The translations under genes were made by a program, and so were the position numbers. A model generated the notes under the pieces. That model searched no databases. It was given only the letters and a program-made list of their open reading frames with translations, and was not told the origin of the DNA. This document shows, one piece after another, positions 1 to 64,000 of a stretch of DNA of 64,000 bases. The first letter of the stretch is position 1. Every line of letters starts with the position of its first letter. This DNA is from Candidatus Bathyarchaeota archaeon B24 (GTDB taxonomy: Archaea; Thermoproteota; CALKCG01; B24). Where the stretch lies: positions 2,485 through 66,484 of the forward strand of contig LUCB01000012.1 in NCBI GenBank assembly GCA_001593865.1, in the 5' to 3' direction.

Positions 1-9
1 GCGTATACT

Positions 10-408
10 GTGAGGCATGTGATACGTCTGGGTTTTGCCCCCTACAAGTCGATATTTGAATCCTTAACCGAAGATGAAGATAAGAGGATCCGATGGGTCT
101 CCGAGCTTCTTGAGATCGAGGATCTCCTTGATAGACCCATAGGGACTTTGAGCGGGGGTCAGCAGCAGAGAGCCGTCATCGCCCGCGCCCTCGTTAGGAA
201 GCCTAAGGCGCTTTTTCTGGATGAGCCTTTCTCCAGCCTCGACAAGGAGGGTAGGAGGTTGGTCTCAAGCGTCGTCAGGGATTATGTGAACACCGAGAAC
301 GCCTCTGTGGTCATAGTTAGCCATGATGTAAACCCGATAATCGATTATGCCGACATCGTCGTTAAGATGGAGAATGGCAGGATAGTCTCAGGTGAAGACT
401 ATGCTTGA
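10..408 (+). CDS. ABC transporter ATP-binding protein, C-terminal part (metal-uptake ZnuC-like); 5' end lies outside the window
   Basis: LSGGQQQRAVIARAL ABC signature, Walker B/D-loop (LFLDEPFSSLD), H-loop (VSHD). Overlaps the start of the downstream permease. Confidence 0.8.
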   Translation: MRHVIRLGFAPYKSIFESLTEDEDKRIRWVSELLEIEDLLDRPIGTLSGGQQQRAVIARALVRKPKALFLDEPFSSLDKEGRRLVSSVVRDYVNTENASVVIVSHDVNPIIDYADIVVKMENGRIVSGEDYA

Positions 409-1240
409 ATTCCTCGGTTTAGCCATATCGGCAGCTGTCCTCAGCGGAAATCTATGCGGCGCGATAGGCTTCTACGTGCAGAGGCTTAAGATCACGACTT
501 TAAGCTTCAGCGTCGCTCACGCCGCATTAGCAGGCGCATCTATAGGCTTAATTCTAAACATTGATCCAGTTTACTCGGCTATGATCACCGCGGTGGCTTC
601 AGCCCTGTTCTTAGGCATAGTCTTTACGAGGATTGAGTATGGTAGGGAGTTGATCAGCATGGCCGTTTTCTCAGTCTCATCGGCGGTAGCGATCTTCGCT
701 ATATATCTGTCTAATGTGAGGGTTTTAGCTACCGTCTCGATAGCCGTGGTTTTATGGGGAAGCCTACTAGCTATCACCGTTGAGAAGCTAATACTCCTCC
801 TGCTCATACTGTTCATATTTGTGCTGTATATTCTCGCTTACAGGATCCAGATAGACTCTATGCTCTACGACGTTAAGATGGCTGAGGCTGAGGGGGTTAA
901 CGTTCAGATGCACATGCTGATAATGCTGTTCTTCGCCGGGCTGATAATATCTTCATCGCTGAGGCTCACAGGTGGATTCTTAGTCTTCACGCTTCTATAC
1001 AATCCCGTGGCAACATCGTTCCAGATATCCAGAAGAGCTCATATGCAGCTGTTGGCGTCTTCGATTTTAGGAGCGGTCTCGGCTTCCTCCGGGCTTATGG
1101 TGAGTTATATCCTCGATTGGCCCGTCGGGGCGACGATAGCGATCGTATCATCCATCATCCTCTTGTTAGCCTATACGGCGAAGATTATTGCTGAAGCTGT
1201 TAGGAGGAGATGCTTAAGTCGACCTTATAGACTCGGTTAA
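392..1240 (+). CDS. ABC-3 family metal (Zn/Mn) transporter permease
   Basis: About 8 predicted TM helices; ZnuB/ABC-3-like hydrophobic profile; translationally coupled to the upstream ATPase. Confidence 0.65.
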   Translation: MKTMLEFLGLAISAAVLSGNLCGAIGFYVQRLKITTLSFSVAHAALAGASIGLILNIDPVYSAMITAVASALFLGIVFTRIEYGRELISMAVFSVSSAVAIFAIYLSNVRVLATVSIAVVLWGSLLAITVEKLILLLLILFIFVLYILAYRIQIDSMLYDVKMAEAEGVNVQMHMLIMLFFAGLIISSSLRLTGGFLVFTLLYNPVATSFQISRRAHMQLLASSILGAVSASSGLMVSYILDWPVGATIAIVSSIILLLAYTAKIIAEAVRRRCLSRPYRLG

Positions 1241-2319
1241 GACCTCTTTTTCGCTATTATCATCTTCGGGTCAAGCGGACTTTTCGCTCCCGAGATCGTG
1301 AGGCGTGAAAATTGCGAGGCATCTACCACCTTAATTACTGAGAAGTATCTCTTTAATAACTCGATGTATCCCTCAAATGGTACATCTCCCTTAAAGCTGT
1401 AGATTCTATCAGCTTTCCTCATGCCCTGGAAGGATAGTATGTTCCACCCTATATCTAACAGGGGATCCTTTGACCCCTCCCCGTCGTGATAGAAGACCTG
1501 CTTGTTTATGAATAAGCCTCCGGTCTTTAGGCTTGAGTGTATCTTTGGGATCAGCGACGGATTCTTCCCTCCAGGGATATAAGAGAGGAATACTATGTCA
1601 TATTCTGCACCTATATCATCCTTAAAAAAGTCCCCAGGGATAACCTCGACCCTTTCAGCATCGAACATCTCTATGTATCTCCTCGTACACTTGAGGACCC
1701 TTGGGAGGTCGAATACGTAAGCCTTCAGGCGTCTATTAAGTTTGGTGAATGCTATCGCATAGAGCCCGTGTCCTCCCCCGAGGTCTAGGAGCTTCCTCGC
1801 TCTCTTGAATTCTGGGAGCTCAGCGATTATTCTGACCGTCCTTTGAAGCTCGCCGCATAGCATCTCCGACGCGAGGGAGGGAACGCGTTTCTCAAAGAAG
1901 AGTTCTTCGTTTATCGGGGTGGGCTTTCCCTTCAAAGCCGCATTCAGGCTATTCCAGACCTTGAACTCCTCGTTTAGGCTCTCTATCACGTTGATTTGGG
2001 AGAGAAGCGAGTCTCTCTTCAGATATAGGCTACTCAACTCCGTATTTCTATACGCGCCCTTCACCTTATTTAAAAGACCAAGGTCGCATAAGACATCGCA
2101 TATCTTACATGCGAGTTTCACGTTTACCCCGAGCTCCCTGCTGATCTCCTCCGATGTCTTCGGCTCGTCTAGTATATCGAATAGACCCGTTTGAACGGCA
2201 ACGTAGATCGTGCGGAATATCTTATAGCCCCTTGAGCACATGTTCAGAATTTCATATAGAGGCTTAGCGTCGATGCGGGGCTCATTAATTAGTAGCTCAT
2301 CAACCGGGGTTTTTGTCAT
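1237..2319 (-). CDS. SAM-dependent O-methyltransferase (family 2-like) with N-terminal winged-helix dimerisation domain
   Basis: Motif I LDLGGGHGLYAIAF and class I MTase fold order; N-terminal HTH-like region typical of OMT family 2. Confidence 0.6.
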   Translation of the reverse strand: MTKTPVDELLINEPRIDAKPLYEILNMCSRGYKIFRTIYVAVQTGLFDILDEPKTSEEISRELGVNVKLACKICDVLCDLGLLNKVKGAYRNTELSSLYLKRDSLLSQINVIESLNEEFKVWNSLNAALKGKPTPINEELFFEKRVPSLASEMLCGELQRTVRIIAELPEFKRARKLLDLGGGHGLYAIAFTKLNRRLKAYVFDLPRVLKCTRRYIEMFDAERVEVIPGDFFKDDIGAEYDIVFLSYIPGGKNPSLIPKIHSSLKTGGLFINKQVFYHDGEGSKDPLLDIGWNILSFQGMRKADRIYSFKGDVPFEGYIELLKRYFSVIKVVDASQFSRLTISGAKSPLDPKMIIAKKRS

Positions 2320-2555
2320 GTCAAACCGATTAAATTGTGTATGACAGAAAAATATTACTATTATGCTTAATCATAATACTTAAGGGCGGGTCTCCATACA
2401 AACGGACATGTTCCCTGCGACGCCACACTGTCGATGCGCGTTTTTCAGACGTTAACGCGTATCTATAAGCATCAGGCATCCGGAATCCCGCTCAGGGAAG
2501 GGACTTAAATATTAGCTGGATTTACAGAGGAGGCATAGAGCTGTAGGCTTTTTAA

Positions 2556-2630
2556 TGGACCGGGCGGGATTCGAACCCGCGACCTCCCGGGTGCAAACCG
2601 GGTATTCATACCAGGCTGAACTACCGGCCC
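2556..2630 (-). tRNA. tRNA-Ala (anticodon TGC), intron-less, CCA not encoded
   Basis: Hand-folded cloverleaf: acceptor GGGCCGG/CCGGTCC with G3:U70, anticodon loop TTTGCAC, T-arm GCGGG-TTCGAAT-CCCGC, discriminator A. Confidence 0.9.
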
Positions 2631-2732
2631 CCTCGACGTTATTAGTCGAAATACCGGTTTGATAAGGTTTTACTTGGCCTCTGGCTGTGTGAAAGCTTTA
2701 AGCCTATCCTAGGTTTATGGTTTATCAGGGAG

Positions 2733-4730
2733 TTGACCGTAGCGGGGAGAAATCGTTTAAAGATTAAGAGGGTCATAAGTTTACTGCTGGTGGTTGCTAT
2801 AGCCTATTTGGTAGGTTATCTCTCATATACGAACCTGGTCACACGTCAGCCAGGCGGAAACACGGAGCCCTTCGTCGTGTGGCCTGGTAAACCTCTCGAG
2901 AGGATCTACAAGGATACCGTCCCAGACGAGCGGCGTGTGGGCCAGCCCCTAGAGGTCTGGTGTGCGAGGAACGAGTATGAGGGATGCGTTTTCGGGGTAA
3001 GGGCTAATGTGGACGTTCACGGGCTCAGGCTAGAGGCGACGGACCTGGTATCCGAAAACGGACGCATATCCAAGGAGAACATTCGGCTTAGCTTCATAGG
3101 GTTTATACCCGTCCCCAAGAACACGCCCGACACGCCTGAGGAGGAGCTTGAGAGGATAGCTCCGTTCGACGCCCCAGACCCGCTTCTAGACGTAGAGACC
3201 TTAGATGTGAAAGGTGGTGAAACCCAGCCCTGCTACTTCCTAGTATACGTGCCTAAAGACGTCGAGCCCGGTGAGTACCGTGGAAACGTAACGGTCTCGT
3301 CCCGGGAGGGAGAGGCTTCTTTAGAAGTCGTCGTGCACGTGTATCCGATCACGCTACCAGACCGTAGAAGCCTCTACGTTACCAACTGGTTCTCCCTCGA
3401 CAGGATAGCGTCGGCCTACCACGTTCAGCTTTGGTCTGAAGACTTCTGGACGGTCTTCGAGAAGTGGATAGCCATGATGGCTGAATACCGTCAGAACGTC
3501 TTCTGGGTACCCATAGATACGGTTAAGGTCTCGGCTGGGGAAGACGGCTACAGCTTCGACTTCTCGAGGTTCGACCGGTACGTCGAACTCCTATTCAAAT
3601 ACGGCGCGGATAGGATCGAGATAACCCACGTAGCCGGTTTCAAAAAGTGGGGAAGCGCCGAGATAGCCCTAAGAGGATTCGAAGTAACCTACCCTGGAGG
3701 CGTCACGAAGACCGAGGACGGGTCTAAAATACTACCCCACCTTCTCCCCGCTTTAGAGCGGCATCTAGAGGCGAAAGGCTGGCTCGACAAGGCGATGATA
3801 CACATAGCCGACGAGCCTACGGAGGACGGCTTAGAGGCTTGGATCAACGTCTCCAAGCTCGTCCATGAGTACGCCCCTAGGGTCAGGAGGATCGACGCTA
3901 TCGAAACCGTCGGGTTCGAGGGCTATCTAGAGGTTTGGGTTCCGACTCTCCAGCACTTCGACGACTGGATGGATGAATACGTTAAGGCCATGGAGGAGGG
4001 CTACGAAGTCTGGTTCTACACCTGCTGCAACCCCACAGGCCGGTATCCGAACAGGTTCCTCGACTATTCTCTCCTGAAGACTAGGATTCTCCACTGGATA
4101 AACTACGCCTACGGCTTGAAGGGGTATCTGCACTGGGGCTTCAACTGGTGGGGTGAAGACCCGTTCGGCGAGCCGAACCCGAAGCTGCCGCCTGGTGATA
4201 CGCACATATCCTATCCTGGGGAAAAAGGCCCCATACCCAGTCTAAGGCTCGAGGCTATGCGTGACGGGCTTGAAGACTACGAGTACCTCAAGCTTCTGGA
4301 GGAGGAGATCGTAAACGTCAAGCATAGGCTTGGTGGGAGGGCTCTCGCCCTACCGTTCGAGAGGAGGGCTCTTGAAATATGTAGACGAGCCGTACCTAGC
4401 ATCACCGACTACACGAGAGACGCCGACTTCCTCATGAAGGTCAGAGACGACATAGTGAAGGAGATCCTAGAGGTTCGAAGCCGACCTCTGGCTCTGGTTT
4501 TGACTGTACCCCCGGAGTGGAAGCCCATCGTCAGAGGACCGTTCATGATCATAGTGAGAGGTGTATGCGAAAACGGCTCGTATGTCGAGGTGCAGGGTAA
4601 GCAGGTCGAGGTACGCGACGGATACTTCTCCACGTACACGTATCCCACACGCGACGGGGAAATAGTAATCAAGATAGTTAAAGACGGGCAGGAGAAGATA
4701 ATACGTAGAAAGTTTAAACTGGTCTTCTAA
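2733..4730 (+). CDS. Large membrane-anchored/secreted hypothetical protein (N-terminal TM helix; possible glycoside-hydrolase-like central domain; C-terminal beta-sandwich)
   Basis: 665-aa ORF with N-terminal hydrophobic anchor and Trp/Tyr-rich central region (WFYTCCNPTGRYPNRF...). No confident family assignment. Confidence 0.45.
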   Translation: MTVAGRNRLKIKRVISLLLVVAIAYLVGYLSYTNLVTRQPGGNTEPFVVWPGKPLERIYKDTVPDERRVGQPLEVWCARNEYEGCVFGVRANVDVHGLRLEATDLVSENGRISKENIRLSFIGFIPVPKNTPDTPEEELERIAPFDAPDPLLDVETLDVKGGETQPCYFLVYVPKDVEPGEYRGNVTVSSREGEASLEVVVHVYPITLPDRRSLYVTNWFSLDRIASAYHVQLWSEDFWTVFEKWIAMMAEYRQNVFWVPIDTVKVSAGEDGYSFDFSRFDRYVELLFKYGADRIEITHVAGFKKWGSAEIALRGFEVTYPGGVTKTEDGSKILPHLLPALERHLEAKGWLDKAMIHIADEPTEDGLEAWINVSKLVHEYAPRVRRIDAIETVGFEGYLEVWVPTLQHFDDWMDEYVKAMEEGYEVWFYTCCNPTGRYPNRFLDYSLLKTRILHWINYAYGLKGYLHWGFNWWGEDPFGEPNPKLPPGDTHISYPGEKGPIPSLRLEAMRDGLEDYEYLKLLEEEIVNVKHRLGGRALALPFERRALEICRRAVPSITDYTRDADFLMKVRDDIVKEILEVRSRPLALVLTVPPEWKPIVRGPFMIIVRGVCENGSYVEVQGKQVEVRDGYFSTYTYPTRDGEIVIKIVKDGQEKIIRRKFKLVF

Positions 4731-4740
4731 CCCCCTGCAC

Positions 4741-4745
4741 TTTTT
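4741..4745 (+). terminator. Oligo-T tract immediately after the stop of the 2733..4730 CDS (archaeal intrinsic terminator-like)
   Basis: TTTTT run 11 nt after the stop codon. Confidence 0.3.
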
Positions 4746-4758
4746 ACCTAAAGGGGAT

Positions 4759-4830
4759 GGTTGGAAGTCTCCGTCGGATGACATTCGCTCATGATTCTCA
4801 GCCGGGAGTATTCTTCATCGACTTCCAACC
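4759..4830. other. Intergenic hairpin: perfect 11-bp inverted repeat (GGTTGGAAGTC/GACTTCCAACC) enclosing about 50 nt
   Basis: Inverted repeat read directly from the sequence; the enclosed sequence has box C/D-like spacing on the minus strand but degenerate boxes. Confidence 0.4.
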
Positions 4831-4916
4831 ATGAAGCTATACGATTAAACCGGGTTTAAAGGGTTTCTCTGGGTGAGATAAGCTCTTAAACCCCTAGCCT
4901 ATATGGGTTTATCCTA

Positions 4917-5699
4917 ATGACGTTTCCAGTGTTGTCTGGCGCCTCAAGGTCGAGAAAGATAGGGTTAGCTGCCTCCTTCTCCGCCCTCTACGGTCTCTTC
5001 AGAGTCGCACCGACTTTCCCTATAGTAGGCTTATCGGGAGCATACTTCCCGCTATCAGACGTTTTACCCCCGGTATACGGGCTTCTCTTAGGCCCAGAGT
5101 TAGGGTTCATAGTGGTGTTCACCGGGACACTCCTAGCCCTACTGCTCGGCAAGCCCCCCATCTTCCTAGGCCTAGACTTCATCCCTGCATCCATGAACAC
5201 CGTCGTAGTCGGTCTCGCCGCTGAGGGGATGTTCCTCAGGGCAGCCCTCCTATACGCGGTTGTTTTAGCCGTATTCATCATCCACCCCGCGTCCCCAAGG
5301 ATGGTAGACGTTCCTCTAAGCTCTCTGACTCTACCCATACCGTTCCACTGGATGCATCTACTAACCATACTCATAGCGACACCGCCGGTCAGTAAACGGT
5401 TAGCCAGATGGCTTAACCCGGTGGGCGAGTCTCCGAAGTCTTTTCTCTCGCTCTTCAGCCTATCTCTTTTAGGAACCCTATGCCAACACTCCTCCGGAAG
5501 CGTACTGTGGGAGACCATATACGGATACGTGTTAAACGCGTTAACGCCTGAAGAGTTTAAGACCATATGGTCCACGGTGTTCTGGCTCTACCCGGCCGAG
5601 AGAATACTATTGGCGTTAACCTCGACAGTCTTAGGGATCTCCATATTGAAGATTCTAACCAAGCTCCAGGGTAACGTATCTAACCCTCCTCCCCGATGA
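4917..5699 (+). CDS. Polytopic membrane protein, function unknown
   Basis: 260-aa ORF with multiple hydrophobic segments. Confidence 0.45.
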   Translation: MTFPVLSGASRSRKIGLAASFSALYGLFRVAPTFPIVGLSGAYFPLSDVLPPVYGLLLGPELGFIVVFTGTLLALLLGKPPIFLGLDFIPASMNTVVVGLAAEGMFLRAALLYAVVLAVFIIHPASPRMVDVPLSSLTLPIPFHWMHLLTILIATPPVSKRLARWLNPVGESPKSFLSLFSLSLLGTLCQHSSGSVLWETIYGYVLNALTPEEFKTIWSTVFWLYPAERILLALTSTVLGISILKILTKLQGNVSNPPPR

Positions 5700-6795
5700 G
5701 CTTCGCCTCGATTATGTTCGCGAACGCTATCACACCGGCCGTTAAAGCGTAGTCCGTGGCTATGGTCACGCCTGGACAGAGGTCGACCACGAGGTCGGCG
5801 AACCGGTAGATTCCAAGGGGAATCCCCACCCTCGAGCCTACCATGACGTTAACCCTTCTACGGGCCTGTAGAAGCTTATAGATCTCGTCTGCAACCTTCG
5901 GCACCGGCTCACCCTCCGGCTCGAACACTATGATCGGCTCCCTCCTCCTCTCCCTAACGAAACCGTAGATATCTTGGAGATGCACCTGCACCTTGTGCAC
6001 ATCCCTACCGTATGCGCGTTTCTGAATCTCGAAGCGGCTTCTAATGCCCTCGAAGACGCCGTTTAAGAAGTGTCTTAAACTGTCGGCATCCGTAAGCCCG
6101 ACCGGAGTTACGACAAGCTCTTTAACCTCGAAGGTCTGAGCCTCCCTACCGACCCTGACCCCCATCTCCCTAGACGCGTTGGGAGGTCCTAGGTACGGTA
6201 TGTGGGCGACAGCGACCTTCCGTATGAAATCTAACACAGCTGGCTTCCCGGGTCTAAGCTTCCTCCACTCCATCCTACCGTCTAAAAGGCTTACGGCCGC
6301 ATGATCCCCTAGTATCTCGACCTGAACTATCTTGTCTGGGTATCTCAGGTTTACCGACGCGCCTGTAACCTCCTTAACCACAGCACCTGCCCTGATGTTA
6401 ACGTCTACGCTCGTATAGCCTCGTCTTCCTCTTCTAACGGTTCTGACGGCGAAGCTCTCGTCAGCCCCTATACGGCCGTCTACGACTCTCTTGGCAGCCT
6501 CTACGATGCTATCTATATCCGACGGAACCCACTCCTCGACGGGTATAACCCTCTCAGCCTCCGGGACCTCGCTTCTGATCCTATCCACCACCTCGCTCCT
6601 TTCACCGTCGCCACAGACCAGTACAATACCTGGATAGCCGTTGGGTTTAGCCACACACCTGACACCCACGGTCTCCTCTATAACCGAAGCAGCGACCTCC
6701 TCCATACCGAGGACTGTTTTAACTATGGCTAAAACCCTCTCGCAAGGCATGAAACCCCCTCCCGAGGTTTCAGGGTATATGCCAAGGCTCGACAA
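5680..6795 (-). CDS. Conserved hypothetical protein; C-terminal region resembles a SPOUT-type (trefoil-knot) methyltransferase motif; possible RNA-modification enzyme
   Basis: Glycine-rich C-terminal segment MVGSRVGIPLGIYRFADLVVDLCPGVTIATDYALTAGVIAFANII is reminiscent of the SPOUT SAM-binding knot. Overlaps and is co-directional with tiaS. Confidence 0.3.
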   Translation of the reverse strand: MSSLGIYPETSGGGFMPCERVLAIVKTVLGMEEVAASVIEETVGVRCVAKPNGYPGIVLVCGDGERSEVVDRIRSEVPEAERVIPVEEWVPSDIDSIVEAAKRVVDGRIGADESFAVRTVRRGRRGYTSVDVNIRAGAVVKEVTGASVNLRYPDKIVQVEILGDHAAVSLLDGRMEWRKLRPGKPAVLDFIRKVAVAHIPYLGPPNASREMGVRVGREAQTFEVKELVVTPVGLTDADSLRHFLNGVFEGIRSRFEIQKRAYGRDVHKVQVHLQDIYGFVRERRREPIIVFEPEGEPVPKVADEIYKLLQARRRVNVMVGSRVGIPLGIYRFADLVVDLCPGVTIATDYALTAGVIAFANIIEAKLIGEEG

Positions 6796-8095
6796 ACCCG
6801 TATCTCATACCTTTCTTCTCCTGCCCGTATCTCGAATACGGTTTGGTCAGGTGGCGGTGAGCCCTAGGAGGCGGTATGTATAAACCTGGCTTAACATCTC
6901 TAGGCAGCTCGACCTCGAGTTTACGGGCCTTAGGGTCTCTAAACCCGCATTTCCTACACCTAAACCCTTTACCACGTCCCATCGACTTCATGGTCGATAG
7001 GCATTTAGGACACTTCGGGTTCCTATACTCGACTTTTTTAGCGAGCTCGACTATCCTAAGCTTCTCGAGGTTCACGGTTAAACCACTATCTAACGGCCGG
7101 ACCCCTCCGTATACCTCGACGACGTCTCCAGGTATGAGCTTCCTAGCGATGTCTCTAAACCCGCCTGTAGGCTCGTAAGCCGCGCAGTCGAAAACCTCGC
7201 CCTTAAACGATACCCTGAATATCACGTGGCCACCCGGTATCGTGTATGGCTTGCTGTAAACCACCGCCCTGAAGGCCACAGCCCTATACGGCTTAACCTC
7301 GCCGGGCTCGTCTATCCACCTCAGGTGGCTATCCGTACCCTGGTTCGACCTGAATATCACCCAACGCTCTATAGGCTCTCCGACTTTCACGATCTTCATA
7401 GCCTTTAGGAGCGTATAGGGATCCTCCCCCCTTATACCATATAGAACAGGGTCCGGTCCTCTAGGCGTTATCAACACCCGCCCGGTCTCCGGGTCTAGGT
7501 TGTCGAACGTCCTGGGTCTAGTCGCCCTATCCATCTCAGCGACGCTCTCTTCCGAAACCATCCTAGGCTTACCCCTATACTCGACGACCCTGTAGGTTAA
7601 CAACTCATACGTGTGGTCGCCCGTAAGCTCCTCGCCCACGGCCGCCATGGCGCCGACGACGCCTCGGAAATCGCCGTAGGCGAAGACCTCCATCCCGCAT
7701 CTACCGGCTACCTTTAAAGCATAACCGACGTCGACGACATCATAGAGTGCTCTCCGGGATAATGCCTTAACCTCCTCCGGAACAGGGCCGGTCAGAAATA
7801 CGACGGCGGGGTCAACATACTCGATTCCTAGCTGAGAGTTCTCCTCGACGGTTCTAAGGACCTCGCTTCTAATCCTATCGACGAGCTGAGGCTCAACCTT
7901 GATTCTCAGGGCTATTGCACCGTTCCCACGGGTCTTCCAAGGAATATTGGGGTTAAGCCTGATGAGGTTCGGATAGTCTAGGAACTCTACGCCAAGCTTG
8001 CTGAGCCTCTCGACTAGGAGCGCCGCCACGTAGGTTGTGCAGCCTCCCTGCATCGAATCTGTATCGTCGATCCCCACGTGTAAGGTCAAAGCCAT
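6770..8095 (-). CDS. tiaS: tRNA(Ile2) 2-agmatinylcytidine synthetase TiaS
   Basis: N-terminal HVGIDDTDS kinase-like motif, length about 440 aa, C-terminal zinc ribbon CPKC...CRKCG, as in archaeal TiaS. Confidence 0.85.
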   Translation of the reverse strand: MALTLHVGIDDTDSMQGGCTTYVAALLVERLSKLGVEFLDYPNLIRLNPNIPWKTRGNGAIALRIKVEPQLVDRIRSEVLRTVEENSQLGIEYVDPAVVFLTGPVPEEVKALSRRALYDVVDVGYALKVAGRCGMEVFAYGDFRGVVGAMAAVGEELTGDHTYELLTYRVVEYRGKPRMVSEESVAEMDRATRPRTFDNLDPETGRVLITPRGPDPVLYGIRGEDPYTLLKAMKIVKVGEPIERWVIFRSNQGTDSHLRWIDEPGEVKPYRAVAFRAVVYSKPYTIPGGHVIFRVSFKGEVFDCAAYEPTGGFRDIARKLIPGDVVEVYGGVRPLDSGLTVNLEKLRIVELAKKVEYRNPKCPKCLSTMKSMGRGKGFRCRKCGFRDPKARKLEVELPRDVKPGLYIPPPRAHRHLTKPYSRYGQEKKGMRYGFVEPWHIP

Positions 8096-8242
8096 GGCAT
8101 ACCCTCAGCCCACAGCCTAAATTTGGAGAGAAACACTGTTAGAATGTGAACCCCCTCAGATTAATACTTTCCCTCTTATCAAGAGTTAAGGTTAACAGGA
8201 AGAGTGTGGCGCCTACAACCTACCTAAAAAATCTTATAAACG

Positions 8243-9025
8243 GTGAAAATATGTAAATTACCTATGGGGTTTGAAGAGCTTAAAGCGGAAAAGCTTGCAG
8301 AAGCGATATCTGTCGCCGAAGAATTTGCGTCGAAGTTAAAACGGAAAGGAGTTGTTGGAATCGTATTCTTAGGTGGAATCGCAAGAGGTTATTTCGATAA
8401 GTTTTCAGACATCGACATCATCATTTTTAAAGAGAAAAAGGCTGAGTTAGGGATGAGGCGCGAAGATGAAATCGAGTTCAAAGGATTTAAGATCGACTAT
8501 GAGATTACAAACTATGAGGATAAGCTGAAATCTGAATGGGACATTGTGGAAAGGTGGGCTTTCTCTAAAGCAAAGGTCTTTTATGATCCACAGGGTAAAA
8601 TCAAAGCTTTGATCGATATGAAAGTCCGTCTTAAGGAAGAAGAGAGAAGATGGATGATAATAGAAGGTATGACCCAGTCTGAGTGGTATTGTAACTACTG
8701 TTCAGAATCTTGGATTTACAGAAATGATGTCCTGAGTGCGCATCGCTCCATCAATCTTGCCTTAGAATATTTGATGAAAGCTCTCTTTGGATTAAATAAT
8801 CAACTTCTTCCTAGTGAAAAGTGGTTAATGTACTTGGTGCAAAGGTTAAAATGGTTACCAAGGGGTTTTAATGAAAAATTAAAAGAAATACTTCTTATCA
8901 GAGAGTTCTCTATCAAAGAGCTTCAAAGACGTAGGAATGCGTTAAATTATCTTTGGAAGCAAATGCTACCAAGAGCTGAAAAGGAGGTTGGAATGAGATT
9001 TGATGAATTTAAAAGATTGGTATGA
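8243..9025 (+). CDS. Kanamycin-nucleotidyltransferase-like protein: minimal NTase domain fused to a HEPN-like helical C-terminal domain; probable real start at ATG 8264
   Basis: NTase motif GGIARG...SDIDIIIF; C-terminal R-x6-H (RNDVLSAH) HEPN-like motif. The gene body is markedly more AT-rich than flanking DNA. A TATA-like TTATAAA lies about 25 nt upstream of ATG 8264. Confidence 0.6.
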   Translation: MKICKLPMGFEELKAEKLAEAISVAEEFASKLKRKGVVGIVFLGGIARGYFDKFSDIDIIIFKEKKAELGMRREDEIEFKGFKIDYEITNYEDKLKSEWDIVERWAFSKAKVFYDPQGKIKALIDMKVRLKEEERRWMIIEGMTQSEWYCNYCSESWIYRNDVLSAHRSINLALEYLMKALFGLNNQLLPSEKWLMYLVQRLKWLPRGFNEKLKEILLIREFSIKELQRRRNALNYLWKQMLPRAEKEVGMRFDEFKRLV

Positions 9026-9103
9026 ATAAAAATCCAGGTAAGCTTCTGTGTTCAATAGCGCTCGTCTCCCCTCCGAAGTCAGAGAATTCTCTTAGTAGTG
9101 CTG

Positions 9104-9520
9104 TCATGAACTGGCTGTTCTCTTCGGTAAAATTATTTTGTCCCCCTCTACTCGTCCCCCATCTCTAGTGAGCCTCCTTCTAAGCTCGGATAAGTGCCGC
9201 TTAATATTCAACTTGTCCAGTATGACATGCCCGGTCATCACGGCTGAGAAGACGAGAGGGGAACGGTAAACCTCTTCATCGAGTTCCCGAACATCGACGT
9301 TGAACACGTTCACGATCAATCCCCTACCCTCCACCGGTGTACCCTTGTGGATAGCCAGTAGGTCGTAGTCGCTCAATATGTTATAATCGCCTCTAGCCCT
9401 CGAGCCGAACAATAAAAGGGTGACCTCTAGCTTAGAGGCCTCATCTAAAACTTCTCTGAATAGAGCCTCTCCCCTAGACTTCAGCCTCTCTAAAAGCACG
9501 GCTACACTCATTGAAAACAA
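9104..9520 (-). CDS. Minimal nucleotidyltransferase (MNT), antitoxin-type partner of HEPN
   Basis: GSRARGDYNILSDYDLLAI (GS-x9-13-DxD) NTase motif; 138 aa; overlaps the upstream HEPN gene. Confidence 0.7.
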   Translation of the reverse strand: MFSMSVAVLLERLKSRGEALFREVLDEASKLEVTLLLFGSRARGDYNILSDYDLLAIHKGTPVEGRGLIVNVFNVDVRELDEEVYRSPLVFSAVMTGHVILDKLNIKRHLSELRRRLTRDGGRVEGDKIILPKRTASS

Positions 9521-9866
9521 CCTCCGCGGTTTTATAGGCCTCCTCAGCCTCTCTCAGCGTGTATGAGCTGACCCTAGCGTTGGGATACCTAGCCTGAACG
9601 TAGTGGTCTTCCAGCCTCCTAAGCTTATCCTCTTCGGGAAGATTAAGGTTCACAAGATTCTTAGCCTCTGAGGCCAGCCTAGTCAACGAGTGAGTGATCA
9701 GGTGTATCCCCGCCAGCCCTATCAAAAGGGCTTTAAATGCGAGTTCCGCCGCTTGCTGCGAATGAAAGCAGCTTAAAGCATAAAACCCGTGCTCTAAAGC
9801 CAGTTTAGCTAGTTTCAGATTCTCCTCGGCCTTATTCAGCCATCTGAACCCCATAGACCTAGCCAT
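9474..9866 (-). CDS. HEPN domain protein (toxin-type partner of MNT)
   Basis: All-helical 130-aa protein with R-x4-H motif (RRLEDH); gene overlaps the MNT gene in the classic two-gene module. Confidence 0.7.
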   Translation of the reverse strand: MARSMGFRWLNKAEENLKLAKLALEHGFYALSCFHSQQAAELAFKALLIGLAGIHLITHSLTRLASEAKNLVNLNLPEEDKLRRLEDHYVQARYPNARVSSYTLREAEEAYKTAEVVFNECSRAFREAEV

Positions 9867-9929
9867 CTGATTATGTTAAACCGTTACGGATGTTAAAAAA
9901 CTTCCCTTGTAATAAAATTAGAGATGCCG

Positions 9930-10490
9930 CTATGCTTTGAACCAGTTGAATAGAAGGTAGATAACCCTGTTCTCTTCAGGTCTCGGTATCGCTACGACGA
10001 ACCTCTTCCTCACGGTGGTCGCCAATCTACCGGACCTGACTATCTCGGTGGCGCTTATACTGTCTTTCAAAACCTTGACTTGAATTATGTAGGGGGCGTG
10101 GTCTATCCCCGGCCCCTTCTTGTAGACGGCGAAGTCTGAGCCGAACTTTATCCCAGGGGTCACGACATAGCCCTTATCCCTCAGGTCCTTGTACACCAGG
10201 TATTTCTCGTCGAAGCCGTCTATGGCTTCTCGGCAGCGTTTCAGAAGCTCCTCTCTGGAAGCTTCTTGACCCGTAACCTGGTCTACGACTGTTATGATCC
10301 CCTTCTCGTAGAGGTAAAACCCTTCGAGTAGGTCGAGTATGAGGGGCTTGTCGAAGTCCGCCGTCTTAGGCTTACTTATGCCGACCGGTTTACCGTAGAA
10401 CCCGAGCCTATAAAGCCTAGACCCCTCTGCGGGGTCCCAGACTATCAACCTGTCTCCTGCAAGGGTGGCGGTCGCTACGTGTGTTTTCAA
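9930..10490 (-). CDS. endA: tRNA-splicing endonuclease catalytic subunit
   Basis: C-terminal catalytic motif YKDLRDKGYVV...KFGSDFAVYKKGPG...HAPYIIQV; 186 aa. Confidence 0.85.
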   Translation of the reverse strand: MKTHVATATLAGDRLIVWDPAEGSRLYRLGFYGKPVGISKPKTADFDKPLILDLLEGFYLYEKGIITVVDQVTGQEASREELLKRCREAIDGFDEKYLVYKDLRDKGYVVTPGIKFGSDFAVYKKGPGIDHAPYIIQVKVLKDSISATEIVRSGRLATTVRKRFVVAIPRPEENRVIYLLFNWFKA

Positions 10491-12250
10491 ACAGGCTCAC
10501 CAAGTTCTTCGAACGATATTCTCCCTTTAAAGAATATCCTAAGCCTATCCTCTATACCCGCAAGAGGGGTTCTAACCTGTCTCCAGCTATCCCTATCCCT
10601 CAGCGTAACCGTGTCGTCCTTTAGGGTCTGGTAGTCTACGGTTAAAGCAAGAGGTATCCCCATCTCATCCGACCTGACGTATCGCCTCCCTATGGAACCA
10701 GAGTCGTCCCAATAAACCTCAAACCCCTCGTCTAGAAGCCTCCTGTAGACGCTCCAAGCCTTCTCCGGAAGCCCGTCCTTAGTCACGAGCGGGTACACGG
10801 CCACCTGAATCGGCGCTATGGAGACGGGGAAGCTCATGACGACCCTGCCCTCGCGTTCCGTATAGGCGTACTCCAAAGCCGAGTAGACAACCCTCTCCAA
10901 CCCGAAGCTCGGCTCGACGACGTGGGGTATGAACCTCTTACCCTTCTCCTCGACGGTTATCTTCTCGACCCTCACGTGCTCAGGTTTAACCGTGAAATCC
11001 CCAAGCCTGACGAAGCCCTTCTCAGCCAAGTTTTCGGCTAGAACCTCAGGCTTAACGCTTTTGATGAGCTTAAGGACCTCACCCATCTCGTCTCCGAAGT
11101 CCCTCCTTAAAGCCTCGTAGACGGGTTTAACCTGGGTCTTCTCGACCATTATGGGCTTCTCCAGGGGCTTGTAGACAGTCATATCGACGCCACTATGCTC
11201 CATATGCCTCCTAAGGTCGTAGTCTGTCCTATAGTTGTGCCCCGACACCTCGACCCATCCCCACCTCTCCAAGAGGATCTCCTGGTCAAACCCCTGAGAC
11301 GAGTAGTGTGCCCTCTCCCAGGGAAGCTTCTCGATAAACCTCTGACTCTCCTCTGGGACCCCGAGCTCCCTGATGAACTGCTTAGCCCTAGCCATGAAGT
11401 ATGCGAGCCACTCCATATCCACGACCCCTCTATCGAGGCTCTCCCTGACCGTAAGCTCTAAAGGCTCCTCACCGCCCTTAGCCCTGACGTCGCCCGGAAC
11501 TATCCTAAGAACCTCATCCTCCACCTCGCTGATCTTTGGACACTCAACGTCTTCAGGGTCTATGAACAGCTCCAGCTCCATGATCGTGAACTCCCTAAGC
11601 CTTATAGGCCCCTGTCTAGGCGAGATCTCGTTCCTCAGAACCTTACCTACCTGGGCTATGGCGAAGGGTAGCTTGCCCCGCTTAAGGTCCAAAACCCTTC
11701 TGAAGGCGAGGAACATCCCCTGAGCGGCTTCAGGTCTACCGTAGCCCACGTCCTCCGCGTAGGGACCTATGAAGGTCTTGAACATCGTCGTGAAGTAGTA
11801 CGGCTCACCCAGCTCGCCTCCGCATTCAGGACACTTCAAACCCTTATCCAAAACCAAGTCGTAGAGCTCTTTTAGACCCATCTTTTCGACCTCGACGCTG
11901 TCGAGGCCGAGCTTCTCCTCTATCAGATGGTCAGCCCTAAACCTCCTCCCGCATTTCAAACACTTGAAGGCGGGTTCTCTGAAGCTCTCTAGATGCCCCG
12001 ATGCCTCGAACACCACCTCTGGGTTTATCAAAGGCGTCTCGACCTCTACGAAACCCTCGCGTTTAACGAACCAGTCGACCCAAAGGTCTATTATCCTGCG
12101 TTTAAGCAGGACGCCGAGCGGTCCGAAGTCTAGGAACCCGCTGACGCCGCCGTAGATCTCGAACGCCTCCCAGAAGAAGCCTCTCCGCTTAGCAAGCTTC
12201 ACGATCTTCTCGTACTTATCCTCCCTGACATCCATGAAACCACCGTTCAC
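10487..12250 (-). CDS. glyS: Glycine--tRNA ligase (archaeal/eukaryal alpha2 type)
   Basis: Class II motifs including RNEISPRQGPIRLREFTIMELELF, and a C-terminal anticodon-binding domain; 587 aa. A TATA-like TGATATATATTT lies 25-35 nt upstream of the ATG, so the transcript is probably leaderless. Confidence 0.9.
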   Translation of the reverse strand: MNGGFMDVREDKYEKIVKLAKRRGFFWEAFEIYGGVSGFLDFGPLGVLLKRRIIDLWVDWFVKREGFVEVETPLINPEVVFEASGHLESFREPAFKCLKCGRRFRADHLIEEKLGLDSVEVEKMGLKELYDLVLDKGLKCPECGGELGEPYYFTTMFKTFIGPYAEDVGYGRPEAAQGMFLAFRRVLDLKRGKLPFAIAQVGKVLRNEISPRQGPIRLREFTIMELELFIDPEDVECPKISEVEDEVLRIVPGDVRAKGGEEPLELTVRESLDRGVVDMEWLAYFMARAKQFIRELGVPEESQRFIEKLPWERAHYSSQGFDQEILLERWGWVEVSGHNYRTDYDLRRHMEHSGVDMTVYKPLEKPIMVEKTQVKPVYEALRRDFGDEMGEVLKLIKSVKPEVLAENLAEKGFVRLGDFTVKPEHVRVEKITVEEKGKRFIPHVVEPSFGLERVVYSALEYAYTEREGRVVMSFPVSIAPIQVAVYPLVTKDGLPEKAWSVYRRLLDEGFEVYWDDSGSIGRRYVRSDEMGIPLALTVDYQTLKDDTVTLRDRDSWRQVRTPLAGIEDRLRIFFKGRISFEELGEPV

Positions 12251-12383
12251 CGAAACCTATCAACACGTAACGGTGATATATATTTCTCTCGAATCTCTCA
12301 CATCCTCTGTCCTGAAAGATAGGTCTCTAGAAGGTCTTAAGGAGGGGTCGTAGAGGCGGGGGCTGAGACGTTAGACTAGGGCA

Positions 12384-12542
12384 CTAGATGGCTTTAACCT
12401 TCTTGACGACAGGTGAGCGGACCTTCATGAGAATCTTAAACCCGCATTTAGGGCATTTGAGGTCTGGGCTTATCCTAAGCCTCTCGTAGGGAACTAGGGC
12501 TCCGCACCTGAAGCACTTGTAAATCATTCCGCCGCTGTTCAT
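12384..12542 (-). CDS. rpoP: DNA-directed RNA polymerase subunit P (Rpo12/RpoP), 52 aa (or 47 aa from the second Met); absent from the ORF track because it is shorter than 60 aa
   Basis: Hand translation gives MNSGGMIYKCFRCGALVPYERLRISPDLKCPKCGFKILMKVRSPVVKKVKAI, the Rpb12/RpoP zinc-ribbon pattern (YKC.RCG...CP.CG.KIL.K.R). A TTTAAAT TATA box lies about 30 nt upstream. Confidence 0.75.
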   Translation of the reverse strand: MNSGGMIYKCFRCGALVPYERLRISPDLKCPKCGFKILMKVRSPVVKKVKAI

Positions 12543-12592
12543 CGATGCATCAACTATGTGAGCCCACGATTTAAACGTTTCCGGGAGACCGG

Positions 12593-13408
12593 TTAGTACC
12601 AGCCTAGGGTTCCCTCGCGTTTAGCCCTCGTCACACCCCATTGAAATATCTTATAGCCTAGCGGGAAAAGTATGACTGCGAACACGGCTCCTTTGAGGAA
12701 ATCCATCTGAACGCTTGGGTCGAGGAGCGAGGGGTTGGTGAGCATGGCGAGCCTGCAGAGATGGTAGACCCAAGTCTGCGGGAGGAACCAGGAGACCATC
12801 GAGACCCCTGGGAAGAATATCGTGTCCAGGTAGACGACGGGGAACGCTATCCCCGAGAAGAGGTTCTGGAGGACGTTTATCAGCCATGTAACCGGGTCTG
12901 TCGACTTCGTCACGATCCTCAAGCCTGTGGAGATCATAGCCAGCCCTAGGAGTATGAAGGTGGAGATCGCGAACGCTATTACCGTGGCTACCGGGTTCAT
13001 GTTCAACCTAGCACCGAACAAGTAGATACCTACGAAGATGTAGGGGATGAACGAGATGATCGAAAGTATATACCTCCAGCTTACGTTACCGATGACGAAG
13101 ACGGGGGTGCTCACACCTGTCATGAGGATCGTCTCGAGGGTCCAAGGGTTAAGCTGCCTTTCCACACCGTAGACGAGGGGCATTATGAGGTTACCTATGC
13201 AGATCCCTACGATCAGGAAGGAGACGTAATCGCTGCCATACATCTCTTGCACCGGTCTCTGCACGTAGGTAGCGTTCACACCCCACGCGAAGACCCCTAT
13301 GAATATGTTGATAAGCTGGGTTATCGCCGCAGTCTTGTAGGTCGACCAGCTGTAGAAGTCCCGCTTGGTAAAAGCGAGGATCTGCTTCAACGCTATCGGG
13401 ATCTCCAC
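12593..13408 (-). CDS. ABC-2 type transporter permease
   Basis: Six TM segments with ABC-2 family architecture; overlaps and is co-directional with the ATPase gene. Confidence 0.7.
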   Translation of the reverse strand: MEIPIALKQILAFTKRDFYSWSTYKTAAITQLINIFIGVFAWGVNATYVQRPVQEMYGSDYVSFLIVGICIGNLIMPLVYGVERQLNPWTLETILMTGVSTPVFVIGNVSWRYILSIISFIPYIFVGIYLFGARLNMNPVATVIAFAISTFILLGLAMISTGLRIVTKSTDPVTWLINVLQNLFSGIAFPVVYLDTIFFPGVSMVSWFLPQTWVYHLCRLAMLTNPSLLDPSVQMDFLKGAVFAVILFPLGYKIFQWGVTRAKREGTLGWY

Positions 13409-14517
13409 CTCACACCACCCCCGGGCCTACCTGGCCGCCACGGGTTTTTCCTCGTGATCGCTATGAACGCGTCTTCCAACGTCGGCTCTAACGTGTTTAT
13501 CGTCTTGATCTTCAAACCGTTCCTCATTATAACCCCTAGTATGCTTGAAAGGTCCATATTCTTATCCACACGAACCGATAAACCCCTAAAGTCTCCGCCG
13601 GGCGAGATGTCTGGGGTGACCCCGTGGACACCGTATATCTCCTGGATCTCATCTATCATCTTCTCATATTTGCTGTTAAAGACGGCGTCGATGAACGCTA
13701 TGCGGACGATTCTCTCGTCGAAAAGCATGTACCTGATGTTGTCAGGGGTATCGCATGCAGTTATCTTTCCACGGTCGATGATCGCTATACGGTCACACAT
13801 CTCCTGCGCCTCGTACAGGTTATGGGTGCTGAGAAAGATCGTTTTCCCCTCCTTCCGCGCCATCTCACGTAGTAATCCACGGAATTCGGCGGCCGAGGCC
13901 GGGTCTAAACCCACGGTAGGCTCGTCGAAGAGGAGTATAGGCGTATCCCTAAGAAGAGCCCTACAAAGCAAGAGCTTACGCTGCATCCCGGTAGAATACT
14001 GCTGGTACATGTCGTCTGCCCTATCCTCCAACCCGGTGAATTCTAGGAGATAGTTTATCCTCTTCTTCGCCTCCTCATCCCTAAGCCCGTACAATAAAGC
14101 GTAAAATTCAAGGTTCTGCCGGCCTGTCAGCCTCCAGCTAAAACCTCTGCTCCCAGGTAAGACCGCCTGAACGTTTTTGAGAACCTGCTTGCTCTCTTTA
14201 ACGACGTCGTAGCCTGCGACGTAAGCTTCACCACCGTCAGGCAGGACGAGCGTGCAAAGGATCTTGATCAACGTGGTCTTCCCGGCTCCGTTGGGACCGA
14301 GTACCCCGAAAACCTCACCCCTTTTAACCTTGAGGTTAACCCCGCGGAGGGCCTCTATGAAAGGCCCCTTCTCGCCTTTGATCAGCCGGAGGATCGACGT
14401 GAAGGAGGGGACACGTCCGCGGTGGAAGTGGAAGGGCGCCCCCCTCAGCTTCTTAGCGCTCGTAGGATATCTCTTCACAAGGTCTATGGTTTCTATAGCG
14501 TAATCCACCGGTCTCAC
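13393..14517 (-). CDS. ABC transporter ATP-binding protein with C-terminal extension
   Basis: Walker A GPNGAGKTT, signature YSTGMQRKLLL, Walker B LLFDEPTVGLD. Confidence 0.85.
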   Translation of the reverse strand: MRPVDYAIETIDLVKRYPTSAKKLRGAPFHFHRGRVPSFTSILRLIKGEKGPFIEALRGVNLKVKRGEVFGVLGPNGAGKTTLIKILCTLVLPDGGEAYVAGYDVVKESKQVLKNVQAVLPGSRGFSWRLTGRQNLEFYALLYGLRDEEAKKRINYLLEFTGLEDRADDMYQQYSTGMQRKLLLCRALLRDTPILLFDEPTVGLDPASAAEFRGLLREMARKEGKTIFLSTHNLYEAQEMCDRIAIIDRGKITACDTPDNIRYMLFDERIVRIAFIDAVFNSKYEKMIDEIQEIYGVHGVTPDISPGGDFRGLSVRVDKNMDLSSILGVIMRNGLKIKTINTLEPTLEDAFIAITRKNPWRPGRPGGGVRWRSR

Positions 14518-15041
14518 CCCCTGTTCGCCTCCAGGCTTTTACGCAGCCTCTCGAGGTCCTCAGCCGCCTTAGCTAGGATCGAACACACCTTCTCAGAAAC
14601 CTCATCCGCGTTCTCCTCTCGAAGATAGGGAGTTATCCTCTCTATAGACTCGAAAAGCCGTACGCTCGACCGGTATAGGTCTTCATTCATACCCATAAGG
14701 ATCTTCAGCCACATCCTCCTTATCGAGTGGAACTTCCTCATTAACACCTTTCTCCTCTCATACTCCTTAAGCAGTTCTTCTCCCTTCTTGGTTAGAACGA
14801 AACGCCTAAGGTCCCTCTCCTCCGGTTCTACCTCTTCTATGAAGCCGTCTTCCCGTAGCCTCGCCAGTAACGGGTATATCGAGCCTGGGCTAGGTCTCCA
14901 GCCGGTCCGCTTCTCTATGCTTTCCATAAGCTCAGACCCGGACATCGGTCTAAGGCTTAAAAGCTTCAGGACGCCGTAGCGTAGAAACCCCCTAGGGATA
15001 CCGACCGAGCGTCTCATCCAGTCTCTTTCTCGTCTAGCCAT
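14514..15041 (-). CDS. PadR-family transcriptional regulator (first gene of the PadR-ABC operon)
   Basis: PadR wHTH motif (GSELMESIEKRTGWRPSPGSIYPLLARLREDGFI); stop overlaps the ATPase start. Confidence 0.75.
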   Translation of the reverse strand: MARRERDWMRRSVGIPRGFLRYGVLKLLSLRPMSGSELMESIEKRTGWRPSPGSIYPLLARLREDGFIEEVEPEERDLRRFVLTKKGEELLKEYERRKVLMRKFHSIRRMWLKILMGMNEDLYRSSVRLFESIERITPYLREENADEVSEKVCSILAKAAEDLERLRKSLEANRG

Positions 15042-15168
15042 ATATCACTAACGATATCATTAGTGATATAGCATATAAGTCTCTCGGTAGAACGCTCCTA
15101 TAACCCTCTAAGTATCGTGAGTTTGGAAAAATTGAAGCGTATCTAACCGTCGCTCTTCGGCCGTATCG

Positions 15169-16491
15169 CTACTTTTTGAAGAAGCGTGGCAGATAGTCGG
15201 CGTGGGCGTTAAGCAGTTCTTCGAGAAGCATCTTGACTTGGTCGGGTTTGAGCTTGGCGGCTACCTGAGGGTCTTGCAGTAGGGCTTGGAACGCTATGTC
15301 CTTATCACCTGTCAGCGCGGCTTCGACCGTGAGCTTCTGAGCCTCCACATGGTTGCTCAAGACGGCCGCTAAGGGTCCTGGAAGCTTCCCCACGTGGAGA
15401 GGTGTGACCCCGTAACCGCCTACGGTCGATGAGACCTCGACGACGGCGTCGTAGGGGAGGTTCTCAATAGCCCCTCTGTTCAAAGTGTTCACCACGTAAA
15501 CCTCGTTGCGGTTCTCGACGAGCGCCTCGATTATGTCGACGACCAACACGGCCTCTCCGCTTGGTAGTACGTCCAAGCTTATATCTCTCACACCAGCCGC
15601 CATGTCCCTAACGATCTTCTCCCACTTGGCAAACCTCTTCGCACTCTCCTTCATATCGTGAACCCTTATCCCGAAGTTCATCCTAAGCCCTTGAAGCCTC
15701 CCTCTGTACTCCTCCTCAAGCTTGCATAGGAAGGGGAAGAACTCCGTCCAATGCCCCCAACAGTAGGGTAATACGTTATACTCGTCTAGGAACAGCCTTA
15801 TGACGGGGTTTGAGACGTTCTTCCTTATAAGCGGAAACGCGTCTCTACCGTCTCTAAGCCTCAGGCGAAGTATGGCCGCGCAGTGGTTTAAACCTGCGGC
15901 CGGGGCGGGGGTTATGATCTCGCTAGGGTCTACCCCGACCCACCTAGCTAGATAACCGGGGTTGGCCGGTATAGAGGAGCATGTGCAAAGACCCACGACG
16001 TTGACGTTCGAGTTCTTGATCATAGCCATGCAGTTCGCGGTCACAGGGTTCGTGTAGTTGAAAACCCAAGCCTTAGGCGAGACTTCTTCAAGCTCCTTCG
16101 CCATCTCGACCAACACGGGTATGTGACGGAACGCCCTCATTATACCTCCGGGGCCGATGGAGTCGCACACGGGCATGTAGATGCCGTATTTAGCGGGGAT
16201 CTCTATGTCCTTCTCCCAGGCATCCACTCCTCCGACGGCTATGGCGGTTATCACGAAATCCGCGTCTGTGAGAGACTCCCTCCTATCGGTCGTCGCCTCG
16301 ACTTTTAGGGATGCCCCCGTTTTCTCCACAAGCTTCTTGGAAAGCCTAGCCATCACGTCGAGCCTATGCTCGTCCACGTCCATCAAGCATATCGTGCTAT
16401 CCTGCAGAACCTCGGACCCTATGAAAAGCCTCATCAGCTGGGGTGTGAAGGTGCTGCTTCCACCGCCGATTATCGTAATCTTGAAGCTCAT
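15169..16491 (-). CDS. Glycoside hydrolase family 4 (NAD+/Mn2+-dependent alpha-glucosidase/6-phospho-glucosidase)
   Basis: N-terminal Rossmann motif KITIIGGGSSTFTP, GH4 length of 440 aa and conserved Cys/His region. Confidence 0.8.
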   Translation of the reverse strand: MSFKITIIGGGSSTFTPQLMRLFIGSEVLQDSTICLMDVDEHRLDVMARLSKKLVEKTGASLKVEATTDRRESLTDADFVITAIAVGGVDAWEKDIEIPAKYGIYMPVCDSIGPGGIMRAFRHIPVLVEMAKELEEVSPKAWVFNYTNPVTANCMAMIKNSNVNVVGLCTCSSIPANPGYLARWVGVDPSEIITPAPAAGLNHCAAILRLRLRDGRDAFPLIRKNVSNPVIRLFLDEYNVLPYCWGHWTEFFPFLCKLEEEYRGRLQGLRMNFGIRVHDMKESAKRFAKWEKIVRDMAAGVRDISLDVLPSGEAVLVVDIIEALVENRNEVYVVNTLNRGAIENLPYDAVVEVSSTVGGYGVTPLHVGKLPGPLAAVLSNHVEAQKLTVEAALTGDKDIAFQALLQDPQVAAKLKPDQVKMLLEELLNAHADYLPRFFKK

Positions 16492-16555
16492 AGTTAAAAA
16501 TGATTGGCCAGAATACGATATAAGCTTTTGACAGCTGAAACTCGCTGAATCGAGG

Positions 16556-16623
16556 TAGCGGCTCAGCCAAATGCCTTTCGTTCACAGACGTTGCTCACCG
16601 TAACTTTGAATCATCACGGCCGC
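16556..16623 (-). ncRNA. Box C/D sRNA candidate (2'-O-methylation guide)
   Basis: Minus strand reads GCGGC-CG-GUGAUGA (perfect C box), 12 nt, GUGA (D'-like), 7 nt, UGUGAA (C'-like), 14 nt, CUGA (D box), GC-GCCGC. The 5-bp terminal stem GCGGC/GCCGC brackets the C and D boxes. Confidence 0.45.
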
Positions 16624-16732
16624 TGCTTCTAACTGCGTGGCTGGGGGCTTAAAGTTTACGCTTTTCTCCATAGACGAATCCTATGGTTGCAAAGGTTTAT
16701 CTTTAGAGCATACTATGTTAGTTTAAGAAGCC

Positions 16733-18091
16733 TTGAGTCTTGAAGGTTTAGGAAAGTCTCTCAGAAGCACGTTAGCCAAGGTTTTCAAAGCATCTAGGGT
16801 CGATAAGGAGCTCGTGAAAGGTCTGGTAAACGACCTTGTTAGGGCTCTGCTTCAAGCCGATGTCCAAGTAGACCTTGTAATAGACCTGGCTAAGAGGGTC
16901 GAGGATAGGGCTTTGAACGAGAAGCCTCCTCCAGGTGTGACCAGACGGGAGCATATAGTCAAAGTCGTGTACGACGAGGTGGTTAAGCTTCTCGGAGGGG
17001 AGAATGTCTCAAGCCCTGTCCCTAAGCTGGGTAAGATGAACGTATACATGCTCGTAGGCCTACAGGGTTCAGGCAAGACGACGACGGCGTGTAAACTGGC
17101 CTCATTCTACCAGCGAAGAGGGTTCAGAACCGGCCTGATATGCGCGGATGTCTACAGGCCTGGGGCGTATCAACAGCTTAAACAACTTGGCGATAAGGCT
17201 GGAGTACCCGTTTACGGCGAGCCCGACGGGAAGGATCCCGTGAAGATAGTTTTGGATGGATTAGAGCTGTTTAGGAGGTCTAAGCGAGACCTAGTCATAA
17301 TCGACACGGCTGGGAGGCATAAAGACGAGGAGTCCCTCATGAAGGAGGTCAAAGAACTCTACGAGGTTATAAAGCCGGACGAGGTCATTCTGACGGTCGA
17401 CGCTACGATAGGGCAGCAAGCGTATAGTCAGGCTAAGGCTTTCCATGAAGCCGTCGGAGTGGGGTCTATAATAGTCACGAAAATGGACGGCTCAGCCCGT
17501 GGAGGAGGCGCGTTATCGGCTGTGGCGGCTACAGGGGCTCCTGTGAAGTTTATAGGCGTCGGTGAAAAGCTCGACGACCTAGAGGTCTTCAACCCCAGGA
17601 GGTTCGTAGCCAGGCTCTTGGGGTTCGGAGACATCGAGGGTCTTTTGGAGAAGTTTAAACGTGCCGAGCTTAAGGTCTCCGAGAAAGAGGCTAGGAGCGT
17701 TCTGATGGGGCGGTTCACGCTTAAAGACCTCTACAAGCAGATGGAGAGCCTGAGAAAGCTAGGCCCCTTGAAGTCGATTATAAGCCATCTTCCAGGGTTC
17801 TCCTATGGTCTCTCGGATGAGCTTCTGGAGGAGGCTGAGGATAAGATGGATAGGTGGAAGGCCATAATAGAGTCGATGACTGAGGAGGAGAGGGTTAACC
17901 CCAAGGTTTTGAACGCTTCCAGGGTTCGTAGGATCGCCCGTGGAGCCGGGGTCTCAGAGAGGGATGTTAAGGAGCTTATCAAATACTACGAGCGCACCGT
18001 TAAGCTCCTAAAGGCTATGAGGGGTAGAAGGTCTCTGCTAAGGGCCGGTAGAAGGACAGGTTTCAAGGTGCCTAAGGTTGATATTGGATAA
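16733..18091 (+). CDS. srp54: Signal recognition particle protein SRP54 (probable TTG start)
   Basis: NG domain with GLQGSGKTTT and DTAGR motifs; Met-rich M domain at the C-terminus. Confidence 0.9.
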   Translation: MSLEGLGKSLRSTLAKVFKASRVDKELVKGLVNDLVRALLQADVQVDLVIDLAKRVEDRALNEKPPPGVTRREHIVKVVYDEVVKLLGGENVSSPVPKLGKMNVYMLVGLQGSGKTTTACKLASFYQRRGFRTGLICADVYRPGAYQQLKQLGDKAGVPVYGEPDGKDPVKIVLDGLELFRRSKRDLVIIDTAGRHKDEESLMKEVKELYEVIKPDEVILTVDATIGQQAYSQAKAFHEAVGVGSIIVTKMDGSARGGGALSAVAATGAPVKFIGVGEKLDDLEVFNPRRFVARLLGFGDIEGLLEKFKRAELKVSEKEARSVLMGRFTLKDLYKQMESLRKLGPLKSIISHLPGFSYGLSDELLEEAEDKMDRWKAIIESMTEEERVNPKVLNASRVRRIARGAGVSERDVKELIKYYERTVKLLKAMRGRRSLLRAGRRTGFKVPKVDIG

Positions 18092-19313
18092 GGTCCTCGA
18101 GCTTCTAAGAAGATACCGTCTCTGCCATAACTGCCTTGGTAGGCAGTTTGCCCTTCTCCTACACGGCATGGATAACTCGACTAGGGGGTTGGCTTTAAAA
18201 TACACGATAGCCTTCGAGCTTCATAGGAGGGTTCTCGACGAGAAGGCGGTTCCTGAAGACGTTAGGCTGTTAGCCTCCAACATGGGTCTAAAAGAGTTCG
18301 ACGACGCCGTTAAGGCGTTGGGGTTCAAGCTCGACTACGCGTCTAAGCCCTGCTACATCTGCGGCGGCGTTTTCGATAAGGTTGAAGAGGTGGTGAGCAT
18401 GGTTCTAGACGCGCTCACGGGCTACGAGTTTAAAAGCATACTCGTAGGCGTGAAGTTGCCGTCAGAGGTCTGCGAAAAGGAGGACGAGGTTAGAAGCGTA
18501 GTAGCGCTTCCTTATGGTGAAAGCCTCAGGGAGGAGCTCAGCAGGGTTCTGGGTAAGAAGCTGTCTTCGATTCTTAAGGCTAAGGTCGACATGAGAAAGC
18601 CTGACGTCACGGTGGTCGTAGACCCCTATAGGATGATGGTCGAAGTAAACCCCGCGCCTATATACGTGAAGGGCTTCTTCTTGAAGCTCAGCCCTGAGGT
18701 GCCGGTGGTATCCAAGGACCTCGAGAGGGTGGGAGGCGAAACGGTCGAAACACTCATAGTTAGACCTTTGATGAAGGCTTTCGAGGCGGTGGATTACCGT
18801 TTCATAATCCCCTTCAGGGACTCTAAGAGGACCTTGATCCTCGGCGACGGTAGGCCTTTCGTGGTCAGGTTTAAACACCCTAGGAAGCGGTTCGTGGACC
18901 TAGACGAGCTGGCCTCGGAGATAAACAGTAGGGCGTCGGGGTTGATGGAGGTCAGACGTTTAAGCTGGGCTTCAAGGTCTGACGTCGCTAAGCTACGGTC
19001 TTTCAAAGGCGTCGAGGAGGCTAAGGTCTTGGTCAAAGCCGAAAAGGCGCTTAGATTTATGGGGCCTATGAAGCTAACGGTCATGCAGCTCGATAAGCCC
19101 TCGAACGTCTTCAGAGAGGAGACGGTCGAGCTTCTAGACGTCGAAAGGGTCGGCGGAGACGTTTACCGGCTTAGACTTAAATATCGTGTAGGCTTCTTAG
19201 TCAAGGATTTCCTATCTGGAGGGCCTAGAGTTAAGCCTTCTCTCAAGGAAATCCTTAAAAGTGAGATGAATTTTTTGGAAATAGTTGAGATAAACGTTAG
19301 GGGGGCGTTTTGA
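18078..19313 (+). CDS. pus10: tRNA pseudouridine(54/55) synthase Pus10
   Basis: N-terminal zinc-ribbon (CHNCLGRQF...CYICGG) and THUMP region followed by a pseudouridine-synthase catalytic domain; about 410 aa. Confidence 0.8.
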   Translation: MILDKVLELLRRYRLCHNCLGRQFALLLHGMDNSTRGLALKYTIAFELHRRVLDEKAVPEDVRLLASNMGLKEFDDAVKALGFKLDYASKPCYICGGVFDKVEEVVSMVLDALTGYEFKSILVGVKLPSEVCEKEDEVRSVVALPYGESLREELSRVLGKKLSSILKAKVDMRKPDVTVVVDPYRMMVEVNPAPIYVKGFFLKLSPEVPVVSKDLERVGGETVETLIVRPLMKAFEAVDYRFIIPFRDSKRTLILGDGRPFVVRFKHPRKRFVDLDELASEINSRASGLMEVRRLSWASRSDVAKLRSFKGVEEAKVLVKAEKALRFMGPMKLTVMQLDKPSNVFREETVELLDVERVGGDVYRLRLKYRVGFLVKDFLSGGPRVKPSLKEILKSEMNFLEIVEINVRGAF

Positions 19314-19356
19314 AACGCCGCACTCGAAGGGTTATAGAAGTAGGACTAGAAAGCTG

Positions 19357-19605
19357 TTGCGTTTGAGGAGAGGTGAGAATCCTCTTAAGGTAACCCCTAT
19401 ACTCAGGACTTACCAGGTGGGCGAAAGAGTCGTTATAGACATAAACCCCTCTATCCATAAGGGTATGCCTCATAAGAGGTTTCACGGTAAGGTGGGAGTC
19501 GTCGTAGAGAGGAGGGGTAGAGCGTACGTCTTGAAGGTCGGTGTTGGGGGTAAAGATAAGATAGTTATCGCCAGGCCTGAACACCTCAAACCTCTCGCCC
19601 AGTGA
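19357..19605 (+). CDS. rpl21e: 50S ribosomal protein L21e
   Basis: KGMPHKRFHGKVGVVV...RGRAYVLKV motif; 82 aa. Confidence 0.85.
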   Translation: MRLRRGENPLKVTPILRTYQVGERVVIDINPSIHKGMPHKRFHGKVGVVVERRGRAYVLKVGVGGKDKIVIARPEHLKPLAQ

Positions 19606-19631
19606 AAGAGGTTCTCCCCCCTTCTTGAGAG

Positions 19632-19985
19632 GTGATATGCACGTCTATCCGGAAGATTAGAGAGACGGATATAACGATAGCTGAAGCGTATGAGTTGCTT
19701 AAAGGTTTAGAGGAGCCTAACCCTCTTCAATCTAGGGTTCTAGATTATGCGCGTAAAGTGGCTAAGGTAGACCCGTCTAAAGCGGCTGAGCTCGTGGATA
19801 AGCTTATCGAGAAGTTCGGTCTGGAACGTGATAGGGCTGTTCAGATAGTTAACACTATGCCTGAAAGCATCGAGGAGCTAAGGGTTTTCTTCGTGGGGTT
19901 GAGGGGTAGGCTTATAACGACTAGCCAGCTTAACGAAATACTGAAGTTGCTCGACGAGTATAGGGTTAAAGACGTAGAGTCCTGA
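19632..19985 (+). CDS. rpoF: DNA-directed RNA polymerase subunit F (Rpo4/RpoF)
   Basis: 117-aa helical Rpb4-family protein in the conserved archaeal L21e-rpoF-DUF655-ksgA arrangement. Confidence 0.65.
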   Translation: MICTSIRKIRETDITIAEAYELLKGLEEPNPLQSRVLDYARKVAKVDPSKAAELVDKLIEKFGLERDRAVQIVNTMPESIEELRVFFVGLRGRLITTSQLNEILKLLDEYRVKDVES

Positions 19986-20022
19986 ATCGTTTAAACAGTC
20001 TGAGTTCTAGGGGTGTAAGCTG

Positions 20023-20589
20023 TTGAGAGGCTATCATAGGTTTTACGAGGAGTACGGCTATGTTCTAGACATTCTCCCTAGGCCGACTAGGAGGGTTCCT
20101 AGACCGGCTCAGCTAGCCGGTAGGGCTGTGGAGCTCATAGGCGATAAGTATTTCACGCTCCTGGAGGCGGTTCTCAAGCGTGACGTATCCGTATCGATAG
20201 GTGAGAGGATTTTCCTAGGCAGAAGCCCTGAGAGTAAAGTAGCCTTCGTAGTCGGACGTCTGAGCTACTACGAGCTAACCGGCCCTGCTCAGGCCGAGCT
20301 TCCGGATGTAATCGAGAGGATAATCACGGCCAACGAGGAGAGGTTCGTCGAATTTTTCAACAAGTCTCAGCCCGTAAGCCCTAGGATGCACGCCCTAGAG
20401 CTTATACCCGGTATAGGTAAAAAGTATATGTTCACGATCCTCAGGGAACGTAGCGTACGGCCGTTCGAATCGTTCAAGGACATAAAATCCAGAACAGGGA
20501 TCCCGGACCCTGTGAAGCTCATAGCCAAGCGGGTCCTGGAGGAGCTTATGGAGGAAAGGCCGAAATACAGGCTCTTCGTTAAGGGTTGA
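20023..20589 (+). CDS. DUF655-family RNA-binding protein with helix-hairpin-helix motif
   Basis: N-terminal YEEYGYVLDILP, HhH LELIPGIGKK; conserved neighbour of rpoF and ksgA in archaea. Confidence 0.7.
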   Translation: MRGYHRFYEEYGYVLDILPRPTRRVPRPAQLAGRAVELIGDKYFTLLEAVLKRDVSVSIGERIFLGRSPESKVAFVVGRLSYYELTGPAQAELPDVIERIITANEERFVEFFNKSQPVSPRMHALELIPGIGKKYMFTILRERSVRPFESFKDIKSRTGIPDPVKLIAKRVLEELMEERPKYRLFVKG

Positions 20590-20664
20590 CGACTTCTATG
20601 ACGGCCGTGCGGCGGCGTCGGGTTAAAATGCTCGGACGGTGTTAGGTTTTCTGGAACCGTAGAT

Positions 20665-21462
20665 ATGTCGCTTAGGGATGTCGTGAGGAATCTTATAAGA
20701 GCCGGGGTTTTGACGCCTAAGAAGCTTCTAGGCCAGCACTTCATGGTCGACGAGCGTATCCTATCCAGGATGGTCGACTATGCCTATGTCTCAGGCGATG
20801 ACGTGGTGTTGGAGGTAGGTGCCGGTCTAGGTTTTCTAACCAGGCTGTTGGCGGAGAGGGCTAAGCTTGTGTATGCGGTCGAACTGGACCGTGGGCTTGC
20901 CGAGTATCTGAGGTCTAGGTTTCCAGAGGGCTCAAATGTGAGGGTTTTAGAGGGGGATTTCCTGAGGCTTAGGGTTGAAGGCTTCGACAAAGTCGTCTCA
21001 AACCCTCCATATGCTATATCGACCCCCATGATGCTCAAGCTCATCGAGCTCTCCCCCAGGGTCGTGGTTTTAACGCTCCAGGACGAGTTTTCACGTAAAC
21101 TATACGCCAAGCCGGGTAGCCCGAGCTACGGCCGTCTAACAGTCTTGACGGCTCTAAACTACCGAGTCGAGGTTCTAGAGCGTCTTTCTCCAAGCGTCTT
21201 CTACCCAGAGAGCAGGGTGAGAAGCGTTCTCATCCGGCTTATACGCAGGTCTGACGCCTTAGAGCCTCGGAGGCTTAAGGCTCTGAGGCTCGTGGTCGAC
21301 CAAGCCTTCAGCCTTAGGAATAAGACGTTGAGAAACTTCGTCAGGAGGGTTTTACCCGACGCTCCCCTACGATGCGATTTAGGAGTTAGGGTTTACCGGG
21401 CTCCTCCTGAGGTGTTTCTAGAGATCGCGGATGCGATCCTTCGAGGAAGAGGAGATGTTTAA
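20665..21462 (+). CDS. ksgA: 16S rRNA (adenine1518/1519-N6)-dimethyltransferase KsgA/Dim1
   Basis: GQHFMVDERIL N-terminus, SAM motif EVGAGLGFLT, catalytic VVSNPPYAISTP. Confidence 0.85.
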   Translation: MSLRDVVRNLIRAGVLTPKKLLGQHFMVDERILSRMVDYAYVSGDDVVLEVGAGLGFLTRLLAERAKLVYAVELDRGLAEYLRSRFPEGSNVRVLEGDFLRLRVEGFDKVVSNPPYAISTPMMLKLIELSPRVVVLTLQDEFSRKLYAKPGSPSYGRLTVLTALNYRVEVLERLSPSVFYPESRVRSVLIRLIRRSDALEPRRLKALRLVVDQAFSLRNKTLRNFVRRVLPDAPLRCDLGVRVYRAPPEVFLEIADAILRGRGDV

Positions 21463-21505
21463 CGTTTAAATATGGCTCGGATGTTAGGTGTGGTGGTGAA
21501 GGGCT

Positions 21506-22012
21506 TTGAGGGCTAGGAACTACAGGAGAATCTCGGGCATGGCTTATACTAGGAAGGAGTATATCGGCGGTTCTCCGCATCCTAGGATAGTGCTGTTCGA
21601 GATGGGGAACCCTAAGGGCGAGTTCGAATATGAGGCTAGGCTTATAGCCCTCGAAGACGCTCAGATAAGGCATAACGCCTTAGAGGCCGCTAGGATGGCG
21701 GTTAACAAGCTCCTCGAGAGGAGGTTGGGTAGGCAGAGCTATTTCTTCAAGATAAACGTGTACCCGCATCACATTCTCAGGGAGCATAAGATGATGACAG
21801 GTGCCGGTGCGGATAGGCTTTCGAAGGGTATGAAGATGGCCTTCGGTAGACCCGTAGGTCTGGCCGCTAGGGTTAGGAGGGGTCAGAACATCCTGTTCGT
21901 CCGGGTGAACAAGGAGAACCTGGAGCTTGCTAAGGAGGCTTTAAGGAGAGGCGCTAGTAAGATACCTACGCCGACTAGGATAATGATATTTCCGGTCGCT
22001 AAGGAGGCTTAG
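21506..22012 (+). CDS. rpl10e: 50S ribosomal protein L10e (uL16)
   Basis: YRRISGMAYTRKEYIGGSPHPRIVLFEMG matches the conserved L10e N-terminus. Confidence 0.85.
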   Translation: MRARNYRRISGMAYTRKEYIGGSPHPRIVLFEMGNPKGEFEYEARLIALEDAQIRHNALEAARMAVNKLLERRLGRQSYFFKINVYPHHILREHKMMTGAGADRLSKGMKMAFGRPVGLAARVRRGQNILFVRVNKENLELAKEALRRGASKIPTPTRIMIFPVAKEA

Positions 22013-22038
22013 CGTCCCATCTTTAAGGCTTTGGAGGT

Positions 22039-23040
22039 GTGTTCAGGATCTTCAGGCTTGATGAGGATAAGGTTCTAAACGAGGTTTTATCCAAGGGTTT
22101 TAAACGCGTCCTCGTTCAAGCCCCGGAGGGCTTAAGGCCTCATCTTAAACCCATGGTCGATAGGCTTAGAAAGCTGGGTGTAACCGTTTTCCTCTCAGGT
22201 AACCCGTGCTATGGTGCATGCAACTTAGCCATCAGAGAAGCCGAGATGCTGAACGTAGACCTGATAGTCCACGTAGGTCACAGCCCCATGGTTCCCTCGA
22301 GCCGTATACCCGTAGTGTACTTGGACGCTCAGTATACGGTTCGAACGGATAGATGCCTCGAAAAGTTCAAGGAAACCCTCCTAAGGTTCCATAGCCTAGG
22401 CCTGTTCTCCAGCATCCAGTTCATCGGGTACCTAGAGGAGGCTCGTAAGACTCTTGAAGAGTGGGGTTTGAATGTGTTCATAGGACGTGGCAGCGGCGTG
22501 AAGTATGCCGGCCAGGTCTTAGGATGCAACTACACCTCACCCCTAGAGGTCGAAAACCGGGTGGAGGGTTTCCTCTTCATAGGCGGAGGCCTATTCCATC
22601 CCCTCGGTCTATCCCTACTCACCGATAAGCCTGTGATGGCTTTAAACCCGCTAACATGCTCCTTGAGAGATATGGATGCCTTAAAGCGTAGGTATCTAAG
22701 GCGTAGATACGCGTCTATAGTCGAGGCTAGGAACGGTAGGGTGTTCGGCGTATTGGTCGGCTTGGAGCCTGGACAGTTCCGGCTCAGGCAGGCCGAGGGG
22801 TTGAAAAACCTCATAGAGGGCTTGGGTAAAGAGGCCTATCTTCTGGGTTTCAACTACTTAGACGCGTCTATGCTCGAGGCCTATACTTGGATAGATGTGT
22901 TCGTGAACACGGCGTGCCCCAGGCTTTCGCTGGAAGATTCTGAAAGACTGAGTAAGCCCGTACTAAGCCCGGCCGAGTTGCTTGTGGCTTTAGGGCTGAT
23001 GAGCTGGGAGGAATATATCGGTGAGCCGTCTCAAACGTAG
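22039..23040 (+). CDS. dph2: 2-(3-amino-3-carboxypropyl)histidine synthase Dph2 (diphthamide biosynthesis)
   Basis: QAPEGL...FLSGNPCYGACNL motif and three-domain length of about 330 aa. Confidence 0.75.
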   Translation: MFRIFRLDEDKVLNEVLSKGFKRVLVQAPEGLRPHLKPMVDRLRKLGVTVFLSGNPCYGACNLAIREAEMLNVDLIVHVGHSPMVPSSRIPVVYLDAQYTVRTDRCLEKFKETLLRFHSLGLFSSIQFIGYLEEARKTLEEWGLNVFIGRGSGVKYAGQVLGCNYTSPLEVENRVEGFLFIGGGLFHPLGLSLLTDKPVMALNPLTCSLRDMDALKRRYLRRRYASIVEARNGRVFGVLVGLEPGQFRLRQAEGLKNLIEGLGKEAYLLGFNYLDASMLEAYTWIDVFVNTACPRLSLEDSERLSKPVLSPAELLVALGLMSWEEYIGEPSQT

Positions 23041-23638
23041 ACACCTCGAAATCGCGTTGAGTAGGCTTCGCGGTCACCCATCGCCTAGCATACTTCTCGA
23101 GCAGTATACCATACCGGCCGACCTGGCTGTGAAGATCCTAACCCTAGCCGCCTACAAGTACGACGACATAGCGGGTAAAGTAGTCTTCGACCTGGGATGC
23201 GGAACCGGTAGGCTGGCTATAGGGGCGGCTCTCCTCGGAGCTGACTACGTGGTTGGCTTAGACATCGACCGAGTTGCCCTAGATGTAGCTAAGCTTAACG
23301 CGTATGAAGCCGGTGTCTCGGATAGGGTCGACTGGGTTCTATGCGATATCGCTGTGTTCCAGAGCTCATGCCACACAGTCCTACAGAACCCTCCGTTTGG
23401 AACGAGGTTGAGAGGCGCAGATAGAGTTTTCCTGGAAAGGGCTATGGAGATGGGTAGGGTCGTCTACACGATTCACAAGAGCGAGACTGATGGGTTTATT
23501 AGGAGGTTTGTAGAGGATCATGGTGGTTCAATATCTGCCGTGTTTAAGGCTATGATGACGATACCTAGGGTTTTCCCGTTCCATGAAAAGAGGGTTTACA
23601 GGTTTGAGGTTTACGTCTATAGGATCGAGGTGGTTTGA
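23021..23638 (+). CDS. Putative RNA N6-adenine methyltransferase (METTL5/HemK-like, NPPF motif)
   Basis: Motif I DLGCGTGRLAI, acidic loop GLDID, motif IV NPPFG. Confidence 0.6.
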   Translation: MSRLKRRHLEIALSRLRGHPSPSILLEQYTIPADLAVKILTLAAYKYDDIAGKVVFDLGCGTGRLAIGAALLGADYVVGLDIDRVALDVAKLNAYEAGVSDRVDWVLCDIAVFQSSCHTVLQNPPFGTRLRGADRVFLERAMEMGRVVYTIHKSETDGFIRRFVEDHGGSISAVFKAMMTIPRVFPFHEKRVYRFEVYVYRIEVV

Positions 23639-24219
23639 GCTTGTCTAGGTCTAAAGACGGGGAGTTTGTAACCCCGGGCGATAAGATAGGGGTCATAGAG
23701 GAGTATGAGCCTGGGTTTGGAACCTACGAGTCCGACGGGGTGGTGAGGTCTTCCCTAGCCGGTATGGTGGAGAGGGACGTGAAGAACCACCTAGCCGTGG
23801 TGAAACCCGTTAAGGAGCCTCTCCTCCCGAGGCCTAAAGACATCGTCTACGCGGTCGTGTCGTCGCTGTCGGATAAGCTGGCGTCCGTGATGATAGTATC
23901 CGTCGGGAATAGGCTTCTAAGCGACTGCTTAACCGGTCTGATACACATCAGGGCCTCATCCACGAGTAGGGTTCGATCCCTCAGAGAGCTTTTCAAGCCA
24001 GGCGACATAGTCAGATGCGAGGTCTTAACGTTTAAGAACGGCGTATACCATTTAAGGACGCAGGGTCCAGGTTTCGGCGTCGTCTACGCGGTATGCTCCC
24101 TATGCGGAACCCCCCTCGTCAGGAGTAGAAGAGAGCTTAGATGCCCGGTATGCGGTAATACGGAGAGGCGTAAGACCACGAGGGATTACGGCTCGGTCAG
24201 GTTGAGGTGGTTGATTTGA
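23635..24219 (+). CDS. csl4: Exosome complex RNA-binding subunit Csl4
   Basis: N-terminal and S1 domains plus C-terminal zinc ribbon CSLCGTPL...CPVCG. Confidence 0.8.
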   Translation: MSLSRSKDGEFVTPGDKIGVIEEYEPGFGTYESDGVVRSSLAGMVERDVKNHLAVVKPVKEPLLPRPKDIVYAVVSSLSDKLASVMIVSVGNRLLSDCLTGLIHIRASSTSRVRSLRELFKPGDIVRCEVLTFKNGVYHLRTQGPGFGVVYAVCSLCGTPLVRSRRELRCPVCGNTERRKTTRDYGSVRLRWLI

Positions 24220-24512
24220 AGCTCCGTGTCTTAAGGTTTACCGATAGGGAGGTTAAGCTCGAGGTCGAGGGTGAGGGGTACACGTTTCTAGGCGCCTTAC
24301 AGGATATCTTCGTGAACGACCCGAGGGTCGAGTTCGTAGGCTATAATGTCCCGCATCCCTTGATATCTAAGGCGACGTTTACCCTCAGGGTTACACCTGA
24401 AAACGACCTGAGAGACGTTCTGAAAACGGGTGTTGAAGCCTTGAAAGACCGTTTAGGGGAGCTTGAGAACGTTTTTCTCGAAGCCCTTAAACGGTGGGAA
24501 ACAAGATCCTAG
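24207..24512 (+). CDS. rpoL: DNA-directed RNA polymerase subunit L (Rpo11)
   Basis: Rpb11-like dimerisation-fold sequence; 101 aa. Confidence 0.85.
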   Translation: MVDLKLRVLRFTDREVKLEVEGEGYTFLGALQDIFVNDPRVEFVGYNVPHPLISKATFTLRVTPENDLRDVLKTGVEALKDRLGELENVFLEALKRWETRS

Positions 24513-24524
24513 GAACGGTCGTCG

Positions 24525-24896
24525 TTGAGGGTCGAAGAGCTTCTCAGAGACAGAGGTTTAGCCGGGTTCGGAGACTCTTTGGTAAACTTCCTCTATAGCC
24601 TCGCCGCTACGAGAAAATACGGTAGACCTATGGGTTTGAAAGTAGGGAACAGAGCCTTAGCCGAGGCCGTTAGAAGGTCTAAGTTCCGCGAGCTTCTACC
24701 TAGAAGGGTTGACAGGAAAACTATGGGAGACTACGCGGAAGCCTTGATAGCCTATGCATGGCTTAGGAGACTCGTGACGACCGACTCCTGTGTAGAGATC
24801 CTCGCAGAGAACGTGGACAGCCCGGTCGATGCGTTCACGGACCTCCTGAAGACGGTTATGGAGGCGTTGAAGGGCCATGAGGGTGAGGACTGTTAA
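24525..24896 (+). CDS. Small RNase III-like domain protein (no dsRBD), conserved hypothetical
   Basis: GFGDSLVNFLYS resembles the RNase III E-x-L-E-F-LGD signature; a later GDYAEALIAYAW resembles the second catalytic motif. Confidence 0.35.
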   Translation: MRVEELLRDRGLAGFGDSLVNFLYSLAATRKYGRPMGLKVGNRALAEAVRRSKFRELLPRRVDRKTMGDYAEALIAYAWLRRLVTTDSCVEILAENVDSPVDAFTDLLKTVMEALKGHEGEDC

Positions 24897-25308
24897 AAGA
24901 GAGATCCGGGTCCTCGGTCTGACGAAAGTTCATATCGGAAGGAGACGGGACGTTCTAGGCGTCGTCTACAGGGGAGGGCTTTTCATGGATGGCGTCCTCT
25001 ACTTCAGAGGAGACGACGTCGAAGCCTACGGTCTCCCCGGTTTGATAAGGAGGAGTAGGCATTACCCCCAGCTCAGGGTGGTCGTCTGCAGAGCTGAGGA
25101 CGGGTTCGACTGCAGGAGACTTTGGAACGAGACAGGCATACCTGTCATACTTCTAAACCCGGACGGAAGCTTTGAAGCCTACGGCATAGAGGAGCAGGTG
25201 GCGTCTAGGGTTTTAAAGGTAGCTTCTAAGACGTTTCCGGAGCCTGAAGCCCTGAAAGTGGCCTTAAAACTCAGGAATGCTCTAGAAGAAATGTTTAAGT
25301 CTAGGTGA
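24877..25308 (+). CDS. Conserved archaeal hypothetical protein (DUF99/UPF0215-like)
   Basis: 143-aa ORF with no confident family assignment; overlaps its neighbours in the rpoL-tfs cluster. Confidence 0.3.
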   Translation: MRVRTVKREIRVLGLTKVHIGRRRDVLGVVYRGGLFMDGVLYFRGDDVEAYGLPGLIRRSRHYPQLRVVVCRAEDGFDCRRLWNETGIPVILLNPDGSFEAYGIEEQVASRVLKVASKTFPEPEALKVALKLRNALEEMFKSR

Positions 25309-25320
25309 TATCCATCTTAG

Positions 25321-25671
25321 ATGAGGGGTCTCTTGGACTTCTGTCCTAAATGCGGAACTAGGATGAGGGTTAAGCGGGTTGAGGGCGGTGTAAAGCTCAT
25401 CTGCCCTAAGTGTGGTCACGAGGAGTTTAGGAAGACCAAGGTTCTACAAGCCAAATACGAGGTCTCTCCTGAAACCCGTAGGGAAGCATTAACGGTTCTG
25501 ACGGGTGAGGAGAGCGAGATATCCACGTTACCCACCACACAGGTAGAGTGTCCAAAATGCGGATACGGGGAGGCGTATTGGTGGATAATCCAGACCAGAA
25601 GCGCAGACGAAGCCCCCACCCAGTTCTTCAAGTGTAAGAGATGCGGATATGTATGGAGAGAATACTCTTAA
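25321..25671 (+). CDS. tfs: Transcription factor S (TFS, RpoM/Rpb9-like)
   Basis: N-terminal zinc ribbon CPKCG...CPKCGHEE and C-terminal TFIIS-type ribbon CPKCG...QTRSADE...FKCKRCGY. Confidence 0.85.
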   Translation: MRGLLDFCPKCGTRMRVKRVEGGVKLICPKCGHEEFRKTKVLQAKYEVSPETRREALTVLTGEESEISTLPTTQVECPKCGYGEAYWWIIQTRSADEAPTQFFKCKRCGYVWREYS

Positions 25672-25764
25672 CCCTCATCCTGACGGCTATCTTTTCTGGA
25701 AGTTAAGCCTCACGGCATAAAGCTGGAAACCGTTAATAGAGGGTTCGGCTCCAAATAGTAGAGG

Positions 25765-25838
25765 GGGCCCGTGGCGTAGCTGGATAGCGCGTCGGCCTGC
25801 GGAGCCGGAGGTCCCGGGTTCGAATCCCGGCGGGCCCA
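25765..25838 (+). tRNA. tRNA-Arg (anticodon GCG), intron-less, CCA not encoded
   Basis: Hand-folded: acceptor GGGCCCG/CGGGCCC, anticodon stem TCGGC/GCCGG, loop CTGCGGA, T-arm CCGGG-TTCGAAT-CCCGG, discriminator A. Confidence 0.9.
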
Positions 25839-25980
25839 TCTTTCTCTGAAATAAGCCTATTTCCAGGGGTTTTTACATGGCTCTATTTTACGCTTATGCA
25901 CCCCGTAGAAGAGAGACCCAAGTGAAAGTATTTAAACAGTCGCGGCCGTCAAGGGGAGGTTTATCGGTTTCTTTAAGCGC

Positions 25981-27087
25981 CTAGCGAAGCCACATATTGT
26001 TTTCCATCGCTTCGACCAGCGCCTTTATGTTTTCGAAGGGTGTCGGCGGGTATATGCCTGCTATAAGCATGAGGCCTCCCTTTCTCAGGCTCAAGGTCTT
26101 AACCACGCGCTCTATGTGACCTCTCACCTCGTTAGGAGTTCCGAAAGGCATTATACGCTGCCTATCGATGTCCAAGTCTATGCAAACTCTACCTTTGCAA
26201 ACATCGGCTATAGATTCGACGCCGTTAACCAGATCCTGGATGTTCAGAATATCCACGCCGGCTTCCATAAGCTGCTCCACAACCTCCATCACATGACCGT
26301 CGCTGTGAAGGTATACGTGGACTCCAGCCGCCCTAACTCTTTGGAATATCCTCCGGTAGCCCGGGTATATGAACTCCCTAAACGCTAGGGGGCTTATAGG
26401 CATTCTATCCTGTAAACCTAGGTCGTCGCCGAACGATAGGATATCTAAGCCTTTAAACCGTAGAAACCTCTCGACCAGGGCTAAGTTGTACTCGGTTAGC
26501 ATATCCACTAGCTCATATATCTGAGCAGGTTTGCGTATAAAGTCCCTCATAAGATTGGTGAACCCCCTGAGGTAGTATAGTCTCTGGAAGAAGAACCCAT
26601 GGGGCATACTGCCTATCACAGGTTCGCCGGCGTCCTTAGCTCTCTCTAACTCCTCGTAGACTCGGCTCCAAGGAGTGAGGCCGCCACCTTCGACAGGAAC
26701 GCCTTTCTCAGGGTCCGGTAGCTTGAACTCCTTTAACCTGCTCCAATCCTCCAACGGATGTTTAACGACCTGCCCCTGCAATCCTTCTATCGGAAAAGCC
26801 CAGACGCATCCGAAGGGATCTATGAGGGTTTTACCCGACCTTAGAACCCTAGGCTCGCCCTTGTACGTGATAGAGCCGGGTTTGAAGCCTCTGAAAATTA
26901 GCGGGTGATTTGAAGCAAGTTCCTCAAGCTCATCTCTATAAATATTCCATACCGGCCATGACACGTAGATTCTACACGGTATAAACTCCGGATTCCTAAA
27001 CTCAACAGCTCTAAGAAAGTTTTCCCTGTAGGAGAGGCTGGGGAGCTTATAGTTCTTCAACATTTCATCCTCTACCTGCCCCTTCAA
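25981..27087 (-). CDS. Uroporphyrinogen-decarboxylase (URO-D) family protein (the family also includes MtaA-type methylcobamide methyltransferases)
   Basis: 368 aa with a TIM-barrel URO-D-like profile; HSDGH and CxxxxC elements suggest a possible metal site. Specific function not resolved. Confidence 0.55.
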   Translation of the reverse strand: MKGQVEDEMLKNYKLPSLSYRENFLRAVEFRNPEFIPCRIYVSWPVWNIYRDELEELASNHPLIFRGFKPGSITYKGEPRVLRSGKTLIDPFGCVWAFPIEGLQGQVVKHPLEDWSRLKEFKLPDPEKGVPVEGGGLTPWSRVYEELERAKDAGEPVIGSMPHGFFFQRLYYLRGFTNLMRDFIRKPAQIYELVDMLTEYNLALVERFLRFKGLDILSFGDDLGLQDRMPISPLAFREFIYPGYRRIFQRVRAAGVHVYLHSDGHVMEVVEQLMEAGVDILNIQDLVNGVESIADVCKGRVCIDLDIDRQRIMPFGTPNEVRGHIERVVKTLSLRKGGLMLIAGIYPPTPFENIKALVEAMENNMWLR

Positions 27088-27175
27088 TGCATCTATATCT
27101 CTCGTTCTATGGCTTTAGAGCTTTCTCAGTCCCGACGAGTTCAGTAAAGACATAGAGTCGACGTTAATTAAATTA

Positions 27176-28549
27176 GTGAGTATTATTTTTAGTGTTTATA
27201 GTGTTACTATGATACTCGATAAGAACGCTTTCGGTGTTCGAGGCTTCTTTGCTGAGAGAGCTTTCAAGGCGACGTTTAGGAGGGAGGGGCAAGAGGCTGC
27301 TAGAGACCTGGTAAGAAGCGGTTTCGTCGGTAGGGATATTAGCGTCTACATACATTTCCCCTTCTGTACCGGGCTCTGCCCCGCCTGCCCCTATGTGAGG
27401 TATATTCAGAAGCCCAGTCTAATGGAAAGTTACTGCAACTCCCTTATCGAGGAGGTAGGGATGTATGGGAGGCTTCTCAAGGACCTTGAGCTAAGGATCA
27501 CAGATATCCATGTGGGAGGAGGTACACCAAGCCTTCCAGACCCCGTGTTCTATAAGAGGGTTTTAGAAGCTTTAGGCGAGTGGTTCGACCTTTGTAAAGG
27601 CTTATCGTTCGGGATCGAGGCTAATCCTGAAGACCTAACTGAGGATAAGGTGTTCAAGCTTAGGGAGGCAGGTGTTAACGAGCTTAGCATAGGTGTCCAG
27701 TCCTTCTTCAGAGAAAACCTCCGTACGCTTGGTAGAAGACATAGCGTGGAAGACTCTATAGACGCGATCGAGAACGTCGAGAAGGCGGGTTTTGAGAACG
27801 TTAACCTAGACATGATGTATATGATACCTAGGCAGACAGTCGAAAGCTGGGTTGAGGATTTGGAGCTCGCCGCCGAGTACAAACCGAGCCAGATAACCAC
27901 CTACCCGCTCCTCATAGTCCCGTACAGGCCGATGTATAGCCTCATGCGGCGGGGAAGGGTTCCAGAGCAGCCGAGCATGAGGGAGTTTAAGCAGATGTAC
28001 TACTCAGCGGTCGATAGGCTCGACGATCATGGATACAAGCCTGTTAGATACTACTCTTTCAGCAGGTCGCCGTGGGAGTACAGCACTGTCGAGAGGGAAA
28101 TGGTGGGGCCTCTTCTGGCTTTCGGGGCTGGAGCTATGGGCTTCCCAGGTAGATGCGAATACGTGAATACCTGCTCTGTTAGGGAGTATGTTAAGAGCAT
28201 AGCCAGAGGTATGCTTCCGATAGCAGGTATCAGACCGGTTTCGAAAGAAGAACGTGGGATAAGGTGGATAGCTGAGAGGCTCAGCGCCTTAAAGCTAGAA
28301 TTCGAAGACTTCGAAAGGGAGTTTGGTGAAAAGTTCAGGGAGTTTACGCGAAGAACAGGGTTCAGCCGAGCATTGACCATGCAGAGACTTATGGGCCACC
28401 TCAAATTCTATGAAGACCGGATAGAGCTGACGAGGAAGGGCTTATTCGGTAGAAACTTAAGCGGATGGCACTTCGTCCTCTCAGTCCCCTGCAGGATAGT
28501 CGAGGAGTACCTTAGAACACCATGGCCTAGAGAGGTGACTGTACCATAG
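27176..28549 (+). CDS. Radical SAM protein, HemN/HemW-like (oxygen-independent coproporphyrinogen-III-oxidase family); probable start at Met 27209
   Basis: CTGLCPAC (CxxxCxxC) motif followed by GGGTPS, with a HemN-type C-terminal domain. Confidence 0.75.
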   Translation: MSIIFSVYSVTMILDKNAFGVRGFFAERAFKATFRREGQEAARDLVRSGFVGRDISVYIHFPFCTGLCPACPYVRYIQKPSLMESYCNSLIEEVGMYGRLLKDLELRITDIHVGGGTPSLPDPVFYKRVLEALGEWFDLCKGLSFGIEANPEDLTEDKVFKLREAGVNELSIGVQSFFRENLRTLGRRHSVEDSIDAIENVEKAGFENVNLDMMYMIPRQTVESWVEDLELAAEYKPSQITTYPLLIVPYRPMYSLMRRGRVPEQPSMREFKQMYYSAVDRLDDHGYKPVRYYSFSRSPWEYSTVEREMVGPLLAFGAGAMGFPGRCEYVNTCSVREYVKSIARGMLPIAGIRPVSKEERGIRWIAERLSALKLEFEDFEREFGEKFREFTRRTGFSRALTMQRLMGHLKFYEDRIELTRKGLFGRNLSGWHFVLSVPCRIVEEYLRTPWPREVTVP

Positions 28550-29002
28550 AAACTCTGGTTTTCCTATCCACGGCCTAGTAAGAGGGGTTAAAATAATCGA
28601 AAAACCCCTCTTTAGACAACTCCCGTGCGATAGCGTTTATTGTTAATATAAAGGGCAGTTTCGCTGGAGACAGGTATCTGATACCGGTGGGTCAGTTTGT
28701 TTACATATAGCCGCCAACTCCATCCCCTCTTTCTCGAACATATCTATTCCCTTAGCTGACAAAAACTACTCGTTAACGTATAAAAATGTTCATCCATTTA
28801 TAAAGAAAAAATTTCCGGGAAAGAGGTGTTTCCAGAAGAGTCTAAGAGCCTAGGCTCGGCTCCATAAAAGGAAAGCTACGGCTCACCCATCAGGCTGCAC
28901 CTGGCTATGAGAAGCGGGTTTGGATTTCTACAAAAGATTCTCCAAGACCCCTCGGATCATGGGGGCCTCTCTCCAGCAAGGTTTTATTAGCCCTATACCT
29001 CT

Positions 29003-29932
29003 TTGATCAAGAGAGGTAGATGCGCCCTGACCTTAAAGGGGTTCGAAGGGTTTCTCAAAGCCGGTGAGATAGCCCGTGGGGCAAGGAGGTTCGCTGCAAG
29101 CCTCGTGGAGAGCGGTGTCAGCGTGTTCGAGCTCTGTGAACGGGTAGAGGATTACATAAGACGTATGGGTGGTGAGCCGGCCTTCCCCTGTAACGTGTGC
29201 ATCAATGATGTGGCTGCGCATTACACGGCTAAACCCGGCGATACGCTTGAGATCCCTGAGGGCTCGGTTGTTAAGGTGGACCTGGGGGTTCAGGTCGATG
29301 GATATCCGGTCGACACGGCCGTGACGGTTGTCTTGGACGATAGGCTTACGTTTCTTAAGGAGGCCGCCGAGGAGGCTTTGAGAAGGGCTTTGAAGACAGT
29401 CGGACCTGGGGTTAACGTTTCAGAGGTCGGTAGGGTTGTGCTTGAAACGGCTAAATCTTACGGCTTGAAGCCTATAAGGAACCTGTCTGGCCATGAGGTG
29501 GCTAGGTATAATCTGCATGCAGGGCTTTCGATACCCAATGTGCCGTCCTATGGTGGAAAGTTTAAACCCCATAGGGTTTATGCGGTCGAACCCTTCATGA
29601 CGACGTCGGAGGCTAGGGGTCTCGTAGTGGAAGCAGGTGCTCCGACGATCTACCGTTGCATATCCTATAAGAGGGTTCGAGACCGATACGCGGATATGCT
29701 TCTGAAAAAGCTGTGGTTTAAGTTCAGAGGCCTACCCTTCACAGAGCGTTGGTTTAGGAAAATGGGTTTGAAACCTAAGCTCGTAGAGGCTTGGGAGACC
29801 GTGAAGAAGCTTAAGATGGTGAGAGGCTATAGGGTTCTAAAAGAGGCTTCAGGAGGCCTGGTATCCCAAGCCGAGGAGTCGATACTCGTCACGGAGGATG
29901 GCTGCATAGAGCTCACAGGGTTCTTAGAATAG
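29003..29932 (+). CDS. map: Methionine aminopeptidase, type 2 (archaeal)
   Basis: Pita-bread fold motifs FPCNVCINDVAAHYTAKPGD, VDLGVQVDGY and HEV..Y; about 300 aa. Confidence 0.85.
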   Translation: MIKRGRCALTLKGFEGFLKAGEIARGARRFAASLVESGVSVFELCERVEDYIRRMGGEPAFPCNVCINDVAAHYTAKPGDTLEIPEGSVVKVDLGVQVDGYPVDTAVTVVLDDRLTFLKEAAEEALRRALKTVGPGVNVSEVGRVVLETAKSYGLKPIRNLSGHEVARYNLHAGLSIPNVPSYGGKFKPHRVYAVEPFMTTSEARGLVVEAGAPTIYRCISYKRVRDRYADMLLKKLWFKFRGLPFTERWFRKMGLKPKLVEAWETVKKLKMVRGYRVLKEASGGLVSQAEESILVTEDGCIELTGFLE

Positions 29933-29933
29933 C

Positions 29934-30320
29934 CTACTCTCCCTCTCTATATATCGCGAGTATCACCATAGGTGTCAGACACCTAGGGCAGTTATCTCCA
30001 GGACCTAGCACATAGTCCCCCCTTCTGAAAGGCCTGAGGTCTCTAAACCCGCATCTAAGACAGTGCATAACCGTGTGAACCTTATATTCTTTGGATTTGG
30101 GCGTTTTCGGTCTTCTTAAAACCGTCTGAGCTAGGGTGTACCCGGACAAAGCAAGCCCCATTAAACCTACCATGAGATAGTAAAGGGCGGCTTCTCTCTC
30201 ACCTCCGAGGTATGCGCTATAAGCCTGGACGAGAAAACCTATGCTTAAAACCATAAGCGCCGTTATTATCGCCGTAGCAACCAGCATCGCGAGGCTTCGT
30301 CTGGTGGGCATGGTCGCCAT
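29934..30320 (-). CDS. Small membrane protein with C-terminal zinc ribbon (CLRCGF...CPRC)
   Basis: Two TM helices followed by a Cys4 motif. Confidence 0.4.
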   Translation of the reverse strand: MATMPTRRSLAMLVATAIITALMVLSIGFLVQAYSAYLGGEREAALYYLMVGLMGLALSGYTLAQTVLRRPKTPKSKEYKVHTVMHCLRCGFRDLRPFRRGDYVLGPGDNCPRCLTPMVILAIYREGE

Positions 30321-30324
30321 CCTC

Positions 30325-31518
30325 TTACTGGCCGATCCCCAGGGTGTTACCTATCCCCGCCAGCAGAATAGTGTCACCTATCTTCGTCTTCTCCCTTATA
30401 AGGCGTCTAACCCGTTCGACAGCCTTCTCGACGCCCGCATAGATCTCGCGTCTCATAGGAGATATCGCGTCGTATAGAGACTCTTTGATGGCGACCGCGT
30501 AGAGAGGAACGCGAAACCTTTTGGCAACCTCCTCGATCTTAAACTTTTCGACACCTATACCCCCTATAGCCGCGCCCACACCCTCAGCAACCTCGCCGAC
30601 TTTTTCACCCTCAAGCTTTAACGCAGCATCGACCATTATGACAGCTGTCACATCGCCTCTGCTACCCAGGATCTTCTCGACCGCCTCACCCGGTTTGCCT
30701 ACGTTACCACCCGGCCCGAGTGCTTTGACGACTATAAGCCTCCTATTATCCACTTCAACCTCGGCCATAACCGTGTCTTCGGCTATGACCCTCTTCTCGG
30801 CACCGTACATAAACCTAGCCGCCACAAGACTTCCTGCCCCGTCTCCTATCGGTTGACCGTCCCTGAACGCCTTGACCGCAGCCGACAGAGCCTTTGCCTC
30901 TTGAAGAACCATAGGCAGGATGGCGTCGGCCTGGTAGATCACGAAGAGGCTCATAGTCTTCTTACCCAGCAGGTAGTAGTGTCTGATTACCCTATATATC
31001 CGGTCTAAAGAACTGCCGGCTTCAAGAAGTCCCTCGAGATTTCTAAGTCGAGCATCATCTACGCCAGGTACAAGGCTCTTGATCTCCCATCTAAGTCTCT
31101 CCTCCCTCGTGTCGAGGATGTGCTCGATCTTACCCACTATACCAAACGGGTCTAGAGAAGTAGGCTCTATCCAGAAATATTCGAGTAATCTGTCGACCTC
31201 AGCCTCAAGACCAGGTTTGTTGGAAAGCACCTTAATGGTCTCGATGATCGTCTGCCTAGCCTCATCCCTCATCCTCTTGATCTTATGTAAACCTATCTCG
31301 ACGTTCCTAAGCATAACCCAGATCTGAAACTTTTGACCGTAAAGTATGCTGAAGAGAAACAGGGCTATGAATATGGCTTGAAAGACCAGCCCGAGTATGT
31401 CTCCTTGCGTACCGGCGCCTGAGACCTGCTGAAGCGTAACACCCAACCCCGGCTCTAAACTAAACATGTGAAGCCCTTCCAAATATAAATCTTCAGAGAA
31501 TAGTACGGTTGCCGGCAT
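30325..31518 (-). CDS. Membrane-anchored conserved archaeal protein (DUF1512-like); true start probably at a downstream Met, since the listed start overlaps the 5S rRNA
   Basis: N-terminal TM segments followed by a soluble Gly/Ala-rich domain; family assignment tentative. Confidence 0.4.
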   Translation of the reverse strand: MPATVLFSEDLYLEGLHMFSLEPGLGVTLQQVSGAGTQGDILGLVFQAIFIALFLFSILYGQKFQIWVMLRNVEIGLHKIKRMRDEARQTIIETIKVLSNKPGLEAEVDRLLEYFWIEPTSLDPFGIVGKIEHILDTREERLRWEIKSLVPGVDDARLRNLEGLLEAGSSLDRIYRVIRHYYLLGKKTMSLFVIYQADAILPMVLQEAKALSAAVKAFRDGQPIGDGAGSLVAARFMYGAEKRVIAEDTVMAEVEVDNRRLIVVKALGPGGNVGKPGEAVEKILGSRGDVTAVIMVDAALKLEGEKVGEVAEGVGAAIGGIGVEKFKIEEVAKRFRVPLYAVAIKESLYDAISPMRREIYAGVEKAVERVRRLIREKTKIGDTILLAGIGNTLGIGQ

Positions 31519-31628
31519 CCCCCACCCCTCCTAGGGTCTCCCACTAGGGGGAGAGGGAGACGTGGCGTGGTTTGACTTCCGTGTTCGAAATGGGTACGGG
31601 TCGAACCCACGCCCTATGACCGGCAACC
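31507..31628 (-). rRNA. rrf: 5S ribosomal RNA (stand-alone, not linked to 16S/23S)
   Basis: Minus strand reads GGTTGCCGG...CCCATTTCGAACACGGAAGTCAAACC...CCGGCAACC. The universal 5S loop C/helix III motif (CCGAACACGGAAGU) is present, and helix I closes with a 9-bp terminal pairing GGTTGCCGG/CCGGCAACC; about 122 nt. Confidence 0.85.
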
Positions 31629-31691
31629 AGGAGATATGGGAAACCTAGAGCTATATAAACGTTAAACCTCTCGAGGTGAGAGGCTTCGAAC

Positions 31692-32114
31692 CTACTGTAG
31701 CGACAGCTTAGCTATAAACTCGTTACCGTTCTTGGTTGTTACGGTTATCGTGATTATGTCTCCTCTTGAAAACTCGCCCTCTGATGTCACGTCTATGACC
31801 ACGACTTCACCGGCTTTCACGGACTTGGAACCTTTCCAAGAGCAAAAGGCATCGGTCTTTTCCACCGTTACCTCAGCTATCTCCGCCGTCACAGTGCCTA
31901 TGTTCCTTATCTGAATCTTTATCTTCGTGCTCGTAGCCAGTACGGCCTTCTCGACCATAAGCTCCTCAGACCCGGTGGCTCCACTTATCATATTTGAAAC
32001 CCAAGTCCACAGGATCGCCGTAGCAGCTACGGCTAAAACGATGAGTAGCAAAGTCGCTACTACCGGGCTTAACGCTTTCCTATGGCTTTTAAACTTCGTG
32101 ATCAGCATACTCAT
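31692..32114 (-). CDS. Archaeal type IV pilin/flagellin-like protein with class III signal peptide
   Basis: N-terminus KSHRKALSPVVATLLLIVLAVAATAILW is a typical PibD/FlaK-processed prepilin signal (basic residues, A-L-S-P-V, hydrophobic helix). A TATA-like CTTATAAAAT lies 25-35 nt upstream. Confidence 0.65.
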   Translation of the reverse strand: MSMLITKFKSHRKALSPVVATLLLIVLAVAATAILWTWVSNMISGATGSEELMVEKAVLATSTKIKIQIRNIGTVTAEIAEVTVEKTDAFCSWKGSKSVKAGEVVVIDVTSEGEFSRGDIITITVTTKNGNEFIAKLSLQ

Positions 32115-32227
32115 AATCTGTAAATAATGTATTTATCCCCTATTTTATAAGGGTTTTCTTGTTTTTACCAAAATGTCGGGTTAACTGATCTTATATTTTC
32201 CAAAAAATCCTAACTCTTCTTTGTTTT

Positions 32228-32902
32228 TCACAACTTCTCTCTTTTAAGAGCCTCCCATCCCCCCTTCTGCTTGGTAAGCACGATATCAAACGCCTCCTTA
32301 GCCGTTAGAGTCTCAGGCTCCGCTCCGGTGGCAGCCTTAACGAGGCTTTTAGCAGCCCTCAAAACCTCGTCGCATAGGGTCGAGTCTATTTTATCCGCTA
32401 GATGGGCTATGAGAGCCTCTAGGGTTTTGGGGCTGAAGGGTCCATAGCGTCCATGAATGGCTAAAACGCCGTGGATCACATCCATCGGAAACCCCCTCCT
32501 GATCAGCTCTGAAACAACCAGCGTGTGGTGGTCTATCCTCTCACCTATCTCGCTAAACCCTGACGGAGACCCCTCCTCATAGACCACCGTTTTATATATG
32601 TCGTGGAGTAGCGTAGATGCTAAAACCACATCCTCGTCGACATCGCAGCCGTAGACCTCCTTAACTATACGGCATAACGCCAGACCCAGCTTAGCACATG
32701 CAACCGTATGGTCTAGGAGGCCTCCCTTGTAGGAATGGTGGTATCCCCTAGACCCCCACCCCTCTTCAAGCTGAGGAGGCTTAACCCTGGTTCCTGAAAG
32801 CTCAAACTCAGGGTTTTCCATAAAGTCTTTGACGAGCTGTCTGAGCTTTTTATCCCCGATCATCTCTATCAGGTTAAGAAGCTCGCCATAGAGTTTACCC
32901 AC
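32228..32902 (-). CDS. HD-domain phosphohydrolase
   Basis: H...HD motif (LLHDIYK) and downstream His/Asp residues. Confidence 0.7.
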   Translation of the reverse strand: MGKLYGELLNLIEMIGDKKLRQLVKDFMENPEFELSGTRVKPPQLEEGWGSRGYHHSYKGGLLDHTVACAKLGLALCRIVKEVYGCDVDEDVVLASTLLHDIYKTVVYEEGSPSGFSEIGERIDHHTLVVSELIRRGFPMDVIHGVLAIHGRYGPFSPKTLEALIAHLADKIDSTLCDEVLRAAKSLVKAATGAEPETLTAKEAFDIVLTKQKGGWEALKREKL

Positions 32903-32959
32903 TTAGATACACCGCTAAAAATAGTCTCAGGTGTAAAGTTTAAGTATTCGGCCTCCTCG

Positions 32960-33748
32960 TCAGGCTCCGAACCTTCTCCGCCGCCTCTGATACGTTCTTA
33001 TAGCCCTGAGAAGGTCTATCTCACGGAATTCAGGCCAATAGACATCTAAAAAGCAAAGCTCACTGTAGGCGCTCTGCCATAGCAGGAACCCGCTAAGCCT
33101 CTCCTCACCGCTCGTCCTTATTATCAGGTCAGGCTCAGGATTCGGGAGATGGGCTGTGTAAAGGTGTTTCTGAAAGAGCTCCTCGTTTATATCCTCAGGT
33201 TTAAGACGTTCCTCAGCTATAAGCTTGGCTATGCTCCTAACGGCGTCGATTATCTCCCTCCTACCGCCGTAGGCTAAGGCTATGTTGAGCCACCTCTCTC
33301 CATAATGCGAAGTCTTATCCTCAACCTCCTCGGCGGTTTTCCTAACGCTTTCAGGCAGGAGCTCAAGGGCGCCAAGAATCTTAATCCTGACCCTGTGCTC
33401 GTGGATATCTGGGTTATCGAGGAGCTGCTTTAGCTTCTCCTCGAAAAGCCTGAAAAGCTCCTCGACCTCTCGTCTAGGTCTCCTGAAGTTTTCGGTCGAA
33501 AACGCGTACAGGGTTATCGTTTTTACACCTAGGTCTAGGCACCATTTTAAAACGTCCTCGACTTTTTCAGCCCCAAACCTGTGTCCAAGCCATGGGGGAT
33601 ACCCGCGTTTAGAAGCCCATCTTCTGTTCCCATCGAGTATTATCCCGACGTGACCAGGTATAGCACCTTTCTTAACCTCCCGTCTAAGCCACCACTTATA
33701 GACCCTGTAAACTCCTATTATCTTTAGAAAGCCTCTAACCCAATCCAT
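32960..33748 (-). CDS. uppS: Undecaprenyl/di-trans,poly-cis-prenyl diphosphate synthase (cis-prenyltransferase)
   Basis: HVGIILDGNRRWA motif and ERLSGFLLWQSAYSEL C-terminal motif. Confidence 0.85.
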   Translation of the reverse strand: MDWVRGFLKIIGVYRVYKWWLRREVKKGAIPGHVGIILDGNRRWASKRGYPPWLGHRFGAEKVEDVLKWCLDLGVKTITLYAFSTENFRRPRREVEELFRLFEEKLKQLLDNPDIHEHRVRIKILGALELLPESVRKTAEEVEDKTSHYGERWLNIALAYGGRREIIDAVRSIAKLIAEERLKPEDINEELFQKHLYTAHLPNPEPDLIIRTSGEERLSGFLLWQSAYSELCFLDVYWPEFREIDLLRAIRTYQRRRRRFGA

Positions 33749-33853
33749 AGGGGCTAGGAGAATACCCCGAGCCGACGGATTTATAGTTTGTGACAGCCAG
33801 TCGTGAAAAGGATATTAGCCCGTAGCCTACTTCTATCTCCTTCGATGTAAACA

Positions 33854-34996
33854 ATGCTCAACGTTATGGCCACCCTACCGCCTGGGTTCGAAGAGGAGGC
33901 TTGTAGAGAGCTTAGATGGTTCAATGTTAAAGTTCAGGAAGTCCGGGGTCTCCGAGGTAGGATATTCTTCGCATGCCCCGAGCCGGAGGTCGTTGAGCTG
34001 AACTATAGGTCAAGATGTCTCGAGAGGATCGTAGTTATCCTCCTCAGATGCGAGGTGGAGGGTCTTGAAGAGGTCTATAGACGCGTCAGAGGTTTAGAGT
34101 TCGGTCGTTGGATATCTAGCGGACAGAGCTTCGCGGTAAGGGCCTCCAGGATAGGCTCTCATCCGTATACGTCTATGGACATAGCCCGTGAAGCCGGGAG
34201 AGCGGTCATAGACAGCTACCTGTCTTCTAAAGGTGTTAGGTTAAAGGTTAACCTAGATGAGCCTGACGTGATCGTGAGGGTTTACCAGGTCAAAAACGAG
34301 TTGATAGTAGGCATAGACACGACGGGAGACTGGGCTCTGCATAAACGTGGCTACCGGGTCTACGACCACCCCGCTGCGTTAAACCCCTGTATAGCCTCCG
34401 CCATGATAATAGCCTCAAACTGGAAACCAAGCGATAGTCTGATAGACCCCATGTGCGGAGGCGGCACGATCCCGATAGAGGCTGCTTTAAAAGGTTTAAA
34501 CATCCCACCGGCTAAATTTAGGAGAAAACCCCTAGCCATATCAAACCTTAAGGTCTTTCAGGTGTATCTCGAAGCTTTTTCAGCTGAGGGGCTTTGCTCA
34601 GAGGGTTCCACGCTTGACATATGGGGTCTAGACATAAGCCCTAAACACGTAGCTGGCGCTGTTCAAAACTCCAAAGCCGCCGGTGTAGATAAGGTGATCA
34701 AGTTTCTAGTCGGGGATGCTACGAGGCTTAGGAGAATATTCGACAGAAGCTTCGACTTCGCCATAGTAAACCCGCCTTACGGGCTGAGGTCTTCGTCGCC
34801 CAGGGCTTTGAGGAAGCTTTACGATGGTCTAGCATCATCGATGGTTAGGCTTCTGGAGAAGCGTCTTGTAACCATAACCCATAGAGTCGGGACGATGCGT
34901 GAAGCCCTCTTATCAAACGGTTTCGAGATAGAGTTCGAAAAGCCTGTTAAACACGGAGACCTACCCTGCTGGGTTCTATCGGCTAGACCACCTTAA
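33854..34996 (+). CDS. THUMP-domain tRNA (guanine-N2) methyltransferase (Trm14/RlmL-like)
   Basis: N-terminal ferredoxin-like/THUMP region followed by a class I MTase with DPMCGGGT and NPPYG motifs. Confidence 0.7.
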   Translation: MLNVMATLPPGFEEEACRELRWFNVKVQEVRGLRGRIFFACPEPEVVELNYRSRCLERIVVILLRCEVEGLEEVYRRVRGLEFGRWISSGQSFAVRASRIGSHPYTSMDIAREAGRAVIDSYLSSKGVRLKVNLDEPDVIVRVYQVKNELIVGIDTTGDWALHKRGYRVYDHPAALNPCIASAMIIASNWKPSDSLIDPMCGGGTIPIEAALKGLNIPPAKFRRKPLAISNLKVFQVYLEAFSAEGLCSEGSTLDIWGLDISPKHVAGAVQNSKAAGVDKVIKFLVGDATRLRRIFDRSFDFAIVNPPYGLRSSSPRALRKLYDGLASSMVRLLEKRLVTITHRVGTMREALLSNGFEIEFEKPVKHGDLPCWVLSARPP

Positions 34997-35780
34997 CGGC
35001 GAACCTATCCCCTGGTTTAAGCCCGAAAAATCTGCTACCACTACCCATGTTAACGGCTAGCTCGAGCATGCGGAAGCTATCGACTATAGCCAACGGGGTG
35101 CCTGGGTCGACTTCTCCATAGGCTTCCACAAGCCTAACCTCAAACCTCTTCGAGCCTGTCTCCACGAGAAGACGGCTACCTCTACCGATGCTTAACGTTT
35201 TAAGCAGTTTCTCGTCTATATTTGTGACCACGTTTCCGAACCCGTCGACGTAGAGGACTTCCCCGTAGATACATTCTCCTTTGAGCCTAGGTTTAGGAAA
35301 GCTGAGCTCGACGTAGCTTAGAGAAGGCTCCCCGAGATGCTCAGCCCTCTCTCCTATAGAGAGTCTAGCGGCGGCGGGGGCAAACAGGTCTCTACCGTGA
35401 AAGGTATGCGAAACCCACCCTATACGCACTTTATCCTCTAAGATTCTGTATACCCGTCTCAGGCCGAGTCTCCTCGCCGCAGGTATCAGAAGACCGTTGT
35501 CTGGTCCTACGAGGAGACCCCTATCACACTCCACTATCAGGGGTCTTCTAGCGGTTCCGACACCTGGGTCGACCACCCCTACGTGTATGCTTCCTTCTGG
35601 AAAATACTCTACAATATGGGCCAGTATGAAAGCCCCCATCCTGACGTTAAACTTATCTATGGAGTGAGTTATGTCGACTATCACAGCTTCAGGGTTTATC
35701 CTCAATATCACGGCCTTCATGGCGGCTGGGTATGGGTCTGACAATCCGAAGTCTGTAAGCAGGGTTATTATTTTTCCCAT
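34983..35780 (-). CDS. S-adenosyl-L-methionine hydroxide adenosyltransferase (DUF62, SalL/fluorinase family)
   Basis: N-terminus ITLLTDFGLSDPYPAAMKAVIL is the DUF62 signature. Confidence 0.8.
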   Translation of the reverse strand: MGKIITLLTDFGLSDPYPAAMKAVILRINPEAVIVDITHSIDKFNVRMGAFILAHIVEYFPEGSIHVGVVDPGVGTARRPLIVECDRGLLVGPDNGLLIPAARRLGLRRVYRILEDKVRIGWVSHTFHGRDLFAPAAARLSIGERAEHLGEPSLSYVELSFPKPRLKGECIYGEVLYVDGFGNVVTNIDEKLLKTLSIGRGSRLLVETGSKRFEVRLVEAYGEVDPGTPLAIVDSFRMLELAVNMGSGSRFFGLKPGDRFAVKVV

Positions 35781-35832
35781 GTATTCTTCACCGGGATTTT
35801 TAGACGGAGAGGCTTCTTAAAAATAAATCCTA

Positions 35833-35860
35833 GTGATACATAAAATGATACATAGGTATC
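35833..35860. promoter_or_regulatory. Operator-like motif in a divergent promoter: direct repeat TGATACATA x2, the second copy forming the palindrome TGATAC-ATAG-GTATCA
   Basis: Read directly from the sequence; lies between the divergent DUF62 gene and the ESCRT-III-like operon within AT-rich promoter DNA. Confidence 0.4.
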
Positions 35861-35987
35861 ATCTTTTACTAGAGTTTTAGTCTAAAAATACCCTTAGACC
35901 GTTAAACTCCTTGCCCTCTAAAGCGGCTATTCCACAGCTTTCTTTAAACAATCCATTAAAGACGTTTCAACCCTCCTAGTTCATGAG

Positions 35988-36608
35988 GTGTTTCCTACGT
36001 CCATGAAAAAATGGGAGAAAGGTGGGAGGATATTTCAAAGAACCCCTCTGAAGAAGAGGCTTACCATGGCTATACACAGGCTTAAAGTACAGTATTCTAG
36101 GGTCGAAGGAGCAGCTATGCGGATGAGTAGACACGAGAAGGAGCTCTTCGAGAAATGTGTGAACGCTCAGATGAAAGGGGACTCTGCCAGGGCGGCGCTC
36201 TACGCGAACGAATGCGCCGAAGCACGTAAAATGTCTAAGATAGTTTTAGGGGCTCAGCTTGCTCTTGAGAAAGCTATACTCAGGCTTGAAACTGTTCACC
36301 AGTTGGGTGAAACGGCCGCCGCGATAATCCCCGTGGCCCGTATACTTAAAGCGGTTCAGAAAGACCTAGCCGGGGTCATACCTGAAGTCAGCTACGAGAT
36401 CGGGGTCATAAGCGATGAGATCGGTAAGATGGTCGTCGAAGTCGGTGAAGCAACCGGTATGGTCGTCGACATGGAAGCCGCCAGCGAGGAGGCTAAGAAG
36501 ATTCTCGAAGAGGCCTCCGCTGTGGCCGAGCAGAGGCTTAAGGAGAAGCTTCCAGAGCTCCCTACGATACCTACCCCAGACACGTCTACACCGACACCTG
36601 GGCATTAG
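35988..36608 (+). CDS. ESCRT-III/Snf7-family protein (CdvB/CHMP2-like); real start possibly Met 36066 (MAIHRLKVQ...)
   Basis: Basic N-terminal helical hairpin and acidic C-terminus. KELFEKCVNAQMKGDSARAALYANECAEARKMSKIVLGAQLALEKAILRLETVHQLGETAAAI follows the Snf7-domain pattern (KK..GN.DAARI.A...VR.RK.......A.LE.V..RL.T....), and ISDEIGKMVVEVGE is an alpha-4-like acidic segment. Confidence 0.55.
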   Translation: MFPTSMKKWEKGGRIFQRTPLKKRLTMAIHRLKVQYSRVEGAAMRMSRHEKELFEKCVNAQMKGDSARAALYANECAEARKMSKIVLGAQLALEKAILRLETVHQLGETAAAIIPVARILKAVQKDLAGVIPEVSYEIGVISDEIGKMVVEVGEATGMVVDMEAASEEAKKILEEASAVAEQRLKEKLPELPTIPTPDTSTPTPGH

Positions 36609-36656
36609 ACCCGAAGGTTTAAGTCAGATCCTCCACCACAATTTTTCGTTAGATAG

Positions 36657-37508
36657 ATGTCTAAATTGGAGAACCGGCGTGGTATCTTAGTGTCGAAGCT
36701 TAGAGAGGTGTCTGCTAGACGTAGGAATCTCCTAGAAGAGATTAGGAGGCTCAGAAAGAAACGTGATGAACTCAACGAGGATGCTAGACGGATAGTCGAG
36801 GAGCTCAAGGCCTTAAGGACAGGTTACAGGCGTCTCCGCTCGGAAATATCTAGCCTAAGAGATAAGCTCAAAGAGGAATATGCCAGGCTTAAGGAGGTCA
36901 GGGACCTCATCCAACGGGCGCGCCTCAAGATGGAGAAGGTTGCTAAGCCGAAAACACCGCTTAGGAAGCTTAAGAACCGTATGGAGGAGCTTGAGTGGGT
37001 GCTTCAGACGTCGCCTACGGATCTAGAGATGGAGCGTAGAATAGCGAGTGAGATAGCTGAACTCCAGGTCGAGGTTAAAGCCCATGAGAAGATCAGAGAG
37101 CTTAAACAAGACCTGATGCGTCTCCGGGCGGTTCGAGAAGCCATTAAGCTCAGGATAAACTCGATTAAAAGTAGGATCGATGAGTTGAAAGATGAAAGGG
37201 ATAGGGTTAGACAGGCCATAACCGAGCTCGAGGAGCGGTATAAGGCGGTTAGGGAGAGAGCCGACGGTTTCCATCATGCATTGGTCGAGAAGCTTAACGA
37301 AGCTAAGACGTTAAGGGCCGAGGAGAAAGTTATAATCGAAGAGCTTAAGCAGATGGAGCTTGAGGAGCGGAAGATGGCTGAGGAAAAAGCCAAGGCGGTT
37401 TTAGCCGAGCTGGCTAGGAGGGCGTTAGACAAGCTGAGGAACGGCGGTAAAGTTACGGTCGAGGAGCTTAAGGCCATAGCTGAGGCTGAGGATATGGGGG
37501 TGATCTAG
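36657..37508 (+). CDS. Long coiled-coil protein (highly charged, heptad repeats throughout), unknown function
   Basis: 283 aa, Glu/Lys/Arg/Leu-rich with continuous heptad periodicity; 48 nt downstream of the Snf7-like gene, and its stop overlaps the next gene's start. Confidence 0.5.
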   Translation: MSKLENRRGILVSKLREVSARRRNLLEEIRRLRKKRDELNEDARRIVEELKALRTGYRRLRSEISSLRDKLKEEYARLKEVRDLIQRARLKMEKVAKPKTPLRKLKNRMEELEWVLQTSPTDLEMERRIASEIAELQVEVKAHEKIRELKQDLMRLRAVREAIKLRINSIKSRIDELKDERDRVRQAITELEERYKAVRERADGFHHALVEKLNEAKTLRAEEKVIIEELKQMELEERKMAEEKAKAVLAELARRALDKLRNGGKVTVEELKAIAEAEDMGVI

Positions 37509-38681
37509 ATGCCTAAACCCGACGAGCGACCTATGAGGTTTCTTGTGATATGTGTCGATAGAGACGACGACTTAGGGGTTAAAACGGGGATAAAGTCCCC
37601 TGTCATCGGTAAGGAGAACGTCCTCGAGGCGGGTCTGAAGCTGATAATGACCGACCCTGAGGAGGCCGATGCTAACACGATGTTCGAGGCCGTGCGTATA
37701 ATGGAGAACCTACAGGCCAAGGATGAGGAGAACGTTTACGAAGTCGTGGTTTTAACAGGCTCTAGGGAGGATGATATCGAAGCCGATAGGAGGATCTCTG
37801 AGGGGTTGAGACAGGTTTTAGAGGTTTACCCGGCAGATGCAGCTATACTCGTCTCAGACGGCTACACGGACCAGCAGGTCTTCCCGATAATACAGTCGCA
37901 GGTCCCGATAATCTCCGTGAGGCGTTTCGCCGTTAAACACAGCCAATCCCTCGAGACCAGCTGGTACATAATCACCAGGTACCTGAGTATGCTTCTCCAA
38001 GACCCGAGGTATACCAAATGGACGCTTGGATTACCCGGCATAATAGTCCTGTTCCTCTCGATACTCTACGTTCTAACGCTCTTCTATCCCGAGATCCCGC
38101 TACTCCCATATACCACCGCGGCGGTTTTGATAATCACCGGGTTGACTCTATTCGTCAAGGGATTCGAGATAGACAAATCCATAAGCTACGTTTTCTCGGA
38201 GGTGGCTTCCAGACCGTCGATATTGATAAGGGTCTTCGGCTACGTAGCCGGTATAATAATATGCGGCCTAGGGATATCCCAGGGCTTTTCATCGGTAGCG
38301 GAGAACGTGCCCTTAGGAAGCCTTACAGACTTCCAGATGTTTATGAAATACTCTAACGTGATAATCGCGAGTTTTATCGAGGGCGTCTCAAGCTTCTTCC
38401 TCATGGGATTGTCGGTCATGTTAGCAGGGAGAGCGTTGTTCGATTACATACATAGAAACCTGAGGCTTCTGATAGATATAGTAGGCTTGATATCCGTCTT
38501 CATGATAATAGAGACGGTTATCCAGTCTACCCCCATACTCAGAGAACCTCCCCAGTCGATAACAAGCCCAGAAGTTATGGGTTTCCTACTATGGATATTG
38601 CTCGCGATAACGATGATAGCGGCCTCATCCCTCATAGCCCATAGGCTAAGGGAGAAGCTGGCTAAAACCTGGAGGGATTAA
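37509..38681 (+). CDS. DUF373-like integral membrane protein with N-terminal cytoplasmic domain
   Basis: N-terminal soluble domain (FLVICVDRDDDLG...) followed by about 7 TM helices; start codon overlaps the stop of the coiled-coil gene (TAGATG). Confidence 0.5.
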   Translation: MPKPDERPMRFLVICVDRDDDLGVKTGIKSPVIGKENVLEAGLKLIMTDPEEADANTMFEAVRIMENLQAKDEENVYEVVVLTGSREDDIEADRRISEGLRQVLEVYPADAAILVSDGYTDQQVFPIIQSQVPIISVRRFAVKHSQSLETSWYIITRYLSMLLQDPRYTKWTLGLPGIIVLFLSILYVLTLFYPEIPLLPYTTAAVLIITGLTLFVKGFEIDKSISYVFSEVASRPSILIRVFGYVAGIIICGLGISQGFSSVAENVPLGSLTDFQMFMKYSNVIIASFIEGVSSFFLMGLSVMLAGRALFDYIHRNLRLLIDIVGLISVFMIIETVIQSTPILREPPQSITSPEVMGFLLWILLAITMIAASSLIAHRLREKLAKTWRD

Positions 38682-38687
38682 TTCGAT

Positions 38688-39470
38688 ATGGCTGGTCTGT
38701 GGAGAGCCGTTATACTGGGTTCGGGCTTCGAAGATGCTGTAAAGCCCCTAGAGGTCTATCGGGTCGATACGCCTTTCGGCTCTGCGACTACTGTCTACCG
38801 CGTCTCCTTGGAAAGCCTCGACGTTCTGGTGCTTCCTAGGCATGGTCCTAGGCATGAGAAGCCCCCCCACAAAGTCGACTATAGGGCTAACCTATGGGCT
38901 TTGAAGAAGCTCGGGGCCGAGAGGGTGTTGGCGGTCAACACGGTCGGGGCCATAAACCCCGTCATGAGGCCAGGAGACCTAGCGGTTCCCCACGACCTTA
39001 TAGACTTCACGAAGAGCCGAGCCTACACGTTCTACGACTCCGCACCGGTCGTCCATATAGACTTCACGGAGCCATACTGCAGGGAGCTTAGGAGGCTTCT
39101 CATAGAGTCTGCGAGTAAACTCTCCGGGAGGGTCTGGGACAGAGCCGTATACGTATGCACGGAGGGGCCTAGGTTTGAAACCCCCGCGGAGATCAGGATG
39201 TTCAGAATCCTAGGGGGAGACATAGTCGGTATGACAGGTTGCCCTGAGGCTTCCTTGGCTAGAGAGCTTGGCATTTGCTATGCATCCCTATGTCTCATAT
39301 CTAACATGGCCGCCGGACTACAGAGCCGCATAACCTCGAAAGAGGTCTCGGAGGTCGCATCTGAAAAGAGAGGGGTAATCCTTGATACGTTAAAAGACGT
39401 GTTGAAACGCATGCCCAGGGATCGAAGCTGCGGATGTAGCCTACAGAAGGGCGCTGAATTCAAGGTTTAA
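38688..39470 (+). CDS. mtnP: S-methyl-5'-thioadenosine phosphorylase / purine nucleoside phosphorylase (PNP/MTAP family)
   Basis: VILGSGF...PRHG..HE.PPH.V.YRAN..AL..LG...V.NTVG pattern of MTAP; 260 aa. Confidence 0.8.
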   Translation: MAGLWRAVILGSGFEDAVKPLEVYRVDTPFGSATTVYRVSLESLDVLVLPRHGPRHEKPPHKVDYRANLWALKKLGAERVLAVNTVGAINPVMRPGDLAVPHDLIDFTKSRAYTFYDSAPVVHIDFTEPYCRELRRLLIESASKLSGRVWDRAVYVCTEGPRFETPAEIRMFRILGGDIVGMTGCPEASLARELGICYASLCLISNMAAGLQSRITSKEVSEVASEKRGVILDTLKDVLKRMPRDRSCGCSLQKGAEFKV

Positions 39471-39498
39471 CCAAAACTGTTGAGGTCGGGGCTTTCGG

Positions 39499-40536
39499 TC
39501 AGACCCGTGTAAGCGGTTCAAACCCGTCTTTAAGGACTAGGACCGTATCCTCTATCCGACATCCATATTTTCTCCTGATGTAGACCCCTGGTTCTATGGT
39601 GATTACGTCCCCCTCCATGAGCTTCTCGTCACTTGACGGATTAAGCCCCGGAGGCTCATGTACATCCAAACCTACACCGTGGCCGAGACCGTGGATGAAA
39701 AGCCCCCTATATCCTCTAGCGTCGAGAAATTCCCTAGCCGCCTTATCGACATCCCTACAAAGCACACCCGCCCTAACAATCTCTAAAGCCTTCTCTTGAG
39801 CCTTCCGTACGTCTTCTACAACCTTTTCATACTCTGGGTTTCTACCGACCGTGAAGCTCCTAGTCATATCGGCGCAATAGCCCATATAACATACACCGGC
39901 GTCTATGGTCACCGGCTCTCCTTCCAAAATCTTCCTAAGCGACGGTTTACCATGGGGCCTAGAGGTTTTAGGTCCCGAAACCACTATGATCGGGAACGCA
40001 TACTCCAATCCCCGGTCCCTAAGGAATGCGTCCGCCATCTTAGCTAAGCCGCACTCCGTCACACCGGGTTTAGCATGTTCGACGAGAAGCTCCATAAGCT
40101 CTCTAGTCAGCCTTGAAGCTTCTCTTATAAGCCTTATCTCTTCAGGGTCTTTAGTCCTCCTAAGCGTCGACAAGTAGTTGGAGCCGTCTTTAAGCTTGAA
40201 CCCTTCTGACTCCAGGCTTTTGTAATCAGGTATGGAAAGCCCGTCGTAGAACACGGTCGAAGCTCCAGCATCTCTCAGAACCTTTGCTATCCCCTTTCTG
40301 AACGGCTCACCTATCTGCAGCGGCTCGATTTGGACTCCCTGGGCTTCATCCTCTGCATCTTCGAGGCTTAACATGGGGACTAGAAGTGTAGGCTCGGAAT
40401 CTGGGAATACGAATAGGACACCCCCCTCGAAGCCTGTGAGGTACCTGACATTCTTAGGCTCCGTCAGCATGAAGACATCCACGTTCTCCTTCGATAACCT
40501 CTCTTTAACCATCTTGATCCTACGTCCATAGTTCAT
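39499..40536 (-). CDS. pepQ: Xaa-Pro aminopeptidase/dipeptidase (M24B family)
   Basis: Creatinase N-domain plus pita-bread domain with HGLGHGVGLDVHE and the metal-ligand pattern. Confidence 0.8.
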   Translation of the reverse strand: MNYGRRIKMVKERLSKENVDVFMLTEPKNVRYLTGFEGGVLFVFPDSEPTLLVPMLSLEDAEDEAQGVQIEPLQIGEPFRKGIAKVLRDAGASTVFYDGLSIPDYKSLESEGFKLKDGSNYLSTLRRTKDPEEIRLIREASRLTRELMELLVEHAKPGVTECGLAKMADAFLRDRGLEYAFPIIVVSGPKTSRPHGKPSLRKILEGEPVTIDAGVCYMGYCADMTRSFTVGRNPEYEKVVEDVRKAQEKALEIVRAGVLCRDVDKAAREFLDARGYRGLFIHGLGHGVGLDVHEPPGLNPSSDEKLMEGDVITIEPGVYIRRKYGCRIEDTVLVLKDGFEPLTRV

Positions 40537-40764
40537 AGAGACCTAAAGAAAACTTGCGTGTAACCTAGTAAATGTTTCTCCCTTAATGAAGCCATCGCCT
40601 GTTCTCTTCTCTCTGAAAATGGAGCGGGGGCTCCCTCGATTAAGCGGAGGTGTCGAGTATCTACCCGTAAACATACAACTCTGGGATACCGCTGCTTAAA
40701 TGAGTAGTCTGGTAATTGTGGAAAGTTCTTAAACAGCATCCTGGTAACTTTAAAGTGAGGGGAG

Positions 40765-41922
40765 GTGTGTCGGATAGACGCTGAAGAATACGACCAGATG
40801 CCGTACACATATGAACGACTGGTTTCACTGGTAGAGGGGTTTAAGCTTCCAAACTCTGAGAAAGTTAAGCTTCTCAAAGGCTTTCTAAAAAGCTCGAGGA
40901 GGATCCTGTGCGTAGGCGTAGGTAGGTCGGGTGAAAACGCAGAGGTTTTCTCTAGGTTCCTAAGAAACCTCGGCTTCGAGCAGGTCTACGGTCCTGAAGA
41001 AATCCCTTATGTGATAAGGGAATCTGACGTGCTCGTGGCGTTTTCAGGAAGCGGTGTGACGACCTACACGCTGGAAACCGCGAAGATAGCGCATGAGGCG
41101 AACGCTAAAGTCGTCGCATTGACATCAGACCCTGAAAGCCCCCTGGCGAAGATCTCGAATTTGGTTATAGAGATACCTGGTAAAAAGACGCTGGACTACC
41201 ATGCCGAAGACTACTACGCTAGACAGATAGAGGGTGTGGTGTACGCCCCGTTGACGCCGATGGGTACTTTATACGAACTCAGGACGCTCCTATTCTCGTT
41301 GAGCTTCATAGGGTCCTTCCTAGGAGGCTCTGTCGAAGGGTGGTTTCAGAAGATCTTGGCTGGGTTGAAGGGTTACAAGCCGTCTCAGGGAGACTTTCAG
41401 ACTTTATATCAAGCCTTACCTAGGCCTAGAAGCCGTCTGAACCCGTGGACAGGTAAAACCGTCGTCGTAGGCGAGGGGTTCTCAGGCATAGTAGGCTCCT
41501 TCTTCGTGACTAGACTGAGGCACTGCTGTAAGCCTGGTGAAGACCGTGAATGCTACTTCTGGAAGGATAAAGGTAGCGTAGCCGTCGGCTCCCGGGATAC
41601 GGTTCTGATAATCTCCGGCTCAGGAGGGCATCTACCCGCTTTGATGGCCGAGAAGGCTAAGGCTAAAGGCGCTAGGGTCGTCGCGATAACCTCCTACGTG
41701 GATAGTCCTCTAGCGGAGAACAGCGACTCGATAATAATCATACCCGGTAGGGTTATCTATAAGCTTAAGGGGCTTAGAAGTAGCTACCTCCCGAGGAACC
41801 CGCTTGAGTCGCTTTTCGAGCTCAGGACGCTCTTCTTCCTCGAGGGCTCCATATATCTTCTGGCGAAAAGAGAGGGTATAACAGAGGTGGACATGATGAC
41901 TAAGCATTCAGACTTCACTTGA
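40765..41922 (+). CDS. Tandem SIS-domain sugar-phosphate isomerase/amidotransferase-like protein (possible start at ATG 40798)
   Basis: Two SIS-like Rossmann segments (VGVGRSG..., VVGEGFSG...). Confidence 0.6.
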   Translation: MCRIDAEEYDQMPYTYERLVSLVEGFKLPNSEKVKLLKGFLKSSRRILCVGVGRSGENAEVFSRFLRNLGFEQVYGPEEIPYVIRESDVLVAFSGSGVTTYTLETAKIAHEANAKVVALTSDPESPLAKISNLVIEIPGKKTLDYHAEDYYARQIEGVVYAPLTPMGTLYELRTLLFSLSFIGSFLGGSVEGWFQKILAGLKGYKPSQGDFQTLYQALPRPRSRLNPWTGKTVVVGEGFSGIVGSFFVTRLRHCCKPGEDRECYFWKDKGSVAVGSRDTVLIISGSGGHLPALMAEKAKAKGARVVAITSYVDSPLAENSDSIIIIPGRVIYKLKGLRSSYLPRNPLESLFELRTLFFLEGSIYLLAKREGITEVDMMTKHSDFT

Positions 41923-41928
41923 ACCCTG

Positions 41929-43290
41929 TCATCTCCTCTCCAGCTGGCTACCGTAGATGGTTACGTCTCCGCTTATTATGTAGGCTATGGTGCATGCGAT
42001 GAGGGATGGTGCTAAAAGCTGATACCCTCCGCTCATCTCCACGACGAGTATTACGGAGGCTAACGGTGCTTTAGAGGCCGCTGCGAAGAACGAAGCCATA
42101 CCTACCAAGACATATGGCGCGATGTGTCCGATGAACGTTAAAGGCAAGGTCTTCAAGAATAGATTCAAAGCCCCACCGATCATCGCTCCTACAAAGACCG
42201 AGGGCGCGAATACACCTCCGCTTCCTCCAGAAGCTACGGTGAAACTCGTGGCGGCTATCTTGGCTATGCCTAGGAACGTAAGCTCTTCGGTCGTGAACTC
42301 TCCGTTGATGGCTCTTTGAATAACCCCGTAGCCTCCTCCGAGCACCTCGGGAACGATCAACCCTATAAGCCCGGTTAAGGCTCCTCCTATGGCCGGCTTA
42401 ACGGCCTCCGGAACCTTAAGCCTCTCGAATAACAGTTCGGTGAGATAGAAGACCTTCACGAAAATCACCGCGGATACTCCGCATACAAGCCCTAGGAAGC
42501 CGTATAGGATTAGTTCAAGAGGGTTCGTCAGAGTCACGGGAGGAACTTCGAACGCCCTCTTCACGCCCGTGAAGATCATGGAAACAGCATATCCTGAAAC
42601 CGAAGCTATAACCGACGGTATGAATCCCTCGACTTCAAAGTCCCTTCTGTATAATACTTCGATCGCGAAGATGGAGCCTCCTAACGGAGACTTAAACACG
42701 CTTCCTATACCGGCTGCTATACCCGCTATGAGTAAAGTTTTCCTATCGCGAACGTTTAACCTCAGAAGCCTAGCGAGCGTCGAGCCGAACCCGGCTCCAG
42801 TCTGGGCTATAGGCCCCTCTCTACCGGCGCTACCGCCTGAGCCGATCGTGATGGCTGAGGCTATGATCTTGACTACGGGTATCCTCGCTCTTATACTTCC
42901 CCACCTCTTGTGAAAGGCCTTTATAGCCGCGTCTGTTCCATGGCCCTTAGCCTCAGGAGCGGTTGATGCTACTATGAACCCTGATATGAGACCCCCTATC
43001 CCGACGATCAAGGGAAGTCTCCATGGTCCTAGATACCCTAAAAACTCGAGCCCTTGGTCTAAGAACAGGTGTCTACACCCTTCTAAAAGTAGGTCGAACA
43101 CCACACCCCCTAGTCCTCCGATTACACCCACGGCTACGCTTAAAATCGCCCATTTCTCCAAGTAGTTAGCGTGTTTAGCCGAGATCCCCAGTCTTCTCAT
43201 GAAGCCCTTGAACCGCATTCTAAGCCTAGTGAATAGGCTATGCATCTCCTTCATCGCGCTCCCTCCTTTAGCTCTCTTATAGCTCTCCAA
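41929..43290 (-). CDS. ClC-family voltage-gated chloride channel/transporter
   Basis: Motifs GSGGSAGREGP and GGVFAP (GxFxP), with about 10 TM helices. Confidence 0.8.
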   Translation of the reverse strand: MESYKRAKGGSAMKEMHSLFTRLRMRFKGFMRRLGISAKHANYLEKWAILSVAVGVIGGLGGVVFDLLLEGCRHLFLDQGLEFLGYLGPWRLPLIVGIGGLISGFIVASTAPEAKGHGTDAAIKAFHKRWGSIRARIPVVKIIASAITIGSGGSAGREGPIAQTGAGFGSTLARLLRLNVRDRKTLLIAGIAAGIGSVFKSPLGGSIFAIEVLYRRDFEVEGFIPSVIASVSGYAVSMIFTGVKRAFEVPPVTLTNPLELILYGFLGLVCGVSAVIFVKVFYLTELLFERLKVPEAVKPAIGGALTGLIGLIVPEVLGGGYGVIQRAINGEFTTEELTFLGIAKIAATSFTVASGGSGGVFAPSVFVGAMIGGALNLFLKTLPLTFIGHIAPYVLVGMASFFAAASKAPLASVILVVEMSGGYQLLAPSLIACTIAYIISGDVTIYGSQLERR

Positions 43291-43357
43291 GTTTTAGAGA
43301 GGACTGTTAAATAAAGTCTTTATATTTGAGTGTCTCTAGGGGTTTGAGGGGATATCG

Positions 43358-44008
43358 TTGAGAGCCGTGATCGCTGGTGGTGGTGGAACAGGGGTTGCAT
43401 TAGCCAAGCTTTTGATGGAGGACGGATGGTCTGTCGTCATAATAGACCATGATCCTAGGGTCTGTGAACATATAGTTCGCGAGCTTCCTAGCGTAGACGT
43501 TATAGAAGGTGAAGCCACGGATCCTAAGGTTCTTGAAGAAGCCGGTATCAGAAAGGCTGATGTATTCGTAGCCGTGACGAACAGCGACTCTGTGAACGTG
43601 ATGTCCTCGGTGCTCGCTAAAAATATGGGCGTTAAAAAAGTGATAGCAAGGGTTGAAAGCTCTATGTATAAAGAGGTCGCCGAGAAGATGGGTTTAAAGG
43701 ATTACATAATTCCGTCAGAATCCGCGGCTGCTCAGATAGAGGAGATGGTGAAGGGCGTAGATTTCCTATCGACTTTCATAAAGTATCACCGTGAGCTTGA
43801 GCTTCTAGAGGAGGAGGTCGATAAAAGCTCTCCTTACGTAGGTATGAGCATATGCGAGGTCATGGAGAGAAGTAACGACCGCCACCCGATAATGATAATA
43901 AAATCCAACGGAGACAAGGTTTTAATACCTAAACTCGGCTACCGGATTAAAGCTGGCGATAAAATAATATTCCTGAGAAAGAGAAGCATATTCGAACGGC
44001 TCTTCTAA
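43358..44008 (+). CDS. trkA: TrkA-family K+ transport regulatory protein (TrkA-N NAD-binding plus TrkA-C)
   Basis: Rossmann motif IAGGGGTGVALAKLL and the KTN domain order; 216 aa. Confidence 0.75.
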   Translation: MRAVIAGGGGTGVALAKLLMEDGWSVVIIDHDPRVCEHIVRELPSVDVIEGEATDPKVLEEAGIRKADVFVAVTNSDSVNVMSSVLAKNMGVKKVIARVESSMYKEVAEKMGLKDYIIPSESAAAQIEEMVKGVDFLSTFIKYHRELELLEEEVDKSSPYVGMSICEVMERSNDRHPIMIIKSNGDKVLIPKLGYRIKAGDKIIFLRKRSIFERLF

Positions 44009-46231
44009 CTACTCTCTGTCCATGAAGTCTTCTGGCCTAGGCGGCTCTGGTGATAGTCCTTTACGCTGCCTTATCTCACGTATGAGCTTAGGCATTAGCG
44101 ACGATGGCACCGGCGCCCACCTGGAGAACGGTAGGCTCCAGAAAGCCTTGCCTGATGTGGAGGACCTTATCACATCGGCTAGGTCGAACGTCTCCGCGGC
44201 CGGTATCTCCCCTTCGACGTGAACCACATACTCTCTCTGCTCTATAGATAATACGCGTCCCCTTCTGCTCGTCAGTATCTTGGTTAGGACACCGACCATC
44301 TCGGCTGGGGCTCTGGCTACAAGCTTCATTATCGGCTCTAGGAGTATCGGATCCGCTGAGAGTAGACCCGCGTAGATGGCTCTACGAACCATAGGTATTA
44401 TCTGAGCCGGGCCTCTATGAGCCGGGTCTGAGTGTAGCTCAGCGTTCTCCAGATTAACCTTGACGCCTCGGACGTATTCCCTCGTAAGCGGCCCATCATC
44501 CATGGCTGATATGAAGCCTGAGACCATGTAATCTCGGACCTCGTTGAGATATTGGACGCCCTTAGAACGGTCTACGAAGATGCATCCATGAGGGTCTATC
44601 CCATAGACGTTCCTAGCCTCCTCCGCAGGCCACCCGTAGCTTCTGAGGAGTTTAGCTATGCTCCTCCTATCCATCGTATCGTTGAGTTTACCCGAGGTTA
44701 TAAGCTCCACTATCTGCGGGTCTAGGGGTTCAACGCTTATGTAAACCCTATTGTGTCTGTTCGGTGATTTAGCCATGAAAGGCCCTGCGGGTTTTCTGAT
44801 GCTCTCCCTGTATATAACGGTCGGCGGCGAGGTTATGATCTCTAACCCCGTCTTCTGTATGAGCGTCAACGCGATCTCGAGGTGAACCTGACCTATGCCC
44901 GAGAGGAGATACTCACCGCTTTCCTGGTCTATCCTAGCCACCAAGTTGGGGTCCTCTATAGTCAGCTTGTTCAGCACGTCGACAAGCTTAGGCAAGTCTC
45001 TACTATACTTCGGCTCTATGGCTATGGTCACGACAGGCTCCGTGACGTATCTAACGGCTTCGAAAGGCACCACATCTGGGATAGAGGCTATCGTTTCACC
45101 AGCCCTAGCCTTATCGAGCCCCAGTAAAGCCGGTATGTTACCCGCCGGTAGACTGCCGACGATCTCCCTATACGGACCCATATAGATGCATACCTGCTGA
45201 ACCCTACCGGTCGCCCTAGCTCCTATGAGGTGAACGGTGTCTCCGGCGTTTATGACCCCTGAGAACAACCTCCCCGTCGCTACTACACCGGCTTGAGGGT
45301 CGACGGTTACGTTCGAGATGCACATGACGACAGGCCCATCGTCGTCGCATTCGAGCATCGCCTTACCCACCTCTGAAGATAGGTCTCCATGCCAGATCTT
45401 AGGTATCCTGTACTTCTGGGCTATGGGTGGAGACGGCAGATGCTCTACGACCATGTCGAGTATAGCCTCGTGGAGCGGAACGGTTTTCCTAAGCTCCTCG
45501 ACGTTTCCCTCCTTATAAGCCGCCACGACATCCGAGAACTTTATACCCTTCTCCTGAGCCACCCTGAGGGTGAAGCCCCACCTATGTTTAGCCGAGCCGA
45601 GGGCTACGTTGTTGTTTGAAAAGCTTACCTTCCAAGCCTTCCTGTATTCAGGCTCGGCATACATCTCGATCAGACGGTTGAAGTCCTTGATTATCCTAAC
45701 TATGACTTCTTGGACGCCTTGGGGGCTTAGCTTAAGCTCGTTGATCAACCGGTCGATCTTGTTTATGTATAGAACCGGTCTCACCCTCTCTTCTAGGGCC
45801 TGTCTGGTGACGGTCTCCGTCTGGGTCATGACACCTTCAACCGCGTCCACCACAACTATGGCCCCGTCTATCGCTCTGAGAGACCGGGTAACCTTACCCG
45901 TGAAGTCTATGTGACCTGGAGTATCGATAAGGTTGATCACATACGGCTTGTTCTCATACTCGTAGTAGAGACTTATGTTAGCCGCCTTTATCGTCATCTG
46001 CCTCTTCTGCTCCTCCTCCATATAGTCTAACGCCAAGGCCTGCCCAGCCATCGAGGGCGATAACAGGCCGCAGGCAGCTAGAAGGGAATCGCTCATAGTA
46101 GTCTTACCGTGGTCTACATGGGCTATAATTCCTATATCTTCCGGACCCGAGGCCGAACCTCAGGTCTTTCGGATAAACTCCTTGTCCTTAACTATCTTAA
46201 GTATCTCAGCCGTCGTCCTATACCTAGGCAT
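44009..46231 (-). CDS. fusA: Translation elongation factor aEF-2, interrupted: the conserved N-terminus (MPRYRTTAEILKIVKDKEFIRKT) is separated from the G1 motif (IGIIAHVDHGKTT) by an in-frame TGA inside a 27-nt insertion; the ORF track lists only 44009..46096
   Basis: G-domain motifs AHVDHGKTT, DTPGH and NKIDR; diphthamide-region and domain IV/V motifs; strong similarity to crenarchaeal aEF-2. Hand translation upstream of 46096 shows the in-frame TGA at 46160-46162 on the plus strand. Confidence 0.8.
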
Positions 46232-46433
46232 TTCCCCATCCCCTTCCGAGCGTGAAACCTAATAACCACCAGCCTTATTAAACTTTTAGAAAAAACGCGG
46301 CTCTCTATCTTTCAACCGACCAAGGATGAAATGCTCGATAGGATTTTCCGTATGCAGAAGAAGACTCCTACAGTAGAGGGATACGACATATGGTCCGTAA
46401 TAATAGCCAAGGAAAGGGATTCCCCTCACGTGA

Positions 46434-46772
46434 GTACAGGGTGCTTCAGCACCGCAGGTATTCCCCATAACCCCCCCTCCTGAAGACTTAGCCAACCTAG
46501 CTTTAGCCCTAGCCCACCCTGCCAGAATAATTCTTCTAAGAGAATTGAGAGTCTCAAAATATGTATCTGAGCTTGAGAAGACGTTCTCAGATAGATATGG
46601 AGCGCTCTATCACCATCTAAGCGTGCTTCGAAAAATGAATATGGTCAGGCAAGAGAGGGAACGGGGAAAATACGCGGCTACGGTAGTAGGCGTAGCGGCT
46701 TTACTCTTCCTAAACACGCTAGCCTCCATGTTAAACGTGTTAAAGAAACCTTCGGAAAAAATCTTCCTCTGA
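46434..46772 (+). CDS. ArsR/SmtB-family winged-helix regulator; start codon unresolved (no in-frame ATG/GTG/TTG before the HTH; TTG 46545 would truncate helix 1)
   Basis: EDLANLALALAHPARIILLRELRVSKYVSELEKTFSDRYGALYHHLSVLRKMNMV matches the ArsR wHTH pattern; lies in an AT-rich islet. Confidence 0.4.
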   Translation, partial: VQGASAPQVFPITPPPEDLANLALALAHPARIILLRELRVSKYVSELEKTFSDRYGALYHHLSVLRKMNMVRQERERGKYAATVVGVAALLFLNTLASMLNVLKKPSEKIFL

Positions 46773-46851
46773 ATAGTTTTCCAAAAATAGATAGACTTTG
46801 TGATGTTCACATCTAAGTTGAAAGTTCTAGCTTCGAGAAGCGTGTTCATTA

Positions 46852-47037
46852 CTAGGAGCTTCTCCTTCTTCTACGGAGCCTCCATAGGTCGCTACTCACC
46901 GAGATCGACTCATGTCTACGCTCCCAAGCCATGTGCCTGTAGAAGCACCGTTCACAGAAGAACCTGCCACAATACGGACATCTGAAAGTCTTAACAACGG
47001 TTCTACCGCAGGAGTAGCACGTATTACACGTGGACAA
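46852..47037 (-). CDS. Small zinc-ribbon protein (Cys8: CNTCYSCG...CPYCGRFFCERC)
   Basis: Regularly spaced CxxC pairs in a 61-aa ORF; AT-rich context, so this could also be spurious. Confidence 0.35.
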   Translation of the reverse strand: MSTCNTCYSCGRTVVKTFRCPYCGRFFCERCFYRHMAWERRHESISVSSDLWRLRRRRRSS

Positions 47038-47106
47038 ACCGGTTATCCTCCATAAACAAAATAGAGGATGCGCTAATAAATATAGCGTTATTAAAGAAAA
47101 TCGAGT

Positions 47107-48378
47107 TTACTTTTCCTTCAAAAGCTCTTCTAGTATCTCCTTAGCCCTATCTATCCTTATCTTACGTTCTTCCACCATTCTTCGAGCAACCTCATCTATC
47201 AATCGACCGGTCGCCCCCGCCATTATGGCTATGTTCCTAGCATGCAGCTTCATATGCCCCCTCTGAATACCTTCCGTGGCTAAAGCCCTTAAAGCCGCCA
47301 GGTTCTGGGCTAACCCGACCGAAGCCATAACCTCCGCGAGTTCGGAAGCGGTCTTAACGCCCAATATCTTAAGGCATACCCGTGCGAGCGGATTAGACCT
47401 AGTCGCGCCGCCTATGATCCCGACGGCCAAGGGTATTTCTATCGTGCCCACTAGGTCTCCGTCTTCGTTAACCTCCCAAGTGGTCAGAGGCTGATACTTC
47501 CCCGTCCTAGCGGCGTAGGCGTGGGCCCCAGACTCTAAAGCTCTCGTGTCGTTTCCGGTGGCTAGGGCGACGGCTATTATACCGTTCATAATCCCCTTGT
47601 TATGGGTCGCGCATCTGAAGGGGTCTGATTTCGCGAAGTTGTACGCGTAGATTATCCCCTCGACAGCCTCTTCCCCGCCTAGAGCCTCTTTATCGAATAC
47701 GGCCCTAGCCCTCGCAAGCCTATAGACGGCTAAGTTGGAAACTATACGGAGATACACCTTACCGCCCGTGAGCTTCTCGATCATAGGCGCCACGGCCTCG
47801 GCCATCGTGTTGACCGCATTAGCCCCCATAGCGTCTTTAACATCGACTAGGAGGTGGGTTATAACCATCGGCCCTACGTCCGTATCTATAACCCTGACCT
47901 CTAGGTCTTTGGCGCCTCCACCTAGTTTGACGAGTATCGGGTCTTGCTCGTTAGCCTTCTCGAGTATCTCGTCCTTATGAGCTAGTATAGTGTATCTCGC
48001 CCCGTAGGGGTCTGGAACCTTGACGAGCTGGATCTGCCCTATCATAATCGGCTTGGTCGTCGACGCCTGAAACCCTCCCTTAACCCTGGCTATCCTAGCC
48101 GCGTTACTCGCAGCCGCTACGACGCTCGGCTCCTCTATCGCCATAGGCACCATATAATCTCTACCGTTTATCAGGAAATTCACGGCTACCCCCAGCGGTA
48201 TATGCATAACCCCTATGACGTTCTCTATCATCCTATCCGCGAGGGTAAGCTCTAGGCTTCCTGTGTTCTTAAGAAGGGCGACCTCCTCATCGGTTAGACC
48301 CGCGAAATCGGCTACGATACGTAGCCTCTCCTCGGGGCTGAGCTTGTAGAAGCCAGGAATACGAGATGTCTTAGCCAA
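47107..48378 (-). CDS. hmgA: 3-hydroxy-3-methylglutaryl-CoA reductase (class I)
   Basis: Conserved [13 protein letters not shown] and [10 protein letters not shown]...GG motifs; 423 aa. Confidence 0.85.
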
Positions 48379-48429
48379 ACACTACACCTAGATCTTTAAT
48401 TACGCTGTATAGGGGGATAAGGCTTACTA

Positions 48430-48906
48430 ATGACCTATGCGGCGAGGGTAATTCTTAACTATAGTAAACGCTATGAGGGGATCCTGTCGAATCTATACGG
48501 AGAAACCTGGGTGGTGTGGTTGGCTAAGCTTAAGATGATACTGGTCTCCGGTAGGTCTCTCGGGCAGGGTCTGGGGAAAGAGGCTGGTAAGTTCTCAAGC
48601 CGCTACATGGACGCGACGGCTACGTGTCAGCTAGACCCAGAGGATATGGAGAAGCTCGGGGTCTCGGAAGGCGGAAGCGTTAAGATAACGTCGAAACACG
48701 GATGCATAGTGGTTAAAGCGTCCAAATCCAGATACGCTCCCCATAAAGGTGTAGTATTCATAGCCTACGGACCCTGGGTCAACGCCTTGACAAGCCCTGA
48801 AACCCATGGAACCGGTATGCCCGGCTTTAAGGGCTTAGAGGTTGAAGTTGAACCGGTCGAGGAGCCGGTCAAACCGGTGGATGGGCTTCTTAAGGAGGTG
48901 GTCTAG
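48430..48906 (+). CDS. fwdD: Formylmethanofuran dehydrogenase subunit D (molybdopterin-dinucleotide-binding domain protein)
   Basis: ILVSGRSLGQG...YMDATATCQLDPEDMEKLGVSEGGSVKITSKHGCIVVKA...YGPWVN matches the FwdD/MopB C-terminal beta-barrel family pattern. Confidence 0.7.
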   Translation: MTYAARVILNYSKRYEGILSNLYGETWVVWLAKLKMILVSGRSLGQGLGKEAGKFSSRYMDATATCQLDPEDMEKLGVSEGGSVKITSKHGCIVVKASKSRYAPHKGVVFIAYGPWVNALTSPETHGTGMPGFKGLEVEVEPVEEPVKPVDGLLKEVV

Positions 48907-48907
48907 C

Positions 48908-50191
48908 TTGACGGTTATCGAGAACGTTGTATGTCCGTTCTGTGGATGCTGCTGCGACGACTTGGAGGTCGAGGTCGATGCGAATAGGATAGTAAGCGTA
49001 AAGAACGCGTGTGCCTTAGGAAGGGGTAAGTTCCTGAGCATAAACGAGCATAGGTTGCTTAACCCCCTGGTCAAGATGGGTGATGGGCAAGTCGAAGTGG
49101 GCTTAGAAGATGCCGTCGGCAGGGTCGCCGATATGCTCGAGGAATCGGTTTATCCCGTCTTCTACGGGTTCGGCTGCGCGAGCTGCGAGGCTATAAAGCT
49201 ATGCTTAGAGATGGCCGACAGGCTCGGCGGGTTGATAGATAACATAGCCGTGGTATGCCACGGTCCTACGATACTCGGGCTTCAAGACATGGGTATGCCG
49301 TCTGCTACCCTAGGCCAGGTTAGACATAGGGCTGACCTCATAATCTACTGGGGCTGTAACCCGGCTGAGGCTCATCCAAGGCATATGATGCGTTACGGCC
49401 CGCTCTCCAAAGGCCGGTTCGTGCCTGATAGGCGGCATAGGAAGGTCGTGGTCGTCGATATCCGTAGGACTCCCACGGCTAGGGCCGCAGACCTGTTTCT
49501 GCAGGTTCAGCCTAACAGCGACTTCGAGGTTTTAACGGCTTTAAGAAGCCTAGTTAACGGCTTCGACTTGGAGGTCGACGAGGTAGGAGGTGTCCCCGTC
49601 GATATGCTTGAGAAGCTTGCCGATATGATGGTCGAGGCTAGGTTTGGAGCCCTGTTCTTCGGGCTGGGGCTGACTATGAGCTACGGTAGAGAGCGTAACA
49701 TCGAGGCAGCCGTAGCCTTGGTGAGGGACCTGAATAAGAAGACGAAGTTCGTCATGATACCTATGAGAGGGCATTTTAACGTCACAGGTGCCAACGAGGT
49801 TTTCACGTGGCAGACCGGATACCCGTTCTGCGTAGACTTCTCGATGGGTTATCCCAGGTATAATCCGGGTGAAACCTCCGCGGTGGACGTTATGGCTAGG
49901 GGGGAGTGCGACGTATTGTTCGTCGTAGGCGCCGACCCATACAGCCATCTACCCCGTAGCATACTCGAGAAGCTTAAGGATGTGAAAGTCATCGTCTTAG
50001 ACCCCCACATAACTCCCACGGTTAAGGCGGCTGACATAGCCATACCGGTGGCTCACGTAGGCGTCGAGGCGTCTGGAACCGTCTATAGGATGGACGGGGT
50101 CCCCTTGACGCTTAAAAAGGTTGTCGAGCCGCCACCCGGTATACCGTCAGATGTCGATGTTCTTAAGTCTATACTCAGGAGGTTGGTGTAG
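48908..50191 (+). CDS. fwdB: Formylmethanofuran dehydrogenase subunit B (Mo/W-bis-MGD subunit), probable TTG start immediately after the fwdD stop
   Basis: N-terminal VCPFCGCCCDD Cys cluster typical of FwdB, with a molybdopterin-oxidoreductase fold of about 430 aa. Confidence 0.8.
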   Translation: MTVIENVVCPFCGCCCDDLEVEVDANRIVSVKNACALGRGKFLSINEHRLLNPLVKMGDGQVEVGLEDAVGRVADMLEESVYPVFYGFGCASCEAIKLCLEMADRLGGLIDNIAVVCHGPTILGLQDMGMPSATLGQVRHRADLIIYWGCNPAEAHPRHMMRYGPLSKGRFVPDRRHRKVVVVDIRRTPTARAADLFLQVQPNSDFEVLTALRSLVNGFDLEVDEVGGVPVDMLEKLADMMVEARFGALFFGLGLTMSYGRERNIEAAVALVRDLNKKTKFVMIPMRGHFNVTGANEVFTWQTGYPFCVDFSMGYPRYNPGETSAVDVMARGECDVLFVVGADPYSHLPRSILEKLKDVKVIVLDPHITPTVKAADIAIPVAHVGVEASGTVYRMDGVPLTLKKVVEPPPGIPSDVDVLKSILRRLV

Positions 50192-51895
50192 ATGGTTGCT
50201 AAACTCCTTATAAAGAACGGTTTCGTCTACGACCCGTTGAACGGTGTAGACGGGGAGGTCATGGACATAGCTATAGAAAACGGGAAGATAGTGGAGGATG
50301 TCAGCGGAAGCGACGTCAAAGTCATAGACGCATCGGGTATGGTAGTTATGCCCGGAGGGGTCGATATACACAGCCACATAGCCGGCTCCAAGGTCAACTC
50401 AGGTAGAGCACTTAGGCCGGAGGATCATTATGGAGACTATGAGCCTCGTAGACCCGGCTTCAGGTCCGGTGTGGGGTACACCGTACCCTCGACCTTCACG
50501 ATAGGCTACCGATACGTCAAGATGGGCTATACGACCGTCTTCGAACCGGCTACCCCTATGCTCAAGCAGAAGCACACTATAGAGGAGTTGAACGACATAC
50601 CGATCCTAGATAAGGCCTCCTTCCCGCTTGTCGGGGACTGCTGGTTCGTCCTAGAGTACCTCGAAGAAGGTAAACTCAAGGAGTGTGCAGCGTATATAGC
50701 TTGGCTGCTTAAGGCGATCAAGGGATACGCCCTCAAGATAGTCAACCCTGGTGGGTTGGAGGCTTGGGGCTGGGGACGCAACGTGGAGGGGTTGGATGAC
50801 CAGATCCCAGGCTTCAGTCTAACCCCGAGGGAGCTTGTGAGGGGTCTATGTAGGGTCAATAAGATGCTTAATCTCCCCCATCCGATTCACGTCCACGCCA
50901 ATAGGCTGGGTAGGCCTGGCAACTATACGACTCTGATAGAGACTATGGACTGCGTCAGAGACCTCTACGAAGGAGATAAACCCGTCATATATCTGACTCA
51001 CTGTCAGTTCAACTCGTATACCGGTGAAAGCTGGATCGACCTAGGCTCAGGAGCGGCTGAAGTCGCGGACTACGTAAACAAGCATCCGCATGTACTCATC
51101 GACATAGGTCAAGTGATATTCTCGGAAGCCACGACCATGACGGCCGACGGCCCGTTCCAGTTCCAGCTTCACTTGCTGACGGATAACAAGTGGATCAACG
51201 CCGACGTAGAGGCGGAGTCTACGGCCGGTATAGTGCCGTTCAGGTTCAGGAGAAAGAACTACGTGCATGCAGTTCAGTGGATAACCGGTCTTGAACTCGC
51301 ATTGTCTATTAAAGACCCGTGGCGGATGTTTCTGACGACCGACCATCCTAACGCCGGGCCCTTCACCGAGTATCCGAGGGTTATCGCTTGGCTCATAAGC
51401 CGTAGAGCTAGGGAGGCTACGATCAAGCGGGTTAACGGTAGAGCGATCAGGAGGAGCATATTGGAGAGCCTAGACAGAGAATACAGCCTCTACGAGATAG
51501 CGGTAATCACCAGAGCTGGGACGGCTAAGGCGCTTGGGTTGGAGTCTAAGGGGCATCTAGGCGTAGGCGCCGACGCCGACGTAGCGGTCTACGATATAAA
51601 CCCGAGAGAGCTTGATATCTCCAGGGACTATAGACGGGTCAGAAGAGCCTTCAGAAGAGCCGCCTATACGATCAAGGCGGGTGAGATAGTGTGCGTAAAC
51701 GGCGAGCTGGTTAAAAACATGGAAGGTTCGATATACTGGGTTAAGCCAAGCATATCAAGCGACCTCGAGGAGTCTGTCGTCTCAGATATCCGCCGTAAGT
51801 TCAGAGAATATTACACGGTAGAGTTTGAGAACTACCTAGTAGGAGAGGAGTATCTACCCCGTTCAGTGGCCATAGAGGTTGAGGGAGGTGTGTAG
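50192..51895 (+). CDS. fwdA: Formylmethanofuran dehydrogenase subunit A (amidohydrolase superfamily)
   Basis: IKNGFVYDPLNGVDGEVMDIAIENGKIVEDV...VMPGGVDIHSHIAG matches the FwdA N-terminus; 567 aa. Confidence 0.85.
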   Translation: MVAKLLIKNGFVYDPLNGVDGEVMDIAIENGKIVEDVSGSDVKVIDASGMVVMPGGVDIHSHIAGSKVNSGRALRPEDHYGDYEPRRPGFRSGVGYTVPSTFTIGYRYVKMGYTTVFEPATPMLKQKHTIEELNDIPILDKASFPLVGDCWFVLEYLEEGKLKECAAYIAWLLKAIKGYALKIVNPGGLEAWGWGRNVEGLDDQIPGFSLTPRELVRGLCRVNKMLNLPHPIHVHANRLGRPGNYTTLIETMDCVRDLYEGDKPVIYLTHCQFNSYTGESWIDLGSGAAEVADYVNKHPHVLIDIGQVIFSEATTMTADGPFQFQLHLLTDNKWINADVEAESTAGIVPFRFRRKNYVHAVQWITGLELALSIKDPWRMFLTTDHPNAGPFTEYPRVIAWLISRRAREATIKRVNGRAIRRSILESLDREYSLYEIAVITRAGTAKALGLESKGHLGVGADADVAVYDINPRELDISRDYRRVRRAFRRAAYTIKAGEIVCVNGELVKNMEGSIYWVKPSISSDLEESVVSDIRRKFREYYTVEFENYLVGEEYLPRSVAIEVEGGV

Positions 51896-52736
51896 GTTGA
51901 AGGTTTACAGGATAACCCCTGCTTACGAGTTCAAATATCCCGTTCAAGCCGATGTATTGAAGCCTGAGCTGTTCGAGGAAAAGCCTCTCGAAGAAATCCT
52001 CAGCATAGAGGTATACGAGGGTAGGAGAAAACGTCTCCTAGGCGAGCTGTTCAAGGTCGAAGAGACCGGAGAGTCCGAGGAGACGACCTTGGAACTCATC
52101 GGTGACTTTTCCAAGGTTCGTAGAGTGGGTAAGGGGATGACTAAGGGAGTCGTCAAGGTTAAAGGCGTGGCCGGTATAGGCTTTGGAGAGGGTATGCGTG
52201 GCGGTAAGCTCGTGGTCGAAGGCTCCGCTGGTCCATGGTTAGGGGCTAAAATGCGCGGTGGCCTCATAGAGGCTCATGGGAACGTCGGGGACTTCCTAGG
52301 AGGCGCCTATAGGGGTGAAACCGTCGGCATGCGTGGTGGCGCTATAATAGTCCACGGAGACGCTGGGTGGAGCGTAGGGTACAAGATGCGGGACGGGCTG
52401 ATAATAGTCGAAGGAAACGCCGGGGGTTTTCTAGGGACCCACATGACCGGTGGGACGATAGGGGTTAAGGGAGAATGCGGCAGAGGGGTCGGGGCTTTCA
52501 TGAAAGCCGGTAAGATAGTCGTGGTCGGCTATATCCCATCGATCCTGCCGAGCTTCAGCTTCGAAGAGACCCGGCCTAGGGTTAAGCTCGGAGCTGAAAG
52601 GGTTAAGGGTCCACTCTACCTCTTTATAGGAGACTTGAACGAAAAAGGCTCGGGGAGGCTCTTCGTCCACGCCGAAGCTAACAAACATCTATCGTCCTAC
52701 GAACGATTCATAGAGGAGTTCTCAGAAGAGCTTTAG
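51879..52736 (+). CDS. fwdC: Formylmethanofuran dehydrogenase subunit C (GXGXG-repeat beta-helix)
   Basis: Repeated G-x-G-x-RGG / G-N-A/V-G-D motifs (MRGGKLVVEGSAG, MRGGAIIVHGDAG, GLIIVEGNAGG) as in the FwdC/GltB C-terminal domain. Confidence 0.8.
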   Translation: MREVCRLKVYRITPAYEFKYPVQADVLKPELFEEKPLEEILSIEVYEGRRKRLLGELFKVEETGESEETTLELIGDFSKVRRVGKGMTKGVVKVKGVAGIGFGEGMRGGKLVVEGSAGPWLGAKMRGGLIEAHGNVGDFLGGAYRGETVGMRGGAIIVHGDAGWSVGYKMRDGLIIVEGNAGGFLGTHMTGGTIGVKGECGRGVGAFMKAGKIVVVGYIPSILPSFSFEETRPRVKLGAERVKGPLYLFIGDLNEKGSGRLFVHAEANKHLSSYERFIEEFSEEL

Positions 52737-52808
52737 AGACGATTTTACATAATCCACCCTACGTCCATTTATTTTATCCCACGACTTTAAATCTCTATCT
52801 CGACGGGT

Positions 52809-53588
52809 CTACAGTTGCTCCATGATTTTCTTAAGGTTCTCTAGGCATCTTCTCACACATTCGAGCGGTGGATATGCATAGCTTTCCTGCTCTATGATGT
52901 ACCACTCCGTGCCTCCGACGGTTTCACATAGCTTGAGAAACTCCCTCCACTTCATCTCCCCCTCACCTATCAGAGCCTTGGGGTTTGTAGACGAGTACTC
53001 CTTGAGATGGACGGTCATAGCTCTCCCAGGGTATCTCTTTATGATCTCGAGCACCCCGTCGCTGGTAACTCCTCCATACATCGCGTTACCCGTGTCAAGC
53101 TGCATGACGACCTCGGGAACTGTGGCTTTGAAGAATATATCCCATGGAGTCTCCCCGTTCATGGGTTTAAACTCTATATGGTGGTTATGATAGCCTACAT
53201 ACATTCCTTCAGGCTTTAGCTTCTCAGCGATCTCGTTGAACAATTTAGCCGTTTTAAGCCAGGCTTCTTTAGAGTTCCTCATGTTCTCCGGTAGCCAAGG
53301 CACTATGAGAAACTTGTTACCCAGAACGCGGTTGAACTCGATCGTCTTCTCCAACTCGTCTCCAAGTAAGGTGTCGATGGCTATGTGCGTCCCCGCGACC
53401 TTTAACCCCAGCTCGTCTAGTATTCTCCTAAGCTCCTCGGCGCTTCGCCCGTAGTAGCCTGCAAACTCCACTCCATCATAACCCATGTCTGCGACGGCTT
53501 TAAGGGTCTTCTCGAGGTCACGGGCGCAGTCTTCACGAACCGAGTAAAGCTGTAACGCTATAGGGATCTTACCCATACGACCACACAC
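52809..53588 (-). CDS. Sugar-phosphate isomerase/epimerase (xylose-isomerase-like TIM barrel)
   Basis: AP-endonuclease-2/xylose-isomerase-like TIM-barrel pattern (GYDGVEF...HLKEY...); 259 aa. Confidence 0.65.
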   Translation of the reverse strand: MCGRMGKIPIALQLYSVREDCARDLEKTLKAVADMGYDGVEFAGYYGRSAEELRRILDELGLKVAGTHIAIDTLLGDELEKTIEFNRVLGNKFLIVPWLPENMRNSKEAWLKTAKLFNEIAEKLKPEGMYVGYHNHHIEFKPMNGETPWDIFFKATVPEVVMQLDTGNAMYGGVTSDGVLEIIKRYPGRAMTVHLKEYSSTNPKALIGEGEMKWREFLKLCETVGGTEWYIIEQESYAYPPLECVRRCLENLKKIMEQL

Positions 53589-53688
53589 TCCGTTTCAAAG
53601 TAAAGCCCCCCAGAGTTTTAACGCTTACGCTCCTAAAGCCACGTAACGTTTATTACCCCCAACTGTACCATATCTCCGGGGTCTCACC

Positions 53689-54667
53689 ATGAAGTGTTTT
53701 TAGCTTCGCCGTATGGATTCTGACAGCTAGATGCAACCTTAACTGTATCCACTGCTACACGTCCTGGATGAGACGTTTCGAAGAGCTTCCGAGAAGGAAA
53801 CGTATGGAGGTCGCCCACAAGCTCGCGTCGATTTCGCATCACGTTTCTCTAACGGGCGGCGAACCTTTGGTTTTAAAGGATGAGCTGAAGGAGATAATCG
53901 AGACGCTCGTGGAAAACTACGGTGTCACCGTTTCTATGGTCTCAAACATGACTTTAGCCGACGCTGATATGATGAAGTTTCTAGCAGATAAAGAGGTGTA
54001 CCTATATGTATCCGTCGAATCCGCGTCGAGGAAGACTCATGAAACTGTGAGACCCGGCTCTTGGGATAGGCTCGTCAAGGGTCTCGCTATTCTCAGGGAT
54101 CTCGGGGTCGAATACTCGACTGTGACGACCGTGAACCGGATAAACTACTCTGAAGCGTGGAAAGTCCTCGAATTCGCCGATAAATTCGGTGCTGAGTATT
54201 CTTGCTATATTCCCGTGATCCCGGTCGGTAGGGCCGCGGAGACGAGGGTTATGCCCACTCCTAACCAGCTACTAGAGGCGTTTAGGAAGGTCGTCGACGA
54301 AGCGGATAGAGGAGGGTACTATGCCAAATTCTGGTGTAGCCCAGTTCTTAAGCCCTACAGGTCTTCCCGAAACGTCTTCGTTTATGGATGCTCTAGGGGT
54401 GCTTTAGATGTCGCTCCGAACGGCGACATATTGCTATGTGATACGATGGATATAGTGATATCTAACATATTTAAAGAGCCTAAAGAGATCGTTTGGGACT
54501 GCGAGGAAAGCCCCCAGGTAAAACTGTTTGAGTCGATTCCGGAGGAATGCCTCGACTGCCGCTTCAAAGATATTTGTCGGGGTGGCTGTAGGTCTAGGGC
54601 TTACAACGTCTACGGTTCCATGCTTAAACCCGACCCGCTATGCCCGATGCTGTATGGAAATACATAA
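53689..54667 (+). CDS. Radical SAM/SPASM-domain maturase-like protein, disrupted by a frameshift in a T5 run (listed ORF 53768..54667 lacks the CxxxCxxC motif, which is encoded upstream in the -1 frame)
   Basis: ATG 53689 gives MKCF then a stop. Removing one T of TTTTT (53697-53701) yields MKCFSFAVWILTARCNLNCIHCY...TGGEPL, a canonical radical-SAM N-terminus. The C-terminal Cys-rich region (CLDCRFKDICRGGCR) is SPASM-like. Confidence 0.6.
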
Positions 54668-54672
54668 AGGGG

Positions 54673-55179
54673 CTACCAGCATTTGAATCCTTTAAACACG
54701 TTGTTGCCCATGTTGAACAGTACGGGCTTATCCTCCTCAGACACGTAGGCCGTAAGGATCTCGCCGACGAAGATGGTATGGTCTCCGGTGTCGAGAGATG
54801 CCACGACCCTACACTCCATATTGACGGTCGCCTCTCCTATCAGCGGAGGCTTGACGTACTTAGCTTTTACAGGCGTAAGCCCCGTGGCTTTAAACTTATC
54901 GACATCCCTGCCCGAGCGGGTTCCGCAAAACATGATGGCGTCTTCCATACCCTCACTCGGGAATGCTACCACAAACTCTCGCGTCTCAGATATGAGCTTA
55001 TGGCTGTATCTTCCATGGCCTATCGATATGGCTACCATAGGCGGATTACCCGAAGTAGGCATGTTCCAACCCAGCGTTATGATGTTGGGTCTACCCTCCC
55101 TGTCCACCGAGACCACCAGAACTGTTCTCTCAGGATACTTACGTCTCCAGGCTTCCTCTACTGATACCTCTTTCAGCAT
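54673..55179 (-). CDS. Flavin reductase-like FMN-binding protein
   Basis: Split-barrel flavin-reductase pattern (VLVVSVDREGRPNIITLGW...MVAISIG); 168 aa. Confidence 0.75.
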   Translation of the reverse strand: MLKEVSVEEAWRRKYPERTVLVVSVDREGRPNIITLGWNMPTSGNPPMVAISIGHGRYSHKLISETREFVVAFPSEGMEDAIMFCGTRSGRDVDKFKATGLTPVKAKYVKPPLIGEATVNMECRVVASLDTGDHTIFVGEILTAYVSEEDKPVLFNMGNNVFKGFKCW

Positions 55180-55253
55180 AGACCTCGCACCTCTAAAGAT
55201 ACTTAGGTGGAGCTGTTTAAAAATAACTATTATATTCGTCGGAGAGATGGTAT

Positions 55254-55317
55254 GGCGTCGGTTCGCCCGTCTGGCTTCATAGCATAGGCTCAGTAGACTC
55301 TCTTATCATCATCCGCC
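55254..55317 (-). ncRNA. Box C/D sRNA candidate (weaker than the 16556..16623 candidate)
   Basis: Minus strand reads GGCGG-AUGAUGA (C box), 12 nt, CUGA (D'), 9 nt, AUGAAGC (C'-like), 12 nt, CCGA (D-like), CGCC. Textbook spacing and a 4-bp terminal stem, but the D box deviates from CUGA. Confidence 0.35.
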
Positions 55318-55351
55318 GTATAACCTAGAGGGCGTCTAGTGTTAAAAAACG

Positions 55352-55756
55352 TTAGGGTATTTCTAAAACCTCAAACCCCTCTTCTTCGAGGGCTTTAGCT
55401 ATGAACCTTCTATGGCAATACCTCTGTTTCCGTTCGAGACACATGATGCATGTTCTTCTTATGGCTGCTTCCTCGATAAGTCTCTTGAGTCCTCTTTTAA
55501 AATCGTCGGTCTTCATGTAATTCTCGAATCCTCCAGTCCTATATCCTCCCAAGAGGTCTCCAAGCCAGAGATAGGCTATTCCCTTTTTCGCTAAAATCTC
55601 AGCAAGCCTATCCCTCCTATACGCTTCAAACTTGGATACCGGAAACCTCCTGATGTCTACGACAAGCTCTATACGGTTCTCTCTGAGCTTTTCTAGAAAC
55701 TCCTCGATGCTTCTACCCGAGTAGCCTATACACCACACGCGTCTAATCGAGGACAC
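55352..55756 (-). CDS. DUF488-family protein
   Basis: CIGYSGRSIEEFLEKLRENRIELVVDIRRFP pattern of DUF488; 134 aa. Confidence 0.6.
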   Translation of the reverse strand: MSSIRRVWCIGYSGRSIEEFLEKLRENRIELVVDIRRFPVSKFEAYRRDRLAEILAKKGIAYLWLGDLLGGYRTGGFENYMKTDDFKRGLKRLIEEAAIRRTCIMCLERKQRYCHRRFIAKALEEEGFEVLEIP

Positions 55757-56059
55757 CTCCTAACGCGGATAGGTTCCAAACCTCCTAGCGGCTCAGCATA
55801 GCCTAATAATTCTCCAGATACGACGTTATAATGTACGGTATTGCTCGAGCTTAAGAATATGACCCCCACCAGGCGAAGTAGCCTCTATGACGTTTAAGTT
55901 TTCACGCTCAACACTACCTCATAGACAACGGGGGTCTATCCAGAATCTTAGACCCTACCGGAGTATCTATACCGAGTTTTAACGATTTTAGCGGACTACG
56001 TGGTTGGTCGTGAAAACCGTAATATAGAGGCTTTCTGGAATTATCGGATCGGTGGCTTT

Positions 56060-57052
56060 ATGGTTGTCAGAATCGGTTTAATAGGCTGCGGAGGTATAAG
56101 TAGAGAGCACATCTCCGCCTATCTTAAGCTTAAGGGGAAGGCGGAGGTAGTGGCTACGGCGGATTTAGTGGAGGAGAGGGCTATGAACGCGGCTCGAGCC
56201 GTAGGGGCTGAAACCCATTATACAGATTACCGCGACATCCTCAAGAGGCCTGACATCGACGCGGTCGACATATGCTTACCTCATCATCTCCACGCTAAAG
56301 TAGCGGTAGAGGCGGCTGAGGCCGGTAAGCACATACTTTGTGAGAAGCCTATAGCGAGAAGCCTCGAAGAAGCCGATTCGATGATCGACGCCGCTAGACG
56401 ATATGGCGTTAAGCTTATGATAGCCGAGAACTGGCGGTTCCTATCTCAGGTTAACGTCGCTAAACAGGTCGTCGAAAACGGGGAGCTTGGAACGGTGTTC
56501 CTAGTTAAGAGCGACCTCATATCTTTCCCGAGAGACCTGGTCTCGAGCGGTTGGAAGCTCTATGCCGAAAAAGTCGGAGGAGGTGTTTCGATAGACTCGG
56601 GAATCCACAACGTGGACATGGTCAGGTGGGTGATAGGGGAGGTTAAGACCGTGACGGCCTTCACGAATAGGCTTATCAGAACGGAAATAACGGGTGAAGA
56701 CACCGGCTGCATACTGTTTAAACATGTTTCGGACGCCATAAGTGTCTTGGCTCTTACATGGGCTGCTAGGTTCAGCGCCGATAGAGAGTATCCGCTTAAG
56801 ATATACGGTTCAGAAGGTGCCTTTGCATGGTCTGCGTGGGATGGCTACGTGGTCGTTTACAAAGACGGGAAACGTAGAGTGATCGAGACTAAACCGTTCT
56901 CTGAGAGCTTTAAAGCCGAGATAGAGCATTTCGTGACTTGTATAGAGTCTGATAGAACTCCTCTTACATGTGGGGAGGAGGCTAGAAGAGACCTTCAACT
57001 AGTCCTAGCCGCTTACGAATCCGCTAAGACCGGTAAAGCCGTGAAGGTTTAG
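56060..57052 (+). CDS. Gfo/Idh/MocA-family NAD(P)-dependent oxidoreductase (ORF-track start 56000 is probably too early)
   Basis: N-terminal Rossmann motif VRIGLIGCGGISREH and EKP motif (CEKPIA). Confidence 0.8.
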   Translation: MVVRIGLIGCGGISREHISAYLKLKGKAEVVATADLVEERAMNAARAVGAETHYTDYRDILKRPDIDAVDICLPHHLHAKVAVEAAEAGKHILCEKPIARSLEEADSMIDAARRYGVKLMIAENWRFLSQVNVAKQVVENGELGTVFLVKSDLISFPRDLVSSGWKLYAEKVGGGVSIDSGIHNVDMVRWVIGEVKTVTAFTNRLIRTEITGEDTGCILFKHVSDAISVLALTWAARFSADREYPLKIYGSEGAFAWSAWDGYVVVYKDGKRRVIETKPFSESFKAEIEHFVTCIESDRTPLTCGEEARRDLQLVLAAYESAKTGKAVKV

Positions 57053-57111
57053 TTTTGAACGGGAATTTACGGTCAAGATTTATCTACTTCCTCCTATCTT
57101 GTATTTTGTGA

Positions 57112-57555
57112 ATGGTTGTTTTAGAGCCTGCTGGTAGCTTGGTGAAGCGTATAAAGCAGGTGTATGACAGGGATAGGGAGGGCTGGAGGATCTTAGCCGG
57201 TTTAGACGGAGGTGGTCGGCTAGACCTTTACATAGCCTATAGAAACAAGTTATTATGGAAGCTGAAGTCTAAGCCTGTTAATCCCTTCAGCTATCTATCC
57301 GTCGGGGCTGAGGTCAGAGACCTGAATTACGAGATTATCGAGGAGCTTCTGAGAACCGGTAGACCGTTTAGCTTTCAAGCGCTCTTTCCCCAAAACGACG
57401 TCCAATCCATAGTCATGCTGGGTCTAGGCCGGTACATTCAGGAGCGTAAAACCCCGGTCTCGGAATCTGAGCAAAGGCTAGATAGAATTCTCACCGAGAA
57501 GGTCGAAGAACTCTTCAGCAAGATGTATCCTGAGAGGAAAACCCCCTATGTCTAG
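57112..57555 (+). CDS. Hypothetical protein
   Basis: 147-aa ORF with no recognisable motifs. Confidence 0.35.
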   Translation: MVVLEPAGSLVKRIKQVYDRDREGWRILAGLDGGGRLDLYIAYRNKLLWKLKSKPVNPFSYLSVGAEVRDLNYEIIEELLRTGRPFSFQALFPQNDVQSIVMLGLGRYIQERKTPVSESEQRLDRILTEKVEELFSKMYPERKTPYV

Positions 57556-57571
57556 ATCCCTGACATCGTGG

Positions 57572-58252
57572 TCACAGGTTTAGCGTCTTAAAGAAGCTCT
57601 TATACAGGGCTAATTCCTCGAGGAAATTTCTGAGCTCTGTTATCTGCACTATAGGTATTCCCTCGTAAATCCTCGACCTCGGTTTAAACAGAGTTACTAG
57701 AACCGGTAGTATCCACCATCCCTTAGACGGCTTAGGGTCGAGCTTTAGACGTTTCAAAGCTTGTTTAAAGGCTTCGGCTCTGCTAAGCTCCTCCCGGGCC
57801 GCTTTCCTAAGTATGGACCAGTTTTGCCTTAGGTGATGTTTACAGTTCAAGCATAACACGGTAGGCTTCTTCAAAGCCAGTATATCGATCTCCCATCTCC
57901 TACCCATGCTCTTGAACCTGAAGCCCCTGTAAACTATGTATCCGTATGCCTCAAGTATGGACGCCGTAAACCTTTCGAACTCTCTCCAATCTAAGTACCT
58001 CGCCACATAGGATATGTCTGCGCCTAGATTAAGGCATAACACGGCTATCTGAATCCTATCATCCTCCCCTATCCTCACCTTTCCATCCTCAAAGTCGACT
58101 AAGTCTTTAACGCTGGATAAAACGTCTTCAACCACGTCTTTAGGTATGCCTGTTTCTCTGCTTAACCTGCTTAAGCTTAGTTCTTCACCTATCTTTGCTT
58201 TCAGAAAGGCCTTTAGGATTTCGCGTTTGACCATCTGATCCGGATTCCTCAA
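57572..58252 (-). CDS. Winged-helix plus restriction-endonuclease-like (PD-(D/E)xK) domain protein
   Basis: N-terminal HTH-like region; C-terminal WEIDILALKK...CKHH resembles an Mrr/NucS-type catalytic motif. Tentative. Confidence 0.35.
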   Translation of the reverse strand: MRNPDQMVKREILKAFLKAKIGEELSLSRLSRETGIPKDVVEDVLSSVKDLVDFEDGKVRIGEDDRIQIAVLCLNLGADISYVARYLDWREFERFTASILEAYGYIVYRGFRFKSMGRRWEIDILALKKPTVLCLNCKHHLRQNWSILRKAAREELSRAEAFKQALKRLKLDPKPSKGWWILPVLVTLFKPRSRIYEGIPIVQITELRNFLEELALYKSFFKTLNL

Positions 58253-58303
58253 CGGCTAACATATATATGTGAGGTTTTTATAAAATTAGGTATCGAAGTT
58301 GTA

Positions 58304-58753
58304 ATGGAACTTGATAACGTAGACAAGGGGATTTTAAGCTTTCTTCAAGATAACGCCAGGTCTAGCTTCGTGAAGATCGCTAGGAAGATCGGTGTGAGCG
58401 AGGGAACGGTGCATCTGAGGGTTAGAAAGCTCTTAGAAAAAGGGATCATACGCGGTTTCTATGCGATAGTGAACCCTGAGAAGGTGGGCCTAGCTATCAG
58501 GGCTTTCATAGGCCTACAGGCTGAGCCTGCTATGTATGAAAACATCTTGAAGAAGCTGGCCGAGATGGACAGCGTCTACGCGATATACGATGTAACGGGC
58601 GAGTACTCGGCGCTGATAGACGTTAAAGTCAGGAATAAGGAAGAGCTCACCAAGGTCATAGACTTGGTCGGCTCTATACCCGGCGTCAAAACCACCGTGA
58701 CCATGCTGGTTTTAAGGGTTATAAAGGAGAAGTTTAAGGTCGAAATACCGTAA
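58304..58753 (+). CDS. lrp: Lrp/AsnC-family transcriptional regulator
   Basis: N-terminal HTH (DKGILSFLQDNARSSFVKIARKIGVSEGTVHLRVRKL) and C-terminal RAM domain; 149 aa. Confidence 0.85.
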   Translation: MELDNVDKGILSFLQDNARSSFVKIARKIGVSEGTVHLRVRKLLEKGIIRGFYAIVNPEKVGLAIRAFIGLQAEPAMYENILKKLAEMDSVYAIYDVTGEYSALIDVKVRNKEELTKVIDLVGSIPGVKTTVTMLVLRVIKEKFKVEIP

Positions 58754-58804
58754 AAGATAGTGTTTCAAAAAAGTACATTATATACGATAGATTCTCCATG
58801 TAGG

Positions 58805-60364
58805 TTAGCCTCTAGGCCATGTAACCGTCTTCACAGGCTCAGGTAGTTTACCAAGCCTACGTCTGATTTCGCCGGGCCAGTCGTCTGGATTAAAGCCTTT
58901 TTGAGCTAGGAAAGCCGTTATCCACCGGGTCATCCCGAATCCTGCACATCCTGTCCATACATCCCTTCCTTTAGCCTCCTTAACCCTGAAGCTTTTCACA
59001 TACTTATCCCTGTGGCATGAGTATGCTCCTATCTCAAGCCATTCAGAATCCTCTCTAGAACCCCTATAGGGTAACCAGGCTTCCAAGTCTAGAGTAGGCA
59101 CCCTCTCGCTGCTGGATATGTCTACCTGCGTCTTAGCGGCTTCGTCGCCGCTCATGTAGAAGGGTGCCCCGACGACCATCCTGACCTCTAAGTCTAGAAT
59201 CTTGTCGGCGAACTCCATAGACCTATAGGCCACCTCATCCCTGATCCTAGCCGCCTCCTTAGGTTCAGCCATCCAGACCGCTTCCAGCCTGAAGAACTCT
59301 ATAGTCCTCTCAAGCCCCCTTGTGGCTTTGCCTTCCCACCTCCAGGTCCATCCGCTTCTGTCGAATATTTTAACCGGTAAGTCGTCCAGGTTGACTATTT
59401 CACCCGAGAAGAACTGGTAGAACGGTGTGCACTGGGCAGGTTCAAGCACATAGCCTGGTCCGCCGACCTCCCTCCTCAGAGACTCCAGGTCGAGTTCGCC
59501 TGTGAGCGCAAACCTACGTTTGAAATCCTTCAAAGCCTCCTCTTCGCGCTCGGGTGTAAAAGCGTAAATCATGCCCTCGGCGAGTTTGTCAAAGTAACCG
59601 GGCATTCTAGCCATAACGGTCATGGGTGTGAGCTTAGGAAGCATCCACTCCTCGAAGCCCATAGGCCTGAGGATACGCTCGATGATCATATCGGTCAAAC
59701 ACCTGAGTAACGCCGTGGTCGGAGCGGCTAGTATCCACTGCCCCCTACCCGGATACCTCTTAGCCCATCCAAGTCTCTCGGCCCACTCAGAAACCTCACC
59801 GTCGAATTTAACTTCTTTTCTAGGCGATCGTTTCAAGACGTAGCCCATCGGGACGTAATGAGGCTTCTCGGTCTCCTTAACCACGGCTTCTACGGGTACT
59901 ATTTTTCTCAAAACCCTATCTACGATGCCTTTCTCCAAGTCTCTACCACTGAGCTCCTTGAAGACCACCATGTAGCCCCCGCTTTCTAAGACATGAACCT
60001 CAGCTAACCCCTCCAAAAGTCTTCTAGCCTCCTCCGCCGACATAGTTAGCCTATCGAGATACACCTTAACCTCTTCGGCTTTCAAACCTCTAACGCCTAA
60101 CCTATAACGGCCAAGCCTCTGAGACAGGAAGCTTCTAACCCTCAATAGGGCCGAATGCGCCCTGACGGCTTTACCCGACTCTATGGTCAGAAGCAACCTA
60201 TTTCCGTCGACGACCCATTCAGATATCCTAGCTCCATCCTCGGGTTTCTTCGCACCTCTAATGAGCAGATCCCTGTTAAGCTCCTCGACCCAAGAGGCTA
60301 AACGCTCCTTCAGCTCTTCTAGGCTTCCGCTCGCTCGTAACTCGCCTTTAAGCTTAAACTCCAT
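58805..60364 (-). CDS. Class II aminoacyl-tRNA synthetase, atypical 'methanogen-type' seryl-tRNA synthetase-like
   Basis: Motif 2-like FFRLEAVWMA and motif 3-like GCAGFGMTRWITAFL. The N-terminal about 170 aa is an alpha/beta domain (not the canonical SerRS coiled coil) resembling the methanogen-type SerRS tRNA-binding domain. Confidence 0.45.
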   Translation of the reverse strand: MEFKLKGELRASGSLEELKERLASWVEELNRDLLIRGAKKPEDGARISEWVVDGNRLLLTIESGKAVRAHSALLRVRSFLSQRLGRYRLGVRGLKAEEVKVYLDRLTMSAEEARRLLEGLAEVHVLESGGYMVVFKELSGRDLEKGIVDRVLRKIVPVEAVVKETEKPHYVPMGYVLKRSPRKEVKFDGEVSEWAERLGWAKRYPGRGQWILAAPTTALLRCLTDMIIERILRPMGFEEWMLPKLTPMTVMARMPGYFDKLAEGMIYAFTPEREEEALKDFKRRFALTGELDLESLRREVGGPGYVLEPAQCTPFYQFFSGEIVNLDDLPVKIFDRSGWTWRWEGKATRGLERTIEFFRLEAVWMAEPKEAARIRDEVAYRSMEFADKILDLEVRMVVGAPFYMSGDEAAKTQVDISSSERVPTLDLEAWLPYRGSREDSEWLEIGAYSCHRDKYVKSFRVKEAKGRDVWTGCAGFGMTRWITAFLAQKGFNPDDWPGEIRRRLGKLPEPVKTVTWPRG

Positions 60365-60465
60365 GACTTCAAACTCCTCCAGGTGTACCAGCTTAACGGA
60401 GATCTGCTAGACTATTTAAACGTATTAATCTTTTGGAGGAGAGCTTTTAAGCCCGGTCTTTAGCT

Positions 60466-61236
60466 ATGATCGTGAACCTCATGGTTGTCGAACTACACAT
60501 ATACGGTTTGGAGGGAATCCCGGAGGTTAAGCCAGGAGACGATCTGGCGACTCTTATAATCGAAGCCGCCGACAGGGAAGGTATAGGTCTGATGGACGGC
60601 GACGTGGTCGTGGTTTCCCAGAAAGTCGTCTCCAAAGCCGAGGGTAGGGTCGTTCGTCTAGACACCGTTCAGCCGTCTAGGTTCGCCTTAAACCTCGCGG
60701 AGGCCGAGGGGAAAGACCCTAGACTTGTAGAGCTGATCCTCAGGGAGGCTAAACGCATAGTCAAAGCCAGGGATGGGCATATAATCACCGAGACCCTTCA
60801 CGGCTTCGTATGCGCAAACTCAGGCGTAGACCGGTCTAACATCCCAGGTGAGGACGTGGTCTCACTACTACCGGTAGACCCTGACGAGTCTGCAAGAAGG
60901 ATCCGAGACCGCATCAGAGAGATCAAAGGTGTAGATGTGGCGGTCGTGGTGACCGATACTTTCGGTAGAGCGTGGCGTGTCGGCCAGGTAAACTTCGCCA
61001 TAGGGGTGTCTGGGATGAAACCGTTGATAGACTACAGAGGTGTCCTCGACGCGTATGGCTACGTGCTTAAAGCCACTTCTATAGCGGTCGCAGACGAGGT
61101 CGCGGCGGCCGCCGAGCTCGTCATGGGTAAGGTCTCGAGGATACCGGTGGCCGTGGTGAGGGGTTTGAGGTTTATCCGAGGCGAAGGCTCGGCGAGAGAG
61201 CTTGTGAGACCGATAAAGAGAGACCTCTTCCGCTAG
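60466..61236 (+). CDS. cofE: Coenzyme F420-0:L-glutamate ligase (CofE family)
   Basis: VTDTFGRAWRVGQVNFAIGVSG and the overall CofE pattern; about 250 aa. Confidence 0.65.
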   Translation: MIVNLMVVELHIYGLEGIPEVKPGDDLATLIIEAADREGIGLMDGDVVVVSQKVVSKAEGRVVRLDTVQPSRFALNLAEAEGKDPRLVELILREAKRIVKARDGHIITETLHGFVCANSGVDRSNIPGEDVVSLLPVDPDESARRIRDRIREIKGVDVAVVVTDTFGRAWRVGQVNFAIGVSGMKPLIDYRGVLDAYGYVLKATSIAVADEVAAAAELVMGKVSRIPVAVVRGLRFIRGEGSARELVRPIKRDLFR

Positions 61237-62117
61237 CTTCTAACCCTCGAAGCCACGTAATCCACTATCTCCATGGCTATATCCACGTTTGTAACGGTCT
61301 GAAGCCCCCTCCAATCCGGCTGGCTGTTAACCTCGTTCACGTAGAAGCTTCCTTCGGGGTCGACGAGCATATCCACCCCCGCGACCTCGCATCCCAACAC
61401 CCTACAAGCCTTAACGGCCGTTTCCTCCATATCGCCCTGCAACCTACACGGCTCAGGTCTTCCCCCCTGAGCTATGTTCGTTCTCCAGGAGACCCCTACC
61501 CTACGCATAGACGCTATAACCCGGTCGCCGACGACGAAAGCCCGGATGTCTTCTCTGGCGTGGGGTATGTACTCCTGCATATAGACTACGCTATGGTGGT
61601 AGCTTAAGACCCTAGCGAGCCTATACAATATGTGGCGGCTTCTAACCCTCGTCATACCGGTCCCCCTCGAGCCGAATATCGGTTTAAGGACGACTCTCCC
61701 GTTTAACCGTTCGAAGGCTTCTACGCTGGCCCTAGGGTTTTCGCTGACGACCGTCTTAGGAACAGGTATACCCTCTCTTTCGAGTAGAAAGAGTGTCAGA
61801 TACTTGTCTACAGCCCTTTCTATTGCTTCAGCCCTATTAACGACGTAGACCCCGAGGCTCTCCATCGCTCTGAGCAGGTCTGTTCTGAAGATTATCTCCT
61901 CTAATGAGCCTCTGCTTATCGGTCTGACTATGACTGCGTCGAGGCTTTCCACAGGCTCCCCTCTGAAGCAGAGCTTGGGTTTAAACCCGACATAGGCGAC
62001 CAGGTCTCTAAAGCTGAAGCACGCGAACCTATAGCCCCTACGGTTGATCGCCTGCTTAAGCTTGAGGCTACACCAAGAATACTCGTTTCTAGTCAATATT
62101 CCTATTCTCAAATCCAC
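61233..62117 (-). CDS. RimK-family ATP-grasp ligase (CofF/MptN/LysX-type alpha-L-glutamate ligase)
   Basis: ATP-grasp fold with the RimK-like pattern (VVLKPIFGSRGTGM, EYIPHAREDIRAFVVGDRV); convergent with and adjacent to cofE. Confidence 0.65.
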   Translation of the reverse strand: MDLRIGILTRNEYSWCSLKLKQAINRRGYRFACFSFRDLVAYVGFKPKLCFRGEPVESLDAVIVRPISRGSLEEIIFRTDLLRAMESLGVYVVNRAEAIERAVDKYLTLFLLEREGIPVPKTVVSENPRASVEAFERLNGRVVLKPIFGSRGTGMTRVRSRHILYRLARVLSYHHSVVYMQEYIPHAREDIRAFVVGDRVIASMRRVGVSWRTNIAQGGRPEPCRLQGDMEETAVKACRVLGCEVAGVDMLVDPEGSFYVNEVNSQPDWRGLQTVTNVDIAMEIVDYVASRVRS

Positions 62118-62224
62118 TCTCCTCTAAAGATGAAGCTAGAGACATTAATCTTATACGGTTTTACCTCAAATTCGACCGTTAGGCTTTAAATACCTTAAGC
62201 CTCCAATTTATACCTCAGATTCCC

Positions 62225-62926
62225 ATGGAATGGTCTGTAGAATGTAAGCCTGCGTATTCGCTGTTGAGGATAACCTTAGAACCCGGAGAAGAGGTCACCT
62301 CCGAGGCAGGCGCGATGCTTCTCTTCAAGGGTGACGTAGACATAAAAACCCACACGGGTGGAGGGCTCGTTAAGGGTCTCCTGAGGGGAGTACTTGGTAC
62401 TGAATCGATCTTTCTGAACTCCTACATAGCTAGAAACCGTTCAGAACTATGGCTTGCACCAGCGACCCCAGGGGATATCCACTACATCCCTCTATCCGGG
62501 GAGACTTATGTTGTCCAAGACTCGTCATATCTCGCCCACCACGGTGACGTAGACATCGGAGTCGCTTGGAGAGGGTTTAGGGGGCTCATAGCCGAGGGCG
62601 AGGTTTTCTGGCTTAAACTAGAGGGAATCGGAGGTGTATGGGTTAACGCGTATGGCGGCTTAGAGGAGATCAAGCTGGCTGATGGCGAAAGGGTCACGGT
62701 CGACAACCTACACTTCGTAGCCATGAAGGGTGATATGGACTGGAGGGTTAGGAAGTTTGGGGGCTGGAAGAGCTTCCTATTAGGCGGCGAAGGGTTCGTT
62801 CTCGAGGTTAAGGGTCCTGGAAAGCTCCTCATCCAGACGAGAGCTCTCCCACCGTTTGCAAGGCTCATAGCTAAATTCACCCCTAGCCGAAGGTCGGGTG
62901 GTTTTAGGCTGAGCTTCGGGACGTAG
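62225..62926 (+). CDS. AIM24/DUF124 (TIGR00266) family protein
   Basis: Beta-rich repeat pattern characteristic of AIM24-family proteins; 233 aa. Confidence 0.65.
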   Translation: MEWSVECKPAYSLLRITLEPGEEVTSEAGAMLLFKGDVDIKTHTGGGLVKGLLRGVLGTESIFLNSYIARNRSELWLAPATPGDIHYIPLSGETYVVQDSSYLAHHGDVDIGVAWRGFRGLIAEGEVFWLKLEGIGGVWVNAYGGLEEIKLADGERVTVDNLHFVAMKGDMDWRVRKFGGWKSFLLGGEGFVLEVKGPGKLLIQTRALPPFARLIAKFTPSRRSGGFRLSFGT

Positions 62927-63003
62927 GGTGTGAGCCCACCCCTCCGCCCTGCAGAGGTTAAGGGTTAAGCTTAACAGCTTAGCATTCAAATACGATCGAA
63001 TGT

Positions 63004-64000
63004 ATGATGTTAGATGAGTTACTCTCCAAGCTCAAACGTTACACCAAGGCTATCTCCCTTAAGTCTGAAAATGGCTCCATAATAGTGACTGAGTATGGGG
63101 GCAGGGTCTTAGCCGTATCGATAGGGGAGTCTCCGAATCTACTGTGGGTTAATCCGAACCTAGAAACTGTAATGGAGCGAAGAGAGTTTAACATCGGCGG
63201 CTTGAGGGTCTGGGTTGCTCCCGAGAGAAACTTCTTCTACGAGAACCCATGGAAGTTCGAGGGCTGGTTTTGCCCGTCGGAGCTAGACCCGGGAGGTTTT
63301 AGGGTGGTAGAGCTCACCGGCTCCACGGTGGCGTTAGAGTCCAAGTTTAAGCTGAGAGACCTTCTAAACATCGAAACGTTAAACATGACCATCCGGAGAG
63401 ACATCCTTCTGGAGGACCTTGACGGTGGGTTGAGCGTCCACGTCAGAGAGTCGCTTATCGCGTCTGGGTTCGATAAGAGCAGGGTCTGTCTCTGGGCTCT
63501 GGCTCAAGTCTACCCGGGTTACGGCGGCGAGGGTACGGTGGTCATACCGGTTAAACCTGGGGCAGAGCCCCTACACTACTTCGGGGAGATCCCTGCGGAT
63601 AGGTTGAAGGCTACCGGTAGCCACGTAGCCTTCCGTATAGACGGCGAGTACATATGCAAGCTAGGTGTCAAGCCGGAAGACCTCAGGCTTAGGGGATGGG
63701 CTTCGATAGGATATATCGCTAAAGCACCGTGGAACCCAGGCTTGGGGCTTCTACTCGTCATGGAGACCTGTTGTGCTCCCAGGTTTCAAGGCGAGTGCCT
63801 AGACCCGTCTAAGGCGAACCCTGAAGGCCCTAAAGCCGCGGTTCAATCCTACAACTCTGGCCCAAACGAGGAACACCTTAGGTTCGGGGAGATAGAGCTT
63901 CAGTTCCCCGCGGCTGCGATAGCCGACGGCGTCCAGTTCTCGACCATAGCTTACACGTTGAAGGCCTACTTAACTACCTACGAGGAATCCTTGGAGAAGC
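63004..64000 (+). CDS. Hypothetical protein, 3' end outside the window (open reading frame continues past 64000)
   Basis: An uninterrupted frame runs from ATG 63004 to the window edge (MMLDELLSKLKRYTKAISL...). No family assigned. Confidence 0.4.
   Translation, partial: MMLDELLSKLKRYTKAISLKSENGSIIVTEYGGRVLAVSIGESPNLLWVNPNLETVMERREFNIGGLRVWVAPERNFFYENPWKFEGWFCPSELDPGGFRVVELTGSTVALESKFKLRDLLNIETLNMTIRRDILLEDLDGGLSVHVRESLIASGFDKSRVCLWALAQVYPGYGGEGTVVIPVKPGAEPLHYFGEIPADRLKATGSHVAFRIDGEYICKLGVKPEDLRLRGWASIGYIAKAPWNPGLGLLLVMETCCAPRFQGECLDPSKANPEGPKAAVQSYNSGPNEEHLRFGEIELQFPAAAIADGVQFSTIAYTLKAYLTTYEESLEK

Follow-up and report, generated by a model that had tools for sequence, protein, structure and literature searches.

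A short CdvB gene beside a probable DUF7121–DUF373 operon in a Bathyarchaeia archaeon: most likely a chance neighbourhood

An ESCRT-III-like gene followed closely by a coiled-coil gene and a membrane protein gene raises the question of whether the three form a dedicated membrane-remodelling module or are merely neighbours. Such a string occurs in a 64-kb stretch of DNA (referred to here as the window) on a contig from a Bathyarchaeia archaeon (B24-like), rather than from the Thermoprotei to which the initial annotation had looked for related genomes. That annotation had described the string as a non-canonical ESCRT-III locus and a possible undescribed membrane-remodelling or envelope-stress system. 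The identity of the genes, their transcription units, their conservation and an upstream repeat element are considered below.

The first gene of the string (36003..36608, + strand) is a short CdvB gene of the CdvB1/B2-like type. Judging by profile matches, the best PDB match, a tree, the C-termini and the charge split along the chain, its 201-aa product is a genuine ESCRT-III protein of the CdvB family. The reading frame ends at 36608 and starts either with GTG at 35988 or with ATG at 36003, the latter being backed by homologs. A sequence search recovered an identical 201-aa protein. Pfam Snf7 (PF03357) scores 30.0 bits on the 206-aa reading frame (gathering score 27.3), aligning residues 28-195 of 206 with profile positions 2-167 of 171. 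The NCBIfam CdvB1/B2 model (NF041005) aligns over nearly the full length with E=1.4e-55; the score is below the equivalog cut-off (188 vs 350 bits), and on sequence the protein is a relative within the CdvB family and no equivalog of Sulfolobales CdvB1/B2. Further NCBIfam matches are to CdvB and CdvB3. Among solved structures, sequence comparison ranks CdvB2 and CdvB nearest, the best PDB match being CdvB2 (9s97; E=6.9e-45, residues 12-192), and a neighbour-joining tree places the window clade inside the short-CdvB group. Residues 1-110 are basic (pI 10.1; 22 K+R, 11 D+E) and residues 111-201 acidic (pI 4.5; 9 K+R, 17 D+E). The Snf7/ESCRT-III architecture initially assigned to this protein is borne out by the Pfam score, the CdvB1/B2 match and these two halves. 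The C-terminus, LPELPTIPTP (protein end ...KEKLPELPTIPTPDTSTPTPGH), is MIM2-like, and KEKLPELP aligns with KEKFPSLP of CdvB2 and ELLPDLP of CdvB. Comparison of the C-termini revealed no winged-helix domain in the 201-aa protein; the long CdvB paralogs in related cdv clusters carry approximately 70 additional residues relative to the short form. In Sulfolobales paralogs, the winged helix is the binding site for CdvA, and MIM2 that for the MIT domain of Vps4 (PMC11796394). Having no winged-helix domain, the short CdvB protein would thus not bind CdvA directly.

Neither CdvA nor Vps4 was found by tblastn in the whole 64-kb window with the proteins of another Bathyarchaeia lineage (L006) as queries, in agreement with the earlier observation that no cdvA or cdvC/Vps4 is adjacent. 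In Sulfolobales, a location away from cdvA and vps4 is normal for CdvB1/B2-type paralogs, and the term "non-canonical ESCRT-III locus" is therefore an overstatement. [quoted passage not shown] It differs from them in scoring under the equivalog cut-off and in its Bathyarchaeia host. Furthermore, unlike a dispersed Sulfolobales paralog, it has an ortholog in sister Bathyarchaeia lineages that is the first gene of a cdv cluster. The nearest relatives outside the window clade (43-58% identity) head either cdvB(short)-cdvA-cdvB(winged helix)-vps4 clusters or cdvB-cdvB(winged helix)-vps4 clusters, with cdvA present in L006, L092, L094 and L108 and not detectable in L098 and L100. The related Bathyarchaeia clusters of the former type point to the source of the window CdvB gene. 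The window locus shares a CdvB-family gene with the canonical cdvA-cdvB-cdvC operon, but has no CdvA or Vps4 gene in 64 kb and instead has DUF7121, DUF373 and 5′-methylthioadenosine phosphorylase (MTAP) genes as neighbours.

The second gene (36657..37508, + strand) starts after a spacer of 48 nt and encodes a 283-aa protein, probably a divergent DUF7121/COG1340 member, with a predicted long antiparallel helical hairpin. Its AF2 model (pLDDT 92.8) is almost all helix, with two very long helices. The spacing originally reported is exact, and the all-coiled-coil character agrees with this prediction. The length of the protein and its central EWxIQT and C-terminal KLKxGxK...EE motifs are those of DUF7121 (PF23435)/COG1340 proteins (~280-300 aa). 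Unlike its relatives, the window protein is itself a weak, though full-length, match to DUF7121 (12.3 bits, E=0.11, cut-off 29) and the fastest-evolving gene product of the block; the profile matched 24 of the 32 positional homologs (best E=6.6e-44), and database homologs are pre-annotated as PF23435. In a distant lineage, DUF7121 adjoins a GPN-loop GTPase gene, not DUF373. A CdvA-like identity was considered and rejected, the similarity to Bathyarchaeia CdvA being at noise level (E=0.027 over 69 residues). Neither a PDB profile search nor Foldseek with the AF2 model gave more than generic coiled coils (such as SMC arms and chemoreceptors), and no specific fold relative emerged.

The third gene (37509..38681, + strand) encodes a 390-aa DUF373 membrane protein (PF04123; 277 bits, E=2.9e-82, full-length match) with a predicted cytoplasmic α/β N-domain followed by 6-7 TM helices. 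In the AF2 model, the α/β domain spans residues 10-140 and is followed by helices over 147-388, and 6-7 hydrophobic segments were counted, consistent with the N-domain and about seven TM helices first proposed. By contrast, the reported overlap of the coiled-coil stop with the DUF373 start is not present, the TAG of one gene directly abutting the ATG of the other. Seven acidic residues of the N-domain (D17, D19, D21, D54, D93, D117, D121) are invariant among 69 aligned homologs. The window member is thus typical of these archaeal membrane proteins in size, acidic motifs and full-length match, and only its upstream Snf7 neighbour and its displaced cis-prenyltransferase (UppS family) gene are unusual. 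No specific structural relative of DUF373 was found. A survey for domain fusions in 775 representative clusters yielded almost exclusively proteins of 340-420 aa and a single 714-aa member with no second Pfam domain. The string does not end at DUF373, as had been supposed; the MTAP gene (38688..39470, + strand; TIGR01694, 275 bits vs cut-off 274.85) starts 6 nt later, has its own Shine-Dalgarno motif (GGAGG, 13 nt upstream of the ATG), and is probably the last gene of the DUF373 transcription unit. The UppS gene (32960..33748, − strand; PF01255), elsewhere the usual downstream partner of DUF373, is displaced here to the other side of the locus and the opposite strand. Divergent from the Snf7 gene is a SAM hydroxide adenosyltransferase/(R)-SAM hydrolase gene (34983..35780, − strand; SAM_HAT_N E=5e-55, SAM_HAT_C E=8.5e-24). 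Two tRNAs and a 5S rRNA, away from the locus, are the only known RNA families in the window. A literature search found no functional study of DUF373, COG1340, DUF7121, COG2237 or Bathyarchaeia Cdv.

Promoter and terminator elements were assigned by consensus resemblance and conservation. An invariant palindrome, CTTTAA-N8-TTAAAG (35942..35961, + strand), contains TTTAAA and is a candidate Snf7 core promoter (TATA) 42-61 nt upstream of the ATG at 36003; it is identical in six lineages, although the flanking proteins are 60-78% identical. A Shine-Dalgarno-like GAGG (35985..35988, + strand) precedes the Snf7 start in all relatives. For the Snf7 leader RNA, RNAalifold gave a possible Shine-Dalgarno-sequestering hairpin with no real covariation. 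The spacer after the Snf7 gene holds a candidate internal promoter and oligo-T terminator (36618..36646, + strand), with TTTAAGT as the TATA-like sequence (36618-36624) and a run of five T (36642-36646), and CTTTAAGT with a T5-T7 run is kept in the spacer of all lineages sharing the Snf7-coiled-coil arrangement. Shine-Dalgarno motifs lie upstream of Snf7, DUF373 and MTAP, and none precedes the coiled-coil start. From the spacer elements and the missing Shine-Dalgarno motif, the likely transcription units are Snf7 alone and coiled-coil-DUF373-MTAP, and for the same reasons the three-gene operon deduced earlier from tight spacing is doubtful with respect to its first gene. Archaeal T5 runs terminate transcription only partially, and transcripts may run on past Snf7 into the coiled-coil gene.

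The neighbourhood was scanned in 80 DUF373 loci from GTDB genomes, UppS being counted in the 70 loci with enough flank. A Snf7 gene lies next to the DUF373 string in one locus (L007), and the three-gene neighbourhood is absent from the other 79. The coiled-coil gene is directly upstream of DUF373 in 31 of the 80 loci, all of Bathyarchaeia type; about 30 other Bathyarchaeia loci have coiled-coil-DUF373 without Snf7, and Nitrososphaeria have DUF373-UppS without either. UppS follows DUF373 directly, with or without an intervening MTAP gene, in 54/70 loci (Bathyarchaeia and Nitrososphaeria), and MTAP follows DUF373 in 18/80 and occurs anywhere in the locus in 32/80. The order Snf7-coiled-coil-DUF373 was found solely in loci whose Snf7 is 86% identical or more (window, L007, L087-89, L096, L102-106). 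These form a clade of roughly 4-5 species-level lineages, in which Snf7 identity is 86-90%. All Snf7 relatives at this level share the block UppS-SAM_HAT-Snf7-CC-DUF373-MTAP-M24 (CC, coiled-coil), with about 10 genes syntenic, and each examined Snf7 locus at 58% identity or less is without the three-gene neighbourhood. The expected conservation holds insofar as the arrangement recurs in related genomes, but is limited to one narrow, wholly syntenic clade. Within it, the order Snf7-CC-DUF373-MTAP has outlasted insertions of Trm14 and IS605 and a shift of the M24 gene, with proteins 48-78% identical, and an order kept through local rearrangements is mild evidence for selection on it. Nevertheless, Snf7 stands beside an older, widely conserved string in one small Bathyarchaeia lineage only, and these genes are thus most likely neighbours by chance rather than parts of a new membrane-remodelling system.

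Other readings of the locus were weighed against this one. One is a dedicated membrane-remodelling module of the three proteins, with the coiled-coil protein as a CdvA-like adaptor bringing the winged-helix-less ESCRT-III protein to DUF373, and with all three genes co-expressed from the upstream promoter under the palindromic operator. We regard this as unlikely. The order persists in 4-5 lineages despite rearrangements nearby, the spacers are short (37-48 nt), and across loci the coiled-coil gene touches or overlaps DUF373; moreover, a short CdvB without the CdvA-binding winged helix needs some recruiter, for which the adjoining coiled-coil protein is conceivable. However, the arrangement arose only once, within a fully syntenic block, and orthologs of the Snf7 gene lie in cdv clusters elsewhere. 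About 30 lineages have the coiled-coil-DUF373 pair but no Snf7 beside it, and Nitrososphaeria have DUF373 but no coiled-coil gene with it. The conserved TATA-like box and T-run of the spacer and the coiled-coil start without a Shine-Dalgarno motif also speak against co-expression, the resemblance to CdvA is coiled-coil noise, and conservation is very unequal, with 87-89% identity for Snf7 and 48-49% for the coiled-coil protein relative to the L007/L087 orthologs. A variant that we consider quite unlikely is capture of a winged-helix-less ESCRT-III protein by the DUF7121-DUF373 module, with the coiled-coil protein as a CdvA-independent adaptor to a polyprenyl-phosphate/envelope-linked membrane protein. 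PspA/Vipp1 proteins share a superfamily with ESCRT-III, and this kinship and the neighbouring membrane protein are all that favours a PspA/Vipp1-like envelope-stress system, in which the first protein would be a stress-induced, membrane-protecting polymer and not a division protein. That reading is scarcely credible: no PspA/Vipp1/IM30 model (PspA_IM30 included) matches the first protein at E<=1, Snf7 being the sole Pfam family at that threshold, the NCBIfam matches and nearest solved structures are of the CdvB family, and the orthologs sit within cdvA/vps4 clusters. An undescribed membrane-remodelling or envelope-stress system, as first suggested, is accordingly disfavoured by the clade-limited Snf7 linkage, the orthologs in cdv clusters and the absent PspA match.

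The repeat element in the divergent promoter region (35834..35862, unstranded) is a candidate transcription-factor operator. TGATAC half-sites occur directly at 35834 and 35846 (12 bp apart) and an inverted GTATCA at 35856, and 7-bp arms, ATGATAC and GTATCAT, lie on either side of ATAG. Both copies of TGATACATA (35834 and 35846) and the 16-mer TGATACATAGGTATCA (35846-35861) were located exactly as described in the initial annotation, and the search it had suggested for further copies of the palindrome found none in the window, where neither sequence occurs at any other site. In relatives, the aligned position is occupied by ATAATACT-N13-15-AGTATTAT, whose centre-to-centre spacing is again 22 bp and which differs by a single compensatory change, A:T to G:C. 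The symmetry is kept, and the extra direct copy of the half-site is seen in the window lineage only. A dimeric or higher-order transcription factor probably binds this repeat. Its half-sites can be compared with the aCcr1-box consensus [ATG][GA]T[AG][ATG]TAC, described for promoters of division genes in Sulfolobales (PMC9976878). As in the aCcr1-box/RHH operators of Sulfolobales cdvA promoters, short A/T-rich ...TAC half-sites are repeated or palindromic near a division-gene promoter, and all three fit the consensus, which is degenerate (41 window matches) and Sulfolobales-derived; the setting differs in that the window element is upstream of the Snf7 TATA-like box and beside the box of the neighbouring gene. 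No DNA-binding domain was found in the small neighbouring ORFs.

An A/T-rich box, CTTAAAAATAAA (35816..35827, unstranded), is invariant in 7/7 aligned lineages and, from its position 37 nt from the SAM-hydrolase ATG (minus strand), is a candidate TATA box of that gene. The repeat is 5 bp from this box, about 140 nt from the Snf7 start and ~80 nt upstream of a separate invariant TTTAAAC box before Snf7. The transcription-factor site proposed earlier remains plausible in its conserved position and symmetry, but its nearest promoter box is that of the SAM-hydrolase gene. There is an appreciable, somewhat less than even, chance that the repeat is unrelated to the Snf7 string and either regulates the SAM-hydrolase gene only or is a neutral local duplication. 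Besides these distances, the lineage-confined extra copy and the modest palindrome statistics (0.05 matches expected; at least one match in 5/100 shuffles) fit this possibility. On the other side, the inverted repeat is kept in the same place in all relatives with a compensatory change, which makes a neutral origin unlikely. [quoted passage not shown]

The explanation that we favour, and hold to be reasonably probable, is that the locus joins two unrelated units, a monocistronic short CdvB gene and an older coiled-coil-DUF373-MTAP operon. The CdvB1/B2-like ESCRT-III subunit would most likely polymerise on membranes in Cdv-type cell division or vesicle scission, and its polymer would be disassembled through the MIM2-like motif by a Vps4/CdvC ATPase encoded elsewhere. 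In the window clade, a copy of this gene, moved or duplicated, would have landed between the SAM-hydrolase and coiled-coil genes. The older operon would comprise DUF7121, DUF373, MTAP and, ancestrally, UppS, with its own TATA-like box, a start without a Shine-Dalgarno motif and translationally coupled internal genes. The persistent UppS link suggests, speculatively, that the operon acts in metabolism of the polyprenyl-phosphate lipid carrier or of the envelope.

If the capture reading were true, the locus would represent a new archaeal ESCRT-III recruitment route and a first functional handle on DUF373 and DUF7121. The persistent DUF373-UppS linkage in two archaeal classes and the DUF7121 linkage in Bathyarchaeia are a testable lead for two conserved families. 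If the favoured reading is right, the window gene is an ordinary CdvB paralog moved from, or copied out of, a cdv cluster in one Bathyarchaeia lineage. Bathyarchaeia commonly carry the cdvB(short)-cdvA-cdvB(winged helix)-vps4 cluster, and the short paralog thus belongs to their core cluster rather than being dispersed as in Sulfolobales.

The initial annotation of this locus was largely correct in its observations, and the first of its three genes encodes a true ESCRT-III protein. The Snf7-domain ORF (forward strand, GTG 35988 or ATG 36003, to 36608) scores 30.0 bits against the Pfam Snf7 profile, slightly over the gathering score of 27.3, and matches the NCBIfam models of CdvB1/B2 (E=1.4e-55), CdvB (E=2e-43), and CdvB3 (E=4e-11), with all three NCBIfam scores below equivalog cut-offs that were built on Sulfolobales proteins. 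The start at ATG 36003 is favoured by homologs and by the database copy (P0001, 201 aa). By sequence, the closest solved structure is "Cell division protein B2" (9s97; E=6.9e-45, query residues 12-192), followed by CdvB (9s9j; E=4.8e-31). The N-terminal half is basic (pI 10.1) and the C-terminal half acidic (pI 4.5), and together with the profile matches this bears out the Snf7/ESCRT-III assignment. A PspA-like identity was rejected, since the profile search returned no match to the PspA/IM30 model and the Snf7 and CdvB models match instead. The Sulfolobales paralogs bind CdvA through their winged helix and the MIT domain of Vps4 through MIM2 (PMC11796394). The protein is devoid of the ~70-residue winged-helix extension present in the long paralogs of related loci, and its C-terminal residues (KEKLPELPTIPTP...) can be aligned to the proline-rich tails of CdvB2 and CdvB; the missing winged helix and the MIM2-type C-terminus thus identify it, as judged from sequence, as a short, CdvB1/B2-like ESCRT-III subunit.

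The genomic setting of its relatives in other genomes indicates where this gene came from. Relatives at 86-90% identity (loci L007, L087-89, L096, and L102-106) share the whole block, namely the cis-prenyltransferase gene UppS (-), Trm14 in part of the lineages, the SAM hydrolase gene (-), Snf7, the coiled-coil gene, DUF373, the 5′-methylthioadenosine phosphorylase (MTAP) gene and, further on, an M24 peptidase gene (-). At 45-58% identity, in four lineages (L006, L092/93, L094/95, and L108/109), the Snf7 ortholog heads a cdv cluster of the order cdvB(short)-cdvA-cdvB(~275 aa, winged helix)-vps4, and two Hecatellales-type lineages (L098/99 and L100/101) carry cdvB(short)-cdvB(long)-vps4. In a neighbour-joining tree, the window's clade falls among the short CdvB proteins and is separate from the long paralogs. 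The ESCRT-III gene of the window corresponds, as ortholog or paralog, to the gene that opens the cdv cluster of Bathyarchaeia, and cdvA and cdvC/Vps4, already noted as not adjacent, are both absent from the 64-kb window. The Snf7 homologs carry the names Bathyarchaeia, Hecatellales or Nezhaarchaeales, and a DUF373 protein identical to that of the window is on record for "Candidatus Bathyarchaeota archaeon B24"; the host belongs to Bathyarchaeia rather than to Thermoprotei sensu stricto, and the contig has been found repeatedly in hydrothermal-vent metagenomes.

The four-gene clusters lie at L006 6001-9493, L092 6001-9359, L094 6001-9398, and L108 4890-8214, with a short cdvB of ~205 aa. An AsnC-type HTH regulator gene directly follows the cluster in L006 and L092, and a window homolog of this regulator, 29% identical, is located at ~58310-58660. 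In L100, genes for a CetZ-family tubulin and an SlaA-like S-layer protein (3287-4369 and 1-1780) lie a few kb upstream of cdvB-cdvB-vps4, a cluster in which no CdvA Pfam match was found.

The coiled-coil ORF (36657-37508, +, 283 aa) follows Snf7 after a 48-nt spacer, as reported. AlphaFold2 (AF2) predicts two long helices (2-94 and 123-261; pLDDT 92.8), joined by a short conserved knob with an EWxIQT motif, plus a small C-terminal helix, in agreement with an all-coiled-coil protein; fold matches of the model are generic antiparallel coiled coils. The protein has few close relatives, which are annotated with Pfam DUF7121, one of them being named "uncharacterized coiled-coil DUF342 family protein" by JGI. 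Its own match to DUF7121 is weak (E=0.11) yet full-length, and 24 of 32 positional homologs match the family (best E=6.6e-44). The DUF373 ORF (37509-38681, +, 390 aa) begins directly at the coiled-coil stop (TAG|ATG), so that the two genes abut and do not overlap as had been stated. Its product matches DUF373 over the full length (E=2.9e-82) and has a predicted beta-alpha-beta domain followed by membrane helices (AF2, pLDDT 83.8) and 6-7 hydrophobic segments, consistent with the proposed N-domain and about seven transmembrane helices. Seven acidic residues of the N-terminal domain (D17, D19, D21, D54, D93, D117, and D121) are invariant among 69 aligned homologs. The family has essentially a single architecture, and no informative fusion occurs among its 775 representative clusters.

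The arrangement of signals around these genes bears on the proposed operon. In archaeal promoters an A/T box is situated ~25 nt upstream of the transcription start; oligo-T tracts function as terminators in archaea, and first cistrons are frequently leaderless. Lineages with this arrangement have a conserved spacer of 37-48 nt between Snf7 and the coiled-coil gene, which runs from the stop codon through (A/G)(C/T/G)(C/T)TTTAAGT and a C-rich stretch to a run of 5-7 T, ~8-14 nt 5′ of the coiled-coil start codon; the spacers of these lineages contain no Shine-Dalgarno motif for the coiled-coil gene. Such motifs are found before Snf7 (GAGG, 35985), before DUF373 (GGGGGTGAT, within the 3′ end of the coiled-coil gene), and before the MTAP ORF (GGAGG, 38671), which starts six bases after DUF373 (38688-39470, +, 260 aa). 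The spacer pattern fits a putative Snf7 terminator and a putative separate promoter for coiled-coil-DUF373-MTAP. Identity to the L007/L087 orthologs is 87-89% for Snf7, 76-78% for UppS, 65-66% for DUF373, 64-66% for MTAP, and 48-49% for the coiled-coil protein, and this unequal conservation indicates that the Snf7 and coiled-coil proteins are under very different constraint.

When one genome for each GTDB species was scanned with a DUF373 profile, 80 loci were obtained, from Bathyarchaeia and Nitrososphaeria. The coiled-coil gene lies immediately 5′ of DUF373 on the same strand in 31 of them and nearby in two more, all Bathyarchaeia-type, and in none from Nitrososphaerales. Among the 70 loci whose flanks are long enough, 54 have UppS directly 3′ on the same strand, either next to DUF373 or with MTAP in the gap; this link spans Bathyarchaeia and Nitrososphaeria, MTAP intervening in many Bathyarchaeia, and in an annotated Nitrososphaerales example 3 nt separate DUF373 from the prenyltransferase gene. 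The long-standing, conserved gene order is thus [DUF7121]-DUF373-[MTAP]-UppS. The window's clade departs from it in that UppS (32960-33748 in the window) was displaced to the upstream side, on the strand opposite to DUF373, and a CdvB gene was placed before the string. An IS605-type OrfB/TnpB gene and a small DUF7557 ORF lie directly 3′ of MTAP in L087 (8276-9498), L088, and L089, an insertion in one lineage of the clade that shows recent rearrangement beside the string. In a distant lineage (L124 5001-6781), the gene next after the DUF7121 coiled-coil gene encodes a GPN-loop GTPase (PF03029) and not DUF373.

Taken together, these observations do not support reading the three genes as an undescribed system of ESCRT-III or PspA-like type. 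The neighbourhood, expected to be conserved in related genomes, has Snf7 beside DUF373 in 1 of the 80 loci (L007), within the window's own clade; the three-gene order arose a single time, within a syntenic block, and the coiled-coil-DUF373 pair has an independent distribution far wider than its association with Snf7. The nearest relatives outside the clade belong to cdv clusters, and the Snf7-coiled-coil spacer bears what appear to be the marks of a transcription-unit boundary. That the DUF7121-DUF373 module has functionally captured the ESCRT-III subunit is considered improbable.

The region between Snf7 and the divergent SAM hydrolase gene (34983-35780, -, 265 aa) contains the reported direct repeat, TGATACATA at 35834 and 35846, ending in the palindrome TGATACATAGGTATCA (35846-35861). 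Neither sequence recurs elsewhere in the 64-kb window; the palindrome alone is modestly unexpected (0.05 matches expected; at least one match in 5 of 100 shuffles). Alignment of this region from seven lineages revealed an invariant box, CTTAAAAATAAA (35816-35827), 37 nt from the SAM-hydrolase ATG, and five bases beyond it an inverted repeat, ATAATACT-N13-15-AGTATTAT in relatives and TGATAC-N16-GTATCA in the window, with a centre-to-centre spacing of 22 bp in both and one compensatory change (A:T to G:C). The internal direct copy of the half-site is extra in the window lineage. The conserved symmetry argues for a candidate protein-binding site, and from its position adjoining the first A/T box it would mainly belong to the SAM-hydrolase promoter; should the A/T box also fire rightwards, a long-leader Snf7 transcript could come under the influence of the repeat. 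None of the small ORFs nearby encodes a DNA-binding protein. Nearer to Snf7, a palindrome CTTTAA-N8-TTAAAG containing TTTAAA (35942-35961, 42-61 nt before the start) is invariant in six lineages, and the GAGG is conserved across the aligned lineages. A possible hairpin (35970-35992) pairs a CCTC-type stretch with this GAGG, and RNAalifold gave no real covariation signal in it. All three window half-sites conform to the degenerate aCcr1-box known from cdvA promoters of Sulfolobales (PMC9976878), a lead only, since the pattern is frequent (41 matches in the 64-kb window) and the resemblance may be chance; single matches 5′ of cdv clusters in other Bathyarchaeia do not exceed chance expectation. 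The positions concerned are window 35832-35863, L094 ~5843, L092 ~5852, and L006 ~5815, and a near-perfect AGTATTACT palindrome precedes the cdv cluster of L094.

Several other features flank the locus. The Trm14 (tRNA m2G6 methyltransferase) and SAM-hydrolase genes are convergent, their 3′ ends overlapping by 14 nt (34983-34996), and the L007, L087, and L096 lineages have no Trm14 at this position. At its 5′ end, the longest DUF1512 ORF (30325-31518, -) overlaps a 5S rRNA gene (31507-31627, -); the true start of the DUF1512 gene is probably downstream, since it is called 17 codons shorter in related contigs. tRNA genes are located at 2556-2630 (-) and 25765-25838 (+).

The most useful by-product is the strong linkage of DUF373 with UppS, together with that of DUF7121 with DUF373 in Bathyarchaeia. 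Speculatively, these linkages suggest for the two families, both archaeal and uncharacterised, a part in the biology of lipid carriers or the envelope, and the UppS linkage provides a functional lead by raising the question of whether DUF373 participates in polyprenyl-phosphate or envelope metabolism.

Follow-up and report, generated by a model that had tools for sequence, protein, structure and literature searches.

The 64,000-nucleotide stretch of DNA analysed here (the window) carries a run of four genes, fwdDBAC, and the question it raises is what a formylmethanofuran dehydrogenase (Fwd) might do, and with which partners, in an archaeon that apparently does not make methane. The host genome is a 1.73 Mb MAG that is 90.2% complete and has no match to the mcrA model TIGR03256. 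Public records place it in the Bathyarchaeia, in keeping with the TACK-type host that the first-pass annotation had proposed. On the sequence comparisons described below, fwdDBAC very probably encodes the catalytic core of formylmethanofuran dehydrogenase in this hot-spring Bathyarchaeia archaeon, in whose genome no mcrA was found.

Table 1. Features of the fwdDBAC locus, in window coordinates
Feature	Product or role	Coordinates	Strand	Basis
fwdD	Predicted small molybdopterin-dinucleotide-binding (beta-barrel) subunit, 123 aa	48535..48906	+	PF01568, NCBIfam FwdD
fwdB	Predicted Mo/W-bis-pterin catalytic subunit, Cys-type, 427 aa	48908..50191	+	TIGR03129, 5T5I_B
fwdA	Amidohydrolase subunit predicted to condense formate and methanofuran, 567 aa	50192..51895	+	TIGR03121, 5T5I_A
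fwdC	Predicted GXGXG beta-helix scaffold subunit, about 279 aa	51897..52736	+	TIGR03122, Pfam GXGXG
hmgA/fwdD intergenic region	Divergent region, presumed promoter(s), inferred only	48379..48534	.	AT-rich CTTTAATTA at about 48392
hmgA	HMG-CoA reductase, NAD-type/class II family; outside the enzyme	47107..48378	-	TIGR00532, PF00368

There are four co-directional ORFs in the cluster (Table 1), and with revised starts they are separated by gaps of 1, 0 and 1 nucleotides, so that the tight packing first described for them is upheld. A tblastn search finds one copy of the cluster in the genome. The fwdD gene had been opened at position 48430, but its start most likely lies 105 nucleotides further in, at the ATG at 48535, because in five close relatives (L018-L022) stop codons close the frame just 5' of a conserved M-[IV]-L-[IV]-S-G-R-S-L start. 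These upstream stops rule out the longer ORF. Translation of fwdB starts at a TTG codon preceded by GGAGGTG, and a TTG codon is also the most likely start of fwdC, 1 nucleotide past the fwdA stop and preceded by GAGGGAGGTG. The Shine-Dalgarno-like GGAGGTG thus lies ahead of both genes. The neighbouring gene is hmgA, as had been annotated, with 539 bits against the TIGR00532 cut-off of 260 and a further match to Pfam PF00368. Its divergent arrangement with fwdD is kept in the same five relatives, which are the closest ones, and among the archaeal clusters compared fwd lies beside hmgA only there.

All four subunit assignments hold against family profiles and structural alignments. FwdB, FwdA and FwdC exceed the cut-offs of their NCBIfam equivalog models with 554.7 bits (cut-off 327.8), 798 bits (392.75) and 247 bits (130.65), respectively, and FwdC is also matched by Pfam GXGXG. 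FwdD matches Pfam PF01568 (Molydop_binding) with 55 bits (7e-15) and the NCBIfam FwdD model with 116.7 bits (7e-34; residues 35-156 of the long ORF), which is under that model's 175-bit 'exception' cut-off. The GXGXG beta-helix of FwdC and the pterin-dinucleotide-binding barrel of FwdD are therefore encoded together with the A and B subunits.

The closest structural reference is the tungsten enzyme FwdABCDFG of Methanothermobacter wolfeii (PDB 5T5I/5T5M/5T61), with which the window shares the A, B, C and D subunits. FwdB aligns with 5T5I_B over residues 2-425 (E 6e-137), and both C-x2-C-x3-C and V-C-H-G-P are conserved. It contains VCPFCGCCCDD, and its [4Fe-4S] motif C-P-F-C-G-x-x-C aligns with that of the structure, as does V-C-H-G-P, in which the Cys-His pair corresponds to Cys118-His119. 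The Fe-S and Cys-His motifs occur in all Bathyarchaeia homologues compared. FwdA aligns with 5T5I_A over nearly its full length (E 7e-201), and five stretches are identical or conservatively replaced, namely H-x-H (H-S-H), the K in K-I-V-N-P, a second H-x-H (H-V-H), T-H and T-T-D. These stretches are reported in the 2016 structure paper to hold the ligands of the two-metal centre.

Homology of the A, B and C subunits extends to the Fhc complex of methylotrophic bacteria, a formyltransferase/hydrolase that frees formate from formyl-methanofuran with no redox step, and the locus might be read as encoding such a complex. The marks of an Fhc complex are a FhcB devoid of Fe-S and catalytic cysteines, the lack of FwdD and an fhcD gene within the cluster. 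The matches to Fhc of Methylorubrum extorquens (PDB 6S6Y) are, however, weaker, at 2e-85 for FwdA and at 1e-8 for FwdB, where only residues 262-394 align. In addition, FwdB resembles the Fwd subunit far better than it does FhcB, and its redox hardware, made up of the Fe-S cysteines and the Cys-His pair, is retained. The cluster also encodes a FwdD subunit but not ftr/fhcD, the ftr gene being located on another contig (C6). An Fhc-type function is thus extremely improbable. Retention of the N-terminal [4Fe-4S] motif and the Cys-His pair instead indicates that FwdB, of the MopB superfamily, is a predicted Cys-type redox enzyme rather than one of the pterin-less Fhc type, as the first-pass annotation had suggested from the cysteine cluster.

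By homology to the M. wolfeii enzyme, FwdB and FwdD would hold a W- or Mo-bis-pterin site with Cys as a metal ligand, along with one [4Fe-4S] cluster. The two metals are not separable by sequence. A tungsten-type AOR is encoded in the genome, and there is no match in it to the tungstate-binding protein WtpA. At the FwdB/FwdD site, CO2 would be reduced to formate with low-potential electrons. The formate would then travel along an internal tunnel that the FwdC beta-helix braces to the two-metal centre of FwdA, where it would be condensed with methanofuran to yield formyl-methanofuran. This product would be handed to Ftr, Mch, Mtd, Mer and CODH/ACS, and the H4MPT Wood-Ljungdahl pathway could run toward acetyl-CoA or acetate, or in reverse.

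The enzymes for these later steps are all encoded elsewhere in the genome. Matches to ftr (387 bits), mch (429), mtd (421), mer (466) and cdhC (692) exceed curated cut-offs, as does a match to mfnB, while cdhD/E are present and adjoin the AOR gene. The window itself includes cofE and an MptN-like ligase. The genome-wide search for pathway genes that had been proposed as a check thus returns most of the pathway. The identity of the genes is established, as are their intact catalytic motifs, their operon-like spacing and the co-occurrence of the remaining pathway genes. Fwd had been presented as characteristic of methanogens, ANME, Archaeoglobus and H4MPT-dependent methylotrophs, but it is already well known from Bathyarchaeia that are not methanogens. 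Published work reports the archaeal Wood-Ljungdahl pathway as complete in seven of nine hot-spring Bathyarchaeia families (PMC8407382) and in nearly every Bathyarchaeia order (PMC10321748). The fwdDBAC cluster is an ordinary feature of the Bathyarchaeia, and its annotation is of a known and already published kind.

One possibility is that the intact operon works mainly in the oxidative direction, converting formyl-methanofuran to CO2 and so disposing of C1 units or of methyl groups derived from acetyl-CoA, rather than fixing CO2. The enzyme is reversible, and alkane oxidisers are known to run it oxidatively (PMC11656701). Moreover, PFOR and AOR are encoded in the genome, and no linkage of hydrogenase, Hdr and Fwd was found there. 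However, direction is not readable from sequence, CODH/ACS is equally reversible, and published interpretations of related MAGs lean towards CO2 fixation or acetogenesis (PMC8407382). Mainly oxidative use is therefore a genuine possibility, though not one that we would call probable.

In methanogens the operon has the order fwdHFGDACB. The D-B-A-C order of the window does differ from this, as had been remarked, but it is not unusual, since it is found in nearly all of the loci compared from Bathyarchaeia, Archaeoglobales, Brockarchaeota and Heimdallarchaeota MAGs. These clusters have the same genes and usually no adjacent ferredoxin gene. Bacterial redox-type clusters (Gammaproteobacteria, Gemmatimonadales) likewise encode FwdD and a FwdB with the Cys-His pair, and they keep the same relative order (fwdDBA-x-C), but in them one further gene, missing from the window, separates fwdA and fwdC. 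Their FwdB proteins are 42-46% identical to that of the window, compared with 77-79% for the orthologues in the five nearest relatives. In a quick FwdB tree, the window sequence falls in a clade with five hot-spring Bathyarchaeia MAGs (100% SH-aLRT). This tree holds nearer relatives and no methanogen sequences, because the pattern-based contig scan that supplied it caught only the former. The cluster has been inherited within the Bathyarchaeia.

Unlike the M. wolfeii enzyme, the cluster includes neither the FwdF polyferredoxin nor FwdG. This absence of FwdF/G/H genes had been noticed from the window, and it extends further, as profile and motif searches recognise no FwdF/FwdG-type subunit elsewhere in the 90%-complete genome. 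The best match to the FwdF model reaches 51 bits against a cut-off of 375, with generic ferredoxins only, and a motif scan of all ORFs reveals no eight-cluster polyferredoxin. No ferredoxin-type ORF lies in the 46-56 kb region of the window, and the cluster includes no Fe-S ORF. In gammaproteobacterial/Thiothrix loci and one Rhodospirillaceae locus, a 101-aa two-cluster ferredoxin is encoded directly 3' of fwdC, and the window has no counterpart. A dedicated electron-transfer module (FwdF/FwdG, FmdF or F420 reductase) is an accessory rather than a catalytic feature of the enzyme. The characterised enzymes in a 2024 review all bear such a module (PMC11656701).

Several ferredoxins were considered as Fwd subunits and rejected. 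A 137-aa four-cluster ferredoxin is encoded 3 kb upstream of fwd in four related loci (L023/26/27/28), but its orthologue in the host genome is co-transcribed with aldehyde:ferredoxin oxidoreductase, which argues against such a role. Two small two-cluster proteins matched FwdF through repeated generic ferredoxin domains only; the first is NuoI-like, and the second sits after a methanogenesis-marker-16-like/CBS protein. An 88-aa candidate is PorD. The multi-cluster ferredoxins of the genome belong to AOR, PFOR or Nuo-like contexts or are generic.

Possible ferredoxin or F420 partners are encoded in the genome, including PorCDAB, a ferredoxin-AOR, an Fpo/Nuo-like complex and an FrhB-like protein. 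Like the metal and the direction of flux, the electron carrier is something that we infer. Because no FwdF/G module is encoded, the likeliest carrier is a free ferredoxin, either one that PFOR, AOR or CODH reduces or one coupled to the Fpo/Nuo-like complex.

The supply of cofactors is less easily accounted for. No cofG, cofH, cofD, RFAP synthase or MptA was found in the 90%-complete host genome, where a weak RFAP synthase match (C6:94462-94917) proved to be homoserine kinase. Among 17 genomes of the host's GTDB class, FO synthase (cofG/cofH) is recognisable in none, and RFAP synthase and MptA are each found in two. The literature searched yielded nothing relevant on cofH or methanopterin biosynthesis in Bathyarchaeia. 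Perhaps, then, the host is unable to make H4MPT and F420, and its fwd genes survive as an idle or decaying relic. Yet all four reading frames are open and none of the catalytic motifs is damaged, and FwdB is closely matched in the nearest relatives. Furthermore, FwdB is retained in 14 of the 17 class genomes (over the cut-off), Mer and MfnB in 15 each and CofE in 16, although a same-genus genome (95% complete) has no match to FwdB or MfnB. This class-wide retention argues that the genes are in use, with cofactors that are salvaged or made by unrecognised enzymes, and makes a relic very unlikely.

A speculative proposal, which we consider rather unlikely, is that in this hot-spring lineage a bare FwdABCD core, operating without a dedicated polyferredoxin subunit, might be fed directly by free ferredoxin at the FwdB cluster. 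The C1 pathway that it heads might depend on cofactors that are salvaged or made in unconventional ways, a suggestion prompted by the pairing of absent FO synthase and near-absent RFAP synthase and MptA with widely kept FwdB, Mer, CofE and MfnB.

With this enzyme core, the host could reduce CO2 to a bound formyl group, or carry out the reverse, and so open an acetyl-CoA pathway that apparently does not lead to methane. Such a pathway agrees with how carbon metabolism in the abundant, uncultured Bathyarchaeia is generally understood, and for this reason the finding adds little on its own. Of more use are two side questions, namely which protein donates electrons to an enzyme that lacks a FwdF/G module, and where F420 and H4MPT come from when genes for their committed steps are not recognisable. 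Both bear on the soundness of genome-based claims of autotrophy in Bathyarchaeia.

The fwd genes are four co-directional plus-strand ORFs, flanked by minus-strand genes that end at 48378 and start at 53588 (ORF listing, 46-56 kb), and Pfam matches along them run in the order Molydop_binding, Molybdopterin, Amidohydro_3 and GXGXG. Together with the NCBIfam scans of the four products and their divergent neighbour, this listing bears out the first-pass annotation, which had described a fwdDBAC operon beside hmgA. The fwdD start given there, 48430, is that of the longest ORF. It is replaced here by a more likely start, an ATG at 48535, because the conserved start M-[IV]-L-[IV]-S-G-R-S-L of the five closest relatives falls at this ATG, stop codons close their frames a few residues upstream, and the FwdD profile match within the long ORF does not begin until residue 35. 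The TTG start of fwdB lies 8 nt past the sequence GGAGGTG and 1 nt past the fwdD stop, and fwdA starts immediately past the fwdB stop. The start of fwdC is most likely a TTG preceded by GAGGGAGGTG, 1 nt past the fwdA stop, and a T-rich stretch is located 3' of the fwdC stop. This tight packing suggests that the four genes form one operon with translational coupling.

Features of the fwd region and of related loci (window positions unless marked; C5 is a contig of the B24 genome, and L014 and L097 are loci fetched from it)
Feature	Position	Strand	Model	Score (bits)	Cut-off (bits)
hmgA (HMG-CoA reductase, NAD-type family)	47107-48378	-	TIGR00532	539	
fwdD	start 48535; operon 48535-52736	+	NCBIfam FwdD	116.7	175 (strict; score below)
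fwdB	start 48908	+	TIGR03129	554.7	327.8
fwdA	start 50192	+	TIGR03121	798.1	392.75
fwdC	start most likely 51897	+	TIGR03122	247	130.65
cofE (F420-0:glutamate ligase)	60466-61236			296	score above
MptN-like RimK-family glutamate ligase, convergent with cofE	61233-62117		MptN	257	350 (score below)
Marker-16-like gene and 131-aa ferredoxin	C5:4392-6085 (L097:1495-3188)	-			
Ferredoxin-AOR pair	C5:117899-120055 (L014:4252-6408)	-			

Residues 2-425 of FwdB match chain B of the tungsten Fwd structure from Methanothermobacter wolfeii (5T5I; E 6e-137). An N-terminal C-P-F-C-G-x-x-C-D-D motif is kept, as is V-C-H-G-P, which by position holds the metal-ligand pair Cys118-His119 of that chain. Judged by this conserved Fe-S cysteine motif and Cys-His pair, FwdB is a Cys-type protein, neither Sec-type nor of the cysteine-less FhcB type. 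The cysteine-type assignment proposed earlier thus stands, and the check for Sec/Cys variants returns cysteine at the metal-ligand position. In contrast, the Fhc structure of Methylorubrum extorquens (6S6Y) is matched only in part (1e-8). FwdA aligns with 5T5I chain A (E 7e-201) and retains H-x-H, lysine, H-x-H, T-H and T-T-D stretches, which we take to be the ligands of the two-metal centre.

In an alignment of 79 FwdB homologues, the Fe-S motif and the Cys-His pair are kept in every Bathyarchaeia protein, and the pair is lost in distant Planctomycetota and Asgard homologues. FwdB-like proteins of Asgard and unclassified archaeal MAGs (L084, L088, L089, L091, L092, L095 and L096) have E-Y in place of Cys-His and keep the Fe-S motif, and no fwdA, fwdC or fwdD was detected near their genes. 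An 816-aa four-cluster Fe-S protein precedes the E-Y gene in L084, L088, L092, L095 and L096, and a 480-486-aa six-cluster Fe-S protein is additionally present in L084, L088 and L096.

The D-B-A-C order had been singled out as a departure from the canonical methanogen arrangement. It does differ from the textbook operon, but it is not unusual. Among 79 related loci it is the usual arrangement in Bathyarchaeia, Brockarchaeota, Geothermarchaeales, Archaeoglobales and one Heimdallarchaeota MAG, and by this prevalence it is ordinary outside the textbook methanogen operon. Gammaproteobacteria and Gemmatimonadales likewise share the order, but with an extra gene inserted before fwdC. Bacterial fwdDBA-x-C clusters that keep Cys-His (L064, L066, L071, L073-L075, L077, L093 and L094) differ in carrying a 101-aa two-cluster ferredoxin gene directly 3'. 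In a second Bathyarchaeia cluster type (L030, L034, L035, L037, L041-L043, L046, L047 and L085), fwdD precedes a longer fwdB of about 1413 nt that retains Cys-His, neither fwdA nor fwdC comes after it, and the FwdB proteins form a separate, well-supported clade in the FwdB tree.

The B24 genome assembly has 37 contigs and totals 1.73 Mb (90.2% complete, 2.1% contamination). In a species-level genome collection, its closest FwdB relatives come from hot-spring MAGs filed as Candidatus Bathyarchaeia or Bathyarchaeota (77-79% identity), followed by other Bathyarchaeia (51-65%). A quick maximum-likelihood tree groups the protein with the five 77-79% MAGs (SH-aLRT 100), with a second hot-spring Bathyarchaeia clade as sister (99), and this tree fits vertical inheritance of fwd. 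The divergent hmgA-fwdD arrangement is common to only these same five relatives, and this agreement with the FwdB clade speaks against mis-binning of the contig. The hmgA product is an HMG-CoA reductase of the NAD-type ('degradative', class II) family rather than of the usual archaeal NADPH class. A 95% complete genome of the same genus (G001) has Mer and CofE and no FwdB or MfnB match; either its assembly has a gap or the first step was recently lost in this genus.

The first-pass annotation was also correct that a ferredoxin-type subunit is missing from the cluster, and this holds for Bathyarchaeia more widely, where few loci have a multi-cluster Fe-S ORF within 7 kb of fwd. The B24 genome has no eight-cluster polyferredoxin, and no FwdF match in it exceeds 51 bits (cut-off 375). 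It encodes five or six four-cluster ferredoxins of a generic DmsB/HybA-like kind. The one with orthologues near fwd in four relatives proved to head a ferredoxin-AOR operon next to cdhD/E. This 135-aa protein is predicted to be co-transcribed with an aldehyde:ferredoxin oxidoreductase, the pair also adjoins a radical SAM gene, and in L023, L026, L027 and L028 its equivalent is located 3 kb 5' of fwd. Of the small two-cluster proteins, one is PorD, another a NuoI-like subunit, and a third, of 131 aa, is encoded behind the gene for a methanogenesis-marker-16-like protein (433 aa, CBS domains), in a genome where mcrA was not found. Also encoded are PorCDAB, AOR, CODH/ACS, an Fpo/Nuo-like complex and an FrhB/FpoF-like protein that carries a ferredoxin domain. 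An unrecognised electron-transfer subunit is possible, since the characterised enzymes described in a 2024 review (PMC11656701) carry a dedicated electron-transfer module. Our best inference is that free ferredoxin from the PorCDAB/AOR/CODH/Fpo-type pool serves FwdB directly.

The genome-wide check for pathway genes is positive. The genes ftr, mtd, mch, mer, cdhC and mfnB score above curated cut-offs, so methanofuran and H4MPT genes are present, contrary to the genome-wide absence that the first pass had named as refuting its reading, and cdhD/E are also encoded. A genome-wide search of this 90.2% complete genome did not find mcrA. The fwd genes are followed, some 8 kb downstream, by the cofE and MptN-like genes, and cofE is 7-15 kb from fwdB in four family members (G002-G005).

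Across the 17 species genomes of the GTDB class, which are MAGs in which absence means not found, CofE (16), Mer (15), MfnB (15), FwdB (14) and CofD (10) score above cut-off. The FO synthase components CofG and CofH were found in none of the 17, and CofH is present in two outgroups of the same phylum. CofD was not found in the B24 genome or its congener. RFAP synthase and an MptA-type cyclohydrolase are confined to the same two genomes (G011 and G014), and the sole weak RFAP synthase match in B24 is a homoserine kinase. The pattern is consistent across the genomes. Enzymes that depend on F420 and H4MPT are retained, while FO synthase, RFAP synthase and the MptA-type cyclohydrolase were found in few genomes or none, which suggests that F420/FO and H4MPT are salvaged or made by unrecognised enzymes. 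We found no paper on these missing genes in Bathyarchaeia in the literature searched.

The first-pass observation is confirmed and its interpretation supported, with small corrections, and fwdDBAC here is a correct annotation of a trait already known from published work. The complete archaeal H4MPT Wood-Ljungdahl pathway was reported in 7 of 9 hot-spring Bathyarchaeia families by Qi et al. 2021 (PMC8407382), whose study covered the QZM and JZ hot-spring MAG series; judged by isolate name, some of the relatives come from these series. It was found in almost all Bathyarchaeia orders and inferred for their ancestors by Hou et al. 2023 (PMC10321748), and its ferredoxin supply in termite-gut members was discussed by Loh et al. 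2021 (PMC7886697). Going by the homologous solved enzyme and the 2024 review (PMC11656701), CO2 would be reduced to formate at the pterin site of FwdBD with low-potential electrons, and formate would pass through an internal cavity stabilised by FwdC to be condensed with methanofuran by FwdA. The sequence is compatible with either direction of flux: the C1 unit would be carried to acetyl-CoA via Ftr, Mch, Mtd, Mer and CODH/ACS, or the entire route would be reversed.
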